IMG/VR virus record: IMGVR_UViG_3300036784_000120
Coordinates: 1 to 64,000 of that record
DNA from: a virus
Taxonomy: Duplodnaviria; Caudoviricetes
Length of the DNA: 64,000 nt
Strand: one strand, 5' to 3'
Part shown: one piece after another, positions 1-64,000 of the stretch
Position numbering within the stretch: the stretch's first letter is position 1
How the letters are laid out: every line of letters begins with the position of its first letter
Made by a program: the position numbers and the translations under genes
Notes under the pieces: model-generated
Told to the model about the DNA's origin: nothing
What the model saw: the letters and a program-made list of their open reading frames with translations, nothing else
Databases searched by the model: none

Positions 1-196
1 GCACGGATCCGCAGCGAACCCGGCGGCCGCGGGGCGTTTGCGAAGGGTCGGTGAGCGGTGAGTTCGCCGCCGGGTTCGCTGCGGATCCGTGCGGTGAACC
101 GGCGGTGTGGGCGTGGCAGCCGCAAGGAGCCAACACGCCCGTCAGGCTGTGCGACGAGCACGCCGCCGGCTGCGATCTCGACGACCTGGAGGAGTT

Positions 197-787
197 GTGA
201 CCGCGCCGATGAACCCGCCTGTCTACGGGGCGCACCCGGAAACCGCCGAGGCGCTGTACCGTGAGCGCGCCCACCTCGTCGCTCATCTCGCCGCGCTGTA
301 CCCGTCCTGTATCGGTCCCGCGGACGACGTGGACGAACCCGGCTGGGCGATCGTCTACATCAGCGGGCCGGCCGGGCAGATGACTTGGCATATCGCGCCG
401 CGGGACCTGGACCTGTTCGGTCACGTGCATGTCGGGGCCGGCGAATGGGACGGTCACACGACCGCGGAGAAATACCGGCGGCTCGACACGCTCAGCGCCG
501 CGCATGGCCGTCGCACGGTGAGCGGCCGCGCCGCCTACGAGGCGTACATCGCCGCGCTCGGCTGGGTGACTGCCGTGCGGTGGGACGACGCAGATGATGC
601 TTACCGCGCGGCCTGGGACGCCGCCGCGAAAGTCGCACGCGCCGACCTGCTGGCCGAGCGCGACTTTCGGCTCACCGGACTCGTCGCCGAGATCATCGGG
701 AAGGTCGAAGCCTTCGCCGAAGGCGTGCAGCCCATCACCGCCGCCGACCTCGCCAGGTGGCACAAGAGCGCCGAGGGGGCCGCGTGA
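197..787 (+). CDS. WDGH-motif phage hypothetical protein
   Basis: GGAGGAG RBS before GTG at 197; contains GQMTWH...WDGHTTAEKYRRL motif typical of phage WDGH proteins. Confidence 0.7.
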   Translation: MTAPMNPPVYGAHPETAEALYRERAHLVAHLAALYPSCIGPADDVDEPGWAIVYISGPAGQMTWHIAPRDLDLFGHVHVGAGEWDGHTTAEKYRRLDTLSAAHGRRTVSGRAAYEAYIAALGWVTAVRWDDADDAYRAAWDAAAKVARADLLAERDFRLTGLVAEIIGKVEAFAEGVQPITAADLARWHKSAEGAA

Positions 788-1203
788 CCCCTCGGCAGGC
801 GTACGCGCTCGCCCACCCGCTCAGCCGCGCTGACGGCAGCGACGACATCACCCCGTACCGGGCCCAGCGCCGGCACGCGACCGGGATGCTGATCGTGACG
901 ATCCTGGCGGTGGACCGATGAAGCAGGATCAACGCCGGGCTGCCTGTGTGGCATGTGTCGGTGAGCGCCTGGTCGAGGCGCACGGAGAAACGGCAGGACG
1001 TTCCGCGGGTCTGCGAACGCGACGCGATCCGGCTGCTGGCCGGGGCCGGCAGCGGGCGCGAATGGTGGTGGTGGAACCCCGACGCGCTGATCGGGCACCT
1101 GCGGATCGGTGTCACCGAAGCCGAATACGCGAAGCTGCCGGACATGCGGGCGGTCGACGACGCCGGCGAGACAGGTCCTGAGCGGAAACGGAGCACCCCA
1201 TGA
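784..1203 (+). pseudogene. Hypothetical gene interrupted by a single in-frame TGA at 919-921
   Basis: GTGA overlap with upstream stop; frame reads ...ILAVDR*SRINAGLPVWHVSVSAW... and ends with ATGA overlap into 1200 gene. Confidence 0.55.
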
Positions 1204-1784
1204 CCGGCCAAGACGAACTGGACCTTGACATCCCGGGACCCGCGCTGACGGAGACTGATGTCATCGGTGCGCTCCACGCCCGGTACGGGCAGCGTTTCGG
1301 GAACGGGCCGCGGTACGCCCGTGCTGTCGGGGTCCGGTCCCACGCCGGGCACAGCATGCGCCGCACCGCTGATTTCGTTGCCATGGACCTGTGGCCGTCG
1401 CGGGGACTCGCGCTGCACGGTCACGAGGTGAAGGTGAGCCGGTCGGACTGGCTGCGGGAACTGGCCGAGCCGGAGAAGGCCGCCGAGTTCATCCCGTACA
1501 TGAATTACTGGTGGGCGGTTGTCGCCGGTCCCCGCATTGTCCGTGACGGGGAACTGCCCGAGGGGTGGGGGCTGATGGTGATGCGCGGCGGCGTGCTGGC
1601 CGTGGCTGCGCAGGCACCGCGGCGGGACGCGCTGCCGCTGACCCCGAGCCGGCTCGGCGCGCTGCTGCGGGCAGTCGGCCAGACTGCCGCGAACATGGAG
1701 AGGCTGCAGGCCGAGCGGGAGTTCGCTGAACGCCTCGCCCGCAGGGAAACGGAACAACACGTAACTGAAGGGATCGCGTCGTGA
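1200..1784 (+). CDS. MmcB-like PD-(D/E)XK nuclease-fold protein
   Basis: RTADFVAMDLWPS...GHEVKVSRSDWLREL motif. Confidence 0.7.
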   Translation: MTGQDELDLDIPGPALTETDVIGALHARYGQRFGNGPRYARAVGVRSHAGHSMRRTADFVAMDLWPSRGLALHGHEVKVSRSDWLRELAEPEKAAEFIPYMNYWWAVVAGPRIVRDGELPEGWGLMVMRGGVLAVAAQAPRRDALPLTPSRLGALLRAVGQTAANMERLQAEREFAERLARRETEQHVTEGIAS

Positions 1785-2185
1785 GCATCCATCAACTCGC
1801 TGACCGCTGCTGGGAGCTGACCGACCCGGCTGATGATGAGCGGACACCCCACTACGGGGACGAGGCGGCCGCGCAGGCGGCGCTGAAGGAACTGCGGGAC
1901 GAGGAGCCGGACACGAAGGCGTCGATCCGCCTGCTCGGGTCGGCGTGCTGGGTCACGCGGTGCGACGGTGACTGCGAGGCAATGCTCGACGAGGAGGACG
2001 AGGGGTACATCTTCCACCACGAGTCGATCGCCGACGCGCTGGAAACGGTCCGGGCTTATGAGTGGCGCACGGTCGGCGACAGCGTGTTCTGTCCGGCCGA
2101 CGCTCCCGACGGCGCCGAGCTGCCGCTGTCGGCTGCCGAGCAGGAAGCCGCGGGGCAGCTGCCGCTCCCAGGCGTGATCGCGTGA
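1781..2185 (+). CDS. Hypothetical protein (Cys motifs)
   Basis: GTGA coupling on both sides; CDGDC...FCP. Confidence 0.65.
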   Translation: MSIHQLADRCWELTDPADDERTPHYGDEAAAQAALKELRDEEPDTKASIRLLGSACWVTRCDGDCEAMLDEEDEGYIFHHESIADALETVRAYEWRTVGDSVFCPADAPDGAELPLSAAEQEAAGQLPLPGVIA

Positions 2186-2424
2186 CCATGCTCGCTGGGC
2201 TGCCGCGCAGGCGCTGGTACCCGCCCCGGCGGGTCACGCTCGTCCTCTCGGTGCTGACCAGCGCGCTGGCAGTGTTCAGCCTGGTGATGGCGCTCACCGG
2301 CCACCCGGCGCCCGCACCGGTGCCGGTGCAGGTCTGCGGGCACGTCTACCACGTGGCGGCCGGGCAGGTGCTGCGCATCACCGGGTTCGGGGCGCACTGC
2401 TCAGCCGTGGTGACAGGAGGCTAG
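2182..2424 (+). CDS. Small membrane protein
   Basis: GTGA overlap; hydrophobic VTLVLSVLTSALAVFSLVMAL. Confidence 0.55.
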   Translation: MTMLAGLPRRRWYPPRRVTLVLSVLTSALAVFSLVMALTGHPAPAPVPVQVCGHVYHVAAGQVLRITGFGAHCSAVVTGG

Positions 2425-2426
2425 CG

Positions 2427-3230
2427 ATGCAACCAAGACTCCCGGTGCCCGGGATGACACTCGAAGCCAGTCCGGCGCGTACCGGGTCACTGGTGATTGA
2501 TCGGCGCGGAACGTTTTCCCCCAGGGCTGCCGGGGCCGCGCAGACTCGGGGTGCGCGGCCGCCCGGGCACCGGGACCTGGACCGTATCGCGCTGAAGGCG
2601 GCGGGCACGCACTGGAACCGGTCCCTGTCCCACGCGGACCGGGTGCAGGCCGCATGGTCAGCAGCCGCCGAAGCGCTCACCGTGTCCGCGGATCTGCCGG
2701 AGGAGGACCTGCTGCGCGCGGCCCGCGACGGCATCAGCGACCTGGAGGCCAGCACCCGCCGGTTCTACGGCCTGTCGCAGGCGTCCGGCTACCGTGAGGT
2801 GACGGGCGCGTTCGGCGCCTACTGGTGGCAGCCGCCCCTGTCGGGGTGGGAGAACGCGGTCGTGGAACGGATCGCGCTCGGCCAGGTGTGGGCCGCGATC
2901 AGTCGCGCGGACCGGCAGGTTCTGCGGGCCCTCGCCGACGCGGGCGGCGACCAGGCGAAGGCGGCGGCGACGCTCGGCGTGCCGTATGCGGCGTACCGGG
3001 GGCGGCTGGGGCGGGCCCGTAAGGCGTTCCGCGCCCTGTGGCATGAAGGTGAGCAGCCGCCACGGCACCAGGGAAGCGTCCGGGTCCGGAAGGTGACGCA
3101 CTGCGGCCCCGCCGGCCATGAGTACACGCCGGAGAACACGCTCTACTGGCGGGAAGGCCACCGGACCAGGCTCCGGTGCCGGGCCTGCGAGACAGCCCGC
3201 GACGCGGCACGGCAGGAGACCGCCGCATGA
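2427..3230 (+). CDS. Sigma-70 region 4-like HTH protein with C-terminal Zn-binding domain
   Basis: DRQVLRAL...QAKAAATLGVPYAAYRGRLGRARKAF HTH; C-terminal THC..GHEYTPENT...CRAC. Confidence 0.6.
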   Translation: MQPRLPVPGMTLEASPARTGSLVIDRRGTFSPRAAGAAQTRGARPPGHRDLDRIALKAAGTHWNRSLSHADRVQAAWSAAAEALTVSADLPEEDLLRAARDGISDLEASTRRFYGLSQASGYREVTGAFGAYWWQPPLSGWENAVVERIALGQVWAAISRADRQVLRALADAGGDQAKAAATLGVPYAAYRGRLGRARKAFRALWHEGEQPPRHQGSVRVRKVTHCGPAGHEYTPENTLYWREGHRTRLRCRACETARDAARQETAA

Positions 3231-3502
3231 CCGTCACCCTGGAAACCCGTGTCACCTGCCCGGAATGCGGGCACAAGATCCGGTTCATCGCGGTGACCAC
3301 GGTGCGGGTGAACAAGCGCAGCATCCGGGACATCGGCACCGGTCCCGTCATGCTCGGCGCACTGGAGGACTGGCGGTGCCCCGGCTGCCGCACGGAGATC
3401 CCCCGGGACAGGCCGCTGGACCGGGAACCCTACCGGCTCGTGGCGGAGGATGCGGTGAGGGTGGCGGAGTACCGGAAGGCGAAGTGGGGGATCGAGGAAT
3501 GA
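3227..3502 (+). CDS. Zinc-ribbon hypothetical protein
   Basis: ATGA overlap; CPEC and CPGC pairs. Confidence 0.6.
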   Translation: MTVTLETRVTCPECGHKIRFIAVTTVRVNKRSIRDIGTGPVMLGALEDWRCPGCRTEIPRDRPLDREPYRLVAEDAVRVAEYRKAKWGIEE

Positions 3503-4122
3503 GCGGGCAGCCTGACCCGGCGTGGCGGTGCCCGGACATCGGCTGCACCGCCCATCCCGGTGACGTGCAGGTGTGGGAACGGCCCGTGATCGACGAATCG
3601 CAGGTCATCCGGGAAACCGGGGCTGGCCTGTTCGATCCGCCGACAGCCGCGTTCGACCTGACCCGCACGTTCCGGTACCACCTGACACGGACCTGGGAGC
3701 CGAGCCGGGCGCCGCTGGTGTGGATCATGCTGAACCCGTCGACCGCCGACGCGGACGAGGATGACCGTACGATCGGCCGATGTGCGGAGTTCGCGCGGCG
3801 GGAAAACGCGGGCGGCATCAGCGTCGTGAACCTGTTCGCATTCCGCGCGACCAAACCCGCCGAGCTGCGCCGTCACCGTGCGCCGGTCGGGGGGCTGAAC
3901 GACGCGTTCATCGTTACCGAATGCCCGGCCCGGACCGTGGTCGCTGCGTGGGGGGCGCACGGCACTTACCTCTACCGTGACCGGGAGGTGGCCGAGCTGC
4001 TCGCCGCAGTCGGCGTCCCGCTGCGGTGCCTCGGGGTGACGGCGGGCGGGCATCCCCGGCATCCGCTGTATGTGCGGGGGGATGCGCCGTTGGTCCCGTA
4101 CCATACTGGTCTTGATTCGTGA
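3499..4122 (+). CDS. DUF1643 family protein
   Basis: RYHLTRTW...IMLNPSTAD...DDRTI...VVNLFAFRATKP...AAWG...PRHPLY signature. Confidence 0.85.
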   Translation: MSGQPDPAWRCPDIGCTAHPGDVQVWERPVIDESQVIRETGAGLFDPPTAAFDLTRTFRYHLTRTWEPSRAPLVWIMLNPSTADADEDDRTIGRCAEFARRENAGGISVVNLFAFRATKPAELRRHRAPVGGLNDAFIVTECPARTVVAAWGAHGTYLYRDREVAELLAAVGVPLRCLGVTAGGHPRHPLYVRGDAPLVPYHTGLDS

Positions 4123-4146
4123 CCATAACAGGACTATAGTGGTCTT
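4112..4146 (+). promoter_or_regulatory. Sigma70-type promoter, likely leaderless transcript, with overlapping operator-like repeats
   Basis: TTGATT(4112)-17 nt-TATAGT(4135), ATG 6 nt later; GACCA...TGGTC inverted repeat. Confidence 0.6.
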
Positions 4147-4380
4147 ATGACGAAGAATGAGTACCGCGAGACGATCGTCACGCTGGCGCTCGTCTACGCG
4201 AAGCGGCACATCTACGACAGCGACCTGTATGAAGTCCGCATGGACGACATACACGACGCCATCGCGGAGCGCGGCAACGCCAGCGGCTACAAGTTTGCGC
4301 CGAAAGCCATCGCTGAGGACGTGCGCCGTGAGCTGCGCGACCACTACGGGCGCAGCAACCTGCCGGAGCTGCTGACATGA
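4147..4380 (+). CDS. Hypothetical protein
   Basis: ORF directly after promoter; ATGA coupling downstream. Confidence 0.6.
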   Translation: MTKNEYRETIVTLALVYAKRHIYDSDLYEVRMDDIHDAIAERGNASGYKFAPKAIAEDVRRELRDHYGRSNLPELLT

Positions 4381-4643
4381 AACTCACCGCAGACCGCGAG
4401 GAAGTTGCGCGTCAGATAGCAGACGAGATCCGTCACCAGAGCACCGGCCTGGACAACGAGGACCGGCAAGCCGCCGGTATCGCGCTGTCCAGCTACGCCC
4501 GCGCAAAGAAATACCGCGACCAGGACCGGGCCAAGGTCAACGGCATGCGTATCGCGCTGACCTTTGTGCTGGGCCGGCCCAACGACATGCAGCTAGCCGA
4601 CGCGTTCATCGCGGACGCACCGCACTGGAGGGGGCTGCCGTGA
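4377..4643 (+). CDS. Hypothetical protein
   Basis: Coupled ORF. Confidence 0.6.
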   Translation: MKLTADREEVARQIADEIRHQSTGLDNEDRQAAGIALSSYARAKKYRDQDRAKVNGMRIALTFVLGRPNDMQLADAFIADAPHWRGLP

Positions 4644-4975
4644 AGCATGTGAACCTCCGCCTCGACGACGGACTTCACTCCTGGCTAGTCGCCAGGGCCG
4701 CGCGCCAGAAGCGGTCCATCAACGGCCACATCGAATACCTGCTAGAGCAGGACCGCGCCACGGACCCCGCCGACAAGGCCACCCGCGACCAGCTCCGCGA
4801 GCTAGTAGAGCGCGCGTGGAACATCATCGCGAACGCAGGGTGGGAAGACCGCGGCAAGCCGCCCGACTGGCCGGAAACCGCCGCCCGCTGGATCGACGAT
4901 CATCAAGCATTCGTGCGGGCGCAGAACCGCCAGCGGCTTGAGCGCGAGCGTGCCGAGAACGCGGGGGAGGAGTGA
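4640..4975 (+). CDS. Arc/ribbon-helix-helix DNA-binding protein
   Basis: MKHVNLRLDDGLHSWLVARAARQKRSINGHIEYLL. Confidence 0.8.
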   Translation: MKHVNLRLDDGLHSWLVARAARQKRSINGHIEYLLEQDRATDPADKATRDQLRELVERAWNIIANAGWEDRGKPPDWPETAARWIDDHQAFVRAQNRQRLERERAENAGEE

Positions 4976-4979
4976 ACTG

Positions 4980-5237
4980 ATGCCTCGCAGCCGTGGCGGC
5001 GAACCCGCCTACGAAGCCGTGAACGGCGACACGATCACAGTTCGGGAGGCGAACGCAATCGATGCGCTCATGCGCCTCGCGAAACGCTGGCCGGACACGC
5101 TGACGCTAGTCGCCACGGGCGGCCTGCTGTGCCTGTTCCACACTGGCGACGAACGGTTCACCGAACCGTGGCCTGCCAACGAGGACGCCATCATCGCCCA
5201 CATCGGCGGCATCCCGAACTGCCCACCGGAGGGCTGA
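4980..5237 (+). CDS. Hypothetical protein
   Basis: GGAGGAG RBS; ORF. Confidence 0.55.
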   Translation: MPRSRGGEPAYEAVNGDTITVREANAIDALMRLAKRWPDTLTLVATGGLLCLFHTGDERFTEPWPANEDAIIAHIGGIPNCPPEG

Positions 5238-5240
5238 ACG

Positions 5241-5504
5241 ATGCTGAGGACCAGGCGCGCGGCGGCCAACACGCTGATGGCGGAGTTGAAGGCCGCCTAT
5301 GCCGAAATCGACCGCGTGCCGTATGAGGATGACCCGGACCGGAGTGCGCAGGCTATCGGCCGCTATGACGGGCTCAAGCGGGCTTACGTGCTCGTGTCCG
5401 GTCGTGATGCGCAGGATGTCAGCAACGAGGTGGTCTCCTGGTACATCCACACCCCGGAGTACCAGGCAGCGAAAGCACGTCAGGGAGGGCTGACCAATGG
5501 CTGA
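5241..5504 (+). CDS. Hypothetical protein
   Basis: GGAGG RBS; ORF in operon. Confidence 0.6.
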   Translation: MLRTRRAAANTLMAELKAAYAEIDRVPYEDDPDRSAQAIGRYDGLKRAYVLVSGRDAQDVSNEVVSWYIHTPEYQAAKARQGGLTNG

Positions 5505-5823
5505 CCCGATCCGCTGCCGGGTGTGCGCGAGGGCAGTCCAGCTGCGCGCCGACGGCACGGCCGGCCGGCACGATGACAAGTCCGGCCGGGAGTGCCCCGG
5601 CACCGGTCATCCGGCTGCGGGTGACCCGCCGTGCCTGCCCACCTGCCGTCCCGTCGGCACCATCGGCTGGCCGGTTCCCCTGTCGGCACGCGGCGACGCG
5701 CATGCGTCCACGGTCGTGTGCGATTCGCCGTCCCATCAGGATGAGGCCCGCGCGTGGGTGCACGGCATCACCGGGCACGCGGGCGTGTTCCGGACGTTCG
5801 CTGAAGCGAGGGCTGAGCGGTGA
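5497..5823 (+). CDS. Hypothetical Cys/His-rich protein
   Basis: GGAGG RBS; CRVC...H...CPG. Confidence 0.6.
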   Translation: MADPIRCRVCARAVQLRADGTAGRHDDKSGRECPGTGHPAAGDPPCLPTCRPVGTIGWPVPLSARGDAHASTVVCDSPSHQDEARAWVHGITGHAGVFRTFAEARAER

Positions 5824-6092
5824 CCGGGCTAGTGCAGATTCCCGCTTCGGCACACGTCTCCCCGGCGTGGCTCGCCCGGCCTGTCCACTCGCCCGAACGC
5901 CGCCATTTCAGCGTCCTGTGCTGGCGCGGCTGGTGCGACCACGAGTTCAAGCGCCGGGCCGTCGCGTACACGGTGACGGGCATCACGGGTGCACCGTTCA
6001 GGCTCGCGGACCTGCCTGTACGCACGTGCCCGATACCTGCCGAGTGCGAATGCGAATGCCACGACCAGGTGGCACCGAAGGCGGGAGGCTGA
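5820..6092 (+). CDS. Hypothetical Cys-rich protein
   Basis: GTGA overlap; CECECH motif. Confidence 0.55.
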   Translation: MTGLVQIPASAHVSPAWLARPVHSPERRHFSVLCWRGWCDHEFKRRAVAYTVTGITGAPFRLADLPVRTCPIPAECECECHDQVAPKAGG

Positions 6093-6095
6093 CCG

Positions 6096-6419
6096 ATGGG
6101 GCAGCAGCGGCGTTTCCGGCCCGGCCGCTGGGTGACCGACTACAGTCACCGGCGGCTGCAGGGGTTCAGCATCCGGGACGCCGCCACCCTCGCATCCGGC
6201 CGGCGGTGCGGCCGGGAGTTCGTGTGGGATGTGCCGTTCTGGCTGTACGGCCGGCGGATCGCCACGGTGCGGGTGCCGGGCGCTGACCCGTACGGCGCGG
6301 AGCGGTTCGCGGCCCGCTTCCTGTTCGCCAACATTTACCCGCGCCTGACCTGCGAGTCGGGGGAGTCGCTGCCACGCGACGGACGAGGGATCATCCTCCC
6401 GGTGAGGGCCGAGCGGTGA
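6096..6419 (+). CDS. Hypothetical protein
   Basis: GGAGG RBS; ORF in operon. Confidence 0.5.
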   Translation: MGQQRRFRPGRWVTDYSHRRLQGFSIRDAATLASGRRCGREFVWDVPFWLYGRRIATVRVPGADPYGAERFAARFLFANIYPRLTCESGESLPRDGRGIILPVRAER

Positions 6420-6476
6420 CCGTGACCGATCCCGGGTGCGCGGCCCGCCGCGAAACGACGGGGGAAGACCAAGACC

Positions 6477-7076
6477 ATGGCTGAGATCAGTTACGAGGAC
6501 CTGACAGCCGGGCTGCGCAGCTGGGTCCGCCGCCGCGGCGAACACGAGCAGGCAGCAGTCGAGCTGCTGATCTGGCATGAAACCTGGCTGCGCCGCCCCG
6601 ACTTTAAGGACGCGTGCATCACCCAGCTGGCGCCGGGCCTGGTCGCGGTCGACTGGCGGGAGGCCCGCGAGTTCATCGACCGCGGCTACCGGCAGAAAGG
6701 GCAACGGCCGCTGCCCGCCGCCTCATCACATAACCGCATCCTCGACATCGCGGTGGCGATCGGGGAGAACGAGTTCGGGCTGGCCGGTCTCGGCCGCGCG
6801 CACCGGCGCGCTGCGGCGGAAGCGTTCGCAGCTGCGTGCGGGGTGACCGGCGTACTACTGCCGACCTGGCCCGAGATCGAGTCCAGCGCCCTCTCTCATC
6901 TTGACGCTGCCCGCACCGAAATGTCATCGGTCCGGGACTGGCTCATTTCCGACTGGAAACCGCTCGGCACCCCGCTGACACCGGCGCAGGCGGAGGCCCG
7001 AGATGGGGTGCTGCGGATCGTCGGCCAGGTGAAAGACCTCATCGACGAGGCGAAGGGGCTGCTGCACCATGCCTGA
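6477..7076 (+). CDS. Hypothetical protein
   Basis: GC3-biased ORF; AAVELLIWHETWLRRPDF motif. Confidence 0.65.
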   Translation: MAEISYEDLTAGLRSWVRRRGEHEQAAVELLIWHETWLRRPDFKDACITQLAPGLVAVDWREAREFIDRGYRQKGQRPLPAASSHNRILDIAVAIGENEFGLAGLGRAHRRAAAEAFAAACGVTGVLLPTWPEIESSALSHLDAARTEMSSVRDWLISDWKPLGTPLTPAQAEARDGVLRIVGQVKDLIDEAKGLLHHA

Positions 7077-7341
7077 CCCGCTCACTGCCTCCCTTGACGA
7101 GATCAGGGAGCGGAACGCGAGGGCAGAGGGGCGCGACGGGGATGCGGCGCTGTGGATCGGGGCGATGGCGCGCATAGTCGGTGAGGACGTTCCCCGCCTC
7201 CTGGCCGCGCTGGACGCGGTACTGGCAGCGCACTGTGAAGCGAACGACGCACCCGGCCACTGCTGGGAATGCGGATTCAAACTGCCGTGCCCGACTTTGC
7301 AGGCCATCACCCGCGCCCTTACCGGAGGCACCGATGGCTGA
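7069..7341 (+). CDS. Hypothetical protein (C..C...PCPT family)
   Basis: DVPRLLAALD...CWEC...PCPTLQAI, common actinophage motif. Confidence 0.65.
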   Translation: MPDPLTASLDEIRERNARAEGRDGDAALWIGAMARIVGEDVPRLLAALDAVLAAHCEANDAPGHCWECGFKLPCPTLQAITRALTGGTDG

Positions 7342-7873
7342 CCGCGCCGCCCGGATGCAGGCCATCTACGACCAGGTGCCTGCCATGGCGGACTGCAAGG
7401 GGAACTGCTGGATTTCCTGCGGCCCCGTGTCGATGACCCCGTGGGAAACCCGGCGGCTCGCCCAAGCCGGCCACTGCATCACCCCCGACGCGCAGGCCCG
7501 CCGGTCGATCACCGATTTCTGGTGTGAGGCGCTCGGCCCCGACGGACGCTGCCAGGCATATTCCATCCGCCCGCTCATTTGCCGTTTGTGGGGGACGGTC
7601 GACTGGCTGCCGTGCCCGTGGGGCTGCCGCCCCGTCGGCGGCTGGCTGCCCAACGACGTGGCGTTCCGGCTGATACTCGAGGCGGAGCAGATCGGCGGCA
7701 CCGGGCATCCGGTTCCCCCGGAGGCGTTCGAGCAGCTGCGTAACCCGGCGCGGGTCGCCGAGATCGTCGCGGAGCTCGGCGGGAAACCAGGGGACGAGGC
7801 CCGGTTCCTTGCCTACGGGGCGACGCTGCCCGCAGCGATCACCCGGCGAAAGGGGACAAGCAATGAAGGCTGA
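7334..7873 (+). CDS. YkgJ-like cysteine-cluster protein
   Basis: CKGNCWISCG...C..L...GRC..Y..RPLICRLWG. Confidence 0.75.
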   Translation: MADRAARMQAIYDQVPAMADCKGNCWISCGPVSMTPWETRRLAQAGHCITPDAQARRSITDFWCEALGPDGRCQAYSIRPLICRLWGTVDWLPCPWGCRPVGGWLPNDVAFRLILEAEQIGGTGHPVPPEAFEQLRNPARVAEIVAELGGKPGDEARFLAYGATLPAAITRRKGTSNEG

Positions 7874-8210
7874 CCGCGATGGTGAAACAACATTCCGGCT
7901 CTACGGCAAGCACCGCCTGCCACGGTCACACCGCCGGGTGATGCTAGCGCTGCTGACCGGCGCCCCCCGCCTGTCCGGCTACCCGCTGTCCCGCCTCGCT
8001 CAGGTAGGTTCCGGGACCGTCTACATCGTGCTGGACCGGCTGGAAAACCGCGGCTGGGTTGAGGGCGAATGGGAAGACCCCAACCCGCTGCCGGCCGGTA
8101 AGGGGCGGCGCAGGTTCTACCGGCTGACACCGAAGGGACGCGCGGCGGTCACGTACCTGCTCGGCCTCGAGCCGGACGGCGACTCGTGGGCGGTGACCCC
8201 CCGTGCCTGA
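7863..8210 (+). CDS. PadR family transcriptional regulator
   Basis: GYPL...SGTVYIVLDRLENRGWVEGEWE...RRRFYRLTPKG. Confidence 0.85.
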   Translation: MKADRDGETTFRLYGKHRLPRSHRRVMLALLTGAPRLSGYPLSRLAQVGSGTVYIVLDRLENRGWVEGEWEDPNPLPAGKGRRRFYRLTPKGRAAVTYLLGLEPDGDSWAVTPRA

Positions 8211-8667
8211 TAAGCGGGCTAGCGAGCGCTGGGCGGTCCTGTCCGGCCTGGACATCGGCGCTGACGGTGACCCCTACCTTGACCGGCTCCGCATCGTCCA
8301 GACGCCGTTGTTCGGCATCTACCTGCATCACATCCACCGGCCCGACCGCGAACCCGACCCGCATGATCATCCGTGGTGGTTCGCGTCCCTGGTCCTGACC
8401 GGGGAGTACGCCGAGTTCGTGCTGCCCGACAAGCGCTGCCACCGCCGCACGATCACCCGGCGACGCCGCAGGTGGTCGCTGCGCTGCCTGTCCCGCCGCA
8501 GCGCCCACAAGGTTTACCACGTGTCCGGGCCGCTGTGGACGCTCGTGGTGACCGGCCCGAAACGCGGCGACTGGGGATTCTGGAACGGTCCCCGGTTCAT
8601 CCCGTGGCGGGATTACCTGAACGCGACCGAGTTCGCCGATCAGGAGTCGTACTGGAGAGCGCAATGA
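8203..8667 (+). CDS. Cupin-like phage protein
   Basis: YLHHIHRPD...PHDHPW.F.SLVL.G.Y.E...WTLVVTGP...WGF. Confidence 0.7.
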   Translation: MPDKRASERWAVLSGLDIGADGDPYLDRLRIVQTPLFGIYLHHIHRPDREPDPHDHPWWFASLVLTGEYAEFVLPDKRCHRRTITRRRRRWSLRCLSRRSAHKVYHVSGPLWTLVVTGPKRGDWGFWNGPRFIPWRDYLNATEFADQESYWRAQ

Positions 8668-9029
8668 TCGCCGTCCTGAACTGGTGCCTCGACCACTGGT
8701 TCCTGATCTTCGTGCTCAGCGCCCTCGGCGTGTTTGAATCCGTCCGGGACTTTTTCGTCGGCACCGCTGAGGCCATCGCCGGGATCGGCCAGCGCCGCCA
8801 CGAGCGCCGCATGGAGGAACTGCGGCTTCAGACGCAGGTCACCCACAGCGGACAGCGGCCCGCCGTGACGCCAGGCCCGTGCGTCCACCGCAACGTCAGG
8901 CCCGTGGTCGGCATCGACGGGAAGGTGAAAGCGTGGCTGTGCCAGTGTGACACCCCAGCTTCCCGCCGACTGGGCGGTGCGGGAGCAAGACCTGTGATGA
9001 AGGACGGGAACGATGGCGACAAGAGTTAA
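8664..9029 (+). CDS. Membrane protein, possibly frameshifted near 8953-8956
   Basis: N-terminal TM (HWFLIFVLSALGVF); alternative frame gives DTQLPADWAVREQDL* ending 8997. Confidence 0.55.
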   Translation: MIAVLNWCLDHWFLIFVLSALGVFESVRDFFVGTAEAIAGIGQRRHERRMEELRLQTQVTHSGQRPAVTPGPCVHRNVRPVVGIDGKVKAWLCQCDTPASRRLGGAGARPVMKDGNDGDKS

Positions 9030-10791
9030 GGGACTAGCCGTCTCGCCGGCCCTCATCCTGCCCCGCGATGCGGTCACCCAGTCCTTCGCCTTGCTGGCGA
9101 TCCGGAGGGCGGGTAAGAGCAACGCCGGCGCGGTCATGGCCGAGGAGATGCACCATGCCGGGCTGCCGTGGGTGGCGATCGACCCCAAGGGCGACTGGTG
9201 GGGCCTGCGCTCGTCCCGCGACGGGAAGGGCGACGGGCTGCCGGTCCCGATCTTCGGCGGCCTCCACGGCGACATGCCGCTGCTGCCCGAAGCCGCGAAG
9301 CTGATCGCCGAGCTCATCGTGGACCAGAACCTCACCTGCATCCTCGACGTATCGGACTTCCCGTCGAAGGCCGCAGAGATGCGTTTCCTGACCGACTTCG
9401 CCCAGCACCTGTTCCGGCTGCACCGCAAGAACCCGCACCCGCGGCACATCTTCCTTGAGGAGGCCGACGACTACCTGCCGCAGCGGGTGATGCAGGATCA
9501 GGCGAAATGCGTGGGCGCGTGGACCCGGCTGGTGAAGCAGGGCGGCGCGTTCGGCCTCGGCGTCACGCTCATCTCCCAGCGGTCGGCCGTCGTGAACAAG
9601 GACGCGCTCACCCAGGTAGAGACCCTGATCGCGCTGCGCACCACCAGCCCGCAGGACCGTGCCGCGATCAAGGCGTGGACCGACTACCACGACACCAGCC
9701 GGGAGATCGTCGACTCGCTTCCGGGACTGGAGGATGGCGAAGCGTGGGTTATATCGCCCAACTGGCTCGCTCGGCACGGCCAGCCGGCCGTCCAGCGGGT
9801 GCGGTTCCGGCAGCGCGCCACGTTCGACTCTGCTGCCACCCCGACGATGGCCACCGCAGCGCAGCGCCCCGCCACGCTCGCCGACATCGACCTCGGCGCG
9901 ATCCTTGACCGGATGGAGTCCGTCGCCGAGCAGGCCGCGAACGATGACCCCGTAGCGCTGCGGAGGCGAATCACCAGCCTTGAACGGCAGTTGGCCGCGA
10001 AGCCCGGCACCACGCCGGACCGGGAAGCCGCCAAGTTGCGAGAGCAGATCCGCGACCTCACGGCCGCGCTTGACGAGGCCCGGAACCGGCCCCCTGAGCG
10101 GGTGGAGGTTCCCGTGTTCGGTCCCGGTGACATCGCCGCGCTCGAGCAGTACATCACCGGCGCGCGGGACGTGGCGGGCAGCCTGGAGCTCGTGCTGTCC
10201 CGCGCCACCGCGCTGGCCACCGCGAAACCCGCGGCCGCAGCCGCGCTGCCGCGCCGGGCCGCAGCGAAGCCCGCACCGCCGCCTGCGGCGCCCCGCGACA
10301 TACCGGGGCTCCGAGCGGGTGAACGGGCCATGCTGGAAGCGCTGGCCCGCCAGTACCCGCTCAAAACTACCCGGGCGCAACTCGGGTCGCTGAGCGGTTT
10401 CGCGCCGCGCGGCGGCACGTTCCGCACCTACCTCGGCACCCTCCTCCGCGCCGGCCTCGTCGCCCGGGACGGCGACTACGTGACGCTCACCGACGCCGGT
10501 ATGGCACTGACCGGAACCGACGGCCGCCCGCCGGTCACCGCCGAGGAGATCCGGGAAACGTGGCGGCGTGTGCTGCGGGCAGGGGAACGCGCCATGCTCG
10601 ACATCCTCATCGACCGATGGCCGGAGCCGGTCGGCCGCGGCGAGCTCGCCGAACTGACCGGGTTCGAGGTTACAGGCGGCACGTTCCGCACCTACCTCGG
10701 AACCCTCCGCCGTAACGGGCTCGCCGGCGAGACCAGCGACGGGATACGCGCCGATGATGTCTTCTTCCTCACGGACGCCGCCGATGCCTGA
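9013..10791 (+). CDS. HerA/DUF87-like P-loop ATPase with two C-terminal winged-helix repeats
   Basis: Walker A RRAGKS, IDPKGD, Walker B FLEEAD, ISQRS; duplicated LRAGERAML...GGTFRTYLGTL. Confidence 0.8.
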   Translation: MATRVKGLAVSPALILPRDAVTQSFALLAIRRAGKSNAGAVMAEEMHHAGLPWVAIDPKGDWWGLRSSRDGKGDGLPVPIFGGLHGDMPLLPEAAKLIAELIVDQNLTCILDVSDFPSKAAEMRFLTDFAQHLFRLHRKNPHPRHIFLEEADDYLPQRVMQDQAKCVGAWTRLVKQGGAFGLGVTLISQRSAVVNKDALTQVETLIALRTTSPQDRAAIKAWTDYHDTSREIVDSLPGLEDGEAWVISPNWLARHGQPAVQRVRFRQRATFDSAATPTMATAAQRPATLADIDLGAILDRMESVAEQAANDDPVALRRRITSLERQLAAKPGTTPDREAAKLREQIRDLTAALDEARNRPPERVEVPVFGPGDIAALEQYITGARDVAGSLELVLSRATALATAKPAAAAALPRRAAAKPAPPPAAPRDIPGLRAGERAMLEALARQYPLKTTRAQLGSLSGFAPRGGTFRTYLGTLLRAGLVARDGDYVTLTDAGMALTGTDGRPPVTAEEIRETWRRVLRAGERAMLDILIDRWPEPVGRGELAELTGFEVTGGTFRTYLGTLRRNGLAGETSDGIRADDVFFLTDAADA

Positions 10792-11305
10792 CGACGGGAT
10801 CTGGATCGAGTCCACGCGCGGCCCGGACGACAAGCCGGTATGCCTCATCACCTGGGGATCGATGCAGTGGTATGCGCCGGTCGCTGATGTCCGCGTGACC
10901 GCGCTCGACCTCCTCACCTGCGCCGCCTACGCCGAGATGGCGATGCACCTGAAGCTCGCGCTGGACCTGGACGCCGGCACCGCTTCGGCGCTCATGTCAG
11001 ACCTGCTGAGCCAGCAGCGCAGCGAAGAGTTCGGCACCCTGTCCACCATCACCTTGATGCCTGCCGGGTCAACGAAACGCCGGCTGGCGGTCGTGCTGCT
11101 CAGACGGGTCCGCGGCGGCAGCGGGTGGGACGGGGAGGTGGACGCCGCTGAGGCGCGGGCGATGGCGCTGCGGTGGCTCGAGGTCGCGGAAGCCACCGAA
11201 TCGGATCAGCTGGTCAGTGAGGCGCTCCGCGCGACGAGGGTGTGCGGCACGGCCGGGCAGGAAAAGCTGTTCGGGTACCTGCGGGAATTGAGGGCCGCGC
11301 CATGA
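10784..11305 (+). CDS. Hypothetical protein
   Basis: Overlapping coupled ORF. Confidence 0.6.
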   Translation: MPDDGIWIESTRGPDDKPVCLITWGSMQWYAPVADVRVTALDLLTCAAYAEMAMHLKLALDLDAGTASALMSDLLSQQRSEEFGTLSTITLMPAGSTKRRLAVVLLRRVRGGSGWDGEVDAAEARAMALRWLEVAEATESDQLVSEALRATRVCGTAGQEKLFGYLRELRAAP

Positions 11306-11529
11306 TCATGATCCTGCACCTGGCCGACAAGCGTGACGTGCAGGTGCCCGCGCGCATCACGCACGACCCGGGGACGGGCACGACGCGGCTCGTCACCGCG
11401 TGGCCCGATGACGTTGAGGGTGTCACGGTGACCGGCTTCACGCTGATGGCCAGCACGACCCCGCTCACCCTGGAAGCGGGTGACACGCTCACCATCCCGC
11501 TGCCGTACATGATCGGGACGGAGAAATGA
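11302..11529 (+). CDS. Hypothetical protein
   Basis: ATGA overlap. Confidence 0.5.
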   Translation: MIMILHLADKRDVQVPARITHDPGTGTTRLVTAWPDDVEGVTVTGFTLMASTTPLTLEAGDTLTIPLPYMIGTEK

Positions 11530-11537
11530 GCGCCCGG

Positions 11538-12773
11538 TTACCGGGCACTGACGGCCTCCTCCGCCCGGGCCCGCCGCCACGCCACGGCGAGCACCGCCCC
11601 GGCCGCCGTGCCCGCCACGGCGAACCACGCGATCACCAGGGCCGGGCTGACCCGCTGCGCGATCGCGCCCGCCGCCAGCACCGCGACGGCCTGGGCCAGG
11701 CTCATCGCCGCGCCGACGACGCCGTTGGCCTTGCCCCGGTGCTCGTCCGGGACCGCCATGATCATCGCCCCGGCCGCGGCCGGGATGAACCCGGTGAACA
11801 GGCCCGACACCGCCAGGATGACGACCGCGCCGGCGAGCACGGGCGGCCCCGCGAACGCGGTGAGCACCACGCAGCCGGTGACGGCGGTCACGGCCGCCAG
11901 CCGCATCCGCAGGTCCTCGGCGACGAACCGCGTGTAGACCATCGGGCCGATCGTCGCGCCCGCCGCGCCGGCCGCGAGCAGCACCCCGACCGTGCCCGCG
12001 CCGCCGCCCAGCTGGCGGCTCAGCGGCACCGACAGCCCCTCCGGGACGGCGTAGAAGCCGGCCAGGCACAGCAGGCCCATCGCGGCGACGGCGACGGGGC
12101 GGGTGAGCACGACGCGGACCCCGGCGAGCACCTGCGGCCGGGCCGGGCCGCCGCCGCCGGGCGCCGGGCGGGCCCGGACCCCGTACCGGATCAGCGCGGC
12201 CGATGCGAGGAACGAGGCGGCGTCGACGGCGATCGCGGCCCGCACCCCGACCAGGGCGACGACCGCGCCGCCGGCGGCGAACCCGGCGAGCTGCGCGACC
12301 TGGTAGGTCGCCAGCGTGACGCCCATCCCGACCGGGAACCGGCGCTCGCCGAGCGCCGCGACGTTGGTCGCCATCCGGGCGGACAGGAACGGTTCGATCG
12401 CCAGGCCGACCGTGAACAGCAGCGCGATCAGCGCGGCGAGCGGCAGGCCGGGGATGAGCATGACCGCGACCAGCGCGGCGCACGCCAGGTCACTCACGAT
12501 CATGACCTGCCGCCGGGGCCAGCGGTCGGCGGTCCAGCCGAGCAGCAGCCCGCCGGCGAACATCGCCAGGGTGGTGAGCGCGAACGTGACCGCGGCGAGC
12601 AGCGGTGAGCCGGTGCGGCCGTAGACCAGCACCGCGATCGCGACGCGGGCGAACTGGTCGCCGCCGAACGAGATGAGCTGGGCGATCCACAGCGCCCGCC
12701 ATTCGCCTACCGCGAACACCTCGCGGTAAGTCACCTTGCCCTGGACCTGCTGCGCTTGCGTGCCGGCCGTCAT
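11538..12773 (-). CDS. MFS transporter
   Basis: 411 aa, about 12 hydrophobic segments; GWTADRWPRRQVMIVSD motif A; VPDEHRGKANG. Confidence 0.9.
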   Translation of the reverse strand: MTAGTQAQQVQGKVTYREVFAVGEWRALWIAQLISFGGDQFARVAIAVLVYGRTGSPLLAAVTFALTTLAMFAGGLLLGWTADRWPRRQVMIVSDLACAALVAVMLIPGLPLAALIALLFTVGLAIEPFLSARMATNVAALGERRFPVGMGVTLATYQVAQLAGFAAGGAVVALVGVRAAIAVDAASFLASAALIRYGVRARPAPGGGGPARPQVLAGVRVVLTRPVAVAAMGLLCLAGFYAVPEGLSVPLSRQLGGGAGTVGVLLAAGAAGATIGPMVYTRFVAEDLRMRLAAVTAVTGCVVLTAFAGPPVLAGAVVILAVSGLFTGFIPAAAGAMIMAVPDEHRGKANGVVGAAMSLAQAVAVLAAGAIAQRVSPALVIAWFAVAGTAAGAVLAVAWRRARAEEAVSAR

Positions 12774-12800
12774 GGTGGCGCCTTTCCGGTCAGGCGCGTC

Positions 12801-12977
12801 TTATAGCCGGGCGGCAGCGGCGACGCAGGCAACGGTGTATCCCCAGGAGACCCCGACTGGCGGGCAGCCGAGCAACGGCCAGAACCCGAACGGTCCGCAT
12901 GCCCAGTTCTGGCACTCCTGGCTGTCTGCATCGCCGGCCGGGGGCCGCGGGATGCCTTCGTCGTCGAAGTAACGCAC
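12801..12977 (-). CDS. 58-aa Cys/Trp-rich small protein upstream of MFS (below ORF-track cutoff)
   Basis: GGAGGA RBS then GTG; MRYFDDEGIPRPPAGDADSQECQNWACGPFGFWPLLGCPPVGVSWGYTVACVAAAARL. Confidence 0.4.
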   Translation of the reverse strand: MRYFDDEGIPRPPAGDADSQECQNWACGPFGFWPLLGCPPVGVSWGYTVACVAAAARL

Positions 12978-13050
12978 GTAATCGTCCTCCGCCGCCTAGT
13001 AAGAGCCGGAAGCTAGCAGGCTGCCTGGAGACTATCAGAAAAGTTACCTC

Positions 13051-13081
13051 TTGACAGCAACCAAATACGTAAGGTTACAGT
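13051..13081 (+). promoter_or_regulatory. Putative promoter in AT-rich divergent region
   Basis: TTGACA(13051)-19 nt-TACAGT(13076); spacer longer than canonical. Confidence 0.45.
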
Positions 13082-13133
13082 TGCATCGTCCGGGCCGCGA
13101 AACTCTGCAAATCCCCGGAAGGGGGCAGCCATC

Positions 13134-13175
13134 ATGAACATCGCCGCCGTCGCACTCGTGTACTTCCACAGCTGA
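13134..13175 (+). CDS. 13-aa peptide MNIAAVALVYFHS
   Basis: Purine-rich RBS GGAAGGGGG, ATG...TGA, downstream of promoter, followed by hairpin. Confidence 0.5.
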   Translation: MNIAAVALVYFHS

Positions 13176-13200
13176 CACCCCGCCACCGCGACACGCACAA

Positions 13201-13241
13201 GGGCCGCCGCCCTTGCCCCGTTGGGCGGCGGCCCCCATTTT
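13201..13241 (+). terminator. GC-rich hairpin with short T tract (terminator/attenuator)
   Basis: GGGCCGCCGCCC-10 nt-GGGCGGCGGCCC then CCATTTT. Confidence 0.6.
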
Positions 13242-13257
13242 CCGGGGGGAAGTGCAC

Positions 13258-13827
13258 ATGACCGGGACACTGCTCACAGGCACACGGCAGCTAGGCGTCG
13301 CGGAGATGCTGGCCGCCGAACTCAAAACCAGCCGTCTCCCCGCCACGGGCATCCTCGAGGATCACCTTCGGGCCCAGCGCGGCGCCGCCTGCCCGCTGCG
13401 CCTCCACGTCACCGGCCCCGACCCCCATCCCGGTGTCCGGCAACTCAAAGACAAGGAGAAGGCCCGCGTCGGCGCCCCCGGCCTCGCACAGTGCTACTGG
13501 CGGACCGGCCTGATGCTCTACGACCTCGCTGAGATCGCCGTCGTCACCACCCTCGTATGGCTCCCCGCACGGCTTCGGGTTGAAGCGTGCATCGACCTGG
13601 CCGAAAAGATCCCGGCCGGGAAAGCACTGCCCGGCATGCAGCGCACCGACCGGCGGGCTATGGCGCTCACCGAACGCGAACACGAGTTGGACCCGGCTGA
13701 CGGCCTCTGCGGCGACCTCGACATCGCCGTCACGGCGTCGGCAGTGCTGATCGTCGACGGCTGGGCCGCCGCGATCGCCACCGAACACATCACCCGCTCG
13801 TTCACCGAACTCCTCGCCGGGGACTGA
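13258..13827 (+). CDS. Hypothetical protein, possible chorismate-lyase/UTRA-like fold
   Basis: Size and pattern (G.L...L, ...PAGKAL, C-terminal LIVDGWAAAIATEHI) resemble UbiC-like folds; weak. Confidence 0.45.
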   Translation: MTGTLLTGTRQLGVAEMLAAELKTSRLPATGILEDHLRAQRGAACPLRLHVTGPDPHPGVRQLKDKEKARVGAPGLAQCYWRTGLMLYDLAEIAVVTTLVWLPARLRVEACIDLAEKIPAGKALPGMQRTDRRAMALTEREHELDPADGLCGDLDIAVTASAVLIVDGWAAAIATEHITRSFTELLAGD

Positions 13828-13829
13828 GA

Positions 13830-13857
13830 GCGACAATAAATCGGTGTTTAATGTCGC
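13830..13857. promoter_or_regulatory. 11-6-11 inverted repeat (recombinase-site or operator geometry)
   Basis: GCGACAATAAA-TCGGTG-TTTAATGTCGC, arms 10/11 complementary. Confidence 0.45.
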
Positions 13858-13859
13858 GC

Positions 13860-14111
13860 ATGCCGCCCCGCGACGCCCGTCTGTGCCCCGACCTCGAGCG
13901 CGCCCTTCCCGCCGAGGGGTACACGGACTACCGGGTCGTGCGCGAGCTCCGCGAGGCCGTCTTCGGCGACGGCCGGTGGCGCCCGGTCACCCTCCGGGCG
14001 GTATGGCGGGACCGCGGCGGCCGGTGGGTGGCGAAGCTTGAGTGGAGCATCGACGGGGAGGGCTGGACCGAGGCGTACGTGGCCGACGCGGAGAAGATCC
14101 GGAAGGTTTAG
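13860..14111 (+). CDS. Hypothetical protein
   Basis: ORF, Trp-rich beta-type pattern. Confidence 0.55.
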   Translation: MPPRDARLCPDLERALPAEGYTDYRVVRELREAVFGDGRWRPVTLRAVWRDRGGRWVAKLEWSIDGEGWTEAYVADAEKIRKV

Positions 14112-14798
14112 CTAAGCATCGCGCCTCACCCCGTACCGGGTGCCGAGCACGTAGGCGGCGTGGCCGTCGAGTGGTATCGGCGGAGGTTCCGGTTCAGCCC
14201 ATCCCGTGAACGGGCTGTAGTAGCGGATCTTCACGCCAAGGATGCTGGCGGGGTTTCTCTCGCGGTAGCGATCGAACCGCCCGCCGGGGACGCTCGCGAA
14301 GCCCTCAAGCGTGTTACATGACTGGCATAGCAGGCCGCGCACAAGACCGGTCTCATGGTCATGATCAGTGAACTCCGCGCGACCGCCGCAGACCGCGCAT
14401 CGGCGATCCTGCCAGTCATCGAGCAGACCCATCGCCAGGGCGTGCGCCTCATCCTCGTCCGGGCACCCGACCGCCGCAGCGGCTCGCCGACGGTGCTCAT
14501 CGGTGACAGGCCACGACCAGCATGCGACCGGAAGCCCCCAGCAGGACTCAAGGCGCTGCTGCCCGGCGAGTTCCGTCACGCTGGCATGCTCCGCCAGTTC
14601 CGCTTCCGTCGCATGGCTTCGGCATGCCAGTGCTTCATACCGCATGGTGGTGCCGTCGCATTCGACGGTGACGGCAACGAGTCTGTGGCTGCGGCACGGC
14701 GTCTCGTTCTTGGTCGGGCGCCCGCACAGCGCAGGGTCACGAGAGAGCAGATCGGCGAGGGTGTCGACCGGATACCATTTCCCGCCCGTGATCGTCAC
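14112..14798 (-). CDS. Endonuclease VII domain protein
   Basis: QDRRCAVCG...DHDHETGLVRGLLCQSCNTLEG. Confidence 0.85.
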   Translation of the reverse strand: MTITGGKWYPVDTLADLLSRDPALCGRPTKNETPCRSHRLVAVTVECDGTTMRYEALACRSHATEAELAEHASVTELAGQQRLESCWGLPVACWSWPVTDEHRRRAAAAVGCPDEDEAHALAMGLLDDWQDRRCAVCGGRAEFTDHDHETGLVRGLLCQSCNTLEGFASVPGGRFDRYRERNPASILGVKIRYYSPFTGWAEPEPPPIPLDGHAAYVLGTRYGVRRDA

Positions 14799-15835
14799 TC
14801 CGTGCCCGCCAGGTAGTTAGCGAGCGTGTACCCGGGAGACCGGTCCAGGCGGCTGCGTGACCGGTCGTACCGGCGGGTGGTCCGCGGATCCTTATGCCCC
14901 ATCGCGTCTTGCAGGTCGACCAGGTTCCCGCCCGCGTCCAGGTAGAGGGTGGCGAAACTGTGCCGCATCGAATGGGCACCCATCCGCGACACGAGCTCGG
15001 CCGGCAGCCCGGCGGCGCGGCCGAGACGCCGCATCAGCCCCCACACGTCCGCTGGCCGCATCGGCTTCCCGGTTGAGGTCACGAACACCCGCCGCGGTGC
15101 ACTCGCGTGGCCGCGGACCGCAGGAAGGCTCGTGTCCGGGCGGGTCGCGAGGTAGGCGTCCAGGCGGGTGATGACCGGCGGCGGCATGACCAGCGCCTGC
15201 CTGACGCCGCCTTTCCTCGTCACCCACAGGACACGGTGCCCGCGGTCCATGCTGATGTCGGCGGTGACCGCACCGCACACCTCAGACACCCGGGCGCCGG
15301 TGAACAGCAGCAGCGCGGCCAGCGCCGCATTCCGCGGCGACGCCCCCCGCCCGCCGTCGGCGGCGGCGAGGATCGCAAGCGCCTGCTCCCTCGTGAGACC
15401 CGGGGTCTTCGACGTGTCCGGATCGACCTCCGGCCGCGGCAGCCCGTCCGCCGGGTTCTCCGCGACGTAGCCTTGCCGTTTCAGCCACGCATACCACGAC
15501 GACACCGCAGCGAGTTTCCGCGCAACCGTAGGCGCCGACAGCCCCGCTGCTTCCATGCCGCGGGCCCACAGCGCGACGTGTTCCTGCCGCACCCCGCCGA
15601 GCGGGTGGATACCCGCCGACCCGCAGAAGGTGAGCCAGTCCGGGGCCTTGGCCGGCCGCGGTTCGCCGATCGTCTCGGCGCCGGGGCGGAGGATTCGCAC
15701 GCCGAGGTCCAGCCCGTAGTTGAACCGGGTGTGCGCCGATCGCTTGGTGGTCAGCCAGCGGACCACGAGCTGCTCAGCAGTCAGCTGGCCGCCAGCAGCG
15801 GCGGGGACCGGCGCGTACGGCTCGACCTCAGTCAT
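14795..15835 (-). CDS. Tyrosine recombinase (XerC/D-like)
   Basis: SAM-like domain; catalytic R (GARVSE), K (RKGG), HSMRH, MGH, RRYD. Confidence 0.92.
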   Translation of the reverse strand: MTEVEPYAPVPAAAGGQLTAEQLVVRWLTTKRSAHTRFNYGLDLGVRILRPGAETIGEPRPAKAPDWLTFCGSAGIHPLGGVRQEHVALWARGMEAAGLSAPTVARKLAAVSSWYAWLKRQGYVAENPADGLPRPEVDPDTSKTPGLTREQALAILAAADGGRGASPRNAALAALLLFTGARVSEVCGAVTADISMDRGHRVLWVTRKGGVRQALVMPPPVITRLDAYLATRPDTSLPAVRGHASAPRRVFVTSTGKPMRPADVWGLMRRLGRAAGLPAELVSRMGAHSMRHSFATLYLDAGGNLVDLQDAMGHKDPRTTRRYDRSRSRLDRSPGYTLANYLAGTE

Positions 15836-16095
15836 GCGCCTTCCAGCCCGAACAGCGGCACGTGCTGCGCCTCGAGCGCGAGTTCGACGTGGGCGATGTC
15901 CTGGCCTTCGGCGCGGGCCCGCTCAATCCACTTCTCGGCCATTTCGCGGGTGTTCTCGAACGCCTGCTCCCGCCCGGCACCGTGGTTGGAGCCGCCGCAG
16001 ATGCAGTCGCAGTCCGGCTCTTGAGCGTTGTAGCATTTCGCGTCGCAGCGGCCCTGCTCACCGCCCGACGACTGATAGGAGATCAGGGTAGTCAC
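15832..16095 (-). CDS. Cys-rich hypothetical protein
   Basis: CDAKCYNA...CDCICGGSNHG; ATGA overlap with recombinase. Confidence 0.7.
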   Translation of the reverse strand: MTTLISYQSSGGEQGRCDAKCYNAQEPDCDCICGGSNHGAGREQAFENTREMAEKWIERARAEGQDIAHVELALEAQHVPLFGLEGA

Positions 16096-16106
16096 CGGGG
16101 GACCAC

Positions 16107-16580
16107 CTACTCGTCGCTGTGATCGGCGAGCCACTGGAAGACCTCGGTGCGGCTGATCCGCCACGAGTCACCCCACCGGGCGACGAACTCGAACTTGAAC
16201 TCCTGATACGGCAGGGGCCGGTACCCGCCTTCGCAGTCGATGCACTTGTACGTTTCCCCGGCGTCGTGGCTGTCCGCTTCGTACGGCACCTCGCGGTCGC
16301 TGTCCGGGTCCCAGACCAGCAGCCGCGTGCCTTTGCAGGTGCGGCATACGGCGTCGTCGCCGAGCACGGCGATGAGCAGGGACCGGGCGAGGTCGGCCGG
16401 GCCGGAACCCGCGTAGCCCCATGAGAAGCCGGTCGGTGAGTGCTTGGCGACGTGGTTGAGCAGTCCGAGGGGTTCGTGGCCGCCGGTTTCGATGATGACC
16501 GCGTGCGGTCCGGCGGTGCTGGTGGTGTCGCCGCGGTACCAGACCTCAGCGGGCGCGGCGGTGTCGTTCGGTGCAGTCAT
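16107..16580 (-). CDS. DUF6166-like protein with Zn-finger insertion
   Basis: HSPTGFSWGYAGSGPADLARSLL...YQEFKFEFVA. Confidence 0.75.
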   Translation of the reverse strand: MTAPNDTAAPAEVWYRGDTTSTAGPHAVIIETGGHEPLGLLNHVAKHSPTGFSWGYAGSGPADLARSLLIAVLGDDAVCRTCKGTRLLVWDPDSDREVPYEADSHDAGETYKCIDCEGGYRPLPYQEFKFEFVARWGDSWRISRTEVFQWLADHSDE

Positions 16581-16649
16581 GATGCCTCCGTTAGCTTGTT
16601 CGATCCTCGCGCCGGATTGCGCGCATGCTGGGCAACGACCCCCGGTCGC

Positions 16650-16847
16650 TCACCGCCACCTCACGAGTTGCCCGCTGCCCACGCAGCGTCGGCCTGTAGA
16701 TGGATTGTTGTGCGGCTTCAGCGCGATCTCCGTCCGATCGCGGTTTGTGTTGCCGCCTGCCGTCGACCGACCGCAGGCCGGACAGTCGGCTCTTGCTAGC
16801 CGAGTGCCACGCACGCCGCCTGTGTGCCTGTTGCCATGCCATGCCAT
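16650..16847 (-). CDS. Small Zn-binding hypothetical protein, probably leaderless
   Basis: CPAC...H...C; TATCTT -10 six nt before ATG. Confidence 0.5.
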   Translation of the reverse strand: MAWHGNRHTGGVRGTRLARADCPACGRSTAGGNTNRDRTEIALKPHNNPSTGRRCVGSGQLVRWR

Positions 16848-16849
16848 GA

Positions 16850-16877
16850 CCCAAAGATAACAGTAATTATCTCCGTA
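16850..16877. promoter_or_regulatory. Tyrosine-recombinase-type core site overlapping leftward promoter
   Basis: CCCAAAGATAA-CAGTAA-TTATCTCCGTA (ATAA-N6-TTAT, dif-like geometry). Confidence 0.5.
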
Positions 16878-16974
16878 TGCCAGGAGGCTGGTTTACGTGT
16901 CGCTGACGGCTGTTTGACGTATCACCGACGCATCACGCGCACCCCGCGCGACACTTCGGTTACGGTGGTTTTTC

Positions 16975-17205
16975 ATGCGAAACGCCGACCTCACCACCAT
17001 CGCCAGCATCCGCGCGGACCTCGCGTCGGGCACCGCGCAGGCCGTCCGGGAGGCGGCCGGGGTGAGCCGCGCCGAGATCGCGGACGCGGCGGGTGTCACC
17101 CGGCAGTCGGTGCACGCGTGGGAGACACTCGGCGTGGTGCCGTCGGCCCGCAACGCCCTGAACTACGCGCGGGCGCTCGCCGCAGCCGCCCGCCCTGCCG
17201 CGTAA
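16975..17205 (+). CDS. Cro/XRE-type HTH protein
   Basis: VREAAGVSRAEIADAAGVTRQSVHAWETLGVVP. Confidence 0.85.
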   Translation: MRNADLTTIASIRADLASGTAQAVREAAGVSRAEIADAAGVTRQSVHAWETLGVVPSARNALNYARALAAAARPAA

Positions 17206-17322
17206 AGGATCTGTAACGGGCCGCGGTGTCCTCCGATGTCTCTCCCCAGGTACCCAGGGACTCCGGTATCGTTTCGGCGGGGTTTTACCCGCATTAATCA
17301 CCAGATGGGAAAGGACACCCAC

Positions 17323-18045
17323 ATGAAGCTGATACCCCGTGCTGCCGTCCCCGCCGCTGTGGCGGTCGCGGCGGTGCTGGTCCTGGGAGGCGGTACCGCG
17401 CTCGCGGTCACGTCCGCCTCGTCCTCGTCGCCGTCGACCCAGAAGGGCGCGTGCGTGAGGAACGACAGCAACTCGTTCACCACCTCGCGGTGGTGGCAGC
17501 ACGGCAGCCCGGCCGTGTGCCAGGCAGGCTGGAGCTGGTGGCCGAACGGCCCGTCCAGCGGCGGTGCGCAGGGCCCGGCAGGACCGCAGGGACCGGCAGG
17601 ACCGGCGGGACCGGCAGGACCGAGCGGCGTGCAGGCGCTTACCACGACGACGCTCACGGAACACGACGGCATCGCTGCCGGCGGCAGTTTCTTCGCTCTC
17701 TCCACTGAGGTCGGCACCATGGACCTCGCGGCGGGCGCGTACCAGGTGTGCGTGAACGGCAAGGTGGAGCAGCCGACCGCCAGCACCGGGCAGCTCAGCG
17801 CGCAGCTATTCCTGTACGACCAGGTGAAGAACGCCGGCTTCGCGGGTGACCTGCTGAACGTCAGCACGCCCACCCAGGGCGGCACCACCCATGACGCCTA
17901 CCTCAACGGCTGCACCCTGATCAGCGAAACCGCCGCCGTCACCCTGCGCCTGTACGCCTTCGGGTACCTCAGCAATTCAGGGTCGGCCATGTTCAACCTG
18001 ATGGGCGGCACGATCTCCGCCATCAAGCTGACCCCGGCGGCCTGA
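17323..18045 (+). CDS. Secreted protein with short collagen-like (Gly-X-Y) segment
   Basis: GAAAGGA RBS; signal peptide ending ALA; GAQGPAGPQGPAGPAGPAGPSG. Confidence 0.75.
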   Translation: MKLIPRAAVPAAVAVAAVLVLGGGTALAVTSASSSSPSTQKGACVRNDSNSFTTSRWWQHGSPAVCQAGWSWWPNGPSSGGAQGPAGPQGPAGPAGPAGPSGVQALTTTTLTEHDGIAAGGSFFALSTEVGTMDLAAGAYQVCVNGKVEQPTASTGQLSAQLFLYDQVKNAGFAGDLLNVSTPTQGGTTHDAYLNGCTLISETAAVTLRLYAFGYLSNSGSAMFNLMGGTISAIKLTPAA

Positions 18046-18226
18046 CCTACGGGGACCGTCCCGCCGCAGGGTCATTGAAACGGCTTCGCGGCGGGGCGGC
18101 AGGGCTAGGATTCGCGCGAGTTTCATTGGACGTGACCGCCTGCACGTGGAAAAGTACAGGAAGTTAAAAACCCGGCCGCGGGAACGACCGGGCACACCAG
18201 CATCATCAATCAAGGGGAATCTTACC

Positions 18227-19150
18227 GTGGCAGCAGCAGCGCATCTAGACCCGTTCCGCCTGGCCGACGCGCCCGCCCCCGACGGGGCCGAAGATGTCCG
18301 CGCGGTGATGACCGAGATCACCCCGGACATGGCCGCGCAGTGGATGAAAGACCACCAGCAGGCCGTCGCAGCGAAACGGGCGGCCGGCGGCGGCACGGCG
18401 CGGGACAACCGGCCAGTCCGGTGGGGTGATGTCGCCAAGTACGCCCGCGACATGACGGCCGGGAATTGGCGGCGCAACGGCGAGACAGTCAAGCGGGCCA
18501 CCGACGGCACCGTCCCGGACGGGCAGCACCGACTGTACGCCTGCATGCAGGCCGAGGTGCCGTTCTGGTCCCTGGTCGTCACCGGGGTCGCACCGGACGC
18601 GCAGGACACGATCGACACCGGTATCAGGCGGAAACTGTCGGACCAGCTCGCCATCGGGAACGAGAAAAACGCGGTGATTCTCGCGTCGGTGGCCCGCTGG
18701 TCGCTGCGCTGGCTGCACGGGGTCCGCGGCGGCACCAGCAGGGGCGGCGGGTTCGACCCGACCTATTCGGAGGTGCTCGACTTCATTGAGCTGACCCCGC
18801 AGCTGCGTGACGCCACCCAGTTCGCGGTGCACGCACGGGAGGTATTCAAGCCTGTCCGCGCCTCGGTGTACGGCGTCGCGTGGATGCTGTTCAACGGCAT
18901 CAACGACATCGCCGCGAAGGTGTTCCTCGACGGGGTGACCGCCGGCGCGGACCTGCCGGCCGGGCATTCCGCGCTGGCGTTCCGGACACGGATGCTGAAT
19001 GCGGCGCTGTCCGATGAGCGGCTGAACGAATCGGAGCAGCTCGCGCTCATGATCTTCGCGTGGAACGCGTTCCGGGAAGACCGGAAAATGGCGGTGGTGC
19101 AACTCCCGAAGGGCGGGCTGACCGCGCAGAACTTCCCCGAGCCGAAGTGA
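18227..19150 (+). CDS. DGQHR-motif (ParB/Srx-like) protein
   Basis: ITPDMAAQW...NRP...YARDM..G.W..NGE...DGQHRL. Confidence 0.7.
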   Translation: MAAAAHLDPFRLADAPAPDGAEDVRAVMTEITPDMAAQWMKDHQQAVAAKRAAGGGTARDNRPVRWGDVAKYARDMTAGNWRRNGETVKRATDGTVPDGQHRLYACMQAEVPFWSLVVTGVAPDAQDTIDTGIRRKLSDQLAIGNEKNAVILASVARWSLRWLHGVRGGTSRGGGFDPTYSEVLDFIELTPQLRDATQFAVHAREVFKPVRASVYGVAWMLFNGINDIAAKVFLDGVTAGADLPAGHSALAFRTRMLNAALSDERLNESEQLALMIFAWNAFREDRKMAVVQLPKGGLTAQNFPEPK

Positions 19151-19151
19151 G

Positions 19152-19340
19152 GTGCCCGTGAGGACAAGGACCAGGCTCAAAGACCCGGTGACGAGGACCG
19201 CGGCCTTCCCGGTCACCGTCACGCGGCTCCCGGTCGTCACCTGCGCCGAATGCGGGCAGTCGATGGCGTACCAGCCGGGGCCCGGCAACGCTGCCGCGGT
19301 GCTCACCGAGCACTACCAGCGCGAGCACACCGAGGAATGA
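19152..19340 (+). CDS. Small Zn-finger protein
   Basis: CAEC...H....H. Confidence 0.55.
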   Translation: MPVRTRTRLKDPVTRTAAFPVTVTRLPVVTCAECGQSMAYQPGPGNAAAVLTEHYQREHTEE

Positions 19341-19606
19341 GTAAGGCCCCGGACGGGTCCGCCCCGGCGGTAGCCGAGTACCCGTTCACCGACCTGATCA
19401 GCGGCCGGGAATGCGTGCTGGTCATCCCGCCGGGCGGCCGCATGTACCCGCTGCCGGGGCAGCCGAAAACCGGGATCCGGCATCCGGGCTGCGACCACCT
19501 GGCGGACCTGGCTGTGGGACTGGACGCGTTCTTGTGCCTGGCCTGCCGGTGGAGCGGCCGGATATCCGGCGCCTGGGCAACGGACATGATCCGGAAGGCG
19601 CCGTGA
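19337..19606 (+). CDS. Hypothetical protein
   Basis: ATGA overlap; CLAC. Confidence 0.55.
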   Translation: MSKAPDGSAPAVAEYPFTDLISGRECVLVIPPGGRMYPLPGQPKTGIRHPGCDHLADLAVGLDAFLCLACRWSGRISGAWATDMIRKAP

Positions 19607-20247
19607 TGTTTGAGCGGTTCACCGACCGGGCCCGCCGCTCCGTGGTTCTCGCGCAGGAACAGGCCCGGATGCTGCACCACCGGGAGATCGACGTTGATCA
19701 TATGCTCCTCGGCCTCGCCGCCGAGGGGGAAGGGGTCGCGTTCAAGGCGCTGTCCGCGGCCGGGCAGAGCCTGCCGGGGCTGCGGATCGCTGTGGAGGAA
19801 AGCCGGGTGCCGGGTATCACGGCGGTCCCCGGGCACCTGCCGTTCACCCGCGAGCTCAAGCGGGCGCTCGAGAACGGGCTGCGGGAGTCGCTGCTGCTCG
19901 GCCACACCTATATCGGGACTGAGCATCTGCTGCTCGGCCTGATGCGGGACTGCGAGACCCGGGATGTCAGCCCGGTCACCGCGGTCCTGGCAATGTGCGG
20001 CACAACCCCGCAGGAGATCCGCGAGCAGGTCATGATCCTGCTGCGCGGCTACGGGGACGTGCCCGCCGAGCCCGAGACCGCCGCCGCTCCCCCGGGCGTG
20101 CAGTCACTTCCCCCGGGCGTGCAGGCGCTCGCCGACGGGCTGGATGAGATCATCCGCATCGCGCAGGGCATGAGACGGGACCTGGATGCCCTGGGCGCGG
20201 ACCCGCCGTCAGTAGACGGGCTGGGTGCCGGCGAAGATGACCGGTGA
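19606..20247 (+). CDS. Stand-alone Clp N-terminal (double Clp-R) domain protein
   Basis: MFERFTDRARRSVVLAQEQAR...HMLLGL and LPFT...GHTYIGTEHLLLGL; no AAA+ module. Confidence 0.88.
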   Translation: MFERFTDRARRSVVLAQEQARMLHHREIDVDHMLLGLAAEGEGVAFKALSAAGQSLPGLRIAVEESRVPGITAVPGHLPFTRELKRALENGLRESLLLGHTYIGTEHLLLGLMRDCETRDVSPVTAVLAMCGTTPQEIREQVMILLRGYGDVPAEPETAAAPPGVQSLPPGVQALADGLDEIIRIAQGMRRDLDALGADPPSVDGLGAGEDDR

Positions 20248-23200
20248 CTCGGGTGTGCCGGTGATCTTCGACCACACGTCGTAGCTCTGCCCGGCGGTGA
20301 GGGTGACGACCCCTCCCCCGGGCCCGACGAGACTCTGCGCGACGTAGCCTCGGCCGGTGCCGCCGAGCAGCCACGACGCCGTGTACCAGGTGACCGGCTG
20401 CGCGGGCGCGGCCGGGTGCCCGCTTGAGACGGGGAACGCCATCTGCACCGGCAGCAGGGACTGGCCCGCAGTCTGCCCGGTCGGGTCGATCGTCGTGCCG
20501 TCGAGGTCGGAGGTCCACAGGACGTTGATCTCCGCGAGAGACAGCGCGGATATGGGTGCGTAAAGGGTCGTCATGATCTTCCACCTTGCTGATGACGGCT
20601 GGGCTGTCCAGCGGTTCCGGGGTCTGGCGTCTGTTTTCCATCGCGTGCCGGCCGCCCCGGCGTGCCACCGCCCCGCCCCGGGGTAGCCGTGCCATCTGGC
20701 GGCGGCAGCGGCGGCCAGCCAGGTGATGGTGCCCGTGCCGGACCCGCCGGTGACCGTGCAGGTGACGGTGATTACGCCGGTCCCGGACAGGGCCGCGCCG
20801 GCGGGCGGGGTGAACCCGGTCGTGAGCACCCCGGACCCGGTGAGGGTGACAGTGACCTGAAGGGTCCACGCCGCGGTGAGCGTCCCGGTGCCGGACAGGG
20901 CGGCGGTGGCCCCGAGCGTCACCGTGACCGTCAGCGTCCCGGTCCCGGAAACCGCCACTCCCGGCAGCTGCGTGACCGCCGTGCTGAGGATGCCGGTGCC
21001 CGACAGGAGGGCGGCGCCCTCGCCGCCTTCGGCGACCGTGGCGGTGCCGGTGCCCGACAGGGACACGGTGACCAGCTGAACGACAGCGGTGGCCATCGTC
21101 CCGGACCCGGACAGCGCGGCGGTGGGCTGCTGGGTGACGGCGGTGGTGAGGGTTCCCGACCCGGCCAGCGCGGCACCGGGCTCGAGGATCCAGGCGGTGG
21201 CCAGCGTGCCCGTGCCGGACAGCGCCGCCCCGGCCTTGAGCACCCAGGCGGTCGTGAGGGTGCCCGCCCCGGACGCGGCCACGGCAGGCTGCTGCGTGAC
21301 CGCTGTCGTGAGGGTACCGCTGCCGGACAGGCCAGCTGAAGGCAGTTGCGTCACCGCCGTGGCCAGTGTGCCGGTGCCGGACAGGCCGGCGGTCGGCTGC
21401 TGCGTCACAGCGGTGGTGAGCGTGCCGGTGCCGGACAGGCCGGCGGTCGGCTGCTGCGTCACAGCGGTGGTGAGCGTGCCGGTGCCCGACAGGCCGGCGG
21501 TCGGCTGCTGCGTGACCGCGGTGGTGAGTGTCCCGGTGCCCGCGAGGGTGACGGAGGCGGCCAGTGTCCAGGCCGTGGCCAGCGTGCCGGTACCGGACAG
21601 GGTGGTCGCACCGGACAGGACAGGCGAACCCGGTGCGAGCAGCATCACCGTGCCGAACTTCTGCCCCGCATCCCCCCACCCCGGAGCCTGCGCGCTCACC
21701 GCGCAGTTCGGGTTGTATGCGAAGCCGTTGCCATTCGCGTCGAGCTGGTACGTGAAACCGGCCGTGGAGCCTAGCGTGGCAGTGCCGCTGTCCAGCGCGA
21801 ACCCGATGTACATCTCATTTGCGGCTGACGGGGTAAGGCTGGGCCACGTGGCAGTACCGGAACCGTCAAGGTTGGCCTGCTGGTCGAGAGACACCTGCCC
21901 GGTAGCCGACAGGACTTCCTGCCCGGCGACCCGCAGCGTCGTCGGGGTGACGCCGCTCCAGCCCACTGTGACAGTGCCAGGGGTCGTGGACGTGACCTGC
22001 CCGATAAAGCACGTGGACCGCCACGCGTTAACCGACCCGGCAAAACTCGAACCTATCTGCGCCCACGTGCAGTTAGGCGACGACACGGACGGAGTGCTGG
22101 ACTGGGTGTCTTCCTGTATGACCTCAAGGAAAACGAAGTCGCCGGTCGCGGCAGGTGCCAGCGTGAACGTACTGCTGGTGGCGTTTATCAGGGAGCCGAC
22201 CGGCGTAAATTGGTTAGGTGCGGCAACGTTGACCGCCTGCTGCCTGCGGCGGAACCTGCGCCCCCACTGCTGACCGCCGGGCTGCGTCACGGACGAGGTG
22301 GCCTGGGCGGCAACCGGGCCTAGATATCCGATATTGCTAAGGCCCAGGTCATCCATCCAGAACGGGCCCTGGTTGGCAGAGCTGCCCGTGAGTCCATAGC
22401 TGTAAATGTTGGCCGTGGACCCGGTGTTAAATGCCGCAGCCGACGTATTGATCTCATCAGGGACCACGCTGTCCATGGTCTTGAATAGCTGCTGCTCTAC
22501 CTGGCCGACGGTGGCAGAGATAGTGACGAAACCCTCAATGCGGAACCACTGATTCAGCGGGATCGTGGCAGTGCTTGTCAAAATAGAGGTCGAACTAGCG
22601 CCACGGAAATTAAGCGTGCCGTTGCTGAGGATTTGAACAAACGACTGAGCGGTAGTGCCGTTGAACGCGACCCAGAGACGTGCGTTAGCTGTCGGGAAGG
22701 CGGTGAAGTACAGGTACATCCGGAACCAGACCGTAGTCTGGGTGCCCATCGACGTGGACCAGCTCAAGTCTGATGGAGTGGCTGTGGTGCCGGTCGCAAC
22801 CTCGTAAGCCAGAGTCCCGTGCGCGACATGCGTGTTGTCAAAGATCCCGACCGCGCCAACGCCCGTGTTAGCTACTACATCGAACGCATTACCAGACGCC
22901 CCGCCACTGTTGGCTGCGGTAAAAGTGGTTCCGTTAGTGCCGCCCTCAGCGCTGTTGGTCAGGTTTCCCGCCGGGCCAAGCAATGCTGTATCTGATATGC
23001 CCAGGTCATCGAAAAACCAAGGGCCAGCCGCGATGCTGACCAGGCCATATTGTCCAGAGCCGATAGTGCCGCGTGTGGCCCGTCCCGTCAGGTTAAACGT
23101 TCCGCCGGTTATCGGCGTGGTGCTGTCCCCGAGGTAGACGTTGGAATCCACGGTCCCGACTGTGGCGTCGCCATGAATGTGCAGCTCGATGCGGTACCAC

Positions 23201-23583
23201 GTGTTCAGTGACAGAACAGGGGAAATCGCAGTATTGTTGGCCAAGTTCTGGTCGGAGAAGAACAACTGGTTAGCCGTGTTTATCTGGAACCGGCCATTGC
23301 GCCCGGCGGCGCTCTGCACGTCCAGCACCACCGCCGTGGCAGTGGGCGCGGACGGCAAGAACAGGTAGAGCCGGAAATATGCGTCAAGCACCTCAGCGGG
23401 CAGCGTCCAGTTGACATGTGCGACGGTGCTCACCGACATGGATGAGCCACTGTGCATCGCCGGGGTGTTGGAATAATTGACTGTGCCGGTTACTGATGTA
23501 AACGCAGTCCCGTTACTACCTGAGTTAGCCGCAGTGATAGCAGTCCCGTTCGGCCCGTCAAGACCGTTAGTCCAGGTAACCAC
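20209..23583 (-). CDS. Long tail fibre/receptor-binding-like protein with repeats; possible internal start at 20574
   Basis: Two beta-sandwich-like repeats (WYRIE/WFRIE), ~18-aa LSGTGTL repeats, C-terminal domain MTTLYAP... Confidence 0.7.
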   Translation of the reverse strand: MVTWTNGLDGPNGTAITAANSGSNGTAFTSVTGTVNYSNTPAMHSGSSMSVSTVAHVNWTLPAEVLDAYFRLYLFLPSAPTATAVVLDVQSAAGRNGRFQINTANQLFFSDQNLANNTAISPVLSLNTWYRIELHIHGDATVGTVDSNVYLGDSTTPITGGTFNLTGRATRGTIGSGQYGLVSIAAGPWFFDDLGISDTALLGPAGNLTNSAEGGTNGTTFTAANSGGASGNAFDVVANTGVGAVGIFDNTHVAHGTLAYEVATGTTATPSDLSWSTSMGTQTTVWFRMYLYFTAFPTANARLWVAFNGTTAQSFVQILSNGTLNFRGASSTSILTSTATIPLNQWFRIEGFVTISATVGQVEQQLFKTMDSVVPDEINTSAAAFNTGSTANIYSYGLTGSSANQGPFWMDDLGLSNIGYLGPVAAQATSSVTQPGGQQWGRRFRRRQQAVNVAAPNQFTPVGSLINATSSTFTLAPAATGDFVFLEVIQEDTQSSTPSVSSPNCTWAQIGSSFAGSVNAWRSTCFIGQVTSTTPGTVTVGWSGVTPTTLRVAGQEVLSATGQVSLDQQANLDGSGTATWPSLTPSAANEMYIGFALDSGTATLGSTAGFTYQLDANGNGFAYNPNCAVSAQAPGWGDAGQKFGTVMLLAPGSPVLSGATTLSGTGTLATAWTLAASVTLAGTGTLTTAVTQQPTAGLSGTGTLTTAVTQQPTAGLSGTGTLTTAVTQQPTAGLSGTGTLATAVTQLPSAGLSGSGTLTTAVTQQPAVAASGAGTLTTAWVLKAGAALSGTGTLATAWILEPGAALAGSGTLTTAVTQQPTAALSGSGTMATAVVQLVTVSLSGTGTATVAEGGEGAALLSGTGILSTAVTQLPGVAVSGTGTLTVTVTLGATAALSGTGTLTAAWTLQVTVTLTGSGVLTTGFTPPAGAALSGTGVITVTCTVTGGSGTGTITWLAAAAAARWHGYPGAGRWHAGAAGTRWKTDARPRNRWTAQPSSARWKIMTTLYAPISALSLAEINVLWTSDLDGTTIDPTGQTAGQSLLPVQMAFPVSSGHPAAPAQPVTWYTASWLLGGTGRGYVAQSLVGPGGGVVTLTAGQSYDVWSKITGTPESPVIFAGTQPVY
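20780..21600 (-). repeat. Coding tandem repeats of ~54 bp (LSGTGTLTTAVTQQPTAG)
   Basis: Near-identical consecutive units around 21330-21540, degenerate flanking units. Confidence 0.85.
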
Positions 23584-23589
23584 GGAACC

Positions 23590-24171
23590 TCAGTTCAGGC
23601 CGAACAATGCCATCTGCTGGAGAGTCGTGGTGTTGCCGGCCGCGCTAGCCGACCAGGTGCCCCATAGCTCAAGGGCTGCTGCGCTGGCCGGGTTGAGCCC
23701 GGTGAACGCGCCCTGGAACTGGACCGTCTGCGCCGCTGAGCTGAGCACGCCGGTCGCGACGACGGACATCTGGAGCCTGCCGTTGACCTGGATGGACAGG
23801 CCGTTCAGCGCGCCGATCTGCGTCGGGGTGATCCAGGCGTCCAGGAACCAGAGGCAGGTGGTGGCAGCTGTCGGCGCGAGCGTCGGCCAGAAGGTCGCGA
23901 TGTTGGTGCCGAGCGTGCCGGGCGTCGGGTCCCAGCCGAGCACGCCCTGGAACGTGGCCGCTGCGGTGGTGGCGATCGTGCCCTCGGCATGCAGCCATAT
24001 CGGACGGCCCAGTCCTTCGGCTCCGCCCTGCCAGTACCCTGCCCTGACGCTGGCCACGTCGGCTGTGGCTGCTGGCGCGGAGAACACCGCCTGGGTCGTG
24101 TACGTGTTCTTGGTGACTGGTGCAGGCAGGCCGTACAGCACCTCAGCCTGCGTCATCGTGTAGCCGGACAT
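23590..24171 (-). CDS. Virion structural protein (Ala/Thr/Gly-rich)
   Basis: GGAGGG RBS; composition; position in tail module. Confidence 0.6.
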   Translation of the reverse strand: MSGYTMTQAEVLYGLPAPVTKNTYTTQAVFSAPAATADVASVRAGYWQGGAEGLGRPIWLHAEGTIATTAAATFQGVLGWDPTPGTLGTNIATFWPTLAPTAATTCLWFLDAWITPTQIGALNGLSIQVNGRLQMSVVATGVLSSAAQTVQFQGAFTGLNPASAAALELWGTWSASAAGNTTTLQQMALFGLN

Positions 24172-24245
24172 TTCAGGCTGCCCTCCGGGGTGTCACCAGC
24201 CGGTGAGCACCGCGCCGCTGCCAGGCCGAGTTGAGAGAGGGCATC

Positions 24246-24665
24246 TCACCACCCGGTCGCCGTCAGTGTGATGGATGCCGCAGCGAACTGGAGCGTGTTC
24301 CCGGCGTTGACCGTCACCGATCCGCCGGTCAGCGCGCCGTAAATCCACCGGAGCGGCGTCGCGGCGGTGTCCCAGATTTCGATGCCCGCCACGGTGAAAC
24401 CGGCGCCGGTCGCGGTCCAGGACACGCCGCCGGTGCCCGGCGGGGAGATCGCCGCGGTGGTCCCGGAGATGGTGGAGGGGGCGGTGTATGACGAGCCGAG
24501 CGCGGTGTACCCGTTCGCGGTGGTAAGTTCGGTGCCGTTGGCGGATCCGGTGCCGTTGGCGGACATGAGCCGCAGGTGCCAGCCGGCGGGCACGACCGGC
24601 CAGGTCGCGCCGGTGATGATGCTGTTCAGCATGGAGGTGACCCGGTTCAGGTCGGTCATCGCCAT
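24246..24665 (-). CDS. Tail-associated beta protein, paralog of 24924-25370
   Basis: HLRLM...GTE...GY...GIEIWDTA.TPLRW..G.L...V..G.T.QFAASIT. Confidence 0.7.
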   Translation of the reverse strand: MAMTDLNRVTSMLNSIITGATWPVVPAGWHLRLMSANGTGSANGTELTTANGYTALGSSYTAPSTISGTTAAISPPGTGGVSWTATGAGFTVAGIEIWDTAATPLRWIYGALTGGSVTVNAGNTLQFAAASITLTATGW

Positions 24666-24666
24666 G

Positions 24667-24906
24667 TCAGCCGCCCACTTCCCCGGCCATGACCGTGATG
24701 GTGACCGGGCGGCAGGACGAGTCGCCGCTGCCGGCGACCGCCTGCGCGTGGTCGTCGTGCGAGGTGTGCACCGTGCAGCAGGATCCGTCCGGGGAGCCGG
24801 GCGGGTCATCCGCCGGGGTGCGGCACTGCGCCGCGGCGTCGGGGGCGGCGTTGTTGCTGGTGATCCCCCAGCCGCCGCAGTTGTCGCACTGGACGTGAAG
24901 CGCCAC
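24667..24906 (-). CDS. Small Cys/His-rich protein
   Basis: VQCDNC...CC...H..HDDH...CRPV. Confidence 0.6.
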   Translation of the reverse strand: MALHVQCDNCGGWGITSNNAAPDAAAQCRTPADDPPGSPDGSCCTVHTSHDDHAQAVAGSGDSSCRPVTITVMAGEVGG

Positions 24907-24923
24907 CAGACCGCTCCTCTCCC

Positions 24924-25370
24924 CTATTCGGCTGTCGCGTTGAGAGTGATCGCCGAGGCGGCGAACTGAACCGTGTCACCGTTCACTACGCCGGTGATGT
25001 TGCTGGTCAAAGTGCCCTGGAACCAGCGCAGCGGCGTGCCGGCGGTGTCCCAGATTTCGATGCCGAGGATCGTTGACCAGGTGCCGGTCGCCGACCAGGA
25101 CACCGAGTTGGCGTTGGATGCGGTCGGTGCGGTGGTGGAGAACGACCCGAACGGGGATGACGCGCCGAGCGACGAGCCGCCCGCCGTGTACCCGGGGCAG
25201 GTGCCGGACGTGGATTCGGTGCCGTTGGAGGCGTTGACGTTCCCGTTCCCGGAACCCATCGTGGTCATCAGCCGCAGGTGGTACGGCTGGGTGATGGTCA
25301 GGGCACCGCCGGCGTTGAGCGCGAGGTTCAGGAACGCGGCGGTGCGGCCGGTGTCGGTCATGTACGGCAT
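24924..25370 (-). CDS. Tail-associated beta protein, paralog of 24246-24665
   Basis: HLRLMT...GIEIWDTAGTPLRWFQG...GDTVQFAASAIT. Confidence 0.7.
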   Translation of the reverse strand: MPYMTDTGRTAAFLNLALNAGGALTITQPYHLRLMTTMGSGNGNVNASNGTESTSGTCPGYTAGGSSLGASSPFGSFSTTAPTASNANSVSWSATGTWSTILGIEIWDTAGTPLRWFQGTLTSNITGVVNGDTVQFAASAITLNATAE

Positions 25371-25371
25371 G

Positions 25372-25722
25372 TCACACCGCCGCCAGGATCTCGCCGACAG
25401 TCGCGAAGTGCACGACGGGGCGGCACACGGTGCAGCCGTCGACGCCGATGCCGCAGTGGCCGCCGGGGCAGTCCTCCCCCGCCGGGGTGAGCCTGATGCA
25501 GGCTGCGGGGTTCGGGTGCGGGCACGGCTGCCCGGGGTGCCCCTCTCCCCCGTTCCCGGGGCAGGCCGCGGCCGCCTGGCCGTGGTGGTGGACCTGCCCG
25601 GTTTCGTCTGTCCGCGTGCAGCAGCCGCACCAGGTGTGCGCGTGCGGGTCGGCGCCGTCCTCGAGCTGGGCGACGGCGAGGCACTGCTGGCATTGCACGC
25701 GCTTGGTGGCGGGCTGCGTCAT
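25372..25722 (-). CDS. Cys/His-rich protein
   Basis: VQCQQC...CGCC...HHHG...CTVCRPV. Confidence 0.65.
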   Translation of the reverse strand: MTQPATKRVQCQQCLAVAQLEDGADPHAHTWCGCCTRTDETGQVHHHGQAAAACPGNGGEGHPGQPCPHPNPAACIRLTPAGEDCPGGHCGIGVDGCTVCRPVVHFATVGEILAAV

Positions 25723-25751
25723 GCTGTCTCCGGTCTCGCGTCCTGGGACAC

Positions 25752-25786
25752 AGCCTAGCCCGAATGCACGTGCATATGCACGTGCA
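25752..25786 (-). promoter_or_regulatory. Putative late promoter, copy 1
   Basis: TGCACGTGCA-TA-TGCACGTGCA, 7 nt, then -10 TAGGCT on minus strand. Confidence 0.65.
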
Positions 25787-25804
25787 GCGGCACATGCAGC
25801 AGGG

Positions 25805-28060
25805 TTACGGGCCGGCCGCCGCTATCGGCCTGAGCACCGTGTTCTCCAGCTGCAGCAGCCCCGTCAGGGACTGGTCAGCGTTCACGTACGGGGTGATCGT
25901 CGCGACCTGCGCGAAGTCATCCCACGAGTACGCGCCGGTGATGAACGTGACCGGGAACTGCGGGGTGACCTCCCCGCCGTACCCGAAGTCGGTGAGGATG
26001 AGACGGCACACGGTGCCCGCCTGGTCGGTGCCCGGGTCGATCGGTGTCCCGCCGGTGTTGAGCAGCTGCCCGTAGCTGACGGTGAACGGCCCGGCGAACG
26101 ACGCGCGCTGGTATATCCCGAGGACGGCGTTCCCGACCGCTTGCGCCGCCCCGGCCGACTGGACGCCCACGTCGGCCAGGTCAATGTAGGTTTCGATGAC
26201 GCCGTGCGCGGCGACCGACTGAGCGTTCTGCACGCTCGTGGTCGCGTATGTCGCGGTGGCGCCGGTGGTGGTGTTGTCCGCGGTCACCTCATACCGGATG
26301 AAGATCGTGTTGATGTCCCCGCCCAGTGTGCGGGCGACCGGGGTGGTGCACACCAGCAGCCGGTTCACCGCCGACGGCAGCGTGAACACCGACAGGTCGT
26401 CGCCGGGTGACCCGCCCGGCTGGCTGTTCACGTACCAGGTGAGCCCGCCGCGGGTGCAGATCAGGGTGAGCAGCGCCGTGATCGTCTGCGCCCCGGACTC
26501 GACAGCCTGCCCGTACCAGGCGCCAGCCGGGGTGCCGACCCCGGGATTCGTCCACGGCAGCCCGCGGCTGATCGCCCCGTTGATCGACTGGTCGGGCTGC
26601 GATGCGGGCCAGGTGCTCGAGTAGATCGCGAGGAAATCCTGGCCGCGGCTGCCTGCGCCGGTCGCGGTCAGCGTCCAGCCCTGCGCCGTTGGGACTGGTT
26701 CGTCCATTTTCCCTGACCACACCTGATGCCCGCCCCGGGTGATTTTCACCTTCCACCCGGGGTTGAACAGCTGGGTGCGGTACGCGGCCGGGACCATCAG
26801 GGTGGCGGTCATCTTGTCGCAGCCGCCGGGACACACGTAACCGTAACTCAAGGCGGTGACCTGCCCGAGGGTGCCGAGCCACTGCCAGGACGAGGAGCCG
26901 GGCGGCGCGACCGCGACCTGACTGGAGCCGGGCAGCGCGTAGGGGACGGCGACGCCGCCGATGCCGTTGACGAGACCGCCGGTCACCTGCGGGATGGACA
27001 GGTCCCCGATGCCGGTCAGGGCGATGGTCAGGCCGAGGCCGACGGTGACGCCGAGAGTCCCGGTCCCGGTCAGTGCCGCGGACTGCAGCCAGGTGCCGGT
27101 GATCGTGCCGCTGATGCTGCCCTCACCGTCGAGGGCCGCGGCGCCCTGCCACGTGTCGGTTGCCGTCGCGGTGAGGGTGCCGGTGCCGGACAGGACCGCG
27201 CCGGTCGTCACCCCGGCTGCGGTCAGGTCCCCGTGCCCGGACAGCGCCGCCGCCGCCGTGGTCAGCTCACGCGCGGTCATGTCGCCGTGGCCGGACAGCG
27301 ACGCGGCCCCGCCGAACGCCCCCGCGGCTGTCAGCGCGCCGGTGCCGGTCAGGGCGGCGGCCCCGGAGATGGTGGTGACCGCCGTGGGAACGCCGATCGA
27401 CCAGGTGATGTAGTCGGCGGTGGTGGACGGGGTGAAATGCCCGGGGACCTGCGATCCGGCCGACACGGCGGCATTGGAGTCCGACGCGACCGCGATACCG
27501 GACGCTGACCCGAAGTTCGCCTCACGGACCGTGGAGGCCAGCGACGGGCCGGTGCAGGTGGAGAACCCGGCTGACCCGTTGCACAGCGCACCGAGGCAGA
27601 CCAGCCACGTGCCGGCCTGCGCCGTGGTGATCGTCGGGCACGTGTCGGAGGTGGTCAGCGTCGCGGAGCTGGTGACCGCGGCCCCGTCCCACGTGGTGGA
27701 CGCCCCCCGGTACACGACCATCGTCAGGTTATAGAACAAGCTGGTGCCGGTGCTGATCGTGACGACCTTGCTCGCGTCACTCGACGTGGTGCCCGTCGTC
27801 CCGGCTGCGGACAGGTAGAACAGCGCCCCGTTGTTCTGCGAGCTCGTGCCCGCCACGTACTGGCCGGTGCCCTGCTGGCTCCAGGCTGACCCGGTGGACG
27901 CGATCGAGATGGTGGTAGACCCGGAACTGCCGGAGTAGCAGTTGGCGACCAGCAGCAGCACATCGCCGCCCTGCACGGTCGACGGGATGGTGATCGTCTT
28001 GGAGGTGACCAGCGACGACGCCGTGTTGGCGTTCGCCTGGGTTACATAGCTAACGGCCAC
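25805..28060 (-). CDS. Minor tail protein (baseplate hub/fibre-like)
   Basis: N-terminal Thr/Ser-rich domain, LSGTG repeats, C-terminal hub-like domain (VKITRGGHQVWSG). Confidence 0.7.
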   Translation of the reverse strand: MAVSYVTQANANTASSLVTSKTITIPSTVQGGDVLLLVANCYSGSSGSTTISIASTGSAWSQQGTGQYVAGTSSQNNGALFYLSAAGTTGTTSSDASKVVTISTGTSLFYNLTMVVYRGASTTWDGAAVTSSATLTTSDTCPTITTAQAGTWLVCLGALCNGSAGFSTCTGPSLASTVREANFGSASGIAVASDSNAAVSAGSQVPGHFTPSTTADYITWSIGVPTAVTTISGAAALTGTGALTAAGAFGGAASLSGHGDMTARELTTAAAALSGHGDLTAAGVTTGAVLSGTGTLTATATDTWQGAAALDGEGSISGTITGTWLQSAALTGTGTLGVTVGLGLTIALTGIGDLSIPQVTGGLVNGIGGVAVPYALPGSSQVAVAPPGSSSWQWLGTLGQVTALSYGYVCPGGCDKMTATLMVPAAYRTQLFNPGWKVKITRGGHQVWSGKMDEPVPTAQGWTLTATGAGSRGQDFLAIYSSTWPASQPDQSINGAISRGLPWTNPGVGTPAGAWYGQAVESGAQTITALLTLICTRGGLTWYVNSQPGGSPGDDLSVFTLPSAVNRLLVCTTPVARTLGGDINTIFIRYEVTADNTTTGATATYATTSVQNAQSVAAHGVIETYIDLADVGVQSAGAAQAVGNAVLGIYQRASFAGPFTVSYGQLLNTGGTPIDPGTDQAGTVCRLILTDFGYGGEVTPQFPVTFITGAYSWDDFAQVATITPYVNADQSLTGLLQLENTVLRPIAAAGP

Positions 28061-28066
28061 AGGCGG

Positions 28067-28645
28067 TCAGCTGAACCAGTTGGTGGCGCGCAACTGCCCG
28101 ATGATCGAGTTGCAGCAGTTGGTCAGCTGGCTGAGCGTCCCCGTGCCGGCGATGGTGCCGGGTGAGGTCTGCCTGGTTATGCCGGTACCCGAGAGGAAGA
28201 ACGCTCCGCCAGAGATGTTCAGCGAATCCGCTGTCGTCGCGGCGTCAACACGCAGCGGCCCGCCGGGGCCGCCGGACCCGTAGAGCGTGCCTGTGACGGC
28301 AAGGTTCCCGCAGGTGACAGGGCCGGTGAACGTCCCGCCCGAGATCGGCATCGCGCCGTTGGCCGTGGTCTGCGCGCTGTTAGCGGTGCTCTGCGCGGTG
28401 TTGGCCGTGCTCTGCGCGGTCGACACGTTGCTGTTGGTGGTGCCGAGCTGGGTCACCACCCCGTTGACCCGTGTCGTAAGAGCGCGGGTCTGGGCCGTGT
28501 TGGCGGTGCTCGCCATCGCCGAACCCCAGAAGAACACCAGCAGCGCGAGGATCACCAGGTGACCGGGCAGGAACCAGGCCACTCCCGCGGCCACGGTCAG
28601 CGCGAGCTTCTTCATCGCCGCCACCGACGGCAAGGGTCCGGTCAT
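28067..28645 (-). CDS. Tail-module protein with N-terminal hydrophobic segment and AQSTANT repeats
   Basis: GAAAGGA RBS; AQSTANT x3; MPISGGTFTG fibre-like motif. Confidence 0.6.
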   Translation of the reverse strand: MTGPLPSVAAMKKLALTVAAGVAWFLPGHLVILALLVFFWGSAMASTANTAQTRALTTRVNGVVTQLGTTNSNVSTAQSTANTAQSTANSAQTTANGAMPISGGTFTGPVTCGNLAVTGTLYGSGGPGGPLRVDAATTADSLNISGGAFFLSGTGITRQTSPGTIAGTGTLSQLTNCCNSIIGQLRATNWFS

Positions 28646-28666
28646 CGGAAATCCTTTCGCACGGAT

Positions 28667-28959
28667 ACTGCGCCGCTCGGGGCGGGGAGGAGCGCGCCCT
28701 CTCGCCGATCGGTAGGATGAACACGTCCGGTGACGGACCCGCCGCAGGGCATGCGGTGGCAGCGCGGCAAGCCTTCTAGCGCACTCAGGCACGGCGATGA
28801 CCCGCGAACCTCTTGCACACGGCTGACACCCGCAAGGGACGCCTGCTTCGCAGGGGCGGCGATACCGCGATAGCCAAGCGGTGCCGCCCCTGCACTATGC
28901 TGGCCACTGTCAGCTGTGTGCAGGGAATCCGCGCCCTTCAGGGCGATGGAGGATGTCAA
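28667..28959 (+). mobile_element. Non-autonomous IS200/IS605-type mini-element (no tnpA/tnpB)
   Basis: Right end GAAT(28925)-hairpin CGCCC-TTCA-GGGCG-GAGG-ATG-TCAA(28959) matches IS608/ISDra2 RE architecture; imperfect left hairpin 28681-28706; left boundary inferred. Confidence 0.7.
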
Positions 28960-28976
28960 CACAGGGTCCGATCGAA
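28725..28976 (+). ncRNA. TnpB-type omega RNA (reRNA) scaffold plus 17-nt guide
   Basis: -10 TAGGAT at 28713; nested stems TGCACAC.GCTGACA/TGTCAGC.GTGTGCA and GCAGGGGCGGC/GCCGCCCCTGC; ends at TCAA followed by CACAGGGTCCGATCGAA. Confidence 0.62.
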
Positions 28977-29023
28977 CTGGATATGAGTTCGATATTGGCC
29001 GCATTTCACAGGGTCCGATCGAA
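28960..29023 (+). repeat. 17-bp direct repeat CACAGGGTCCGATCGAA (28960-28976 and 29007-29023)
   Basis: Exact copies separated by 30 nt. Confidence 0.95.
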
Positions 29024-32000
29024 GTAGTAGGCCGCGAAGTAGGCGAGCGACACGTTCGGGGCGGTTGCGTCCGCGCAGTAGACGAACAGCTGGTTGTCGC
29101 CGTCGGCAGGCTCGACGAACAGGGTGCCGCCCGACATGTACGGGGTGTTGTCCATCACGCTGATCGCGTCGGGCCGGCCGGCCTGGCTGCCCATGATGCG
29201 GCCGACGGACACGTTCGGGTCGGGGGCATCCAGGAAATAGGTCAGGTAGCCGCTGCTCGGCTCGTTGATGACGACGGTCTGACCCATCGTGTCGAGGAAC
29301 AGGCAGTCGAAAAACCGATCTGACGTGTTGCTGTCTGTCACGGATACGGTGTAGTAGCCGCCTGTGTTGTCCGGTGCGACCGCTTTCGGCGGCAGCGTCA
29401 GGACCCCGGCGGTGACGATCCCGTTAGTGACCTGGTTCGGGGCGATCGAGATCGGCAGCGTGCTCACCGGGTAGCCGGGGCCGCCGGCGTACTCGTACTG
29501 GGTGACGGTGACCGTGATCGTCCTCGGGGTGCCGCTCCCCGATCCGCCGGACCACGAGGAGTTGATCAGGTACAGGGTGTAGGTGCCGGCGAAGTCAGCG
29601 TTCACGCCGGTGACCGGCTGAGGCATCGTGTACATGTGGGTGCCGTCCGGCGCGTCCGACCCGCCCCCGACCGACACCATCGGCTGGAATGTTTTCGTTG
29701 CACCGAGCGGCGGCCGGTGCACGATGAGGGTTTTGAACGCGGCCGGCGCGTACGGGGTGATCTTCAGCTGGCCGTTGCCGCCGTTGCCGCCTGTCTTGGC
29801 CGTGCCGGAGGAGTACGCGCCGCCGCCGCCGCCGCCGGGCGCTGACCCGTTCGACCCGTTGTTGCCCGCCGACCCGGCACCGGCACCGCCCGCACCGCCG
29901 CCGGTGACCGCTGCGCCGCCGGCGTTAGTCGGTGCCCCGGTGGTGGCGGGGTACTGGAGAGTGACCTGCCCGGCCGCGCCTGCACCGCTCGTGTTAGCCG
30001 AGTTGTACGTGCCGCCTCCGCCGCCGCCAGGCGCCGAGCCCGCGGTCCCGTTGCCGGACTGCGCACCCGATGACGCACCGCCGCTGCCGCCTCCGCCCGG
30101 CGCGGTACCGCCGCCCGGGCTGCTGCCCGCGTTACCCGCCGCGCTGCTGCCCGCCGACGACCCGCCGCCGCCCGCGTACGGGTAGGCGTTGCCGCCGTGG
30201 CCGCCCGCGTAGCCGGTGGTGCCCGTGCCTCCCGTGCCGCCGTTGCTCGGGCTGCCGAACGTGTTGCCCAGCCCGCGGCCGCCGGGCTGGCCGATGACCT
30301 GGTGGCCGCCGTCCCCGGTGAAACTGGACAGGGCACCGTTGTTTCCGTTCGCGCCGCCTGTGACGCCGGTGCCGCCGCCGCCGACCACGACGTTGTAGCT
30401 GTTGCCGGCGGTGACCGGGACAACGCCGATGCGTGTCTCGCCGCCGCCTCCGCCCTGCCCGTTGCCGCTGCCCGCCCCGGAACCGCCGGAGCCGCCAGCA
30501 CCCTGGACGATGGCTGTCACCTGCGTGACACCCGCCGGGCACACCCATGGTGTGGTGCCGACCGAGGTGAAAACCTGCGAGCCGGTGCCCATCGGCGTGT
30601 TGCCTGCTGAGGTGCTGCCGCCGGAGGACCCGCCGCCGCCGCCGAACGTGTTCGCGGGGTTAGCGCGGCCAGCTCCGCCGGGGTACTCGACGGAGCTCAG
30701 CGACCCGAACCCGCCGAACCCCGCAGTGGTGCCGTTCGTCGCCACCGACCCGCCGCCGTCAGCGGTGACCTGCAGCGTGCCGCCCGGCGCCGGCCCGAAC
30801 ACTGTGTCCTGCCCGCCGTTCGGGGACGCGCCCGCCGTGTCGCCGGCGCCGACAACATACGGGATGACCTGCGCGGCCGTGGCAGGGAACACGGTTTCCG
30901 CGGCGTACTCGGCGCCGCCGCCGCCCGCTCCGACCCCGGCGACGGTCATGCCCGCGCCGGCGCCGCCGCCGCCGGTCGCCTCCACTTTCAGCCACGCCGT
31001 GTTCGACGGGACCGTGTAGTTGCCGGGGCCCGCCGCAGTGATGGTGGTCGGGGTGCCCGGCACCGGGGACTGCTGGAACGACATCGACGCGGGGGCCCTG
31101 GCGGTGCCCTGCACCCCGTAAATGGTGTAAACAGCGCCGCGGACAACCGGGTTGACCTGCTGGCTGCCCGGGTAGGCGGTCAGCGCGTCAATGTAGGCGG
31201 TGACCCATGACAGGCGCCGCACCCGGTCCTGCCGGGACACGACCTCCAGGCTGTAGGAGGCCACCGACCCGTAGTTGAACGTGCTGCTGCCCTGCGGCAC
31301 ACCGATCGTGACGCGGGAGAAGACGGGGGACTGCGCCGAGTTCGCGACGGGCAGCAGCAGATGCGACCTGGAGAACGACAGCGTGTTCCCGCCCGAGTCA
31401 GTCAGGGTGATATACACGCCGGTGCCGTGGATTTTCCCGTGATATTCGAGGTTCGCGTAATACCTGCTGCCGAGCCCGAGCCACATCTGCAGCGAGGTCA
31501 TCCCGGTCAGGTTCAGCGGCGACCCGAACGACGCGCTGTAGGTCAGCGGCGTGAACTGGCCGCCGGGGTCGCCGAACCCGTCGGGGTCCCAGCAGCAGGA
31601 GGTCGGCCCGACGACACACTGGCTGGACTGGAAGCACTGCACGGAGGAGATGGTGGAGAAGTTGTCGAGCACCACCGGGGCCGGCGGCGGCGGCACCGTC
31701 GGCGTGGTGGGGACCGGTGCGGAGAAACTGACCTGCGACTGGGTGTCGGACCGGCCGTAGGGCAAAGCGGGGATGGTCAGCTGGATCTGCATCCCGATGA
31801 GCTGCTTCTCCAGCAGCGTGTTGAAGACCGGGACGGTGGGATGCGCGCGGAAACAGTCGAACACCAGCGGCAGCGGCGTGTTCCCGGGGTTCCCGGCGGT
31901 GGCGTCCCTAGTCCACACGATGGTGAAGTAGTCCTGGTCGATCGCCTGCTCGAGCAGTTCCCTGGCCGCAGCCAAAGTGCGGCGGTCCGGTGCGGTGATC

Positions 32001-32221
32001 CACACCGGCAGCTTGATGGTGCGGTTGGAGGCGCGGCGCCCGAACGGCCGTTCCCCGTCGAGCAGCAGGCTGGCTACGAAGTCGGTGGTCGGCTGCGGTG
32101 CCCCCGGGTCAGCGCCGGGCTGCAGCCGGAACATGGCACCGGGGCACAGCGGGTTGACCGACGCGACCTGACCGCCGAGCAGCTCAATAGTGTTCGCGAT
32201 GACGAGAGAGTCGAACCCCAT
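29006..32221 (-). CDS. Minor tail protein with glycine-rich domains (distal-tail position)
   Basis: Directly after tape measure; RASNRTIKLPV N-terminus; GGGGAG-rich repeats. Confidence 0.8.
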   Translation of the reverse strand: MGFDSLVIANTIELLGGQVASVNPLCPGAMFRLQPGADPGAPQPTTDFVASLLLDGERPFGRRASNRTIKLPVWITAPDRRTLAAARELLEQAIDQDYFTIVWTRDATAGNPGNTPLPLVFDCFRAHPTVPVFNTLLEKQLIGMQIQLTIPALPYGRSDTQSQVSFSAPVPTTPTVPPPPAPVVLDNFSTISSVQCFQSSQCVVGPTSCCWDPDGFGDPGGQFTPLTYSASFGSPLNLTGMTSLQMWLGLGSRYYANLEYHGKIHGTGVYITLTDSGGNTLSFSRSHLLLPVANSAQSPVFSRVTIGVPQGSSTFNYGSVASYSLEVVSRQDRVRRLSWVTAYIDALTAYPGSQQVNPVVRGAVYTIYGVQGTARAPASMSFQQSPVPGTPTTITAAGPGNYTVPSNTAWLKVEATGGGGAGAGMTVAGVGAGGGGAEYAAETVFPATAAQVIPYVVGAGDTAGASPNGGQDTVFGPAPGGTLQVTADGGGSVATNGTTAGFGGFGSLSSVEYPGGAGRANPANTFGGGGGSSGGSTSAGNTPMGTGSQVFTSVGTTPWVCPAGVTQVTAIVQGAGGSGGSGAGSGNGQGGGGGETRIGVVPVTAGNSYNVVVGGGGTGVTGGANGNNGALSSFTGDGGHQVIGQPGGRGLGNTFGSPSNGGTGGTGTTGYAGGHGGNAYPYAGGGGSSAGSSAAGNAGSSPGGGTAPGGGGSGGASSGAQSGNGTAGSAPGGGGGGTYNSANTSGAGAAGQVTLQYPATTGAPTNAGGAAVTGGGAGGAGAGSAGNNGSNGSAPGGGGGGAYSSGTAKTGGNGGNGQLKITPYAPAAFKTLIVHRPPLGATKTFQPMVSVGGGSDAPDGTHMYTMPQPVTGVNADFAGTYTLYLINSSWSGGSGSGTPRTITVTVTQYEYAGGPGYPVSTLPISIAPNQVTNGIVTAGVLTLPPKAVAPDNTGGYYTVSVTDSNTSDRFFDCLFLDTMGQTVVINEPSSGYLTYFLDAPDPNVSVGRIMGSQAGRPDAISVMDNTPYMSGGTLFVEPADGDNQLFVYCADATAPNVSLAYFAAYYFDRTL

Positions 32222-35200
32222 CTAGGCTCCCCCGCGCGGGTAGCGGCGGGCGTACGACGCGTCTGATGCGCTCGCGTTGATCACGCCGCCGACATGCCGC
32301 CCCACCCCGGCGGGGACAGCGCCGGTGACTTCGATCAGCCGGTCGAGGCGGGCCAGGATCGCCGCCGCGGACCCGTCGCTGCCCGCGGCGGGACGGCCGC
32401 CGACGGGGGTGACCATTTCGCTGCCGGCCTCGCCGAGCACGTAGCCGCGGCCGGAGTTCACGCCGTAGCCGACGACCGGCTCCGTGATCATGCCGCCCGA
32501 CCCGTACCAGTGATACTGGGCCTCATGGTTCCAGGCAGCGGCCGGCGAACCGTACCGTTGCGCGATGTAGTTGAGCATGCCGGTGATCTGGCCGGCGACC
32601 GTGTTCACGTTCCCGCCGTACGTGGCGTACTCCGCTGGCCCGTTGATGAACTGGGCCAGGCCGTAGGCGTTTGACGTTGGGTTCTTGGCGTTCGGGTTGT
32701 AGCCGGCTTCCGCCATCTCCACGGCGTTCAGCGCCGTCCACTCCGCGCCGGTCCAGCCCTTGGCGGCGGCCATCGTCTTCATCAGCGCCATGACGCTGGC
32801 CTGCGTGGCGTTCAGCGCGTAGCCGTGGACGCTGTTAATGACGGCCTTGACCGCGTTGACTACGCCGCTGGCCTTGCTGAGCCCGATGCCCAGCCCGGCC
32901 ATGATGTGCTTCCCGGCGTCGATCGCCCACTGCGGCGGGCTCTTGATGCCGAGCGCGCTGAGAATGTCGCCGGGGATGCCCTTGAAAAACGACACGACGC
33001 TGTTCCACACGGATTTCACCCCGGCCAGCAGTCCGTTGATGACCCCGGCACCCCAGCTGGTCAGCACTTTCGCGGCGCTGCCGACCGCCGAGCTGATCTG
33101 GCCGGGGATGCCCTTGAAGAAGTTGACGATGGCGCCCCACACCGACGTGATCGTGTTACGGACGCTGGTCCAGCCCGCCGACAGGACCGATTCGATGGTG
33201 GCGATGGTTGACCTGAAACTGGCCACCTCGGCGTTCCACCAGCCGGTGAAGAACGAGGCGACCGCGTTCCACGCGGTTTTGAGTGCGCCGGTGATCGCGG
33301 TCCAGGCGGCGGACAGCGCATTCTCGATGGTGGTCAGGGTGGTTTTCCACCCGGTCACCTCCGTGCTCCACCAGGTGGTGAAGAACGCGGCGACCGCGTT
33401 CCACGCGGCCTTCAGCGCGCCGGTGATCGCAGCCCAGGCACCGGTGAAGAACGTCTCCACCCCGGAGATGACGGCCATGATGTCGTGCCAGATGGTGGTC
33501 CAGTGCTGGGCGAGCTCGATCGCCGCGAGGGCGAGCAGCCCGACCGGGCCGAGCAGCGGCAGCAGGTACTTGCCGATCCCGTTGTAGATGAAGTTCCAGG
33601 CGTCCTCCGCGGCCGTCTTGATCGCGCCCCACACCGTGGACCAGTGCGTGACCAGCTCAGTGATGGCGACGGTGATCAGGGCTATCGCGATGACGATCTC
33701 GGTCCACCCGGTGGCCGCCCCGATCGCTGCCACGATGGCCTCCGCGATGGCGAACGCCTTGAACGCGGCTACCAGGCCGAGCACGCCGATCACGATGGCG
33801 TTCAGCAGGCCGGGCGGGATGGCGGTGATGATCGCGGCCAGCGCGGTGGCCAGGGCGCTCACCGCAGCGACTACGGCGGCGGTGAACACCCCGGCGAGCT
33901 GCAGCAGCAGCGGCAGGACGACCGGCAGGATCGAGGCCAGCGACTGGAGCACTTTGGTGACGAGCTGGGTGAGCGGCGGCAGCAGGGCGCCGACAGCGGA
34001 GACCAGCGCACCGACGAGCAGCCCCGACAGTTTGGCGATGAAGTCGATGACTGGCGGCAGGATGGGCATCAGGCCGTGCAGGAAAGCGTTGATCAGGCCG
34101 GCGAGGGGCTTGACGAGGCCCTCCAGGGCGTCGCCCAGGATCGCGAATACGCCGGTGTTTTCCAGCACGGTGAACACGGTGGAGATCACCTGCGCGAACT
34201 GGGCCAGGGCGGGCGCGACGGCGGTCAGAAGCTGGGCTAGCGCGCCGAACGCGGCCACCAGGTCCCCGAGCACCGCCCCGGCCAGGGACGCGAACACTTT
34301 GCCAATGATCGTCAGGAACGGCAGCAGCGCCTGGATGACCCCGGCGAACTGGGTGAATACCGGGGCCAGGGTCGCCGCGAAGATGGCGGCCAGCTTGCCT
34401 ATGATCGGCAGCAGCGCCCCGATCACGTCGAATATCGCCTTGAACAGGACCGCGCTCTGGTTGATGACCGGCGCGAACGCGGAGAACACGCCGCCGATGT
34501 CCTTGCCCAGGGTGCCGAGCACCTGCGCGAACACGTTAATAGCCGGGCCTGCCACCTTGAGCAGCGTCACGATGCCGGGCAGGATGTTCGCCACCAGTGC
34601 GCCCAGGCCGTCGATAATCGGGCGGATCAGCGGGGCAGCAGCGGCGAAGCTGGAACTGAAGGCAGGCAGGACCGTCTTGGCCAGGTCGCCCAGCCCGGAG
34701 ATGAGCGGCTGCGCCAGCACGAGCGCCGACGTGAAGAAATGCTCGATCAGCGGCGTGAGGGTGACGAACAACTGGGATGCCTGCGCCAGCGGCTTGGCGA
34801 ACCCGCTGGCAATGTCCATGCCGATCTGCTGCCACTGGTTACCGATCGCGACTTCGGACTTGTAGATGCTCTGGAGCGCCGGGGACAACTGGGCGACAGC
34901 CTGGTTGAGGCTGGCGGTCTGCGCGGCCACCGCTTTCTGCTGAGCCGGGGTGACTGCCAGCGCGGCTGCCTGCTGAATTGAGTTCTGCTGCGACACCAGG
35001 CTGGAGACGTTGGAGTTGACGGCGCTGAAGCCCGCTCCGAGCGCGCCCACGCCAGCGCCGCCGATCACGCCCGCACCGCCGGCAGCCAGCAGCGGGCCCA
35101 GGCCGCCCAGCAGGGACGCGCCTCCGACACCGATCGCGCCGGCCTTGCCCAGGAAGTTGGCCCCGAGGATGTTCGGGCCGATACCTCCGGCCAGGTTGCC

Positions 35201-35983
35201 GAGGAAGCTGCCGCCGCTTCCCCCGCCGCCGCTGGCACCGGACGAGCCGCCTGCGTGGCCGCCGATGAGGCCGCCGATCGCGCTGGTGAACAGCGCGCCG
35301 ACCCCGGTCAGCATGCCCTTGAACCAGCCGGAGCCGTTGCGCCTGGCCTCGTCGGTGGCGCCCTTGTTGGCCGCGTCGGCTGCCTGCCTTCCGGCTTCCT
35401 CGGCCTGGGCTTTGACTGCGGTGCTGTCGATCTTGTCCGTGGTGGTGATGGTTCCGCCGCTAGCCGGCAGCCCGGTGACGTTCACCCGGTCCGTGGTGGT
35501 GATGTTCCCGCCGGAGGTGGGCAGCCCGGTGACGTTCACCCGGTCCTGGGTGGTCGTGTTGCCGCCGGCGGCGGTGTCGAGCACGCGGCCCACCGTGGTC
35601 TGCGACCCGCCCGCCGGCCCGCTGGCACCGCCGCCGGCAGGCGCGGACACGATCTTGCCGAGCAGCCCCTGCTGCGCGGACTGCTGCGGTGACGGCGCCC
35701 CGGTGACCGGGTGGGGGGAGAACAGCGCGTTCAGCGCCCCCAGCACCGACCCCTGCGGGGAGGACCGCAGCCGGTTCGCGGCGTCCTTGGAGATCGCGTT
35801 GTCCAGGTTCGCGAAATCCGTCCGCGCTTTCGACGATGACGCGTCGTCGAAGACAGCCGAGACCTTGACCTCGTGCCTGCCGTCCTCGAGCGCCTTGATC
35901 CTGGCCTCGATCTTGTCGAGGTCCGCGTTCGCCTTGGCGGTGCCGATGGTGAGGGTGGCTTCGATGGCGCCTGCGTCGAACAC
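32222..35983 (-). CDS. Tape measure protein with C-terminal lytic transglycosylase-like domain
   Basis: 1253 aa Ala-rich periodic W/F repeats; EAGYNPNAKNPTSNAYGLAQF...YIAQRYGSPAAAW; Y.LGEAGSE.V. Confidence 0.92.
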   Translation of the reverse strand: MFDAGAIEATLTIGTAKANADLDKIEARIKALEDGRHEVKVSAVFDDASSSKARTDFANLDNAISKDAANRLRSSPQGSVLGALNALFSPHPVTGAPSPQQSAQQGLLGKIVSAPAGGGASGPAGGSQTTVGRVLDTAAGGNTTTQDRVNVTGLPTSGGNITTTDRVNVTGLPASGGTITTTDKIDSTAVKAQAEEAGRQAADAANKGATDEARRNGSGWFKGMLTGVGALFTSAIGGLIGGHAGGSSGASGGGGSGGSFLGNLAGGIGPNILGANFLGKAGAIGVGGASLLGGLGPLLAAGGAGVIGGAGVGALGAGFSAVNSNVSSLVSQQNSIQQAAALAVTPAQQKAVAAQTASLNQAVAQLSPALQSIYKSEVAIGNQWQQIGMDIASGFAKPLAQASQLFVTLTPLIEHFFTSALVLAQPLISGLGDLAKTVLPAFSSSFAAAAPLIRPIIDGLGALVANILPGIVTLLKVAGPAINVFAQVLGTLGKDIGGVFSAFAPVINQSAVLFKAIFDVIGALLPIIGKLAAIFAATLAPVFTQFAGVIQALLPFLTIIGKVFASLAGAVLGDLVAAFGALAQLLTAVAPALAQFAQVISTVFTVLENTGVFAILGDALEGLVKPLAGLINAFLHGLMPILPPVIDFIAKLSGLLVGALVSAVGALLPPLTQLVTKVLQSLASILPVVLPLLLQLAGVFTAAVVAAVSALATALAAIITAIPPGLLNAIVIGVLGLVAAFKAFAIAEAIVAAIGAATGWTEIVIAIALITVAITELVTHWSTVWGAIKTAAEDAWNFIYNGIGKYLLPLLGPVGLLALAAIELAQHWTTIWHDIMAVISGVETFFTGAWAAITGALKAAWNAVAAFFTTWWSTEVTGWKTTLTTIENALSAAWTAITGALKTAWNAVASFFTGWWNAEVASFRSTIATIESVLSAGWTSVRNTITSVWGAIVNFFKGIPGQISSAVGSAAKVLTSWGAGVINGLLAGVKSVWNSVVSFFKGIPGDILSALGIKSPPQWAIDAGKHIMAGLGIGLSKASGVVNAVKAVINSVHGYALNATQASVMALMKTMAAAKGWTGAEWTALNAVEMAEAGYNPNAKNPTSNAYGLAQFINGPAEYATYGGNVNTVAGQITGMLNYIAQRYGSPAAAWNHEAQYHWYGSGGMITEPVVGYGVNSGRGYVLGEAGSEMVTPVGGRPAAGSDGSAAAILARLDRLIEVTGAVPAGVGRHVGGVINASASDASYARRYPRGGA

Positions 35984-35999
35984 CGCTACGTCACCGCCC

Positions 36000-36277
36000 T
36001 CACTGCTGTCGCCTGGCTGCCGGGTTGGCTTCCAGGTCCGCGATCATCGCGCCGAGGTCGATCACGGAGGCGCCGGTGTTCACGCCCCTCCTGACCGTCG
36101 GCCCGTCGGTTCCCGTCGCCGCTTCCGGCTCCTGCGGCCGGGGCGTGTCAGCCGCGATGCTGAACGGGATGTCTTCCTCGGCGGACAGCCCGTCCAGGTA
36201 GGTCTGCTGGGTGTCCCAGGTCATGGCGTCCCATTCGGCCCGGCTGATGTTCAGCCAGCGGCGCACGGCGTAGAGGA
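36000..36277 (-). CDS. Tail assembly chaperone, second (T-like) frame
   Basis: -1 frame open across end of upstream gene (RVILYAVRRWLNIS...EWDAM.W); position before tape measure. Confidence 0.65.
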
Positions 36278-36739
36278 TTACCCGGCGGCTGCGCGCCGCA
36301 GGTTCGTCACCTGCGCGTTGCCACCGCCGGGCGCGGCTTCCGGGGCCATCACCTCCTGCTGCAGCCAGCTGTAGAACAGGCCGCGGATCCGGATCGGGAG
36401 CTTCAGCAGGTCCTCGGCTGACGGGTCATCGGAGCAGAGTTTCGCCACCACGGCGGCGAGGCCGGCGTGGAACTCGACGACGACCTCCGGGTCCAGGTCG
36501 CCGACAGCATCGGTGAGCTCGGCGGGGCTCGCCGTCCCCGACATCAGGTCGTCGGGGAGTTTCCCGCGGAACGAGGCGACCAGCTTCTTGATCCCGGCGA
36601 GATAGTCGGCCAGCTGCCGGTCGGTCGGCTCGCGGACAGCGCCGGCCTTGTCGCAGTACGGTTTCCCGGACGGGTCCAGCAGCGTCCTGAAGCTGTAGTC
36701 CAGCGGCTCCACCACGGAGCCGGCGTCGAATCCTGGCAT
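36278..36739 (-). CDS. Tail assembly chaperone (G-like)
   Basis: AAGGAGG RBS; between major tail and tape measure genes. Confidence 0.75.
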   Translation of the reverse strand: MPGFDAGSVVEPLDYSFRTLLDPSGKPYCDKAGAVREPTDRQLADYLAGIKKLVASFRGKLPDDLMSGTASPAELTDAVGDLDPEVVVEFHAGLAAVVAKLCSDDPSAEDLLKLPIRIRGLFYSWLQQEVMAPEAAPGGGNAQVTNLRRAAAG

Positions 36740-36749
36740 CGTCCTCCTT

Positions 36750-36792
36750 AGCTAGCGGCTAACTAGTTAGCGGCTAGCCGTCGGCTAGTTAG
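36750..36792. repeat. Four CTAG at exact 11-bp spacing with nested palindromes
   Basis: CTAG at 36752, 36763, 36774, 36785; GCTAACTAGTTAGC palindrome. Confidence 0.8.
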
Positions 36793-37406
36793 CTGGTCGC
36801 CGGTGCGGTCAGTTCCGTGAACGTGATCGCGTTGTAGGGGCAGATCGCGGACAGGGTGAGCGGGTACAGGCGCTGCTGCGCGGCACGCCGGTATGCGGTC
36901 TGCACCTGACCGGCGGAGACGACCACCGGGACGGACAGCACGGTCGCGTACCCGAACGCGTTCCGGGCGATCAGCGCCACGGAAACCGTCTGGAAGGTGG
37001 TGGACAGGGTGAGGACGATCTTCCCCGGCTGCCCCGCCCCCGCCGCGGTGGTGGCCATCGACCCGCTGTTCCCCCACGCGAGGTTGATGTTGAACAGGGT
37101 CTCTTCCGACAGGTTCGTGGTGAACTGCAGGCTGGCGGTGGTGACGGCGACACCGACGGGGGTCGGCTGCTCCTCGATCATGATGTTCTGCACCGTCGGG
37201 TTGTACGTCTGCGTGACCCCGGCCTCAGTGGATCCGACGTAGGACCAGCCGAGACCCAGCCACGCGGACCCGACACCCAGGTTCGCGTCGGACGGCACCG
37301 TCGCCCCGACACCAGGGCTGGGGTTGTTCTGCACGAACATGATCCCGGTCCCGAACATGACATCGGTGGTCCCGTACGCGGGCGGAGTGTAGGGCAGGGT
37401 CGGCAT
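36789..37406 (-). CDS. Major tail (tube) protein
   Basis: GWSYVGSTEAGV...Y.P...I.IEEQ..PV...TNLSEETL.N pattern; position. Confidence 0.8.
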   Translation of the reverse strand: MPTLPYTPPAYGTTDVMFGTGIMFVQNNPSPGVGATVPSDANLGVGSAWLGLGWSYVGSTEAGVTQTYNPTVQNIMIEEQPTPVGVAVTTASLQFTTNLSEETLFNINLAWGNSGSMATTAAGAGQPGKIVLTLSTTFQTVSVALIARNAFGYATVLSVPVVVSAGQVQTAYRRAAQQRLYPLTLSAICPYNAITFTELTAPATS

Positions 37407-37407
37407 G

Positions 37408-37695
37408 TCAGGTCTCCTCGGCGAGGTTGACGCCCGCCTCGCCCGCGGCTTCCATCAGCCGGGGCACAGCGTGGGCGGGCACGGGGGTGGGCTCGGTGCC
37501 CACGGTGATGCCGCCGTGGGTGAAGGCGGAATGCGGCGCCAGGACACGCAGCAGCGTCTTCGCGCCGCCGATAGCTTCGGCGCGGATCTTCGCCAGCTCG
37601 TCGACGAGCTGAGCGGCCCGGCTCGACGGGTCTTTCGGTGCTGCTGCGGGCATTGCCGCCTCCTGTCCTGCGGGCTGCTCATCGGGGATGGTCAT
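37408..37695 (-). CDS. Hypothetical structural-module protein
   Basis: AGGAG RBS; ORF. Confidence 0.6.
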   Translation of the reverse strand: MTIPDEQPAGQEAAMPAAAPKDPSSRAAQLVDELAKIRAEAIGGAKTLLRVLAPHSAFTHGGITVGTEPTPVPAHAVPRLMEAAGEAGVNLAEET

Positions 37696-37704
37696 TGAGA
37701 GCTC

Positions 37705-38199
37705 CTACGGCAAGACGGAGGAGAACGAGAACGCGGCGACAAGCAGCGTGGTGGTGGTGGTGAACGACACGACGAAACAGCCGGCGTACGCGGCGGGCAT
37801 CGCCCCGGTGACGATGCTGGACGCCGGCACGGTCGCCACGTTCTGGATGTTGTAGACGGCCGGGGACAGCGGCCCGATCCATCCCGACGAGTTCGCGGCA
37901 AGCGTCATCGCCGTGGTCGCGGGAAGAACCTGCCCGGCGACCTGCTCACCGACCAGCACCTGAGTGATCCCGGCACCGGTCGCACCGCACCAGTACCAGA
38001 GCAGGACACTGCCGGTGTTGGGGACAGCGACCGCGTTCGGCGCGGTGCCCCACGCGGTCGGCGCGGTGATCGTCGAGGTGCCCGAGGTCGCGTACCCGAA
38101 CGACGCCGGCGCGGCCGGGCCGGGGTAGAACGAGCCCGTGGTGGGCGTGGAGTTGAAACTGAACGGTGCCAGCGGCACAGCGGTCCAGGTCCCGGCCAT
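37705..38199 (-). CDS. Virion structural protein
   Basis: Thr/Ala/Gly-rich; position. Confidence 0.6.
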   Translation of the reverse strand: MAGTWTAVPLAPFSFNSTPTTGSFYPGPAAPASFGYATSGTSTITAPTAWGTAPNAVAVPNTGSVLLWYWCGATGAGITQVLVGEQVAGQVLPATTAMTLAANSSGWIGPLSPAVYNIQNVATVPASSIVTGAMPAAYAGCFVVSFTTTTTLLVAAFSFSSVLP

Positions 38200-38202
38200 G
38201 AT

Positions 38203-38637
38203 TCAGGCTCCCGTGGTGATCAGGTAGGTGGTCGTGTACTCGAACCGCCGGTCGGCGGGGTCGAGGGGAAGCGGCGCCGGCGGTGACCCGGCCCGGGTCA
38301 CCAGCGCGACGAGCACGCCGTCAACCGTCTGCGGGTAAGGCCCGTTGACGATCAGCACATCCAGCTGCGCGGCAGCCAGCTCAGGGGTCAGCGGGTCATC
38401 AGCGGGGCCGCGGACACGGGCCTGGAACGACCAGCAGTCCAGCCCCGCCTCCTCCGTCACCCACCCGGGACCCCCGGCGGGGGTGATGAACAGCGCCCGG
38501 TCGGGGGCGGTGAGGATCTCCGGGCCGGGCAGCGGCGGATACCCGGTCTCCTGGGTGCCGTCCCAGCCGAGACCGGTGATGAAATCAGCGATCAGCTGCG
38601 TCTTCGCGACCGTCGGCGGCGACAGCGGGAACGTCAT
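38203..38637 (-). CDS. Tail terminator-like protein
   Basis: GGPG...E...FQARVRG...RRFEYTTTY; position. Confidence 0.65.
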   Translation of the reverse strand: MTFPLSPPTVAKTQLIADFITGLGWDGTQETGYPPLPGPEILTAPDRALFITPAGGPGWVTEEAGLDCWSFQARVRGPADDPLTPELAAAQLDVLIVNGPYPQTVDGVLVALVTRAGSPPAPLPLDPADRRFEYTTTYLITTGA

Positions 38638-39323
38638 GCGCCCACCGCCTCAAGAACGCCCTGCGACAGCCTGCGGGCGGCCATCTCGGCGTACCGCTCG
38701 TCGATCTCCACCCCGACCGCCTTGCAGCCGAGGTTCCGCGCGGCCACCAGCGTTGAGCCCGAGCCCGCGAACGGGTCCGCGATCACGCCTGGCGGGCATG
38801 CGGCGATGAGCTGTTCCATCACGTCGACCGGCTTGGCGTGCGGATGGTCGTAGCGGATCCCGACGCCGCGCGGTCCCGCGACATGCGCGCCTGTGTGCAG
38901 GATCGACGAGCGGCCCCCGACCCCGGCCGGCCACGAGCCGACGAGGTAGATTTCCTCCAGGTCGCGCCGGAAGCCCGCGCGGGCACCCTTGATCCCGGCA
39001 TCGGCCGGCTTGGCGTAGGCGAGGACCTGGACGGTGCCGTCCGGGCGGGCGATAAGCGGATCGCCGAAGACGATCGCGGGCCGGCTGCCCCATCTGGCCA
39101 GGGCCTCGTCACGCACGGTGGTGTCAGAATCCCCGGCGATGCCGTCGTGAGCGATGGAACCGCGCCCGCCTCCGAAGCTGTTGGTCATGCCGGCACCCGA
39201 CCGCCAGCCGCGTCCGTACGGCGGGTCGGTGACCAGCACGTCAGCCTCAAGCCACGCCGTCACCTCGCGGCAGTCACCCAGGTACAGCGTCACCAGCTCA
39301 TCGGCGTAGTAGGGCGTTGTCAC
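38634..39323 (-). CDS. DNA amino-methyltransferase (N4-C/N6-A, beta class)
   Basis: TLYLGDCRE, TDPPYG, HPHAKP, DPFAGSGST, GVEIDERY. Confidence 0.92.
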   Translation of the reverse strand: MTTPYYADELVTLYLGDCREVTAWLEADVLVTDPPYGRGWRSGAGMTNSFGGGRGSIAHDGIAGDSDTTVRDEALARWGSRPAIVFGDPLIARPDGTVQVLAYAKPADAGIKGARAGFRRDLEEIYLVGSWPAGVGGRSSILHTGAHVAGPRGVGIRYDHPHAKPVDVMEQLIAACPPGVIADPFAGSGSTLVAARNLGCKAVGVEIDERYAEMAARRLSQGVLEAVGA

Positions 39324-39844
39324 AGCCGCCCCCGCAGCCCGTGGGGCTCGTTCTTGCCGGGGATCCGCATGACCTTCCCGCCGCGCATGAAGTAGACGGT
39401 CAGGCCCTCAGCGAGCCGCTGCCGGAGGATCGCGCGGGACTTGACGCGCAACTCCTCCTCGGTCAGCCGGCCGGCCTTCGGCGGCCGGTCATAAACGGTC
39501 CGCTCCCCCGCCGTCACCCGCGGATGCCCGGACTTGCGGAGGTCACCCCACTCGCGGGGCGCGGTGAGCTCCACCTCATCCGACAGGTGCTCCACCGACC
39601 GCTTCATGGCGGGCTGGCCGCCGTCGTGCAGCACGGTGTCCGCGTAGTCGGTGAGGTAGTCGCGGTAATGGGCGTACAGCGGCTGCTCAAGGTACTTGGC
39701 GGTGCCGCCGCGCGGGTGGTGGAACTCCATGTGCTCGTGCTGGTAGTGCGCGTACACCTGGTCCACGGTCACCGTGCCGGTGAGACGATCGGAACCGATC
39801 ATGCGTCTCAGTTCGCTGATGCGGTCCGTGAAAGTACCGGACAT
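39320..39844 (-). CDS. Head-tail joining/tail completion protein
   Basis: YAHYQHE...HPRGGTAKYLEQP...APREWGDLR. Confidence 0.65.
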   Translation of the reverse strand: MSGTFTDRISELRRMIGSDRLTGTVTVDQVYAHYQHEHMEFHHPRGGTAKYLEQPLYAHYRDYLTDYADTVLHDGGQPAMKRSVEHLSDEVELTAPREWGDLRKSGHPRVTAGERTVYDRPPKAGRLTEEELRVKSRAILRQRLAEGLTVYFMRGGKVMRIPGKNEPHGLRGRL

Positions 39845-39867
39845 GACGGCATCACCTCCTTCCCTCG

Positions 39868-40425
39868 TTAGCCCTGGTAGATGGCCCCGCCGGCGTCGGC
39901 CCAGTCGGCACCCATCGGCGCCCACTGGCCGAGCGGCACGTCCGGCTCGAGGGTGCCGGTGCGGGGGTCGAGGCGGGTGTTGGAGTTCGCGCCGGTGAAG
40001 ATCGGCGGGAGCCGGTTGATGATCGTGCCGGTTTCACTGCCGATGCCGGGCGCCACGGCCGGGTCGAGAAGGATCGTGCCGGTCCTGACCGCCTGAAGGA
40101 TCTGCATGGCGTTCTGGTAGGCGATGAACACCGGTGAGGTCGGCTCGATGGACTTCCATTTGAGATAGGTCTTGCCGGCCCAGAACACGGCGAGGTCGAG
40201 GGTCAGGTCGTGGAGGATCGCGGGTGGCTGCGCCTCCCCGCTGGACCCGTCGTAGACGTTCCCCGCATAGACGCTGACCCGGTTGGAGGCGGCGTAGAGG
40301 GCGAGGGTCAGCTGGTCGTCGGTGAGCTGCGCGGCGGTGCCGGTACCGGAGTCGGTGCCGGACATGACGTTGCGGAGGTCGGCGACGGAGGCGTACAGGG
40401 TGCCCGACGCGGCGGGGGTGGTCAT
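39868..40425 (-). CDS. Head-to-tail adaptor (Mu gp36/DUF1320-like)
   Basis: YASVADL...AS..V..Y...P..L..L..DLA...Y..A...L..V..G...L. Confidence 0.7.
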   Translation of the reverse strand: MTTPAASGTLYASVADLRNVMSGTDSGTGTAAQLTDDQLTLALYAASNRVSVYAGNVYDGSSGEAQPPAILHDLTLDLAVFWAGKTYLKWKSIEPTSPVFIAYQNAMQILQAVRTGTILLDPAVAPGIGSETGTIINRLPPIFTGANSNTRLDPRTGTLEPDVPLGQWAPMGADWADAGGAIYQG

Positions 40426-40610
40426 GGCACGACCCCGGACAGGATCCAGGCGGCGAACCCGCCGAACGCCCACGACAAGGCCGGGACGGTGCCTACCTTG
40501 TCGCCGCCGGCGGCGAACGCGGCGAGGATGAACAGGCCCCCGCCGATCACGAGCAGGACCTGCGACCAGGACACTTTCGCGGCGGGACGCGGCTGCGCTG
40601 GGCTGGTCAC
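40422..40610 (-). CDS. Small two-TM membrane protein (holin-like candidate)
   Basis: 62 aa, two hydrophobic helices. Confidence 0.5.
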   Translation of the reverse strand: MTSPAQPRPAAKVSWSQVLLVIGGGLFILAAFAAGGDKVGTVPALSWAFGGFAAWILSGVVP

Positions 40611-40894
40611 GGGGCCTTCCCTTCACCGGTCAGGTCAGCGCCGGCGTCCACCGTCTTCCCGGTGGCTGCGGTGCGGGGTTTGGCCGGGGCGGGTTTCTCC
40701 GCCACTGCGGGTTCCGGTTCGGGCGGCGGCTGCGCGGCTGTGGCGCCGAGCGGCACGAGATGTTCCGCGCCGATGGCGTCCTCGAGCTTGGAGCCGGGGG
40801 GCACGTCGATGACCTGGCCGCGGGGCAGCCGCTGCGACACCCCGTCCCACTCGATCGTGCGGTCTTCGGTGACGATCCGCGGGCTGCCGGCCAT
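40607..40894 (-). CDS. Hypothetical capsid-region protein
   Basis: TGATG overlap; GQVIDVPPGSKLEDAIG resembles neighbour. Confidence 0.6.
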   Translation of the reverse strand: MAGSPRIVTEDRTIEWDGVSQRLPRGQVIDVPPGSKLEDAIGAEHLVPLGATAAQPPPEPEPAVAEKPAPAKPRTAATGKTVDAGADLTGEGKAP

Positions 40895-41121
40895 CAGTTG
40901 CTTACGCATGCTTTGCTCAGGCACGTCTCGTTGCCGCGCTGCGCGATCGGGATGACGCCGGACAGGTTCCCGCTGCCGCCGTAGGCGGCGGCGAGCGCCG
41001 AGCCGGGCACGATGTCGACGACGGTGCCGTGCCGGGCGAACGTGGTCACCGGGACGCCGCTGGCGTGGCCGTCCCACGTGACCGTGATGTCGGTGAGGAT
41101 CCGCTGCGGGTACTGGCTCAT
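40894..41121 (-). CDS. Hypothetical capsid-region protein
   Basis: GTVVDIVPGSALAAAYGG; C-terminal VSN. Confidence 0.6.
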   Translation of the reverse strand: MSQYPQRILTDITVTWDGHASGVPVTTFARHGTVVDIVPGSALAAAYGGSGNLSGVIPIAQRGNETCLSKACVSN

Positions 41122-41762
41122 AAGTTCGATACACCCACTCCCCAGCCGGGCATGCCGGCCTCAGCGTGCGGCGCGTACGGGAGCGTGTTCAGCGCCGAGT
41201 AGCCGCCCGCCCCGGTCGGGGCGACCGTGTTCGCGGCCGAGTACACGGGGGCGTCGGAGTGGGCCACGGTCAGGTCGATCGGGTCGAGCCACGACCAGCA
41301 CACGGTGCCGGTGTAGGTGACCGCGATGACCGACCCGGCGGGCAGCGGAATGCCCGCCGTGTAGGCGACGTTCGGCTGCATGCCGGGTGCCTGGACGATG
41401 TTGGTGGTGACCCCGTTGATGCTGATCGCGGAGACGGCGCCGCCGCCGGTGAACACGACGGACAGGTTCCGGCCGGTCGTGTTCGTGGTTGAGCTGGTGG
41501 AGGCGGGCAGGACCGGGGTGCATTCGGACCAGAACCAGACGGGGACCGCGACGGTGTACTGCAGCGCGCAGGTCCCGCCGGGCGGCACCGACATCATGAA
41601 CGCGGTCGCCGTGGTGGCCACCGACGCGGCGTTGACCCAGTAGTTGGCCATCGTGCTGCCATTCGCCCCGACCGTGACTAGGGCGGTGTTGCCGGTGGTG
41701 TTGACCGCAGTGTTGGTGAGTCCGGCGGGGCTGGTTGCGGGCACTGCAGGCTGGGTGATCAC
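41118..41762 (-). CDS. Virion decoration-like protein
   Basis: PAVPAT...NTTG repeated beta modules. Confidence 0.6.
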   Translation of the reverse strand: MITQPAVPATSPAGLTNTAVNTTGNTALVTVGANGSTMANYWVNAASVATTATAFMMSVPPGGTCALQYTVAVPVWFWSECTPVLPASTSSTTNTTGRNLSVVFTGGGAVSAISINGVTTNIVQAPGMQPNVAYTAGIPLPAGSVIAVTYTGTVCWSWLDPIDLTVAHSDAPVYSAANTVAPTGAGGYSALNTLPYAPHAEAGMPGWGVGVSNL

Positions 41763-42076
41763 GGGTTCGCCTCCTGGTGGAGCTGCTCGCGCAGGAGATA
41801 GCCCTCCAGCGCCCAGATTTTGTCTCGCGCGTCGGCTCGCGCGATCTTCCGGCCGATCTCCTCGTTGAAGTTCTCCGGGCTGGCCGACGCCGACTGGCCG
41901 ATCACGCTGTAGCCGTTCTCCAAGGTCAGGCAGCAGACCGTGACCGTGGTGAAGGGGAACACGTGGTACTGCTCGCCGGTGATCTTGGAGTCGAGGTCGC
42001 TGGCGGCGATGCGCGGCGCGTTCAGGCCCTTGGCCCGCACGTCCGCTTCGATGTCTCGCTCGCCGTACTCAGGCAT
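41759..42076 (-). CDS. N4 gp49/Sf6 gp66 family protein (Acb4-like nucleotide sponge candidate)
   Basis: APRI...I..E.Y...TVTVCCLTLENGYSVIGQSASASPENFNEEIGRKIA...IWALEGYLL. Confidence 0.85.
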   Translation of the reverse strand: MPEYGERDIEADVRAKGLNAPRIAASDLDSKITGEQYHVFPFTTVTVCCLTLENGYSVIGQSASASPENFNEEIGRKIARADARDKIWALEGYLLREQLHQEANP

Positions 42077-42612
42077 CAGTTGCTCAGCGCTCCCCAATGC
42101 CCGTGACCCACGTTGTCGGTTCCGTCGATCCACGCGCGGAGGTTCCCGCCGCCGATCGCCGCGTACAGCTGCCCGCCCGAGTCGAGCCACAGGGGCGTGC
42201 CTTGCAGGAACACGGTCTGCGGGAGCGTCCCCGCCTGCCCAGCTGGCGGGGCGGTGCCGGACACGGCCGCGGTCATCGACGAGGACCCGGACTGCGGCAG
42301 TTCCGCCGCCGTCCACGTCCACGTCGGCGTCCCCGACGGGTAAGTGAGGCTGATCGTGCCGGGATAGGGGACGATGACCGTGCCGGCGGCGGCGAGCGCC
42401 TGGGTGCCGTTGACGGTGACCGCGGTCACGGTCGCGCCGGTGACGGCCACGGTCACGGGCACGCCGGCGGCGTTGTCCGCGGCGACCGTCGTCGCTGGCA
42501 CCGCCGGGGCGGCGACAGGCGTGTTCGCTGCGCCCTGAATGATCTCCGACCAGGTGGCGGGCCAGGTGATGGTCACGTCAGCGGTCAGCACGTACCGGGC
42601 GAGCGCCGCCAT
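42076..42612 (-). CDS. Virion decoration-like protein
   Basis: PAVPATT...VTVNGT module shared with neighbours. Confidence 0.6.
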   Translation of the reverse strand: MAALARYVLTADVTITWPATWSEIIQGAANTPVAAPAVPATTVAADNAAGVPVTVAVTGATVTAVTVNGTQALAAAGTVIVPYPGTISLTYPSGTPTWTWTAAELPQSGSSSMTAAVSGTAPPAGQAGTLPQTVFLQGTPLWLDSGGQLYAAIGGGNLRAWIDGTDNVGHGHWGALSN

Positions 42613-42628
42613 GACATCACCTCCTGGG

Positions 42629-43258
42629 TTAGTAGCTGGTTGCCGGGACGGTTTCGACGCTGGACAGCAGCGGGGACGCCTGCGCGACGGTTACGAGGAC
42701 CCCGGTGAGGTGCGCCGAGTTGAGTGCGCCGACCGGCACGCTGGTGCCTGTGGGGGTGCCGTTGACGACGACGACATCGGATGTGCCGGACGGGTCGACG
42801 ATCAGCACCTGCCCCTGCGCGAAGGTGGTGCCCCACGCGGTGAACGGCAGCGCCGTCCCGCCTGCGGACACCCCGGCGCTGATCGCGGGCAGCGCCCACG
42901 CCATCGTCGGCTGCGTCGTCGCCCAGGTGATCGAGATGGTTCCGGCGACCGGGATGAACACGGTCCCGGAGGTTTGCCCGGTCGCGACCCCGTTCACGGT
43001 GATCGCGGTGACCCCGCCGGCGGTGGTGATAGTCGCGGCGACGACCGTGCCGGAGCTGTTGGTGTAGACGGTGTTGTTCACCGGGGACGCAGTGGGGACG
43101 GTCACGGTCGCCGCGGCGAGGGTGAACAGCCATTCGCAGCGGCCGCAGCGGAATGTGAGGGCCGCTGTCGGGGTGAACGGGGCCGGGAACCAGCAGCGGG
43201 GGCAGCGCAGCTGCGCTACCTCTGCCGGCTGGATCTGCGCCGTCGTGTACCCGGGCAT
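42629..43258 (-). CDS. Virion decoration-like protein with N-terminal Zn ribbon
   Basis: CPRC...CGRC then Thr-rich beta modules. Confidence 0.6.
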   Translation of the reverse strand: MPGYTTAQIQPAEVAQLRCPRCWFPAPFTPTAALTFRCGRCEWLFTLAAATVTVPTASPVNNTVYTNSSGTVVAATITTAGGVTAITVNGVATGQTSGTVFIPVAGTISITWATTQPTMAWALPAISAGVSAGGTALPFTAWGTTFAQGQVLIVDPSGTSDVVVVNGTPTGTSVPVGALNSAHLTGVLVTVAQASPLLSSVETVPATSY

Positions 43259-43261
43259 CAG

Positions 43262-43843
43262 CTACCCCTGCCTCGGGCGGCCGCGGCCGCGGGTAGGCGG
43301 CAGGTCCACCGCGTCGGCGACGACGGGGGCTGCCGTCAGGTGGGCTTCCATCTCCGACGGTTCCGCGGTCGACGCGCCGTCCGCCTCGGGGGCGCGGCCG
43401 CCGTCGTCGACGACCTGGATGCTGGAACTGCCCTGCGGGTCGGGGCGGGGCGCGTCGGAGCCGGGCGGCGGGACAGCGGGACGGAACAGGCGGCCGGACA
43501 CGTGCCGGGGCAGCAGCCTGGGGGCCGGCTCGCTGGTGCTTTCGGGGCCGGACAGCCGACGGATCACCGCGACCTGGCGGCCGTCCCGGTTCCCGTGCCG
43601 CTCAAACCAGCGGGCTTCCTCGTCGGTGAGGTACACCGTCTCGCCGGGCATCACGAGGTCGGTTTGCCGGTCCTTGTCACCCCGCCGCGGGACGGACAGG
43701 CAGATGAGCGCCTCATACGGGCTGCCGATCCGCGTCGCCGGCGTCTTGTCGGCGGACGCGCGGGCCAGCAGCTTCCCGAGGAGGTTCTGCTCGTCGGCGG
43801 TCAGCGGCGCCAGCGGCGGCGCGGCGGCGGTGGTTTCCGTCAT
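43262..43843 (-). CDS. Hypothetical protein after major capsid gene
   Basis: ORF; position. Confidence 0.65.
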   Translation of the reverse strand: MTETTAAAPPLAPLTADEQNLLGKLLARASADKTPATRIGSPYEALICLSVPRRGDKDRQTDLVMPGETVYLTDEEARWFERHGNRDGRQVAVIRRLSGPESTSEPAPRLLPRHVSGRLFRPAVPPPGSDAPRPDPQGSSSIQVVDDGGRAPEADGASTAEPSEMEAHLTAAPVVADAVDLPPTRGRGRPRQG

Positions 43844-43844
43844 G

Positions 43845-44756
43845 TCAGACGCCGCTCAGCAGGGCGATCGCCAGCGGCTGGTCCAGGCCGATCGCGCTGG
43901 ACCGCTGCGTGTCGCTGCGCCACGACTTCTGCGATTCGGCGCGGTACAGCGGCCCGGCGAGGAACGGCAGCTCGTCGGCGTAGAAGCCGCACCTGTGCCG
44001 CTGCATGATGATCGCGTTCCCGGCGGGCACCTGGCGGCTGACCAAGACATCCAGATTGAAGATCTTGTTCGGCAGAACACCCGTGTACTGGAGGTTTTCC
44101 GACGCGATGTCGCCGATGTACGGGGCGGCGAACGTGCTCGACTGCAGCAGCGTGTTCTTCGTCCCGTGGTTGATGATCAAGGTGTCGGCTTCAAAGCCGA
44201 GCCACTGCGTCACACCGGACGGCGACACGATGTTGGCGTTCTCGACGAGGTAGACGCCCTGCGCGATGTCCGACCGGGTGGTCGCCGACGCGCTGGCCCA
44301 CGGGTTCGCCACGGCGAGCGTCTGAATGGACGCGTTCGCGACTACCGCCGAGTAGAACGCGGTGTTCCAGCTGTAGACCATCGTGTTCTTGACCTGCAGC
44401 AGCTGCCTGGTCACAGGGTCGATGGCCTGGCGGCGCCGCATTTCGTCCGACACCATGACGGCCATCGCGCGTTCGTGGCTGAACACGACGCGGGGCACGC
44501 CGATCGACGTGGGGACGACCGGCACTTCACCGAACTCAGGGCGGATCTCGGGGAAGTCGTCGGCGTACAGCGGCGTCGACTCCGAGTAGCGGACAGCGCC
44601 GGACGGGGCCGCGCCGCCCATCCGCAGCACCGAGTCCATGATGAACTCGTTTTGGGTGATGTCGAGGATGAGCGCGGGAATGACCAGGGGGTCCTTCAGC
44701 AGCTCGTTGACGGTGATCCGCGGGGCATCTGAGTACCCGCGTGCGCCAGTAGGCAT
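43845..44756 (-). CDS. Major capsid protein
   Basis: ITVNELLKDP..IP...EFGEVP...DTLII...DQPLA; 303 aa; follows protease and decoration genes. Confidence 0.85.
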   Translation of the reverse strand: MPTGARGYSDAPRITVNELLKDPLVIPALILDITQNEFIMDSVLRMGGAAPSGAVRYSESTPLYADDFPEIRPEFGEVPVVPTSIGVPRVVFSHERAMAVMVSDEMRRRQAIDPVTRQLLQVKNTMVYSWNTAFYSAVVANASIQTLAVANPWASASATTRSDIAQGVYLVENANIVSPSGVTQWLGFEADTLIINHGTKNTLLQSSTFAAPYIGDIASENLQYTGVLPNKIFNLDVLVSRQVPAGNAIIMQRHRCGFYADELPFLAGPLYRAESQKSWRSDTQRSSAIGLDQPLAIALLSGV

Positions 44757-44770
44757 CTCTCAGTTCCCCT

Positions 44771-45337
44771 TCAGAAGACCCGGGCCCGGCCCAGGAAGTA
44801 GTAGCTGTTGCCCTGGCCGCCGATCTGCTGCGTGAGCATCGCGGACGACACCCCGCCGGGCTGGGTGCAGCGGGCCACGATCGTGTTCGGCGTGAACGAC
44901 GTGATCGCCGTGCTGGTGAAGAACGGGGTGCCGGCGATGCCGGTCACGCATCCGGCGACCACATGACCGGACGTGCCGGTCCCGATGACCAGCAGTTCCC
45001 CGGCCGCGGCGGGCCCGCCGTACCACACCCAGATGTCGACGCCGCCGTACCAGACGCCCACGTAGTCGCCGAGCACGCTGATGTCGATGAGCGGCTGCCC
45101 GTAGGAGTTGGCGGCACCGGTCTGGGTGGTGATCACGTTCGCGTCGGTGCCCGCCACCCCGAGGACGTTGGGGACGCCGGTCGCCGCGGCGGCGAGGCCG
45201 TTCGGCGCGACCGCCACCGTCAGGTCCGTGGTCCCTGCCGTGATCGTGTTGGGGACCACAAACTGGCCGCCGTAGATGAGACCCGCCGCCTGGTAGTTGG
45301 CCGGGCCGGTCTTGTAGTGCGGCAGGACCGCAGTCAT
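44771..45337 (-). CDS. Capsid decoration/cement protein
   Basis: GPANY...I.GGQ.V...VLGVAG.DA; position before MCP. Confidence 0.65.
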   Translation of the reverse strand: MTAVLPHYKTGPANYQAAGLIYGGQFVVPNTITAGTTDLTVAVAPNGLAAAATGVPNVLGVAGTDANVITTQTGAANSYGQPLIDISVLGDYVGVWYGGVDIWVWYGGPAAAGELLVIGTGTSGHVVAGCVTGIAGTPFFTSTAITSFTPNTIVARCTQPGGVSSAMLTQQIGGQGNSYYFLGRARVF

Positions 45338-45351
45338 CGGCGCGTTCCCTT

Positions 45352-45555
45352 CTAGTTGCCGTTGCTCACGCTGGCGGATTCGCCGAGCTGGTCATGCAGG
45401 GTTGAGGTGGTGACGGCGCGCAAGTTCTGGGCGCCGATCGCGGTCACCTCCGCGGCGGACAGTTCCACCACGGCGCCTTTCGGCAGCGGCCTGGCCGGCT
45501 GCCGGTACCCGGACGCGGCCACCGTCACCGGGGCCGCGACGACGTAACGGGTCAT
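45352..45555 (-). CDS. Small hypothetical head-region protein
   Basis: KGAVVELSAAE; abuts protease stop. Confidence 0.55.
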   Translation of the reverse strand: MTRYVVAAPVTVAASGYRQPARPLPKGAVVELSAAEVTAIGAQNLRAVTTSTLHDQLGESASVSNGN

Positions 45556-46872
45556 CTACTTGAGGCCGGTCACGGTCTTGAACCGGGACACGAGGTCGTC
45601 CCGGGAGGTGGCCGCCTGCCCGCCGTCGCCGGCGTCGTCCGGCTCGTCGTGCGGCGAGCCCATCTCATCGGACAGGTCGAGGAGGCGGGCCTGCCGCGCG
45701 TACTCGGTCAGGACCTTGCGGGTGATCGCGCCCGCATCAACGGTTTTGCCGTTGGCGAGCTCCACCGCCCGCCCGGCGCCCTCGAGCAGCGGCCTGGCCA
45801 GCTCCGTAATGTACGGGGGGACACCCAGGTCGGCGAGGTGCCGCTTCTCCGCCTGATAGTCCTCTTCGCGGAGCCGCGCGGTGACAACCGCGAGTTCCCT
45901 GGCGGTCTCCTCCTGCCGCGCGTTCGCCAAGTCGATCGCGAACTGGGCCTCAGCCGTCAGTCCTGCTGTCACGGGCTCCCCCTCTGGTACGTAATCCGGT
46001 GTGGCATCCGGGGTCCCGGACTCCGCTGCGGCCCATTCGGCTTCCAGCGCGGCGAGCTCGCCGTCGGACATGGCGGCGATCTCGTCAGCCAGCTCGTCGG
46101 CAGCCGCGTCCTCGCCCTGGCCGCCGTCCCCGTCGTCGCCCTCGTCCCCGGTGTCGCCGGGGTCGGTGAGCGCTTCCAGTTCCTCCGGGGTGACCACCGT
46201 GCCGCCCGCCGCGAGCGCGTCGAGAACGTCGTCAGGCAGGTCGAGCAGCTTCGTCAGCCGCTGCTTGTCCGCATCGCTGAGGCTGGTCAGGTCCGGCATG
46301 CCGTCTGTCCCTTCCGGGGGCTGGGTGATCTGGATGGCCGGCGCCTCGCCGGCGAAGTGCAGGGCGGACAGGTCAACTACCTGTTCCGGGACCGGGGTGG
46401 CGGCTTCGATCGCCGTCCATGCGCCGAGCCCGGGGATACGCGGGTCCAGGGTGCCGAGGACATGCTGGATCGCGGCCGGGAAACGCCTGCCGTCGGAGCG
46501 GGCGTAGTCCTCCACGATCCGCGCCGACACACCGAGGTTGGGGTTCTCGGTCAGCACCTTGTTCCCGGCCTCGGTCGGCTGCAGGGTGAGCCACAGGCCG
46601 TCAGGCTCGGCGTCCATCCCCACGATGTCGCCGCGGAACCGTTCGGGGTCGTTCGTGTGCGTGTTCTGCGCGTCCGCCAGCTGGAACGCCACCTGGTCAT
46701 AGGCGCGGTCCCGGAACGCCTGCGCGAGCTGCCCGAGGTAGTCCTTCGTGAAGTGCAGCAGCCGCCCCTTGTACTCCACGTCGCCGACGGGCAGCACCTT
46801 CTTGCGCCACAGCCGGTTGCCGAGCTCCACCGCCTCGCCGGAGGTGAACGGGGTCAGGACCGCGGCGGTCAC
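45556..46872 (-). CDS. Prohead protease/scaffold fusion
   Basis: N-domain with H (NTHTND), GVSARI, HVLGTLDPRIPGL; acidic helical C-terminal scaffold. Confidence 0.75.
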   Translation of the reverse strand: MTAAVLTPFTSGEAVELGNRLWRKKVLPVGDVEYKGRLLHFTKDYLGQLAQAFRDRAYDQVAFQLADAQNTHTNDPERFRGDIVGMDAEPDGLWLTLQPTEAGNKVLTENPNLGVSARIVEDYARSDGRRFPAAIQHVLGTLDPRIPGLGAWTAIEAATPVPEQVVDLSALHFAGEAPAIQITQPPEGTDGMPDLTSLSDADKQRLTKLLDLPDDVLDALAAGGTVVTPEELEALTDPGDTGDEGDDGDGGQGEDAAADELADEIAAMSDGELAALEAEWAAAESGTPDATPDYVPEGEPVTAGLTAEAQFAIDLANARQEETARELAVVTARLREEDYQAEKRHLADLGVPPYITELARPLLEGAGRAVELANGKTVDAGAITRKVLTEYARQARLLDLSDEMGSPHDEPDDAGDGGQAATSRDDLVSRFKTVTGLK

Positions 46873-46875
46873 CGG

Positions 46876-47847
46876 TCAGCCGGCCTTGCCGAACGAGCCG
46901 GCCTTCGTCTTCTGGCTGTTCTTCGCGAACGCCAGCGCCCGCGCGGCGGGGAACCCCTTCGCGATCAGCTTCTTGTAGATGGCCTGCCCCTTCGGGGTGA
47001 GACCGTTGTCGTCGGTGCTGTCACCTGACCCGCCGGCCGTGGTCATCTTCGGCCCGTCGCTGGCACCCGCAGTGGGGGTGGCGAACCCGGCGGAACGCAT
47101 CGCGGGGATGCCGTAGGTGGCCATCAGCGGTGTCTGCACCGGTTCCGGCTGCAGCGGCGCCGCGTCGTGCTCGGGGGTGACAGCGGACCGGATCGCGCCG
47201 TTCCACTGCCCCACCGCCTCCATCAGCGCGGTCCGCTGATGATCACGGGGGGTGAGGTCACGGCCGTTGACAGACGCGACCCACTGGCCGCCTTCGGTTT
47301 TGCGGAGCGACGCGATCGTCGCGCCGCCGTGCCGGTGCCGCAGCACCGCGGTCCCGTCAGCGCCGCGGGCGACAAGCACGTCCATCGGGCCGTGGATGGG
47401 GCGGCGCACTGTCCCGGTCGCCAGCTCGACGGCGCTGCGGGTGCCCGCGAGGGCGTGCGCGGCACCGGTTTTGACGGTCAGCGGCACCCCGTCACGCACA
47501 TACCCGGTGGACGGGGCGGGAGTTTGGAGGTCACCCGGACTGGAGTCCAGGGACGCGCCGCTGGCACCGAACCGGTTCGCGGGCCCCGAATAGCTGCATT
47601 CAGGGCAGGTCAGGGTGAGGCCCTGCTCGTCTTTCGCGGTTTCCGCGAGGTAGATGCCGAGGTCCGGGTTGGCGAGATGCTTGCCGTGCGACAGGCGCCC
47701 CATGCCGCCGGCGCCGTACTTGCGGCGGCCGATGAAAGCGGCGAGCGCGTCCGGGTTGCTGGCACCGCGGGCGGCGAGGGTCGCCGACAGTTTCTTGAAG
47801 CGGGTGCCAGAGCCGAGTTTTGGTGCGGCAAGATCCAGGGATGCCAA
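46876..47847 (-). CDS. Head-associated protein
   Basis: GSGTRFKKL...PDALAAFIGRRKYG motif; first gene after late promoter. Confidence 0.65.
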   Translation of the reverse strand: MASLDLAAPKLGSGTRFKKLSATLAARGASNPDALAAFIGRRKYGAGGMGRLSHGKHLANPDLGIYLAETAKDEQGLTLTCPECSYSGPANRFGASGASLDSSPGDLQTPAPSTGYVRDGVPLTVKTGAAHALAGTRSAVELATGTVRRPIHGPMDVLVARGADGTAVLRHRHGGATIASLRKTEGGQWVASVNGRDLTPRDHQRTALMEAVGQWNGAIRSAVTPEHDAAPLQPEPVQTPLMATYGIPAMRSAGFATPTAGASDGPKMTTAGGSGDSTDDNGLTPKGQAIYKKLIAKGFPAARALAFAKNSQKTKAGSFGKAG

Positions 47848-47886
47848 CGGAATGCCTTCCCGACTGGCAACCCCTGCCTAGCGCAT

Positions 47887-47921
47887 AGCATAGCCCGCGT
47901 GCACGTGCAGATGCACGTGCA
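47887..47921 (-). promoter_or_regulatory. Putative late promoter, copy 2
   Basis: TGCACGTGCA-GA-TGCACGTGCA (47900-47921), 7 nt, then -10 TATGCT on minus strand. Confidence 0.65.
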
Positions 47922-47938
47922 CGCGGCTAGAGTTTTCG

Positions 47939-48041
47939 GGTGAGGCCGGGCGTAATGGGCTGGCTACCCCTGCCGGCAAGTACGCCCGGCCTCACCGCCG
48001 GAAACGCAAACGGCCGGGGCAGCAGACCACCCCGGCCGTTT
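47939..48041. terminator. Two tandem strong hairpins
   Basis: 16-bp stem 47939-47954/47981-47996; 12-bp stem 48008-48019/48030-48041. Confidence 0.6.
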
Positions 48042-48192
48042 CGCATCCCCATGCTCACGCTCAGGCCCGTTCCCGGACCTAAATAGATGTGGACGAACTA
48101 GACCCGATCGAAGACCTGACCGCCGCCATCACCGACGAGCACATCGAAGTCGAACTGTTCCTGCTGACGATGAAGTGGCTCGGGTACCTGGA

Positions 48193-48318
48193 CTAACCGG
48201 ACCGGTGCTGGCGGGCCTTGGCCGCCGCGTACCTCGCGTCCCTCCGCCGCACCCTCGCAGCGGCCCGCGCCAGCCGCCGCCCCGCCAGCCACGCCCTGAC
48301 CTTGCCGATCGGGGTCAC
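48193..48318 (-). CDS. 41-aa basic peptide
   Basis: GTGA overlap with DivIVA-like stop; MTPIGKVRAWLAGRRLARAAARVRRR... Confidence 0.4.
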   Translation of the reverse strand: MTPIGKVRAWLAGRRLARAAARVRRRDARYAAAKARQHRSG

Positions 48319-48914
48319 TCCCCGGCGGCGAGGTGACCCGGCGGGGCCGCCCGGCCGTCTGCGGCGTCATCCGCGACCCACCTCGTCACCTGCTTCTCCA
48401 ACGGCTCGAGGGCACCCACCGCGCCGCGGATCACGGTCAGCAGGTAGGCCAGCTGGTTCGGGTGCACCGGCGCGGCCGCCAGGATCTTCGCCACCTGCCG
48501 GCCCGCTTCCTCCCCGGCCACGGTGATAACCCGGTCCCGTTCAGCGACACCCTCCTGCACGATGCCGTTCCGTTCGGTCACCGCGTCCTGCACGATCACG
48601 TCGAACTGGTGCCGGGCGGCCTCCACGATCTGCCCGCCCTGGATCCGTGCGCTGGTGATGGTGCCGTCAGCGGTCCGCTGCGCGGCGACCAGGATCCGTT
48701 CACCGTGGCTGGTCACCGCCGACCGCAGATCATCCATCTCCGCGGTGAGCCGGGTGATCTCAGCGAGCCGCGCGTCCAGTTCACGCGCCACGTCGAGCTG
48801 GAACGCATGCACCTCGGCTGCGGAAATCCCGCCGAAGCGCACCGCCTGAAACGTGATGCCCCGGATGTCGCCGGGAGTCAGCCGTCTCTGGCCAGAAGGC
48901 CCGGTGTGTCCCAT
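48315..48914 (-). CDS. DivIVA-domain coiled-coil protein
   Basis: LTPGDIRGITF...GG....EVHAF then coiled coil and ILVAAQRTAD. Confidence 0.8.
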   Translation of the reverse strand: MGHTGPSGQRRLTPGDIRGITFQAVRFGGISAAEVHAFQLDVARELDARLAEITRLTAEMDDLRSAVTSHGERILVAAQRTADGTITSARIQGGQIVEAARHQFDVIVQDAVTERNGIVQEGVAERDRVITVAGEEAGRQVAKILAAAPVHPNQLAYLLTVIRGAVGALEPLEKQVTRWVADDAADGRAAPPGHLAAGE

Positions 48915-49004
48915 GTTCGCTTCGCGGCCGGCCCGCCCTCCTCGCTCCCCTTGCCGGCGGCCGCTTCCTCCCTTCTCGGGTGATCGCATGACAGGTGTCA
49001 TGCG

Positions 49005-50144
49005 CTATTGCGGCGCCGATCTGAAGTCTTCGGTGAGGATGTGTTCCGCGGGCACGCCGCGGGCGGTGAGCTGCTCGACAGCGGACGCCGCCATGGCGGA
49101 CGGGCCGGCGGCCAGGACATCATGGCCGCGCCAGTCGCCTGCCTGCGCCGCCACGACAGCGACCGGGCCGTGTTCCCCGCGCCAGCCGGGGGTGACCGCC
49201 GGGCCGGCGGCAACCGCATAGGTGACGGTCAGCCACGGGTACCGTTCCGCGAGCGCGTCGAGTTCCGGGGCGGCGTACAGGTCACGGGGGATCCCGGCGC
49301 CGAAGAACAGGTTCACGGGAAGCACGGTCTGGCGCCGTGCTGCGAGCTCGTAGATGATCGCGAGCATCGGCGCGACCCCGGAGCCTTCCGCGATCATCAG
49401 CAGGGGCCGCGGCGATGCCGGGTCAGCGTAGAGAGAGCCGCCGGTCCGGCCGAGCCGCAGCCGGTCACCGGGCCCGGCATGCAAGGCGAGAGACGGTGCC
49501 ACAAGAGCCCCCTCGGTCATCTGCACGTGGAAAATGATGTCCCGGCGGCCGGGGAGGGTCGCAGGCGCGAACCACTGCCAGTACCGGGGTGCCCCCGCCG
49601 GGAACTGGACGTGGATCCGCTGCCCGGCCCGCCACATCACCGGCTGCTCCGGGCGGGCATGGAGGATAGTGACATCCGCGGTGACCCGTTCCGCGCTGGT
49701 GACCTCCGCTTCCTGCCAGCGGGGCACCCCGGCGTTCACGGCGTCTTTCGCGCCGTTCTGCATGATGTCGGCGATCACCCCGTACGCCTCCGCCCACGTC
49801 GCCTCGAGTTCCGGGGTCCAGGCGTCCCCCGCGAACTTCGCCAGCGTTGCGAGGAGGGCTTCGCCGACCATCGGGTAATGCTCGGGGAGCACCTCATGCT
49901 CAAGGCCGTGGTGGGTGCCGAGCTTGGCCAGGTAGCCGCTGAGGGCTTCCGGGTCGTCGACAGAAGTGATGATGCGGATCAGGGCCTGCAGCAGCACGTC
50001 CCGCTGTTCGGTCATCCCTGCCGGGAACATTCTGCGGACCGGTTCCCCGCCGAGGAGGAACAGCCGGGCGTAAAACACTTCAGCGAGTTCCCCGGCCTGC
50101 GGGGCGACGAGCGCGAAACTCTTCTTGAGTAGCTCGGTGTCCAC
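49005..50144 (-). CDS. Flavohemoprotein-like (globin + ferredoxin-reductase-like domains)
   Basis: LLKKSF...FYARLF...MF...EQR...LG..H...HYPMVGEALL...W.EAY; IAEGSGVAPM; AGPSAM. Confidence 0.85.
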   Translation of the reverse strand: MDTELLKKSFALVAPQAGELAEVFYARLFLLGGEPVRRMFPAGMTEQRDVLLQALIRIITSVDDPEALSGYLAKLGTHHGLEHEVLPEHYPMVGEALLATLAKFAGDAWTPELEATWAEAYGVIADIMQNGAKDAVNAGVPRWQEAEVTSAERVTADVTILHARPEQPVMWRAGQRIHVQFPAGAPRYWQWFAPATLPGRRDIIFHVQMTEGALVAPSLALHAGPGDRLRLGRTGGSLYADPASPRPLLMIAEGSGVAPMLAIIYELAARRQTVLPVNLFFGAGIPRDLYAAPELDALAERYPWLTVTYAVAAGPAVTPGWRGEHGPVAVVAAQAGDWRGHDVLAAGPSAMAASAVEQLTARGVPAEHILTEDFRSAPQ

Positions 50145-50422
50145 GGCGACTCCAGCTGCACAGGCCACCCGGTGCCTGAAACCAAGGTGACGATGCCACC
50201 GGACACTAACACTGACGGCACGTCCCGTCACTAGCAGTTTGCCGAAAAGACACCTGCGGCCGGGACAGACTGTCCCGGATGGGAAAGACACCCGGCCCCC
50301 GGCTAAGCGCTGGTCACCGGAGGCCGGGCGTTCCCGGGATGCGGCACGCGCAACCGCGCTGCCGGGCCGTGACCAGGAAACACGGTTTCAGGCTGCTCGC
50401 GCCGCGCCACGATCGCGGTTCT

Positions 50423-51085
50423 TCAGACTAGCGTGCCGTGCGCCTCCCACAAGGTGCCCTGCTGGTTGACTTCCCGCAGCCATCCCAGCACCTCGGGCAG
50501 GTTCACGTCCGGCGCGAACGCCAGGTGCGTGCCGTCGGCTGAATCGCAGCCGATCGCGCGGGCGTACCTCAGCCGGGCCAGCGAGTTGACCCGCCCCATG
50601 TGGACATGCTTCCCGCGGGCCTTAGCCTCCGCGGTCAGGGCCCGCGCCGCGGCACCCAGCTTCCACTCGGTTGACCCGCCGAGGAACAGCGCGTCGAACC
50701 AGGTCCACGGCACGTCCAGGTCCTCGAGCCCGTCCTGCGCGACCAGCGCCACGGGCAGCCCGAACCACGCCCGGACCCGGTACACGAACCGGGCTGACCG
50801 CTCGATCGTCGCCGCGGCGTCGCCGAGCACGTCCGGCGCGGTCGCGAACACGCACCGCCGCCGTGACTGCGCCGACAGGTGCGACAGGAACTGCAGGTAC
50901 GCCCGGTCACCCGGGTAGCCGGTGCCGGCCTGACCGTCTTTCCCCGGCCCGCAGTTGTTGTCGATGCAGAACAGCGCGCCGGCCGGCAGCCGGTTACGCT
51001 GCCGCGGGGTCAGGATCGCCCCGAGAGACCCCGTGGCCATCGCCGCGCGGACCCGGGGTGTTGAGGGGTTCGCGAAGTACAGCAC
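50423..51085 (-). CDS. TGT/DpdA-like TIM-barrel protein (putative base exchange)
   Basis: IDN, APDVLGD, VAQDG, LFLGGS, VHMGRVN, CDSADGT motif order. Confidence 0.5.
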   Translation of the reverse strand: MLYFANPSTPRVRAAMATGSLGAILTPRQRNRLPAGALFCIDNNCGPGKDGQAGTGYPGDRAYLQFLSHLSAQSRRRCVFATAPDVLGDAAATIERSARFVYRVRAWFGLPVALVAQDGLEDLDVPWTWFDALFLGGSTEWKLGAAARALTAEAKARGKHVHMGRVNSLARLRYARAIGCDSADGTHLAFAPDVNLPEVLGWLREVNQQGTLWEAHGTLV

Positions 51086-51086
51086 G

Positions 51087-51923
51087 TCACGCCGCCAGCA
51101 GCGGACTGTCCCGTTTCGGGTACGGGCCCGGCTCCATCGCGACCTTGACCGCGTTGCGGGCAGCCTTAGTGGTGCCGAGCGCGCACGCGTACCGCAGGTT
51201 GCCGTGGTGGCGGAACTTGACTGCGCCGATGTCTTCCAGCTGGTCAGCGAGCCACGTCGTAGGGTTCTCGCCGGCGCGGACCGGCCGGGCCCCGAGCGCG
51301 ATGAGCTGCTTCTCGGCGTACTCGTGGCCTCGGTCCTGCGCGCGGATCTTCTGCGCGGCCCGGTCAGACAGCACGGTCGCGTCAGGCAGCATCGTCAGCG
51401 TGCGGGGTGTGGAGCGGCCGAGGTACAGCGCGTTGCTGGCCTGGTAGATCGTGCCCCAATGCCCCGGTTTGAAGACTGTCCCGTCCGTCAGGCACCGTTC
51501 AACCGGGTCGGCGAACATGACCGCCCCGCGGAACCCCGCCTCAGCGGCCAGCCGCCGCACTTCCCCGATCATCCAGCTTTCCCCGTTCGCCGGCACTTCC
51601 GGCAGCAGGCAGAACCGGCCCAGGTCAGCGCTCTCCGTGTACGGCTCGAGGCCCGGGAACACTGACGTGAGCACCGACCGCTGCGCGGGCACTGACAGCA
51701 CCGCGACACCGACCAGTCGGCCGGTGTCAGCCTCGAACATGCCGTAGTTCCTCAGCGACGCCGGGAACGTCCCGGCGTAGTGGACAGACTCAATGAACGG
51801 CTTCGCCAGCGCCTGCACAATCTCGGTGACGTAGTAGCGGGATGCGTCGAACCCGCCGTCTTCCGGCCGCCGCCACGACGGGCGGCGGCCGAAATCCCAG
51901 CGCTGGCACGCAATGTTCTGCAT
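51087..51923 (-). CDS. mom: Mom-family (GNAT) DNA adenine modification protein
   Basis: AKPFIESVHY...LVGVAV...LGRFCLL...NGESWMI...MFADP...HWGTIYQASNALYLG. Confidence 0.8.
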   Translation of the reverse strand: MQNIACQRWDFGRRPSWRRPEDGGFDASRYYVTEIVQALAKPFIESVHYAGTFPASLRNYGMFEADTGRLVGVAVLSVPAQRSVLTSVFPGLEPYTESADLGRFCLLPEVPANGESWMIGEVRRLAAEAGFRGAVMFADPVERCLTDGTVFKPGHWGTIYQASNALYLGRSTPRTLTMLPDATVLSDRAAQKIRAQDRGHEYAEKQLIALGARPVRAGENPTTWLADQLEDIGAVKFRHHGNLRYACALGTTKAARNAVKVAMEPGPYPKRDSPLLAA

Positions 51924-52062
51924 GGATATCAGCCCCCCTCGGGGCAAGCGGTGTCCCGAGTGGTCGAGGTGGTCGAGAGTGGCGGTCTCCCTGGTGGAGT
52001 ACCGCCAGCCCTTCTCATACCACTTGCGGTACTCCGGGTTGGCGGCTTGAGCCTGCGCATCG

Positions 52063-52380
52063 TCATGACGGCACCTCGCACAGCGTGCACTTGGCGCGGC
52101 CGGACTTCGACGCGAGCCGGCGGCATGGCGTCTTCACTGTCGGCCCTATGGCCGTCTCTTGCGTCCACACCGCGATCGGCGCACCGAGAGCACCCTTGAT
52201 GTACAGGCCGGGCACGGTGCCGAACACCTCGCGGCCGTCAAGATCGTCATGGTTGCGGAGCACGTCGCCGCCCCGCCCGCCGGTCACCCGATATTCGGTC
52301 CGCTCGTGCTGGCCGTTCCACAGGTCGGTGTACACGAGCCTCAGCTCGCCTGACTCGTCGTGTGCCAGGAACTTCCTCAT
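52063..52380 (-). CDS. Hypothetical protein
   Basis: GGAGG RBS; coupled. Confidence 0.55.
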   Translation of the reverse strand: MRKFLAHDESGELRLVYTDLWNGQHERTEYRVTGGRGGDVLRNHDDLDGREVFGTVPGLYIKGALGAPIAVWTQETAIGPTVKTPCRRLASKSGRAKCTLCEVPS

Positions 52381-52685
52381 TGCTCGCCCTCCGTGATCTG
52401 GTCGCAGTCGTGTGGCTGGCCGGCACCGTCGACGAGGTCGACGGCCTGGCCGTCCGTGCCGGGCTTCGGCTTCAGGAGCGTGCCGCAGTGCGGGCACGGG
52501 GTCCCGGCGTCGCCGATGATTTCCAGGCAGTCGGGGCACGGGCGCTGCGATGTGCAGCCTGGCCGTGAGCAGGACACCCGGATGTTGATGCCGATCAGGT
52601 CCTCGCGCGGGAGGTCAGGCATTGCAAGCCGCCTCATGGCTTCGCGCTGCAGCCGCTTGATGCCCTCGTCCGTGGTCATATCCAT
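52377..52685 (-). CDS. Cys-rich hypothetical protein
   Basis: C...C...CPDC...CPHC. Confidence 0.55.
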   Translation of the reverse strand: MDMTTDEGIKRLQREAMRRLAMPDLPREDLIGINIRVSCSRPGCTSQRPCPDCLEIIGDAGTPCPHCGTLLKPKPGTDGQAVDLVDGAGQPHDCDQITEGEQ

Positions 52686-53062
52686 CTCCTGACGCTCTTG
52701 CTGAATGCCTCCGGGCCGCCGGCGACGGCGATGAGCCGTTGCACCAGCGAGTCCAGGGAGCGGGCGGCGGACAGGTAGCCCAGCCGCTCGCCGGGGCTGT
52801 TCATCGAGTCGCCGGCGTTGTCGGCCGGGATGTCCCGGCTGGACGTGACCCGGTACAGGGCGGCGTCCAGGTTCTGCTGCCCGGCCCGGATGGTGAGCAC
52901 GGCCGGGCCCCTGCTCGTGCGGCCGGTCCAGGCCAGCTCGCCCCAGTCCGGGTTGCCACCGGCGGCGTCGATGTCCAGGCCGTGATCGACTTCGGCGGCC
53001 TGGAACGGCGTCAGCCGCATGGTGATCGTGCCGTCGTCTAGCCGGTGGTCGTTCGTGTTCAT
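52676..53062 (-). CDS. Hypothetical protein
   Basis: AGGAG RBS. Confidence 0.6.
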   Translation of the reverse strand: MNTNDHRLDDGTITMRLTPFQAAEVDHGLDIDAAGGNPDWGELAWTGRTSRGPAVLTIRAGQQNLDAALYRVTSSRDIPADNAGDSMNSPGERLGYLSAARSLDSLVQRLIAVAGGPEAFSKSVRRWI

Positions 53063-53076
53063 ATCCCACTCCTACT

Positions 53077-53367
53077 TCAACGGCTGAGCGGGGCCACGGC
53101 GAGGTATTCGTCGCTGCCCGGCTCACCGCCGGTGTCGAATGCCGTCCGGTCGTCGCCTTGCTCGGCCAGCAGCATCCTGTCGTCCACGAGCAGGAACACA
53201 TCGGCCATGTCGTCGCCGGGCTCAGCCCATGCGGCTACGGCGGTGAGCTGCTCGCAGGTGACGGTGATCTGCTTGCCAGCTGCAGTCAGGGTGACATCGC
53301 CGGAGGCGGGCAGCGCAACTGTCCGGTCTCGCAGGTCTTGGACGGTAAGGCGCAGGTCGTACAGCAT
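53077..53367 (-). CDS. Hypothetical protein
   Basis: GAAGGGA RBS; TATAAT upstream on minus strand (53413-53418). Confidence 0.55.
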   Translation of the reverse strand: MLYDLRLTVQDLRDRTVALPASGDVTLTAAGKQITVTCEQLTAVAAWAEPGDDMADVFLLVDDRMLLAEQGDDRTAFDTGGEPGSDEYLAVAPLSR

Positions 53368-53425
53368 TTTTCGGGGATCCCTTCGGGTCCGGACTTTTTT
53401 GCTTACATGACCATTATATGTCAAG

Positions 53426-53460
53426 TCCGCTTGCATGTACAGGGGGACGTACTGTACAAT
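53426..53460 (+). promoter_or_regulatory. Early promoter with paired TGTACA sites, copy 1
   Basis: TTGCAT-18 nt-TACAAT; ATG 6 nt later (leaderless). Confidence 0.75.
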
Positions 53461-53466
53461 TAAGTT

Positions 53467-53706
53467 ATGACAGGGACAAGGAAGCCGATGTTCGCGAACC
53501 TCACCGGCGACGAGCTGGCTGAGCTGGCGGACACGCTGAAGCGGTCACTGTCGGACACCGACCCGGCCACGCTGCCGGTGTCGTGGGTCTTTGAACTTTC
53601 ACTTCTGATCAAAGACGTTGAGGGCGCGCAGCGAGCCGCCCGGATGCGTGACGCAATACCGAGGAAGGCAGACGAGCACGATGACCGCAACCAAGCAGCG
53701 GCGTAA
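53467..53706 (+). CDS. Hypothetical protein
   Basis: Leaderless ORF after promoter. Confidence 0.55.
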   Translation: MTGTRKPMFANLTGDELAELADTLKRSLSDTDPATLPVSWVFELSLLIKDVEGAQRAARMRDAIPRKADEHDDRNQAAA

Positions 53707-54241
53707 CGAGCGGCCGAAGGGCCGCAGCACTGAGGAACGGCAGGCAGCCGCGCAGGCACTGCGCGACCGGCTCTCCAAGTTCACCGAAGAGGCCGACCCC
53801 GCCCTGCTGGCGATGCTCGCCGCCCGGTTCGCCGGGTACAGCGAGCGGAACGCATGGCTGATCGGCATGCAGGATCCGGACGCGACCGTCGTCCGCGGGT
53901 ATGAGGCGTGGCGCGCTGAAGGCCGCCAGGTCACCGCGGGCCCGAACGGCATCCAGATCATCTCCTACGCCGGCGATGACTCCCCCAAGGGTGAGGAGGC
54001 CGCGAAGGCACCGGCGAAGGAAGGCGAGGAAACCGAGAAGGTTAACCGCTGGTTCCGGCCCGCCTACGTGTTCGACATCCGGAACACCGAGCCGATCGTG
54101 TGCGAATGCGGCGAGCCGATCCGGCGGACCGGTTACGACAAGGCCACCCGCCGCAACATGTGGGTCCACTTCGACGCCGCGATCACCGGGCATGACGCCC
54201 GCCCGCCGCGCCGCGAGACCCCCGCGGAGGTGGCGGCATGA
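53681..54241 (+). CDS. ArdC-like N-terminal ssDNA-binding domain protein
   Basis: YSERNAWLIGMQ.P.AT.V.GYEAW...GRQV..G...VFDI..TE. Confidence 0.75.
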   Translation: MTATKQRRNERPKGRSTEERQAAAQALRDRLSKFTEEADPALLAMLAARFAGYSERNAWLIGMQDPDATVVRGYEAWRAEGRQVTAGPNGIQIISYAGDDSPKGEEAAKAPAKEGEETEKVNRWFRPAYVFDIRNTEPIVCECGEPIRRTGYDKATRRNMWVHFDAAITGHDARPPRRETPAEVAA

Positions 54242-54687
54242 CCTGCTGCCCGTGGCAGTTCCACGGTGCCGTCCGGGCGGAGAACCCGGACGGCACCGTC
54301 ACCTTGACGCTCACCGGCTGGAACTACACCAGCCACGAGCAGCGGCACCACGGCGACACTGCGACGTGCCGCTGGTGCAGGCAGCCCATCCACCGGGCCG
54401 GGCCAGTCGGCTGGGAAGCGGACACGCCGGGCGACTGCCCCGACGCCGGCCCGCTGCTGCCCGACCACTCACCCGAGCCGCTGCCGCAGGTGGTGCACGC
54501 CACAGAGCCGTGCATGACCCGCACCGTCCCGCTGCAGTTCTCCGGGAACGAGCAGGTGATGGAGTCCGGGACAGTCGCCGACATGGTGCACGAGCACGTG
54601 AGCGAGGACTACACGGTCGTGTGGCAGGGCCGCGGCTGGACTGTTGAGATCCGCAGCGACTACCCGCTGTGGCAGATGACTGGCTAG
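54238..54687 (+). CDS. Hypothetical protein
   Basis: ATGA overlap. Confidence 0.55.
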   Translation: MTCCPWQFHGAVRAENPDGTVTLTLTGWNYTSHEQRHHGDTATCRWCRQPIHRAGPVGWEADTPGDCPDAGPLLPDHSPEPLPQVVHATEPCMTRTVPLQFSGNEQVMESGTVADMVHEHVSEDYTVVWQGRGWTVEIRSDYPLWQMTG

Positions 54688-54698
54688 GGAGACGAGCG

Positions 54699-55397
54699 AT
54701 GGGATGCACCAGGCCTGACCACGCGGGAGTCCCGCAGGACGGCTGCACAGGCTGCGCCAGGGAATGCGAGGCTGAACTGACCCGGCTGGGCGACCAGCAG
54801 GCACGCAGCATCACTGACCGGCGCGGGTGGGAGGAACGCACCACGGCCGCGGCCCGCCGCGCCGCCCAGGATCACATGCGTACCTGGGCTGGCCTGTACT
54901 ACCTGCAGCCGGCGTTGACGGACCTGACCTTCCCGCTGGAAGAGACACTGGGCCGGGCTGCGAACGTTGACCCGGCCTGGGGCCGGACTAAGGATCAGCG
55001 GGCCCTGCTCGAAACGCTGAAGGTGCGCGCCGGGCAGGCGCAACAGCAACTGCAGGAGGTCGCGGCCGGCGCTGAGCCAGCCTGGCAGGCCGACCCGCGC
55101 GAGGCTGAAATCACCCGGCTGCGGCAGGTCATCACCGACCATGCGCAGGCGCTGCACAAGCAGTACGCCCCGCCGTCCGACGGGTTCACCGCATGCACCT
55201 GCCCCGGCTGCGAACTGATCCGCGCCATGGACACGGAGGTGACCTGCACTCACGCCGGTTCGGCGTGCGGAGGGTACAAGTGCCCCAACTGCCGGCGAGC
55301 GTCAGACACCCCGTTCAGTTGCCCGTGCGGCGCTGGCCGGGCTGACCACGTTCTCATCATCCCGGATGCCGTCGAGGCGGTGACCGAAGATGCCTGA
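54699..55397 (+). CDS. Hypothetical Cys-rich protein
   Basis: GGAG RBS; CTCPGC, CPNC. Confidence 0.55.
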   Translation: MGCTRPDHAGVPQDGCTGCARECEAELTRLGDQQARSITDRRGWEERTTAAARRAAQDHMRTWAGLYYLQPALTDLTFPLEETLGRAANVDPAWGRTKDQRALLETLKVRAGQAQQQLQEVAAGAEPAWQADPREAEITRLRQVITDHAQALHKQYAPPSDGFTACTCPGCELIRAMDTEVTCTHAGSACGGYKCPNCRRASDTPFSCPCGAGRADHVLIIPDAVEAVTEDA

Positions 55398-55662
55398 CCG
55401 CCCGCCCGCCAAGCTGGCGAACGAGTCAGCGCTCGGCACCTACTCATTCACCTGGACCAGCGCCGACGGGGCGCGGATGGGAGTCATGTGGGGTGACGGC
55501 ATGGCCGCCCCGATGGCGTTCCGCGGCAAGGCGACCCGCGACGTGGTGAACCCGGAACGGTTCGGCTGGAAACCGCCGAAGAAAGCCGCCGACTTCAAGC
55601 AGTTCGCGCAGGCGTTCGCCGACGAGTTCGAGGCCGGCTACGACGAAGAGGAACCGGCGTGA
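55390..55662 (+). CDS. Hypothetical protein
   Basis: Coupled ORF. Confidence 0.6.
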   Translation: MPDRPPAKLANESALGTYSFTWTSADGARMGVMWGDGMAAPMAFRGKATRDVVNPERFGWKPPKKAADFKQFAQAFADEFEAGYDEEEPA

Positions 55663-55946
55663 TGATCATCGACCAGTCCAGGATCAACGCGCCGGACTTC
55701 CCCCGCAGCCAGGAATGGTGGCGGCGGTTCGTACCGGAATGGGTGACCGTCACGGTGCGCGACGACGGCACCGTGACGCTGGAACCCAGCAGCCTCGTCA
55801 TGCGCTACACCGCCGAACGGGGCACCTGGTGGGAACCCGGCGACCTGAAAGCAGCAGCACTCAGACATCGCGCGAAGTCGCTGGCCCAGTGGGTCGGCGG
55901 CCTCCCGCGCCTATCAGTAGCGATCGTGGAAGAGACAGGACAATGA
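55659..55946 (+). CDS. Hypothetical protein
   Basis: Coupled ORF. Confidence 0.55.
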   Translation: MMIIDQSRINAPDFPRSQEWWRRFVPEWVTVTVRDDGTVTLEPSSLVMRYTAERGTWWEPGDLKAAALRHRAKSLAQWVGGLPRLSVAIVEETGQ

Positions 55947-57892
55947 CACTAGAAAGGCTCCCCCATCCGGCGATTGTGTGCTCAGGCACGCAACTGCTGA
56001 AGGTCATAACCGAACTCGAGGCAGGGACGTACCCGCAGCCCGACGATGCGATCTGGCGCGACGACCTGCCCCGCGACCTGGCGGTGCGGCTCGCGCTGGC
56101 CACCGGCGCGACCGCCGAGCAGATCGCGGAGATCACCAGCCAGCCCGCCGCCGGTGCCACCATCGCGGGGACGGCAGCCGACGGCAGCCTGGCCGTGGTC
56201 GCGGAGACACGCCACACGGACATCACGGAACCCGCGGCCGACCCGCCGGACATCATCATCCGGCACACGCACGAAGACGGGACACTGGTCCTCGGCACCA
56301 GCAAGAACGACGGGGTGTACGAACTGATCGGCCCTAAGACCGCCGCCCGGTTCCGGTACTTCCCGTCGATCAAGATGATCGGGATCCCGCAGTCCCGCGA
56401 CCACCTCGCCAAGCGGTGGCAGATCGACATGGCGCGTAAGGCGCTGGAAGCGGCCGGGTTCACCGTCGCCGTGGAGATCGACGACACGCCCCGCGACGTG
56501 GCCCAGGCCAAGGCGGACCGGGCCGGCCGGCTCGACGACCGCTACGACCGGCTGACCGCCGCAGCGGACCGGAATCAGCAGGAGGGCGACGCGCGGTGGG
56601 CACGCGCCACCGAGATCGTCGACGCGCGCAACGGCCAGCCTCGCCTCGCCGGGCATCACTCGACGCGGCGCTGGGACGCCGACGCGAAGCGCATCGACCA
56701 GAACGAGCAGGGAGCGAAGACCGCATACCGGAAGGCAGCGCGGGCCGCCACCGCCGCGAGCGTGGTCGGCGACGCCGACGCCTACCGGGAACTTCCCCCG
56801 GTGATCATCCGCCGCATCGACAAGAACGAGGCCGAACTGCGGCAGACCATGCACTACATCAACGGGACCCGGCCGGCGAACGACTGGCGCGGTGCCTACA
56901 GCATGGACCGCGAGCCCGCGACCGGTGACTGGCTCGAGCAACTGACCGCCCGCAAGACGTTCATTGAGCACCAGCTGGAAGCCGACCGCGCCGCGCTCGC
57001 CGAGCATGAGAAGAACGGGTACGTGCGGCTGACCCGCGAGACGGTGCACAAGGGCGACACCGTGACCTGGGCGGGAGGATGGGGCGGCAACAGCGCCACC
57101 GTGACCCGCGTCAACCCGAAAACGGTCACCCTCAACAGGGACCGCTACCCGCGGACCCTGCCGTATGAGCAGATCAGGACGGTGGAATGCCCGCACGCCG
57201 ACCTGGACGGCAGCCCGGAGACCGTCACGGTCACCCGGCCGCGCAGGCAGCGGCGGCGGGACCGGGTGGAGGTCAGCGAGCAGGCGCGTGCCGTTATCGG
57301 TCAGCAAGTGCGGCTCGAGGAACCGCTGACGGTGGCCGCGTCAACGGAATGCTTCCAGACCCCGCCCGCCGTGGTCGCCGAGATGATCAGCGCCGCCGCG
57401 CTCGAGCCGCACATGACGGTCCTGGAACCGTCCGCCGGCCTGGGAGCGATCGCGCTCGCGGTCGCGCCGCTGGTCGCCGCTGTCGACTGCATCGAAAACG
57501 AAAGCCAGCTAGTGGGGCGGCTGCTCGCCGCCTGGAACCCGGAGAAGGGCGCGGTGGAATACGCGGACTTCCTCGAGATCCAGCCGAACCCGATCCGGAT
57601 GTATGACCGGGTGCTGATGAACCCGCCGTTCAGCCGACAGGCCGACATCAAGCATGTCCTGCATGCGCTCGGGTTCCTGCGGCCCGGCGGGCTGCTCGTG
57701 GCGGTCATGTCCGCCGGGGTCGAGTTCCGGCAGGACAAGACGGCGACCGCGTTCCGGGAACTGGTCGCTGCCCGCGGCGGCCGGATCGAGCGGCTCGACG
57801 ACGACGCGTTCGCCGGGGCCGGGATCAGTGTCCGCACCGTGCTGGCCATCATCCCGGCCAGCACAGAGACAGAACAGGAGGAAGCGGCATGA
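55943..57892 (+). CDS. DUF3560-like domain fused to N6-adenine methyltransferase
   Basis: GQPRLAGHHS DUF3560-like motif; FQTP, VLEPSAGLG, DFL, YDRVLMNPPF. Confidence 0.8.
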   Translation: MTLERLPHPAIVCSGTQLLKVITELEAGTYPQPDDAIWRDDLPRDLAVRLALATGATAEQIAEITSQPAAGATIAGTAADGSLAVVAETRHTDITEPAADPPDIIIRHTHEDGTLVLGTSKNDGVYELIGPKTAARFRYFPSIKMIGIPQSRDHLAKRWQIDMARKALEAAGFTVAVEIDDTPRDVAQAKADRAGRLDDRYDRLTAAADRNQQEGDARWARATEIVDARNGQPRLAGHHSTRRWDADAKRIDQNEQGAKTAYRKAARAATAASVVGDADAYRELPPVIIRRIDKNEAELRQTMHYINGTRPANDWRGAYSMDREPATGDWLEQLTARKTFIEHQLEADRAALAEHEKNGYVRLTRETVHKGDTVTWAGGWGGNSATVTRVNPKTVTLNRDRYPRTLPYEQIRTVECPHADLDGSPETVTVTRPRRQRRRDRVEVSEQARAVIGQQVRLEEPLTVAASTECFQTPPAVVAEMISAAALEPHMTVLEPSAGLGAIALAVAPLVAAVDCIENESQLVGRLLAAWNPEKGAVEYADFLEIQPNPIRMYDRVLMNPPFSRQADIKHVLHALGFLRPGGLLVAVMSAGVEFRQDKTATAFRELVAARGGRIERLDDDAFAGAGISVRTVLAIIPASTETEQEEAA

Positions 57893-58173
57893 GCACCGAC
57901 ACCCAGCCGGCCGAGGCAGAGTGCATTGCTGTCCGTGATGCGATTACTGCGTGGCAGAACGGCGAGGAGGGCGCGCGGGACCGGCTCAACACCATCTTCG
58001 CGAGCTGGGCAGCCAACAGCTTGCCGCTCACCCTGAAGGACCGGTACGACATCGCCGACTCCATCGCGATGACCATCACGGCCGGCATCTCCCCGTACCT
58101 GGAAGCCACGGTGCTACGGCTGGCTGCACGGACGCGTGAGTGCCCCGGGGACTCAGACGGGAGCAAGGCATGA
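57889..58173 (+). CDS. Hypothetical protein
   Basis: ATGA overlap. Confidence 0.55.
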   Translation: MSTDTQPAEAECIAVRDAITAWQNGEEGARDRLNTIFASWAANSLPLTLKDRYDIADSIAMTITAGISPYLEATVLRLAARTRECPGDSDGSKA

Positions 58174-58439
58174 GCGATCCGTTTACCCGCAAGGTCCCGA
58201 CTCTGGCCGAGCAGACCGCGCTGACGGCGCAGGCCGTCGACACCGACCCGCGGCTGCTGTACCGCCCGCGTACCCGTTCCTATGCGCTGTACGTCGAGGG
58301 GCGCGAGCTGGGCCCGTGCCACATCTGCGGCGGCGAGGCTGACGGCGAGTGCGTGATCTGCGACCGGCCGGTGTGCGACGAGGACGCGCGGATGAAGGAT
58401 CACGACCGGTACTGCACGGGTTGCGCGCCACACCCATAA
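58170..58439 (+). CDS. Zn-finger hypothetical protein
   Basis: CHIC, CVIC, C, CTGC. Confidence 0.55.
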   Translation: MSDPFTRKVPTLAEQTALTAQAVDTDPRLLYRPRTRSYALYVEGRELGPCHICGGEADGECVICDRPVCDEDARMKDHDRYCTGCAPHP

Positions 58440-58443
58440 GGGG

Positions 58444-58494
58444 AAAAGCCCCGGAGGACCGAGACCCAGCGGGGGGTCTCGGTCCTCCGGCTTT
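58444..58494. terminator. Bidirectional terminator between convergent operons
   Basis: 17-bp perfect stem 58451-58467/58474-58490 flanked by AAAA and TTT. Confidence 0.85.
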
Positions 58495-58501
58495 CTGGCG
58501 C

Positions 58502-58981
58502 TCAGGCGGCGTGGCTGAACAGCGCGCGGAGCGCCGCGGCCTGCGCCGGGGTGTAGCCGGCGGACAGCCGCAGGATCGCGGTGCCGGCGCTGTAGTCGTA
58601 CCCGTCACCGAACGGGGCGGTGAACACCCGCAGGTAGGACAGCCGTTCCTGCATGGCTTCCGCGGCGGGGAACACTTCGATGCTTCCCCCGGCGACCCCG
58701 GTCGTGGTTTCGGGCTGGGCGGTGTAGCCTCCCCAGCTCGCTTTGCTGGTGTAGCCGTTCTGGCGGCCGAGCAGGTGGTTCGGGTCGGTCGCGGCGTTGT
58801 AAACCGTGTATCCGGCCTGCTGGGACAGTCCCATCTGCTGGGCTATGGCACCCGCGGTCGGGGTGCCGTGGCTGGCCTGCGCCGCGGCCGGCGGCGGGCT
58901 GCTTGTGCCTGCCGTCCCGCATCCGGCCAGCGGTGCCGCCGCCGCTATGGCCAGCGCCGCCGCTGCCGCCAGTTTCCTCAT
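58502..58981 (-). CDS. Lipoprotein
   Basis: MRKLAAAAALAIAAAAPLAGC lipobox; DPNHLLGRQNGYTSKA. Confidence 0.8.
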   Translation of the reverse strand: MRKLAAAAALAIAAAAPLAGCGTAGTSSPPPAAAQASHGTPTAGAIAQQMGLSQQAGYTVYNAATDPNHLLGRQNGYTSKASWGGYTAQPETTTGVAGGSIEVFPAAEAMQERLSYLRVFTAPFGDGYDYSAGTAILRLSAGYTPAQAAALRALFSHAA

Positions 58982-59157
58982 GACGACGCGCGGCGGCGGG
59001 TGGCGCGGCGGCGGTAGAGGCGGAAGTTTGACCACCAGGCTGCGGCTGCCAGCGCCACGCCGAGCAGGTACAGCGGCTGCCCGCGCCACACCGCGAGCGC
59101 GATGAAGAACAAGGCCAGGACCGTGCTGGAAGCCGCAGCCAGCAGGTTCACTTTCAT
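58978..59157 (-). CDS. 59-aa two-TM membrane protein
   Basis: ATGA overlaps at both ends; MKVNLLAAASSTVLALFFIALAVWRGQPLYLLGVALAAAAWW. Confidence 0.6.
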   Translation of the reverse strand: MKVNLLAAASSTVLALFFIALAVWRGQPLYLLGVALAAAAWWSNFRLYRRRATRRRASS

Positions 59158-59384
59158 GACGACGCCTCAAGGCGGGAGAGAAGCAGCTGCGTGACCGCAT
59201 CGGGGCCGCCGGCGGCGTGCACTGCCTCGCCGAGCTCGGCGGGGACGAGCGCGGCCTGCGGCTTGTCTCGCCGGGTGAGGATGATCACCGTCCGGCGGAT
59301 GCGTACCTGGGCGGTGATCTCTGACAGGTTGGCCCGCGCGGTCGCGACCGGTTCCCTCGCGATCGGTTCCTCGTTGATGTCCAT
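59154..59384 (-). CDS. Phd/YefM family antitoxin-like DNA-binding protein (orphan)
   Basis: PVATARANLSEITAQV...VIILTRRDKPQAALVP; leaderless after TACCCT. Confidence 0.82.
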   Translation of the reverse strand: MDINEEPIAREPVATARANLSEITAQVRIRRTVIILTRRDKPQAALVPAELGEAVHAAGGPDAVTQLLLSRLEASS

Positions 59385-59401
59385 GCCGTTTAGGGTACCA
59401 C

Positions 59402-59436
59402 TCCGCTTGCATGTACAGGGCGACGTATTGTACAAT
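59402..59436 (+). promoter_or_regulatory. Early promoter with paired TGTACA sites, copy 2
   Basis: 33/35 identical to 53426-53460. Confidence 0.75.
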
Positions 59437-59464
59437 TGGATCATACGGAGAGGATCCATCAGCC

Positions 59465-60607
59465 ATGACAATGATTCAGGTAAACCGCAAGGAACTCGCC
59501 GACGCGATCGCGTTCGCGAGCCTCGCCCTGCCGCGGCACCCCGTGGTGCCCGTGCTCGCCGCCCTGCGGGTGGACGTGCTCGCGGGAACCGTCACCTTCT
59601 CGGCGTTCGACTATGAGGTGTCCGCCCGCGTCAACGTGACCGGGCAGGGCGACGGGCCCGCCACGGGGACGCTCGTGTACGGCAAGGAACTAGCCGCCGC
59701 AGTCAAGAGCCTGCCGAAGGGCAAGGCCGGCACCACGGCGGAACTGGAAGTGACCGGCGCGGGCGTCACCGTCCGCTGCGACGGCGTTGAGGCGTTCGCC
59801 GCGGCGCTGCCCGCCGAAGCGCACACCGAGTACCCGAAGCTGCCCGACCTGCCCGATGAGGCAGGCGTCGTCGACGCCGCCGCGTTCGCGCGGTCCGTCG
59901 CCAGGGTCGCCGCCGGTGCCGGCAGGGACGACACGCTGCCCGTGCTGACCTGCGTCAACCTGACCAGCGACGGTGGCGTGCTCGAGCTGGCCAGCACCGA
60001 CCGGTACCGGCTGTCCGTCGATCAGCTCGACTGGAACGGCCCGGACATGGACGGTGTGAAGGTGCCCGCCGTGATCCTCGCGAAGTACGCGAAGGCAGCC
60101 GGCAAGGCCGGGAAGGTGTCGCTGTACTTCGGCGGCGAGGCCGACAGCGAGTTCGCCGGGTTCAGCGACGGGACACGGACCCTGACCGTCCGCACCAACT
60201 CGGGCGAGTTCCCCAGGTACCGGAGGCTGCTGCCGACGCGGGCCGACGCCAGCACGACCGTGACCGGCGACGCGCAGACGCTGCGCGCCGCTGTGGACCG
60301 GGCCGGGAAGCTGACGGCGCGCGGCGAGCGGATGGGGTTCGCCGTCGCCGACGGCAAGGTCACCGTCACCGCCGTTAAGGACGGCAACACGGTGAGCACC
60401 CAGCATGTCACCGCCACCGTGGACGGCCCGGATGTGGACGCCGGATTCAACGCCGCCTACCTCGCGTCAGTGCTCGCCGGGTTCGACGGTCCCGTCACGA
60501 TCGGCCTGAACGCGAACGATGAGGGCGTCGTGCTCAAGCCCGCGCTGCTGACCGCCGACGGTGACAAGTTCACCGCCGTGGTCATGCCGATCCGCAAGGC
60601 GGCGTGA
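59465..60607 (+). CDS. dnaN: DNA polymerase III beta sliding clamp homolog
   Basis: PVVPVL...FDYEVS...YPKLP...DDTLPVLT...STDRYRL...GEFPRY..LLP...FNAAYL...KPA...VVMPIR. Confidence 0.9.
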   Translation: MTMIQVNRKELADAIAFASLALPRHPVVPVLAALRVDVLAGTVTFSAFDYEVSARVNVTGQGDGPATGTLVYGKELAAAVKSLPKGKAGTTAELEVTGAGVTVRCDGVEAFAAALPAEAHTEYPKLPDLPDEAGVVDAAAFARSVARVAAGAGRDDTLPVLTCVNLTSDGGVLELASTDRYRLSVDQLDWNGPDMDGVKVPAVILAKYAKAAGKAGKVSLYFGGEADSEFAGFSDGTRTLTVRTNSGEFPRYRRLLPTRADASTTVTGDAQTLRAAVDRAGKLTARGERMGFAVADGKVTVTAVKDGNTVSTQHVTATVDGPDVDAGFNAAYLASVLAGFDGPVTIGLNANDEGVVLKPALLTADGDKFTAVVMPIRKAA

Positions 60608-60624
60608 CCGGGTGGCGCAAGGTC

Positions 60625-60659
60625 GTCAGGGCCGGGGAGGAACACTCCCCGGCCCTGAC
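60625..60659. terminator. Hairpin between convergent units
   Basis: GTCAGGGCCGGGGAG/CTCCCCGGCCCTGAC. Confidence 0.7.
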
Positions 60660-60772
60660 ATTTCTGCTGCCAGCCGAGTTGCTGCCTTCTCCGCGGCCTC
60701 CGGGGGTACGCCCGCCTGGGTCATGCAGGAAATCAGGAAGTCGATGCCCTGCTGCCGCTGCTGGTCATCCAT
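60626..60772 (-). CDS. 48-aa hypothetical protein
   Basis: TGATG overlap with upstream gene; MDDQQRQQGIDFLISCMTQAG... Confidence 0.45.
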   Translation of the reverse strand: MDDQQRQQGIDFLISCMTQAGVPPEAAEKAATRLAAEMSGPGSVPPRP

Positions 60773-62073
60773 CAGGTGCTCCGCACGTAGTCGTCGATGA
60801 TCTGCGCCATCGGCGCGATGGCGGCGACAATGGCCGCGGCGATCGGCGCGATGCCGGTCACGATCCCGGCGATGGCCAGGCCCACCCCGGCCGTCACGAA
60901 CAGTGAGTACGCCACCAGGTGGACACGATCTTGCCGGTTGGCCTCGTTGTCGCCGTCGATCGCCTGCTTGCGAAGGAACGAGATCGTCCGCTGCTGGCTC
61001 TTGTGAAGCGCGGTGAGCTGCTTCTCCACCTCGTCATGCTGCTGCTGGGTGATCTGCCCGACCTGCCTGGCCACTTCCGCCGCGACCCGCGCATCGACGT
61101 ATGCCTTGAGCGCTGCCTGGCTGGCTCCGGGCGCTGCCAGGCTGGCCAGGGCAGGGTCGGTCTGCTGTAGCTTCTCCCCCACGGTGCCCGGCGTCGTCTT
61201 GAGAGCCTGGCCCCTGGCGACCGCTTCCTGGTGAGCAGGCGTCGGCACAGCCGCGAACACGGCAGCCGCCTGCGCCGCCGTGTCAGGCTGCCCGCTCGGC
61301 TCCGGGCGCGGCGCCACTGCCGCCTCCCTCGGGCGGAGCAGCTCGTTCATCGCCTCGGGAGCGACCCGTCCGTGCTGCCTCTCAGCCGGCGGGACATGGT
61401 ACGCCGGAACTGACGTGTGCACGGACGCACGATGCGTGGCCGGGGTTCCGGCGGCGGTTCTCGGCGTAGCCGGGCTGACTGCCTTCTCCGCTGCCCGCTG
61501 CGCCCGCACGATCTTCGCGGTGTGCTGACGGACCAGTTCCTCCTGATCAGGCGTCAGCTGGCGGCCCTGCGCGCTGGACACCGTGGCGTACCTCTTGGCC
61601 ACGAGCGCCGGGGACTCCCCGCGCTGCACGGCAGCGGCTTTAGCTTCCACGACCTTCTCGGCACGTCGTGCCTTGTTCTTCTCCCATTGCGCCGCCACCG
61701 CCGCCGACGTGTCGTTGAGCTGCTGGCCGATCAGCGGGAGCCAGCCGTGCCGGTACGTGAAGCTGGTGCCGGGGATGTGGTGACCGTGGATGGCCGCCAG
61801 GTCGAGTTGCTCCCAGATGGTCACCGGCTGGGACAGTTGCGCGCTGATCGGCACGGCGACCGTGGCCGCGGGGGCAGGCGGCCTCAGCGTGCCCACGAGG
61901 CGGGACAGCATCACCGACGCATCCCCGAGCTCGTTCGCCTCCGCGCCGTCCGCTCCGGCCGCCATCTCCCGGACGGCTTCCAGGGCGGCCGCGGCCCGCT
62001 GCTGCGGGTCCCGCCACGCCCAGCGCATGATCGAGCGCGCTTCCTCGCCCGCCGCCGTCAGCTGGACGCTCAT
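60772..62073 (-). CDS. Head-associated protein with C-terminal transmembrane hairpin
   Basis: HIPGTSFTYRHGWLP motif; coiled coil; two C-terminal hydrophobic helices. Confidence 0.65.
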   Translation of the reverse strand: MSVQLTAAGEEARSIMRWAWRDPQQRAAAALEAVREMAAGADGAEANELGDASVMLSRLVGTLRPPAPAATVAVPISAQLSQPVTIWEQLDLAAIHGHHIPGTSFTYRHGWLPLIGQQLNDTSAAVAAQWEKNKARRAEKVVEAKAAAVQRGESPALVAKRYATVSSAQGRQLTPDQEELVRQHTAKIVRAQRAAEKAVSPATPRTAAGTPATHRASVHTSVPAYHVPPAERQHGRVAPEAMNELLRPREAAVAPRPEPSGQPDTAAQAAAVFAAVPTPAHQEAVARGQALKTTPGTVGEKLQQTDPALASLAAPGASQAALKAYVDARVAAEVARQVGQITQQQHDEVEKQLTALHKSQQRTISFLRKQAIDGDNEANRQDRVHLVAYSLFVTAGVGLAIAGIVTGIAPIAAAIVAAIAPMAQIIDDYVRST

Positions 62074-64000
62074 GCCGCCTTCCCCTCCTCGGCCTGGAGC
62101 TGCTGAAGTTTCTGGGCAGCGGCGGCACGGAGATCAGCAGGCGTAGACGCATGGCCCTGATCCCAGTCGTCAGCGATATTCGCGGCTGCGGCAACCGTCA
62201 TCGCGTACGCCTGCTGCTGGTTGGCAGGGAGCATGTCACCGATCACCTGCCTGGCCATGACGTTCGGCTTGTCCAGCGTCCCGACCGCGTTCACCTGGTC
62301 CGCGATGTCCCTGATCGCAGCCATGGTGGCCGGGTCATTCTCCGGCTTGCCGGTTTTCATCTGCGCGGTCATCGACGCCCACTCGAACGCCTGCGCCGTC
62401 TGCTGCGGGTAGTGGCCCCACGAGTCCCCGGTCCTGATCGCGTCCGGTGACGACTTGTTGGCGGCCAGGTCAGACATGGTGGCACCAGGCGGGGCGTGCG
62501 GCGCGTCCGTGCCCGGTCCCCTGGCTATCGGCCTGTCCCCGATGCCCAGCTTGCCGAAATACTCACCGGCATGCTGAATAGCGCCCAGCTCAGTGAACCC
62601 CTCCTCTATATCGGCATTGCCCATGGACATGTTGTACGCTTCCTTGTCCCCGTTGGTTTCGCGGCTCTGCCCTTCGGGCACTACGGCGTGGATCAGCTCG
62701 TGCAGGTTCACCGCGTATGCGCCGGGCACCTTGACCGGCTGGTCAGGGTTATTCTCCGCGTCGGCTATCCCGGCGGCCACGTCGTTGCGCATGTCCATGT
62801 GGCCGTTCCAGTCCATGATCGCCAGGTCATTGCCCATGCTCGGGGACCACTTGCTGTACGTCGTGGGCGGCTTGCCGTCCCAGTCCAGGTGCGTGTCCGG
62901 GCCGAACATGTGCGGCACTATGGGAGCCGACCTGGCAATCAGCCTCCCGGCAGTTGCCTCGTCGCTCTTGCTTATGTGCTCAGTCCGGGAAATCTGGTTT
63001 TCTAGCTTGGTTATCTCATCCCCTTCGCCGCTCTTGACCCACTCCCCGCGGTGCCCGCGCAGTTCCGCCCGCCAGGCGTCACGCCAGCTCAGTTCCACTC
63101 CGGAAGACGGCACTTCACGAATGATGCGGACCGGGGATTTCGTTTGATGCTGGTCAGAACCGGCGGCGATTGGCCAGTGCTTCCCCGTGGGCTCAACCTC
63201 ATACACGTGCGGGTCACCCAGGCCGCCCCGGTCCCGTTCTGCGTAGTGCAGGGCATGCCGGACAGATCCCGCGATGTAAACAGACTTCGGGTCACTGTGC
63301 TCGGGACCGAAATTAGCCCGGTGCCCCACGGCCGGGTCAATAACGTCGCCCGGCTTGTGCACGTCACTGGTGCCATGGAACCATCGGCCGCCCGGCCCGC
63401 GATCCTCAGTCTCCCAGTCCAGTTCGATGACCTGCCCGGAGATCGAGTTGCTCGCGGAGATGATCCCGGCCGGCGGCTCGGTGTCCTCGTCTGCCCCGGT
63501 GTCTTCGGGTTCGTCGTGGGGCTGCTGCACTGCGACGGCCTGGGAGTGCCAGTGGCCGGGCCCGCGGAAGTGGTGGCCGCTGCCCACCGGGGTGCTCATC
63601 GCAGCTGCGGCGTGCTCGGGGACGTGCGGTGGCCAGAACCCGTCGCCGGACGCGAAATGGTAGGCGCCGCCGATCGCATGGGTGTACGCGCCGATCGTCT
63701 CCACCTGCCGCAGGCTGTCGAGCACCGTCACCGGGTCGATGTCGATCCGGTTCAGGTCATCGTCGTGGAACACCCCCAGGTACGAGCCGCCCTTGGCGAG
63801 CTGCTTGCCGTACTTGGACAGCGCGATGTTCATCGCCTCGTCGAACTGCTCGCGGCTGGCATGCTCGTCGATCGAGGTGGTGTCCAGGCCGGTCGGCTTG
63901 ATGCTCATCGCGTACTTGTCGGCGCCCTGCGGCAGGTCCTGCCCGGACCGCGGGTCGATGGTCGCGCCGCCCCACGACTTCTGCACCTCAGCGTAGGTGC
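62070..64000 (-). CDS. Multidomain head-associated protein (5' partial) with Arr-like ADP-ribosyltransferase and zincin-like domains
   Basis: Frame open to window edge; WFHGTS...PGDVI...VYI...HVYEVEPTG; HELIH...EEGFTE. Confidence 0.7.
   Translation of the reverse strand, partial: TYAEVQKSWGGATIDPRSGQDLPQGADKYAMSIKPTGLDTTSIDEHASREQFDEAMNIALSKYGKQLAKGGSYLGVFHDDDLNRIDIDPVTVLDSLRQVETIGAYTHAIGGAYHFASGDGFWPPHVPEHAAAAMSTPVGSGHHFRGPGHWHSQAVAVQQPHDEPEDTGADEDTEPPAGIISASNSISGQVIELDWETEDRGPGGRWFHGTSDVHKPGDVIDPAVGHRANFGPEHSDPKSVYIAGSVRHALHYAERDRGGLGDPHVYEVEPTGKHWPIAAGSDQHQTKSPVRIIREVPSSGVELSWRDAWRAELRGHRGEWVKSGEGDEITKLENQISRTEHISKSDEATAGRLIARSAPIVPHMFGPDTHLDWDGKPPTTYSKWSPSMGNDLAIMDWNGHMDMRNDVAAGIADAENNPDQPVKVPGAYAVNLHELIHAVVPEGQSRETNGDKEAYNMSMGNADIEEGFTELGAIQHAGEYFGKLGIGDRPIARGPGTDAPHAPPGATMSDLAANKSSPDAIRTGDSWGHYPQQTAQAFEWASMTAQMKTGKPENDPATMAAIRDIADQVNAVGTLDKPNVMARQVIGDMLPANQQQAYAMTVAAAANIADDWDQGHASTPADLRAAAAQKLQQLQAEEGKAA

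What the first reader, a model, noticed from the sequence alone, without database searches (positions are those of the whole stretch)
28667..28976. Protein-free IS200/IS605 mini-element that preserves a complete TnpB-type omega RNA with its own promoter
Seen: this intergenic segment ends in GAAT-hairpin(CGCCC TTCA GGGCG)-GAGG-ATG-TCAA. It folds into nested stems (TGCACACGGCTGACA/TGTCAGCTGTGTGCA; GCAGGGGCGGC/GCCGCCCCTGC), has a TAGGAT -10 at 28713, and encodes no transposase or nuclease. Known: IS608 and ISDra2 right ends have a GAAT guide tetranucleotide, a subterminal hairpin and a TCAA cleavage site. TnpB omega RNA is transcribed from the tnpB 3' end through the right end and uses the flanking bases as guide. 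The ~235 nt from the putative start to TCAA is the expected scaffold size. Its 5' part (GCCGCAGGGCATGCGGTGGCA, AAGHAVA in frame) resembles a tnpB C-terminal remnant. Inference: the phage carries a stand-alone guide-RNA gene, antisense to its late operon, that could load a TnpB or nuclease-dead TldR supplied in trans.
Basis: partly seen in the sequence, partly recalled or inferred. Interest (0 to 1): 0.88.

Follow-up and report, generated by a model that had tools for sequence, protein, structure and literature searches.

The report
Gene-less TnpB guide-RNA mini-transposon in phage
A 314-base jumping element that has lost its genes but keeps both transposon ends, a promoter remnant and the full guide-RNA scaffold of the RNA-guided nuclease TnpB sits between two tail genes of a soil actinomycete phage; it is a well-supported example of an element type already described, and this scan has met the type in other phages before.

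Summary
Window 28646-28959 (+) is a protein-less IS200/IS605 derivative, a PATE.

- **Right end:** the last ~40 nt are about 90% identical to the right ends of IS609 and of haloarchaeal and actinomycete tnpB elements.
- **tnpB remnant:** the "AAGHAVA" block is 95% identical to DNA that encodes exactly that TnpB C-terminus in an intact actinomycete tnpB.
- **Scaffold:** it is collinear with the 3' ends of four intact tnpB genes and shows strong covariation (28 of 72 pairs have compensatory changes).
- **Mobility:** two soil actinomycete MAGs hold many copies of the same ~300-nt element in unrelated flanks, always bounded by TCAT and TCAA.
- **Empty site:** contigs of related phages in three soil metagenomes join 28644 directly to 29006.
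- **Missing partners:** the 127.8-kb phage has no tnpB and no tnpA. Cognate-type TnpBs occur in the MAGs that carry the element.

Expression and use by a TnpB in trans are untested. One feature is unexplained: the insertion also contains 47 extra bases, a 17-nt copy of the target plus a 30-nt AT-rich filler. The kind is known (Meers 2023), and this scan has found it in other phages, so novelty is modest.

The parts
28642..28645 (+). TCAT: conserved target tetranucleotide (TnpA cleavage site CL, inferred TnpB TAM). Its CAT is the ATG of the 192-aa gene on the - strand.
   Evidence: All PATE copies and three full tnpB elements start directly after (G)TCAT. The empty-site joint in relatives falls here.
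28646..28959 (+). Protein-less IS200/IS605 mini-element (PATE), 314 nt
   Evidence: Homology to 8 or more copies in unrelated flanks begins and ends exactly here.
28646..28692 (+). Left end. Guide-position tetranucleotide GATA at 28664-28667 (family majority GAAA). LE hairpin 28668-28687, with two mismatches at its foot. On the - strand its first bases read an AAAGGA Shine-Dalgarno 7 nt before the ATG of the 192-aa gene.
   Evidence: Alignments A3 and A5 with PATE and tnpB-element left ends.
28713..28718 (+). TAGGAT, a -10-like hexamer left over from the tnpB promoter. Predicted start about 28725.
   Evidence: Aligns with TAGGAT 6 nt before the tnpB ATG in L173. TANNNT at this position in 8 of 11 copies. 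The sigma-70 consensus scan found nothing.
28739..28812 (+). 5' half of the omega-RNA scaffold, a remnant of the tnpB 3' coding end (AAGHAVAAR...). Stem 28739-28746 with 28752-28759, then a three-helix stack closed by 28762-28766 with 28802-28806 and followed by the conserved GCGAACCTC motif (28804-28812).
   Evidence: 38 nt are 95% identical to the intact tnpB of L168, where they encode TAAGHAVAARG. Helices 5-8 are conserved with compensatory changes.
28813..28924 (+). Long nested hairpin specific to this PATE subfamily (short in tnpB-linked relatives). Its apex, 28864-28883, is 19/20 identical to the zinc-finger coding segment of tnpB in L171.
   Evidence: (helices 9-13; 16 pairs with compensatory changes).
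28925..28959 (+). Right end: guide tetranucleotide GAAT, imperfect hairpin 28929-28949, linker, cleavage site TCAA.
   Evidence: About 90% identical to the right ends of IS609 and of haloarchaeal and actinomycete tnpB elements.
28960..28976 (+). Right flank: the would-be 17-nt guide of the omega RNA. First copy of a perfect 17-nt direct repeat.
   Evidence: It lies directly 3' of TCAA, where TnpB guides lie (established knowledge; PMC10055086).
28977..29006 (+). 30-nt AT-rich filler (43% G+C), unique in the phage. Bases 28987-28993 pair with 28970-28976.
   Evidence: Absent from the empty site of related phages. No second copy in the phage or in five actinomycete genomes.
29007..29023 (+). Second copy of the 17-mer: the true 3' end of the tail gene (...FDRTL, stop at 29006-29008 on the - strand). 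It is preceded by ATTT, not TCAT.
29006..32221 (-). 1071-aa glycine-rich minor tail / tail-fibre protein, upstream neighbour on the - strand.
   Evidence: Pfam Gly_rich_2; PHROG 863 and 416, tail.
28067..28645 (-). 192-aa membrane / alanine-zipper protein, downstream neighbour on the - strand. Its ATG is the target TCAT.

Best explanation
Window 28646-28959 is a non-autonomous IS200/IS605-family element (a PATE). It was derived from an actinomycete tnpB-only insertion sequence by deletion of nearly all of tnpB.

It keeps:
- the left-end and right-end hairpins that a Y1 transposase (TnpA) recognises;
- the leaderless-type tnpB promoter remnant;
- the last ~70 nt of tnpB plus the right end, which together form the omega-RNA scaffold.

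Shown: it entered the phage 3' of TCAT, exactly at the overlapping stop/start (TGATG) of two tail genes, in antisense orientation.

Inferred: a ~250-nt + strand RNA starts near 28725 and ends in the flank, so its guide is 28960-28976. A TnpB of the same family made by the host (the phage has none) could load this RNA. It would then cut DNA that reads TCAT followed by the guide sequence. That is the uninterrupted allele carried by related soil phages. Such cutting would favour retention and spread of the element in mixed infections, the selfish homing role shown for TnpB elements in bacteria. No benefit to the phage is needed.

Confidence in the identity is about 0.95. Confidence that the RNA is made and used in this way is about 0.35-0.4.
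For: - **Right end:** 87-95% identical over ~40 nt to right ends in 923 plasmid records, including IS609. It directly follows tnpB in H. turkmenica pHTUR02. The motif occurs in more than 120 genome contigs, and the window's variant occurs only in actinomycetes.
- **Same element elsewhere:** the ~300-nt protein-less element is present many times in two actinomycete MAGs. The best copy is 80% identical over nearly full length. Homology starts at TCATC, ends at TCAA, and the flanks are unrelated.
- **Origin from tnpB:** intact TnpB genes (L168, L171, L173, L174, L139; Pfam HTH + OrfB_IS605 + TNB) carry the same left end after GTCATC, the AAGHAV-coding hairpin, GCGAACCTC and the same right end.
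- **Structure:** 92.6% of cells are paired. 28 pairs have changes on both sides, against 15.4 +/- 2.3 in shuffles (0 of 500 reach it) and at most 7 in slid controls. Invariant G-U pairs and the fold z-scores point to the + strand.
- **Promoter:** a TANNNT hexamer is conserved at the position of the tnpB -10.
- **Empty site:** related phage contigs in three soil metagenome runs (one of them possibly the window's own source sample) skip from 28614-28644 to 29006, with 0-12 other letters in between.
- **Partners in trans:** the MAGs that hold the element also hold intact cognate-type TnpBs, and one has nine Y1 TnpA matches.
- **Concept:** PATEs encoding omega RNAs used in trans are described (PMC10055086). 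A PATE expressed from an archaeal virus is reported (PMC10544981).
Against: - There are no expression data.
- The phage has no tnpB and no tnpA, and its host is unknown. Any TnpB partner is therefore hypothetical.
- The consensus promoter scan found nothing, and three of the eleven copies compared lack TANNNT.
- The window's left-end hairpin has two mismatches at its foot, its guide tetranucleotide is GATA rather than the family's GAAA, and one right-end stem pair is broken. The copy may no longer be mobile.
- The scaffold carries a ~110-nt hairpin that tnpB-linked relatives lack. Its compatibility with TnpB is unknown.
- No Rfam family matches.
- The extra 47 nt (28960-29006) is not explained by simple peel-and-paste insertion.
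Confidence: 0.6

Rival explanations
1. Inert fossil. The element jumped in once from a host chromosome and is now a silent, decaying passenger. It makes no functional RNA and no TnpB uses it.
For: - The left-end hairpin and its guide tetranucleotide are degraded, and one right-end pair is broken.
- There is no tnpA or tnpB in the phage.
- The scan found no consensus promoter.
- Solo right-end remnants of the family exist elsewhere, e.g. L152 behind an amine oxidase gene.
Against: - The scaffold helices and a 29-nt block are invariant or compensated across copies that are only 72-80% identical overall.
- In five other viral contigs the left end has decayed while the TANNNT hexamer, scaffold and right end are kept.
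- This pattern suggests selection on the RNA part rather than free decay.
Confidence: 0.3
2. Domesticated phage RNA. The phage keeps the cassette for its own use, for example as:
- an antisense regulator of the tail operon;
- a guide for a nuclease-dead TnpB relative (TldR-like);
- a decoy that ties up host TnpB.
For: - It is antisense to the tail genes.
- Its guide matches the phage's own tail-gene 3' end at 29007-29023, which lacks the TCAT motif.
- Several phage copies keep promoter, scaffold and right end but lose the left end.
Against: - Related phages lack it at this site, so it is dispensable.
- No TldR or TnpB gene is present in the phage.
- The self-match is most simply a duplicated flank.
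- No evidence exists that TnpB acts against phages.
Confidence: 0.07
3. A structured element of the tail-operon mRNA (- strand), such as a processing site or terminator, unrelated to transposons.
For: It lies between two co-directional tail genes and is highly structured.
Against: - The - strand fold is not better than shuffles (z = -1.36).
- The conserved G-U pairs exist only on the + strand.
- No terminator was found.
- The sequence is homologous to transposon ends and to tnpB.
- Related phages lack it.
Confidence: 0.01

Closest known systems
PATE-like minimal IS200/IS605 elements encoding omega RNAs (Geobacillus stearothermophilus; Meers et al. 2023, PMC10055086)
   Same: No protein genes. 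Left and right ends shared with tnpB elements. The omega-RNA scaffold is kept. Proposed to depend on TnpA and TnpB supplied in trans.
   Different: This one is an actinomycete/actinophage family with a TCAT target. It has an extra ~110-nt hairpin in the scaffold. It lies in a phage that has no tnpB or tnpA at all, and a 47-nt flank duplication plus filler accompanies it.
PATEs of Haloquadratum walsbyi and other haloarchaea (Dyall-Smith et al. 2011, PMC3119063)
   Same: Near-terminal palindromes and no inverted terminal repeats. Derived from IS605/IS1341-type elements by core deletion. Some retain the C-terminal coding remnant of tnpB. The terminal ~37 nt of the window element are about 90% identical to haloarchaeal right ends.
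   Different: Different domain of life and host. Outside the right end there is no detectable sequence similarity.
PATE in the archaeal tailed virus HRTV-DL1 (PMC10544981)
   Same: A protein-less PATE inside a virus genome. It is also present in the host, and its 3' part is transcribed antisense to an annotated ORF.
   Different: That one is archaeal, 489 bp, and has expression data. Here the virus is a bacteriophage and no RNA data exist.
IS608 / IS609 (IS200/IS605 family, IS605 group)
   Same: GAAT guide, subterminal imperfect hairpin, 6-nt linker and TCAA cleavage site 10 nt from the hairpin foot. The element inserts 3' of a tetranucleotide without the classical target duplication (PMC3201880).
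   Different: No tnpA and no tnpB. The target is TCAT instead of TTAC. The left cleavage site is 22 nt, not 19 nt, from the hairpin foot.
TldR guide RNAs (nuclease-dead TnpB relatives; recalled from Wiegand et al. 2024, not read here)
   Same: An omega-like RNA encoded on a phage that could guide a TnpB-family protein.
   Different: No TldR or TnpB gene is nearby or anywhere in the phage. The guide is simply the transposon flank. Nothing indicates repression.

Membership tests
IS200/IS605-derived PATE | Subterminal imperfect palindromes at both ends that resemble each other; no terminal inverted repeats | tested here: met
   The LE hairpin (28668-28687) and RE hairpin (28929-28949) share the ...TTCAG/TCGG...GGCG..GGAGGA core.
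IS200/IS605-derived PATE | Right end with a guide tetranucleotide 5' of the hairpin and a cleavage tetranucleotide about 10 nt 3' of it | tested here: met
   GAAT ... TCAA, with cleavage 10 nt from the foot. About 90% identity to IS609 and tnpB-element right ends.
IS200/IS605-derived PATE | Insertion 3' of a fixed tetranucleotide | tested here: met
   TCAT precedes the window copy, at least 8 other copies and 3 full tnpB elements. The family's left guide GAAA differs from the right guide GAAT at the position where TCAT differs from TCAA. The IS608 base-pairing rule applied here is recalled, not tested.
IS200/IS605-derived PATE | No target-site duplication | tested here: inconclusive
   Seven chromosomal copies have none. 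The window copy is followed by a 17-nt copy of the target plus a 30-nt filler, which simple insertion does not produce.
IS200/IS605-derived PATE | Multiple copies in unrelated flanks, and an empty site in relatives (evidence of mobility) | tested here: met
   6 and 13 matches in two MAGs. Five further viral contigs carry it. Empty-site contigs occur in three soil runs.
IS200/IS605-derived PATE | Too short or too degenerate to encode a transposase | tested here: met
   314 nt. No PF01385, PF07282 or PF01797 signal. tblastn with a TnpB gave nothing.
TnpB omega RNA | Derived from the tnpB 3' end plus the right end, with the guide taken from the flank | tested here: met
   Collinear with the 3' ends of four intact tnpB genes. 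The AAGHAV-coding block is 95% identical to L168.
TnpB omega RNA | Conserved secondary structure supported by covariation | tested here: met
TnpB omega RNA | Transcribed as a stable RNA | not testable with these tools
   No RNA data were available for this stretch.
TnpB omega RNA | Bound by a cognate TnpB and directs TAM-dependent DNA cleavage | not testable with these tools
   No tnpB in the phage. Candidate partners exist only in actinomycete MAGs.
Rfam RNA families | Match to a curated covariance model | tested here: not met
   No hit at gathering score. Only chance-level hits at E up to 10.

The most novel reading that the evidence does not exclude
Actinophages may carry promoter + omega-RNA + right-end cassettes that borrow the host's abundant TnpB to cut rival alleles. 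The guide-length flank duplications next to the phage copies would then be natural scars of such TnpB-induced breaks, repaired by copying from a donor plus end joining.

The duplications seen:
- the window: 17 nt plus a 30-nt filler;
- L212: 12 exact nt (about 16 of 20 with mismatches), directly after TCAC;
- L207: 9 + 6 nt with an 11-nt AT-rich filler, directly after TCAT.

Their lengths, roughly 12-20 nt, lie near the 15-21 nt cutting distance of TnpB (recalled from the TnpB literature). None was found at 7 chromosomal copies or, above chance, at about 140 other right ends.

The plainer alternative is that compact phage genomes only tolerate insertions in which a duplication has restored the neighbouring gene. 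In the window this is the native stop. In L212 it would be the putative start codon, and in L207 a Shine-Dalgarno-like stretch; neither of those two genes has a family match.
Probability: 0.15. Interest if true: 0.75.

Novelty: new member of a known kind. Interest (0 to 1): 0.35.

Why it matters
- It adds a clean, well-delimited example, with an empty site, parent-type elements and covariation, of a guide-RNA-only transposon in a high-G+C soil phage that has no nuclease gene of its own.
- If host TnpB really loads phage-borne omega RNAs, these elements would act as small gene drives between competing phages. They would be a natural case of RNA-guided nuclease activity split between virus and host.
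- The family also supplies a compact, covariation-supported omega-RNA scaffold and a predicted TCAT TAM for actinomycete TnpBs.
- The element type itself is already known, and this scan has met it repeatedly.

Tried and rejected
- **Rfam:** no family at gathering score; only chance-level hits at E up to 10.
- **Phage collection:** BLASTN of 28600-29050 gave no match.
- **Right-end pattern in viral contigs:** the exact window-type pattern gave no match.
- **Protein-based search for close phage relatives:** only distant, low-complexity matches, so no comparative locus came from this route.
- **The 17-mer in viral contigs:** one hit, L016, in an unrelated lower-G+C contig. Judged chance.
- **tblastn of a haloarchaeal TnpB against the region:** nothing. 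The remnant is too short and only became visible with actinomycete tnpB DNA.
- **Sigma-70 promoter and intrinsic terminator scan:** none found.
- **Sequencing runs:** no RNA holder was listed, so nothing can be said on expression.
- **The 30-nt filler:** unique in the phage. One 3-mismatch hit in a Rugosimonospora MAG lies inside an unrelated coding region. Judged chance.
- **Insertion at start codons:** I considered that the element specifically targets them (sufB in L164). The frequency seen is about what survival of intergenic TCAT insertions would give, so no claim is made.
They join 28644-28646 to 29006-29008.

Full report
**Setting.** The window is the first 64 kb of a 127,789-bp IMG/VR virus record rated complete. 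The DNA occurs in soil metagenomes. The finding lies in a 360-nt gap between two - strand tail-module genes. One is a 1071-aa glycine-rich minor-tail / tail-fibre protein (29006-32221). The other is a 192-aa membrane / alanine-zipper protein (28067-28645).

**Observation.**
- GAAT at 28925-28928, an imperfect hairpin at 28929-28949, a 6-nt linker and TCAA at 28956-28959.
- The two nested inverted repeats, and TAGGAT at 28713.
- The + strand folds far better than shuffles (z = -3.66). The - strand does not (z = -1.36).
- Rfam has no matching family.

**Is it an IS200/IS605 end?** Yes.
- BLASTN against plasmids matched window 28919-28965 at 87-95% identity in 923 records. These include IS609 (insQ = tnpB) in Klebsiella and E. 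coli, and haloarchaeal megaplasmids.
- In H. turkmenica pHTUR02 the match begins 17 nt after the stop of an annotated TnpB gene.
- The alignment shows a nearly invariant terminal ~37 nt.
- A degenerate pattern for this end hit more than 120 genome contigs: mostly Halobacteria, one Burkholderiales MAG and several actinomycetes. The window's one-base-longer variant occurred only in actinomycetes.
- The geometry equals that of IS608: guide 5' of the hairpin foot, cleavage 10 nt 3' of it (PMC3201880).

**It is one member of a mobile, protein-less family.**
- Two uncultured actinomycete MAGs (G001, G002) hold many copies of the same ~300-nt element. The best is 80% identical to the window over nearly its whole length.
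- In a nine-copy alignment, homology begins exactly at TCATC (window 28642) and ends exactly at TCAA (28959). The flanks are unrelated.
- None of the copies has a TnpB or TnpA domain next to it.
- The family is patchy: 6 of 201 genomes sampled from the order of G002 had any match.

**It derives from tnpB elements and keeps their omega-RNA region.**
- A 38-nt block of the element (about 28739-28767) is 95% identical to DNA in L168. There it lies inside an intact 396-aa TnpB (HTH + OrfB_IS605 + TNB) and encodes ...NAARNIRDGTAAGHAVAARG.
- G001 and G002 each encode an intact TnpB 63-65% identical to that protein, with the same 3' architecture.
- The left ends of three full elements (L173, L174, L139) start after GTCATC and carry a hairpin like the window's.
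- The region from the AAGHAV hairpin to TCAA was aligned for four tnpB-linked elements, two short PATEs and three window-type PATEs. It is collinear: stem 1, a three-helix stack (one closing helix with two nested helices) followed by GCGAACCTC, a variable centre, then the right-end hairpin. 13 of 29 shared pairs show compensatory change.
- The window-type subfamily has an extra ~110-nt nested hairpin in the variable centre.

**Structure statistics.** On eight PATE copies, 72 predicted pairs are 92.6% paired. 28 pairs have changes on both sides, against 15.4 +/- 2.3 in shuffles (0 of 500 reach it) and at most 7 when partners are slid. Invariant G-U pairs place the structure on the + strand.

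**Promoter.** The consensus scan found nothing. However, the window's TAGGAT aligns with an identical hexamer 6 nt before the tnpB ATG of L173, a leaderless-type arrangement. A TANNNT hexamer sits at the aligned position in 8 of 11 copies compared (window, L151, L208, L210, L211, L212, L173, L174). It is absent in L143, L147 and L137. The bases that follow resemble the first codons of tnpB. A promoter remnant is therefore plausible but not shown.

**Empty site.** Contigs of related phages were laid on the window.
- One contig (run X3, 1371 nt) joins 28644 directly to 29006, with a 2-nt ambiguity.
- A second (X2) joins 28632 to 29006 with 12 substituted letters that end in ...GGTCA.
- A third (X1, possibly the window's own source sample) joins 28614 to 29006 with 3 letters between.
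- The uninterrupted allele thus reads ...GGTCAT|CACAGGG.... On the - strand the tail-gene stop TGA overlaps the ATG of the next gene.
- This fits insertion 3' of TCAT. It also shows that the target TCAT + guide exists in relatives. Table 3 lists no difference between 29006 and 29044, although it was truncated.

**What is not explained.** Relative to the empty site the phage has 361 extra bases: the 314-nt element plus 47 nt. The 47 nt consist of a perfect 17-nt copy of the target (28960-28976) and a 30-nt filler of 43% G+C that is unique in the phage. The second 17-mer (29007-29023) is the true gene end and is preceded by ATTT. The result is that the tail gene keeps its native stop. A simple insertion would have added one Cys and borrowed the stop from TCAA.

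Two of five other viral copies show a similar thing on the left side.
- L212 has 12 exact nt (about 16 of 20 with mismatches) of its right flank repeated directly after TCAC. This would restore a putative GTG start plus four codons.
- L207 has 9 + 6 nt repeated after TCAT, with an 11-nt AT-rich filler. This would restore a Shine-Dalgarno-like stretch before an ATG. Its exact 9-nt match alone is borderline against the shuffle null; the position directly after TCAT is what makes it notable.
- Neither of these two neighbouring genes has a Pfam match.

Seven chromosomal copies and about 140 other right ends show nothing beyond chance. Two explanations remain open. The duplications may be scars of break repair, since their lengths are close to the TnpB cutting distance. 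Or they may simply be the insertions that selection lets a compact phage genome keep.

**Partners.** The phage has no tnpB or tnpA. The only weak TNB hit is a generic zinc ribbon. G002 has 49 TNB matches and nine Y1 TnpA matches. G001 has 23 TNB matches and essentially no TnpA. The host of the phage is unknown. The closest element copy, in G002, is only a hint.

**Comparison with what is known.** PATEs were defined in Haloquadratum (PMC3119063). Meers et al. state that PATEs often encode omega RNAs that must be used in trans by TnpB from other elements (PMC10055086). An expressed PATE in an archaeal virus is reported (PMC10544981). This scan has already logged the same kind in other phages (41 notes hold the search words; the eight shown all describe it), some with guides matching empty sister alleles. 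I confirm the repeat, but the empty site that note proposed differs from the one seen in related contigs.

**Verdict.** Function in trans is untested. This is a new member of a known kind. Its modest extra interest comes from the flank duplication with filler, the absence of any nuclease gene in the phage, and the loss of left ends with retention of promoter, scaffold and right end in phage copies.

Noticed in passing
window 28646-28660 (- strand); L137, L143, L147, L151, L208: On the - strand, the first bases of the left end of many copies read a Shine-Dalgarno-like motif (AAAGGA, GGAGG, GGGAG, GGAAGGA) 7-8 nt before the ATG contained in the target TCAT. An insertion just upstream of a start codon therefore brings its own ribosome-binding site. 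Full tnpB elements (L173, L139) lack this motif.
   Followed up: partly
L164:1413-1634 (- strand) and L155: A shorter (~200 nt) PATE subfamily, with a small central hairpin, sits directly 5' of the start codon of a sufB gene (Pfam SUFBD_core, E = 2.9e-87) in two actinomycete MAGs.
   Followed up: partly
window 28864-28883; L171 (tnpB zinc-finger region); L170: The apex of the long central hairpin is 19/20 identical to the tnpB segment encoding NRESQAVF in L171. That segment also forms a hairpin there, upstream of the AAGHAV stem. In the window-type PATE this hairpin lies downstream instead, so the scaffold looks rearranged.
   Followed up: partly
L207, L208, L210, L211, L212 (IMG/VR contigs): Five other viral contigs carry window-type protein-less elements. 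Three more (L205, L206, L209) carry full tnpB genes with the same AAGHAV block. In most of the phage PATEs the left-end hairpin is deleted or decayed, while the TANNNT hexamer, scaffold and right end remain.
   Followed up: partly
(plasmids and genome contigs): The terminal ~37 nt of the right end are about 90% identical across Enterobacteriaceae (IS609), Halobacteria, a Burkholderiales MAG and Actinomycetes. That is unusually strong cross-domain conservation for a transposon end.
   Followed up: no
L152:1467-1537 (G001:C18): A solo right-end remnant (97% identical over 37 nt, about 70 nt by profile) lies directly behind a flavin amine oxidase gene, with no element body.
   Followed up: no
window 3245-3409 (+): A small ORF with two CxxC pairs gives weak hits to many zinc-ribbon families, including the TnpB TNB domain (17.9 bits in the six-frame search, 20.1 bits in the Pfam scan; both below the 26.3-bit cut-off). 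It is a generic zinc ribbon, not a TnpB.
   Followed up: partly
window 28970-28993 (+): The 3' part of the would-be guide (28970-28976) pairs with 28987-28993 in the filler, giving a 7-bp hairpin with a 10-nt loop just after the guide. It could mark an RNA 3' end, but it is not a canonical terminator.
   Followed up: no

Follow-up and report, generated by a model that had tools for sequence, protein, structure and literature searches.

The window (the whole stretch of DNA that was analysed, 64,000 nt) corresponds to the first 64 kb of an IMG/VR virus record of 127,789 bp, which has a GC content of about 70% and a CheckV completeness of 100%; the phage is an actinobacterial one. On the minus strand, three genes form a tail operon, namely a tape-measure gene (32222-35983), a minor tail protein gene and a gene encoding a protein of 192 aa, and the site of interest consists of the 360 nt separating the last two. 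The features identified at this locus are listed in Table 1. The start codon of the 192-aa gene (ATG, 28645-28643) falls within the TCAT tetranucleotide described below as the TAM, and homologues of its product occur in metagenomes at identities of 89 to 47%. The C-terminal end of the minor tail protein looks constrained, since 27 of 35 homologues end two residues past a DR or ER motif, as does the phage's own protein; four others end one residue past this motif, and the remaining four have no such end. The last 200 or so residues of this protein (window positions 29009-29608, minus strand) also occur as stand-alone proteins of 200-260 aa in many other phage contigs (P0042-P0076), some of which exceed 100 kb, and most of these proteins end in ...FDR-x-Q/L. 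When the MAGs were searched with the tail protein, no match was obtained, so that no prophage links the phage to its host.

Table 1. Features of the interval between the minor tail protein gene and the 192-aa gene, with window coordinates.
Feature	Position	Strand	Basis
Downstream gene of the tail operon, 192 aa	28067-28645	-	ORF list; weak tail-fibre and alanine-zipper matches
TAM TCAT, reverse complement of ATGA, with the element directly 3' of it	28642-28645	+	Family alignment and empty sites
Open frame of 120 codons, antisense through the whole element	28642-29004	-	ORF list and frame analysis; no protein family match
Protein-less IS200/IS605 mini-element, PATE type, 314 nt, with TnpB omega-RNA scaffold	28646-28959	+	Homologous copies, covariation
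Subterminal hairpin of the left end, with GATA/GAAA, the putative DNA "guide" tetranucleotide, before it	28668-28687	+	RNAalifold columns 23-42 pair; also in L048 and L049
TAGGAT, -10-like hexamer, probable retained tnpB promoter	28713-28718	+	CGnTAGGATG motif 6 nt before the tnpB ATG of L048
Omega-RNA scaffold, ending in GGAATCC-hairpin-GGAGGATGTCAA, with TEM TCAA at 28956-28959	28739-28959	+	Homology to the last ~25 codons of tnpB and to the right end
Proximal 17-mer, omega-RNA guide position, original flank	28960-28976	+	Directly after TCAA; equals the 17 TAM-adjacent nt of L040
Filler, 30 nt, 40% GC in a 70% GC genome	28977-29006	+	Unique in the genome
Minor tail protein gene, 1071 aa	29006-32221	-	PHROG tail families and Gly_rich_2 domain
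Distal 17-mer, serving as the tail gene's functional 3' terminus (F-D-R-T-L and TG of TGA)	29007-29023	+	Preceded by ATTT, not TCAT

When one genome per species was scanned for exact patterns, the 3' end of the element was detected only in uncultured Actinomycetes MAGs. Two of these (G001 and G002) carry homologous units of about 300 nt (72-80% identical) at unrelated sites, as well as many solo right ends. At least eight mini copies were found. In the alignment of eight full copies, conservation starts immediately after TCAT and stops at TCAA, the flanks being unrelated; the right-end terminus is TCAA in six of the eight, the other two ending in CCAA (L017) and CCAG (L023). The same MAGs harbor full-length elements of 1326 nt (L048) and 1332 nt (L049), which share with the mini-element both the TCAT|CAGGAT...hairpin left end and the GGAATCC-hairpin-GGAGGATGTCAA right end. 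The TnpB proteins they encode (392 and 398 aa, respectively) keep the RuvC motifs GLDRG / VEDL / DLNAA and the zinc finger CxxC..CxxC, and that of L048 matches the TnpB of ISDra2 (8exa, E = 2e-21). The coding end of these two tnpB genes (AAGHAVTARGG..VNREPQL) can be aligned with the mini-element's interior, and the 3' module of the omega-RNA was also located downstream of a TnpB-like domain in another locus (L025). Since the ends are shared and the interior is aligned to the 3' end of tnpB in L048 and L049, the segment at 28646-28959 is shown to be a non-autonomous, internal-deletion (PATE-type) derivative of an IS200/IS605 TnpB element, which keeps both end hairpins, a probable tnpB promoter and an omega-RNA scaffold supported by covariation. 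The preliminary description had proposed an omega-RNA element of the IS200/IS605 type devoid of a nuclease gene, and this proposal is supported by the homologous copies, by the parent TnpB elements and by the absence of tnpB inside the element.

Beyond these MAGs, the distribution of the element is narrow. Among 201 genomes of the order to which G002 belongs, copies of the full element occur only in G002, and one genome (G136) gave a single 38-nt match to the scaffold region. A megablast search of 28000-29700 against 50,697 phage records detected no relatives, and a blastn search of 28660-28965 against the same records detected only the 37-nt end of the omega-RNA, in a Morganella phage (KY653118): the 37 nt immediately preceding 28960 share 92% identity with a sequence starting 9 nt after the tnpB gene of this phage, the product of which matches OrfB_IS605, Cas12f1-like_TNB and an HTH domain (Pfam). 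This tnpB gene (L009:1844-2992) is annotated as a "putative virulence protein". A truncated element, of which only the 3' end of tnpB and the omega-RNA are left, is present in an enterobacterial provirus contig (L010, 9870-10116).

In the eight-copy alignment, RNAalifold predicted 72 pairs, 27 of which show compensatory changes on both sides; the predicted helices include the left-end hairpin, the right-end hairpin and three internal helices. Compared with shuffled sequences, the plus strand folds with z = -3.7 and the minus strand with z = -1.4. The two subterminal hairpins are alike (CCGCC-GTTCA-GGGCGG on the left, CGCCC-TTCA-GGGCG on the right), and both covary in the eight copies. The putative DNA "guide" tetranucleotides are GAAT, found with TCAA, at the right end and, as a consensus, GAAA, found with TCAT, at the left end, the fourth position being complementary at both ends; the left-end variants GATA, GAAG and TGAC occur beside an unchanged TAM. 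The TAGGAT hexamer is probably the retained tnpB promoter, as judged from the motif it shares with L048, and a scan for the sigma-70 consensus found no promoter. The Rfam search of 27500-30000 (E <= 1) gave no match; to our knowledge, Rfam contains no model for this omega-RNA clade, and the result is hence no argument against the omega-RNA assignment.

Neither TnpB nor TnpA (PF07282, PF01385, PF01797) was found in the whole phage record, and the sole long frame inside the element had no match in Pfam. A zinc-ribbon at 3245-3409 resembling the TNB model of TnpB was rejected, the match being weak and below the cut-off. Y1 TnpA, on the other hand, gave 9 matches in MAG G002. PATEs are known from haloarchaea (PMC3119063), and PATE-like minimal IS200/IS605 elements encoding omega-RNAs have already been described in Geobacillus stearothermophilus (Meers et al., 2023; PMC10055086); the phage element is a further well-documented case, in which a guide-RNA-only IS605 derivative lying in a phage tail operon can be studied along with its empty sites, its parent elements and its TAM. 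Like the PATEs, it is protein-less, keeps the left and right hairpins, has an omega-RNA guide corresponding to the right-end flank, depends on TnpA and TnpB provided in trans, and belongs to a family with multiple copies beside full-length relatives. Unlike the PATEs, it is borne by a carrier that encodes neither TnpB nor TnpA, it is inserted in a stop/start overlap of a tail operon, and its flank is duplicated. The layout of its right end (GAAT-hairpin-~10 nt-TCAA|) is that of IS608, insertion without duplication of the target, 3' of a TAM of 4-5 nt, and a guide read from the first flank base are common to IS608 and ISDra2, and the related full-length element encodes a TnpB matching that of ISDra2. 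The phage element differs from both in that its TAM is TCAT and not TTAC (IS608) or TTGAT (ISDra2), its TAM and its TEM (TCAA) are only one base apart, its ends are 70% GC and actinobacterial, and it has no match in Rfam.

Relatives of the phage were retrieved from metagenomes with the 192-aa protein and the last 200 residues of the tail protein as queries. Six element-free sibling contigs (L040, L042, L043, L045, L057, and L058) read ...TG|ATG..., without any filler, and the TGA of the tail gene in these contigs shares its A with the ATG of the next gene, forming a TGATG stop/start overlap. Five of the six empty sites with this overlap carry TCAT. The contig L040, which over the final 403 nt of the tail gene shares 95% identity with the window, has the junction TTCGATCGGACCCTGTG|ATGACC, i.e., on the strand of the element, TCAT followed by all the guide bases (17/17). 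The element occupies the point between TG and ATGA of the overlap that ancestrally joined the minor tail gene to its downstream neighbour; in the empty sites, TCAT is contiguous with the flank, and there is no target-site duplication. TCAT also precedes the left end in all eight mini copies and in three tnpB elements (L048, L049, and the truncated L051). Since the family alignment starts after TCAT and the empty relatives read ...TG|ATG..., the boundary of the element is placed at 28645|28646 and its TAM is read as TCAT. These results conflict with the preliminary description, in which a "clean empty site" had been obtained by joining 28666 to 28960 and CGGAT had been taken as the TAM: positions 28646-28666 are the left end of the element, conserved in the eight copies amid unrelated flanks, and it is TCAT that lies 5' of the target. 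The empty alleles of relatives, which should on that view have read CGGAT followed by the 17-mer, read TTCGATCGGACCCTGTG|ATGACC, with an ATG junction. The scan of IMG/VR for the empty-site pattern yielded 0 matches.

Other states of this junction were encountered among the relatives, namely an 18-nt spacer in L044 and TAA|ATG in L060. At the same junction, L041 (2-316, minus strand) and L059 (307-1149, minus strand) carry a homing-endonuclease gene of the NUMOD4/HNH type on the opposite strand. The presence of such genes in two relatives indicates that this junction is a recurrent landing site for selfish elements.

The TAM read in reverse contains a start codon, and in six of the eight mini copies the ATG thus provided is the start of an opposite-strand frame 148 codons or more in length; three of these TAM-started frames are Pfam-confirmed genes (ScpB, cupin, and DUF1622). 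In five of the eight copies, the first ~20 nt of the left end provide, on the opposite strand, AAGGA, GGAGG or GGGAG located 6-9 nt before the ATG. In the phage, the reverse complement of the left end places AAGGA 7 nt before the ATG of the 192-aa gene. It may thus be a tendency of this element family to insert at start codons and provide them with an outward ribosome-binding site (loci concerned: window 28642-28666, L017, L021, L023, and L026).

The 17 nt following TCAA (CACAGGGTCCGATCGAA) occur exactly twice in the 127.8-kb genome. They form the sole exact local repeat of at least 17 nt in the window with a spacing (47) that is not divisible by 3, the larger local repeat families (D1-D5) being coding tandem repeats, and the number of such repeats expected by chance in the window is about 0.007. 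Several statements of the preliminary description were borne out at this point: the 17 nt recur exactly at 29007-29023, with no third copy in the whole genome; the second copy covers the FDRTL-stop codons of the gene at 29006-32221, more precisely F-D-R-T-L and the TG of TGA; and the assignment of the 17 nt after TCAA to the guide position is supported. TCAT precedes neither copy, the proximal one being preceded by TCAA and the distal one by ATTT. The repeat is not a TSD, since it does not flank the element. CRISPR-like spacer acquisition was rejected as its source, the genome containing a single scaffold and no repeat-spacer array. The 8-bp hairpin which had been reported to cap the first copy does exist (ATCGAACT, 28971-28978, pairing with AGTTCGAT, 28986-28993); with -15.1 kcal/mol and z = -2.1, it is marginal, as 10 of 200 shuffles fold equally well, and half of it comes free from the self-complementary TCGA palindrome.

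Compared with a plain insertion (TCAT-element-17mer-GTAGTA...), the right-end flank contains 47 extra bp, composed of the 30-nt filler and the second 17-mer. The filler provides the A of the tail gene's TGA along with a minus-strand ATG (29004-29002). It is absent from MAGs G001-G003, from IMG/VR and from all 10 relatives examined, and no significant similarity to nearby sequence was found beyond the hairpin. Two possible sources were rejected, namely a decayed duplicate of the right end, the similarity being at chance level and the 17-mer undecayed, and a remnant of an older tail-gene end, there being no similarity past the 17 nt and the copy being out of frame. The 17-nt duplication itself is present in none of the 10 element-free relatives. 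No other right-end copy, among about 25 that were checked, repeats its flank, and the duplication is thus a one-off historical event and not a feature of the system. On the minus strand, the plain junction reads CTG TG|T TGA, and since the reverse complement of the right end begins with TTGA, a plain insertion would leave a tail protein ending in ...FDRTLC*; with the 47 bp, the gene reads the native ...FDRTL-TGA.

The antisense frame starts 1 nt past the stop codon of the tail gene and ends in the TGA of the ATGA at the start of the next gene. An open frame of 120 codons has, by our estimate, a chance of about 10% per frame at 70% GC. This frame is probably not coding; it could allow the passage of ribosomes through the insert, and its position suggests that it may be a translational-coupling bridge. 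When the antisense ORF was used as a protein bait, only one further bacterial copy (L056) and no element-bearing phage were retrieved. The antisense frame is open across most or all of the element in six of the eight copies, and elsewhere it has been called as a protein by gene-prediction programs (P0040 and P0041).

The structure is best explained, in our tentative opinion, by a PATE-type insertion after TCAT, followed by one event at the right end which added the 47 bp and was kept by selection, a scenario which may well be correct, although we stop short of calling it probable. A Y1 TnpA of the host would have pasted the element 3' of TCAT, and a single later event in the right-end flank would have introduced the 30 nt of filler and the second 17-mer, a break or a replication error having been repaired with a templated copy plus filler. 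TnpA nicks at TCAA|, and TnpB cuts 15-21 nt from the TAM; the trigger might have been either a TnpA nick at TCAA| or a leaky TnpB cut about 17 nt from TCAA, acting as a near-TAM. The rearranged phage would have been retained because the native ...FDRTL-TGA end of the tail protein was regained, and it would also have gained an ATG, from which the frame extends across the structured insert as far as the ATGA of the next gene. We infer that the element came first and the 47 bp second, and the extra C-terminal Cys is assumed to have been harmful. We know of no documented repair pathway giving exactly a 17-nt copy and 30 nt of filler. The intermediate allele, i.e., that of an element-bearing relative without the 47 bp, was found neither in the metagenome searches, nor in IMG/VR, nor with the protein baits: two metagenome scans (right end plus guide, and tail end plus T) gave 0 matches, as did the IMG/VR scans for the filler and for the right end plus guide. 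L040 shows that sequence of the type scanned for does exist in the JGI data, and the collection scanned evidently does not include those short contigs.

The duplicated flank might thus be a repair scar at the position of a TnpA or TnpB cut, which we rank first, or the outcome of a rare natural capture of flank (and hence guide) sequence, which we rank second, the third place going to an indel older than the element. In the case of capture, a possibility that we find rather unlikely, TnpA would have cut 17 nt past TCAA|, after the TEM-like CGAA|, so that the element and the 17 nt moved as a unit and landed 3' of the same TCAT in an allele where a spacer of 30 nt separated the tail gene from the one that follows; the guide would be carried along as a fixed passenger, its target being the common TGATG allele instead of the site now occupied. 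This route predicts the order observed, TCAT-[element+17]-30 nt-17-tail, and leaves no filler DNA to be explained. The 17-mer ends in TCGAA, and if pairing is of the IS608 type (GAAT with TCAA, GAAA with TCAT), CGAA would retain three of the four contacts; the junctions of the relatives also differ from one another, as seen in the 18-nt spacer of L044 and the TAA|ATG of L060. A TnpA choosing an alternative boundary downstream of the right end was in fact observed by Meers et al. (2023; PMC10055086), who proposed flank capture (their Extended Data Figure 3), and a boundary of this kind would account for a 17-nt flank travelling with the phage element. Their observation concerned only an engineered TEM mutant and an exact TEM match, whereas CGAA resembles a TEM without matching it exactly. 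Furthermore, no allele with this spacer was found in the 10 relatives or in IMG/VR, the 30 nt contain no ribosome-binding site preceding the ATG, and no copy of the element plus 17 nt was found elsewhere. That the 17-nt guide, once captured inside a shifted right boundary, makes the element a mobile fixed-guide omega-RNA gene which cuts the TGATG junctions of siblings with a host TnpB is still less likely. If it does, this would be a nuclease-less gene drive or exclusion device working from any position in the phage genome, and a natural snapshot of fixed guides arising from IS605 flanks; flank capture would in any case bear on how fixed guides evolved.

The same final structure would be reached if the 47-bp duplication and filler predated the element, which would then have hit the TCAT by the proximal remnant copy, this copy being still TCAT-adjacent and thus a legitimate target for TnpA. 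The junction is also a hot spot of change, judging from the NUMOD4/HNH genes of L041 and L059 and the spacer of L044. This order of events is nevertheless improbable: the duplication occurs in 0 of the 10 element-free relatives, and without the element it would have had neither a trigger nor a selective reason. As the record is a metagenome-derived viral contig, element-bearing and element-free variants of a population might, lastly, have been collapsed during assembly, an artefact to which we attach hardly any probability, since no assembler could produce 30 unique nt out of nothing, and the native stop and open frame make the structure internally coherent.

As regards the function of the guide, an omega-RNA guide is read from the right-end flank, and the sequence at 28960-28976 is in this sense shown to be the last 17 nt of the tail gene, that is, the old flank. 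Every IS605 guide, being a flank, automatically matches the empty allele. The duplicated 17 nt look like a by-product of insertion rather than a purpose-built self-targeting device. The preliminary description had considered a guide aimed at element-free relatives, and L040 does carry TCAT and 17/17 guide bases; the match, being automatic for IS605 guides, is no evidence of aiming. It had also pointed out that the phage's own second copy has no TAM, and this proved correct (ATTT before the distal copy versus TCAT). In a host with a compatible TnpB, the omega-RNA would direct the cutting of element-free siblings such as L040, resulting in homing or exclusion, and the two 17-mers of the phage should be spared since they are preceded by TCAA and ATTT, not by TCAT. 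The cutting of siblings is inferred from established TnpB biology (Meers et al., 2023), and the activity of the omega-RNA is putative. The situation resembles the donor-joint homing by TnpB and omega-RNA described by these authors in that guide and TAM match the element-free allele of L040, the type of substrate that is cut there; it differs in that a sibling phage infecting the same cell would carry the vacant site, and that the nuclease would come from the host. If the RNA is active, the phage could, with no nuclease gene of its own, skew inheritance to the disadvantage of element-free siblings.

The second copy might conversely have been kept so that the omega-RNA and a TnpB, whether active or dead, act on the end of the phage's own tail gene, either as a roadblock or regulator in the late operon or as a designed self/non-self system. 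ISDra2-type TnpB works with guides of lengths that include 17 nt, the identity between the two copies is perfect (17/17), and the omega-RNA is antisense to the late operon. We nonetheless regard this function as very unlikely, given that the distal copy lacks a TAM (ATTT versus TCAT), that the phage has no TnpB, that the catalytic motifs of the L048 and L049 TnpBs are intact, that the arrangement exists in no other member of the family, and that the copy is not needed for pairing with the operon mRNA, which is already complementary to the antisense transcript across 300 nt. The roadblock by a dead TnpB which had been suggested finds no support, as the TnpBs of L048 and L049 keep RuvC and the zinc finger and the phage encodes none. 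A repressor of the TldR (nuclease-dead TnpB) type was rejected on similar grounds, there being no TnpB-like gene in the phage and the RuvC motifs of L048 and L049 being intact: a fixed guide beside the scaffold and a mobile-element or phage context are common to the two systems, but the phage has no TnpB-like gene, its candidate partner TnpBs have intact catalytic motifs, and the match in its own genome lacks a TAM. The guide's identity with part of the phage's own gene, which had been over-read, corresponds to an old flank and a one-off 47-bp rearrangement and not to programmed self-targeting; the points of interest are the complete dependence on host enzymes, the start-codon TAM with its outward ribosome-binding site, and the duplicated flank.

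Some further observations were made elsewhere in the genome. A motif resembling the right end at genome position 97034, outside the window, was discarded, as it looks like a chance occurrence. An HNH-endonuclease-like ORF (window 2427-3230, plus strand) overlaps the start of a gene encoding a DUF1643 protein (3118-4122, plus strand). The ORF of 1124 aa at 20209-23583, for which no PHROG match was found, contains an in-frame tandem repeat of 54/108 nt, present in eleven copies at window positions 20816-21571.
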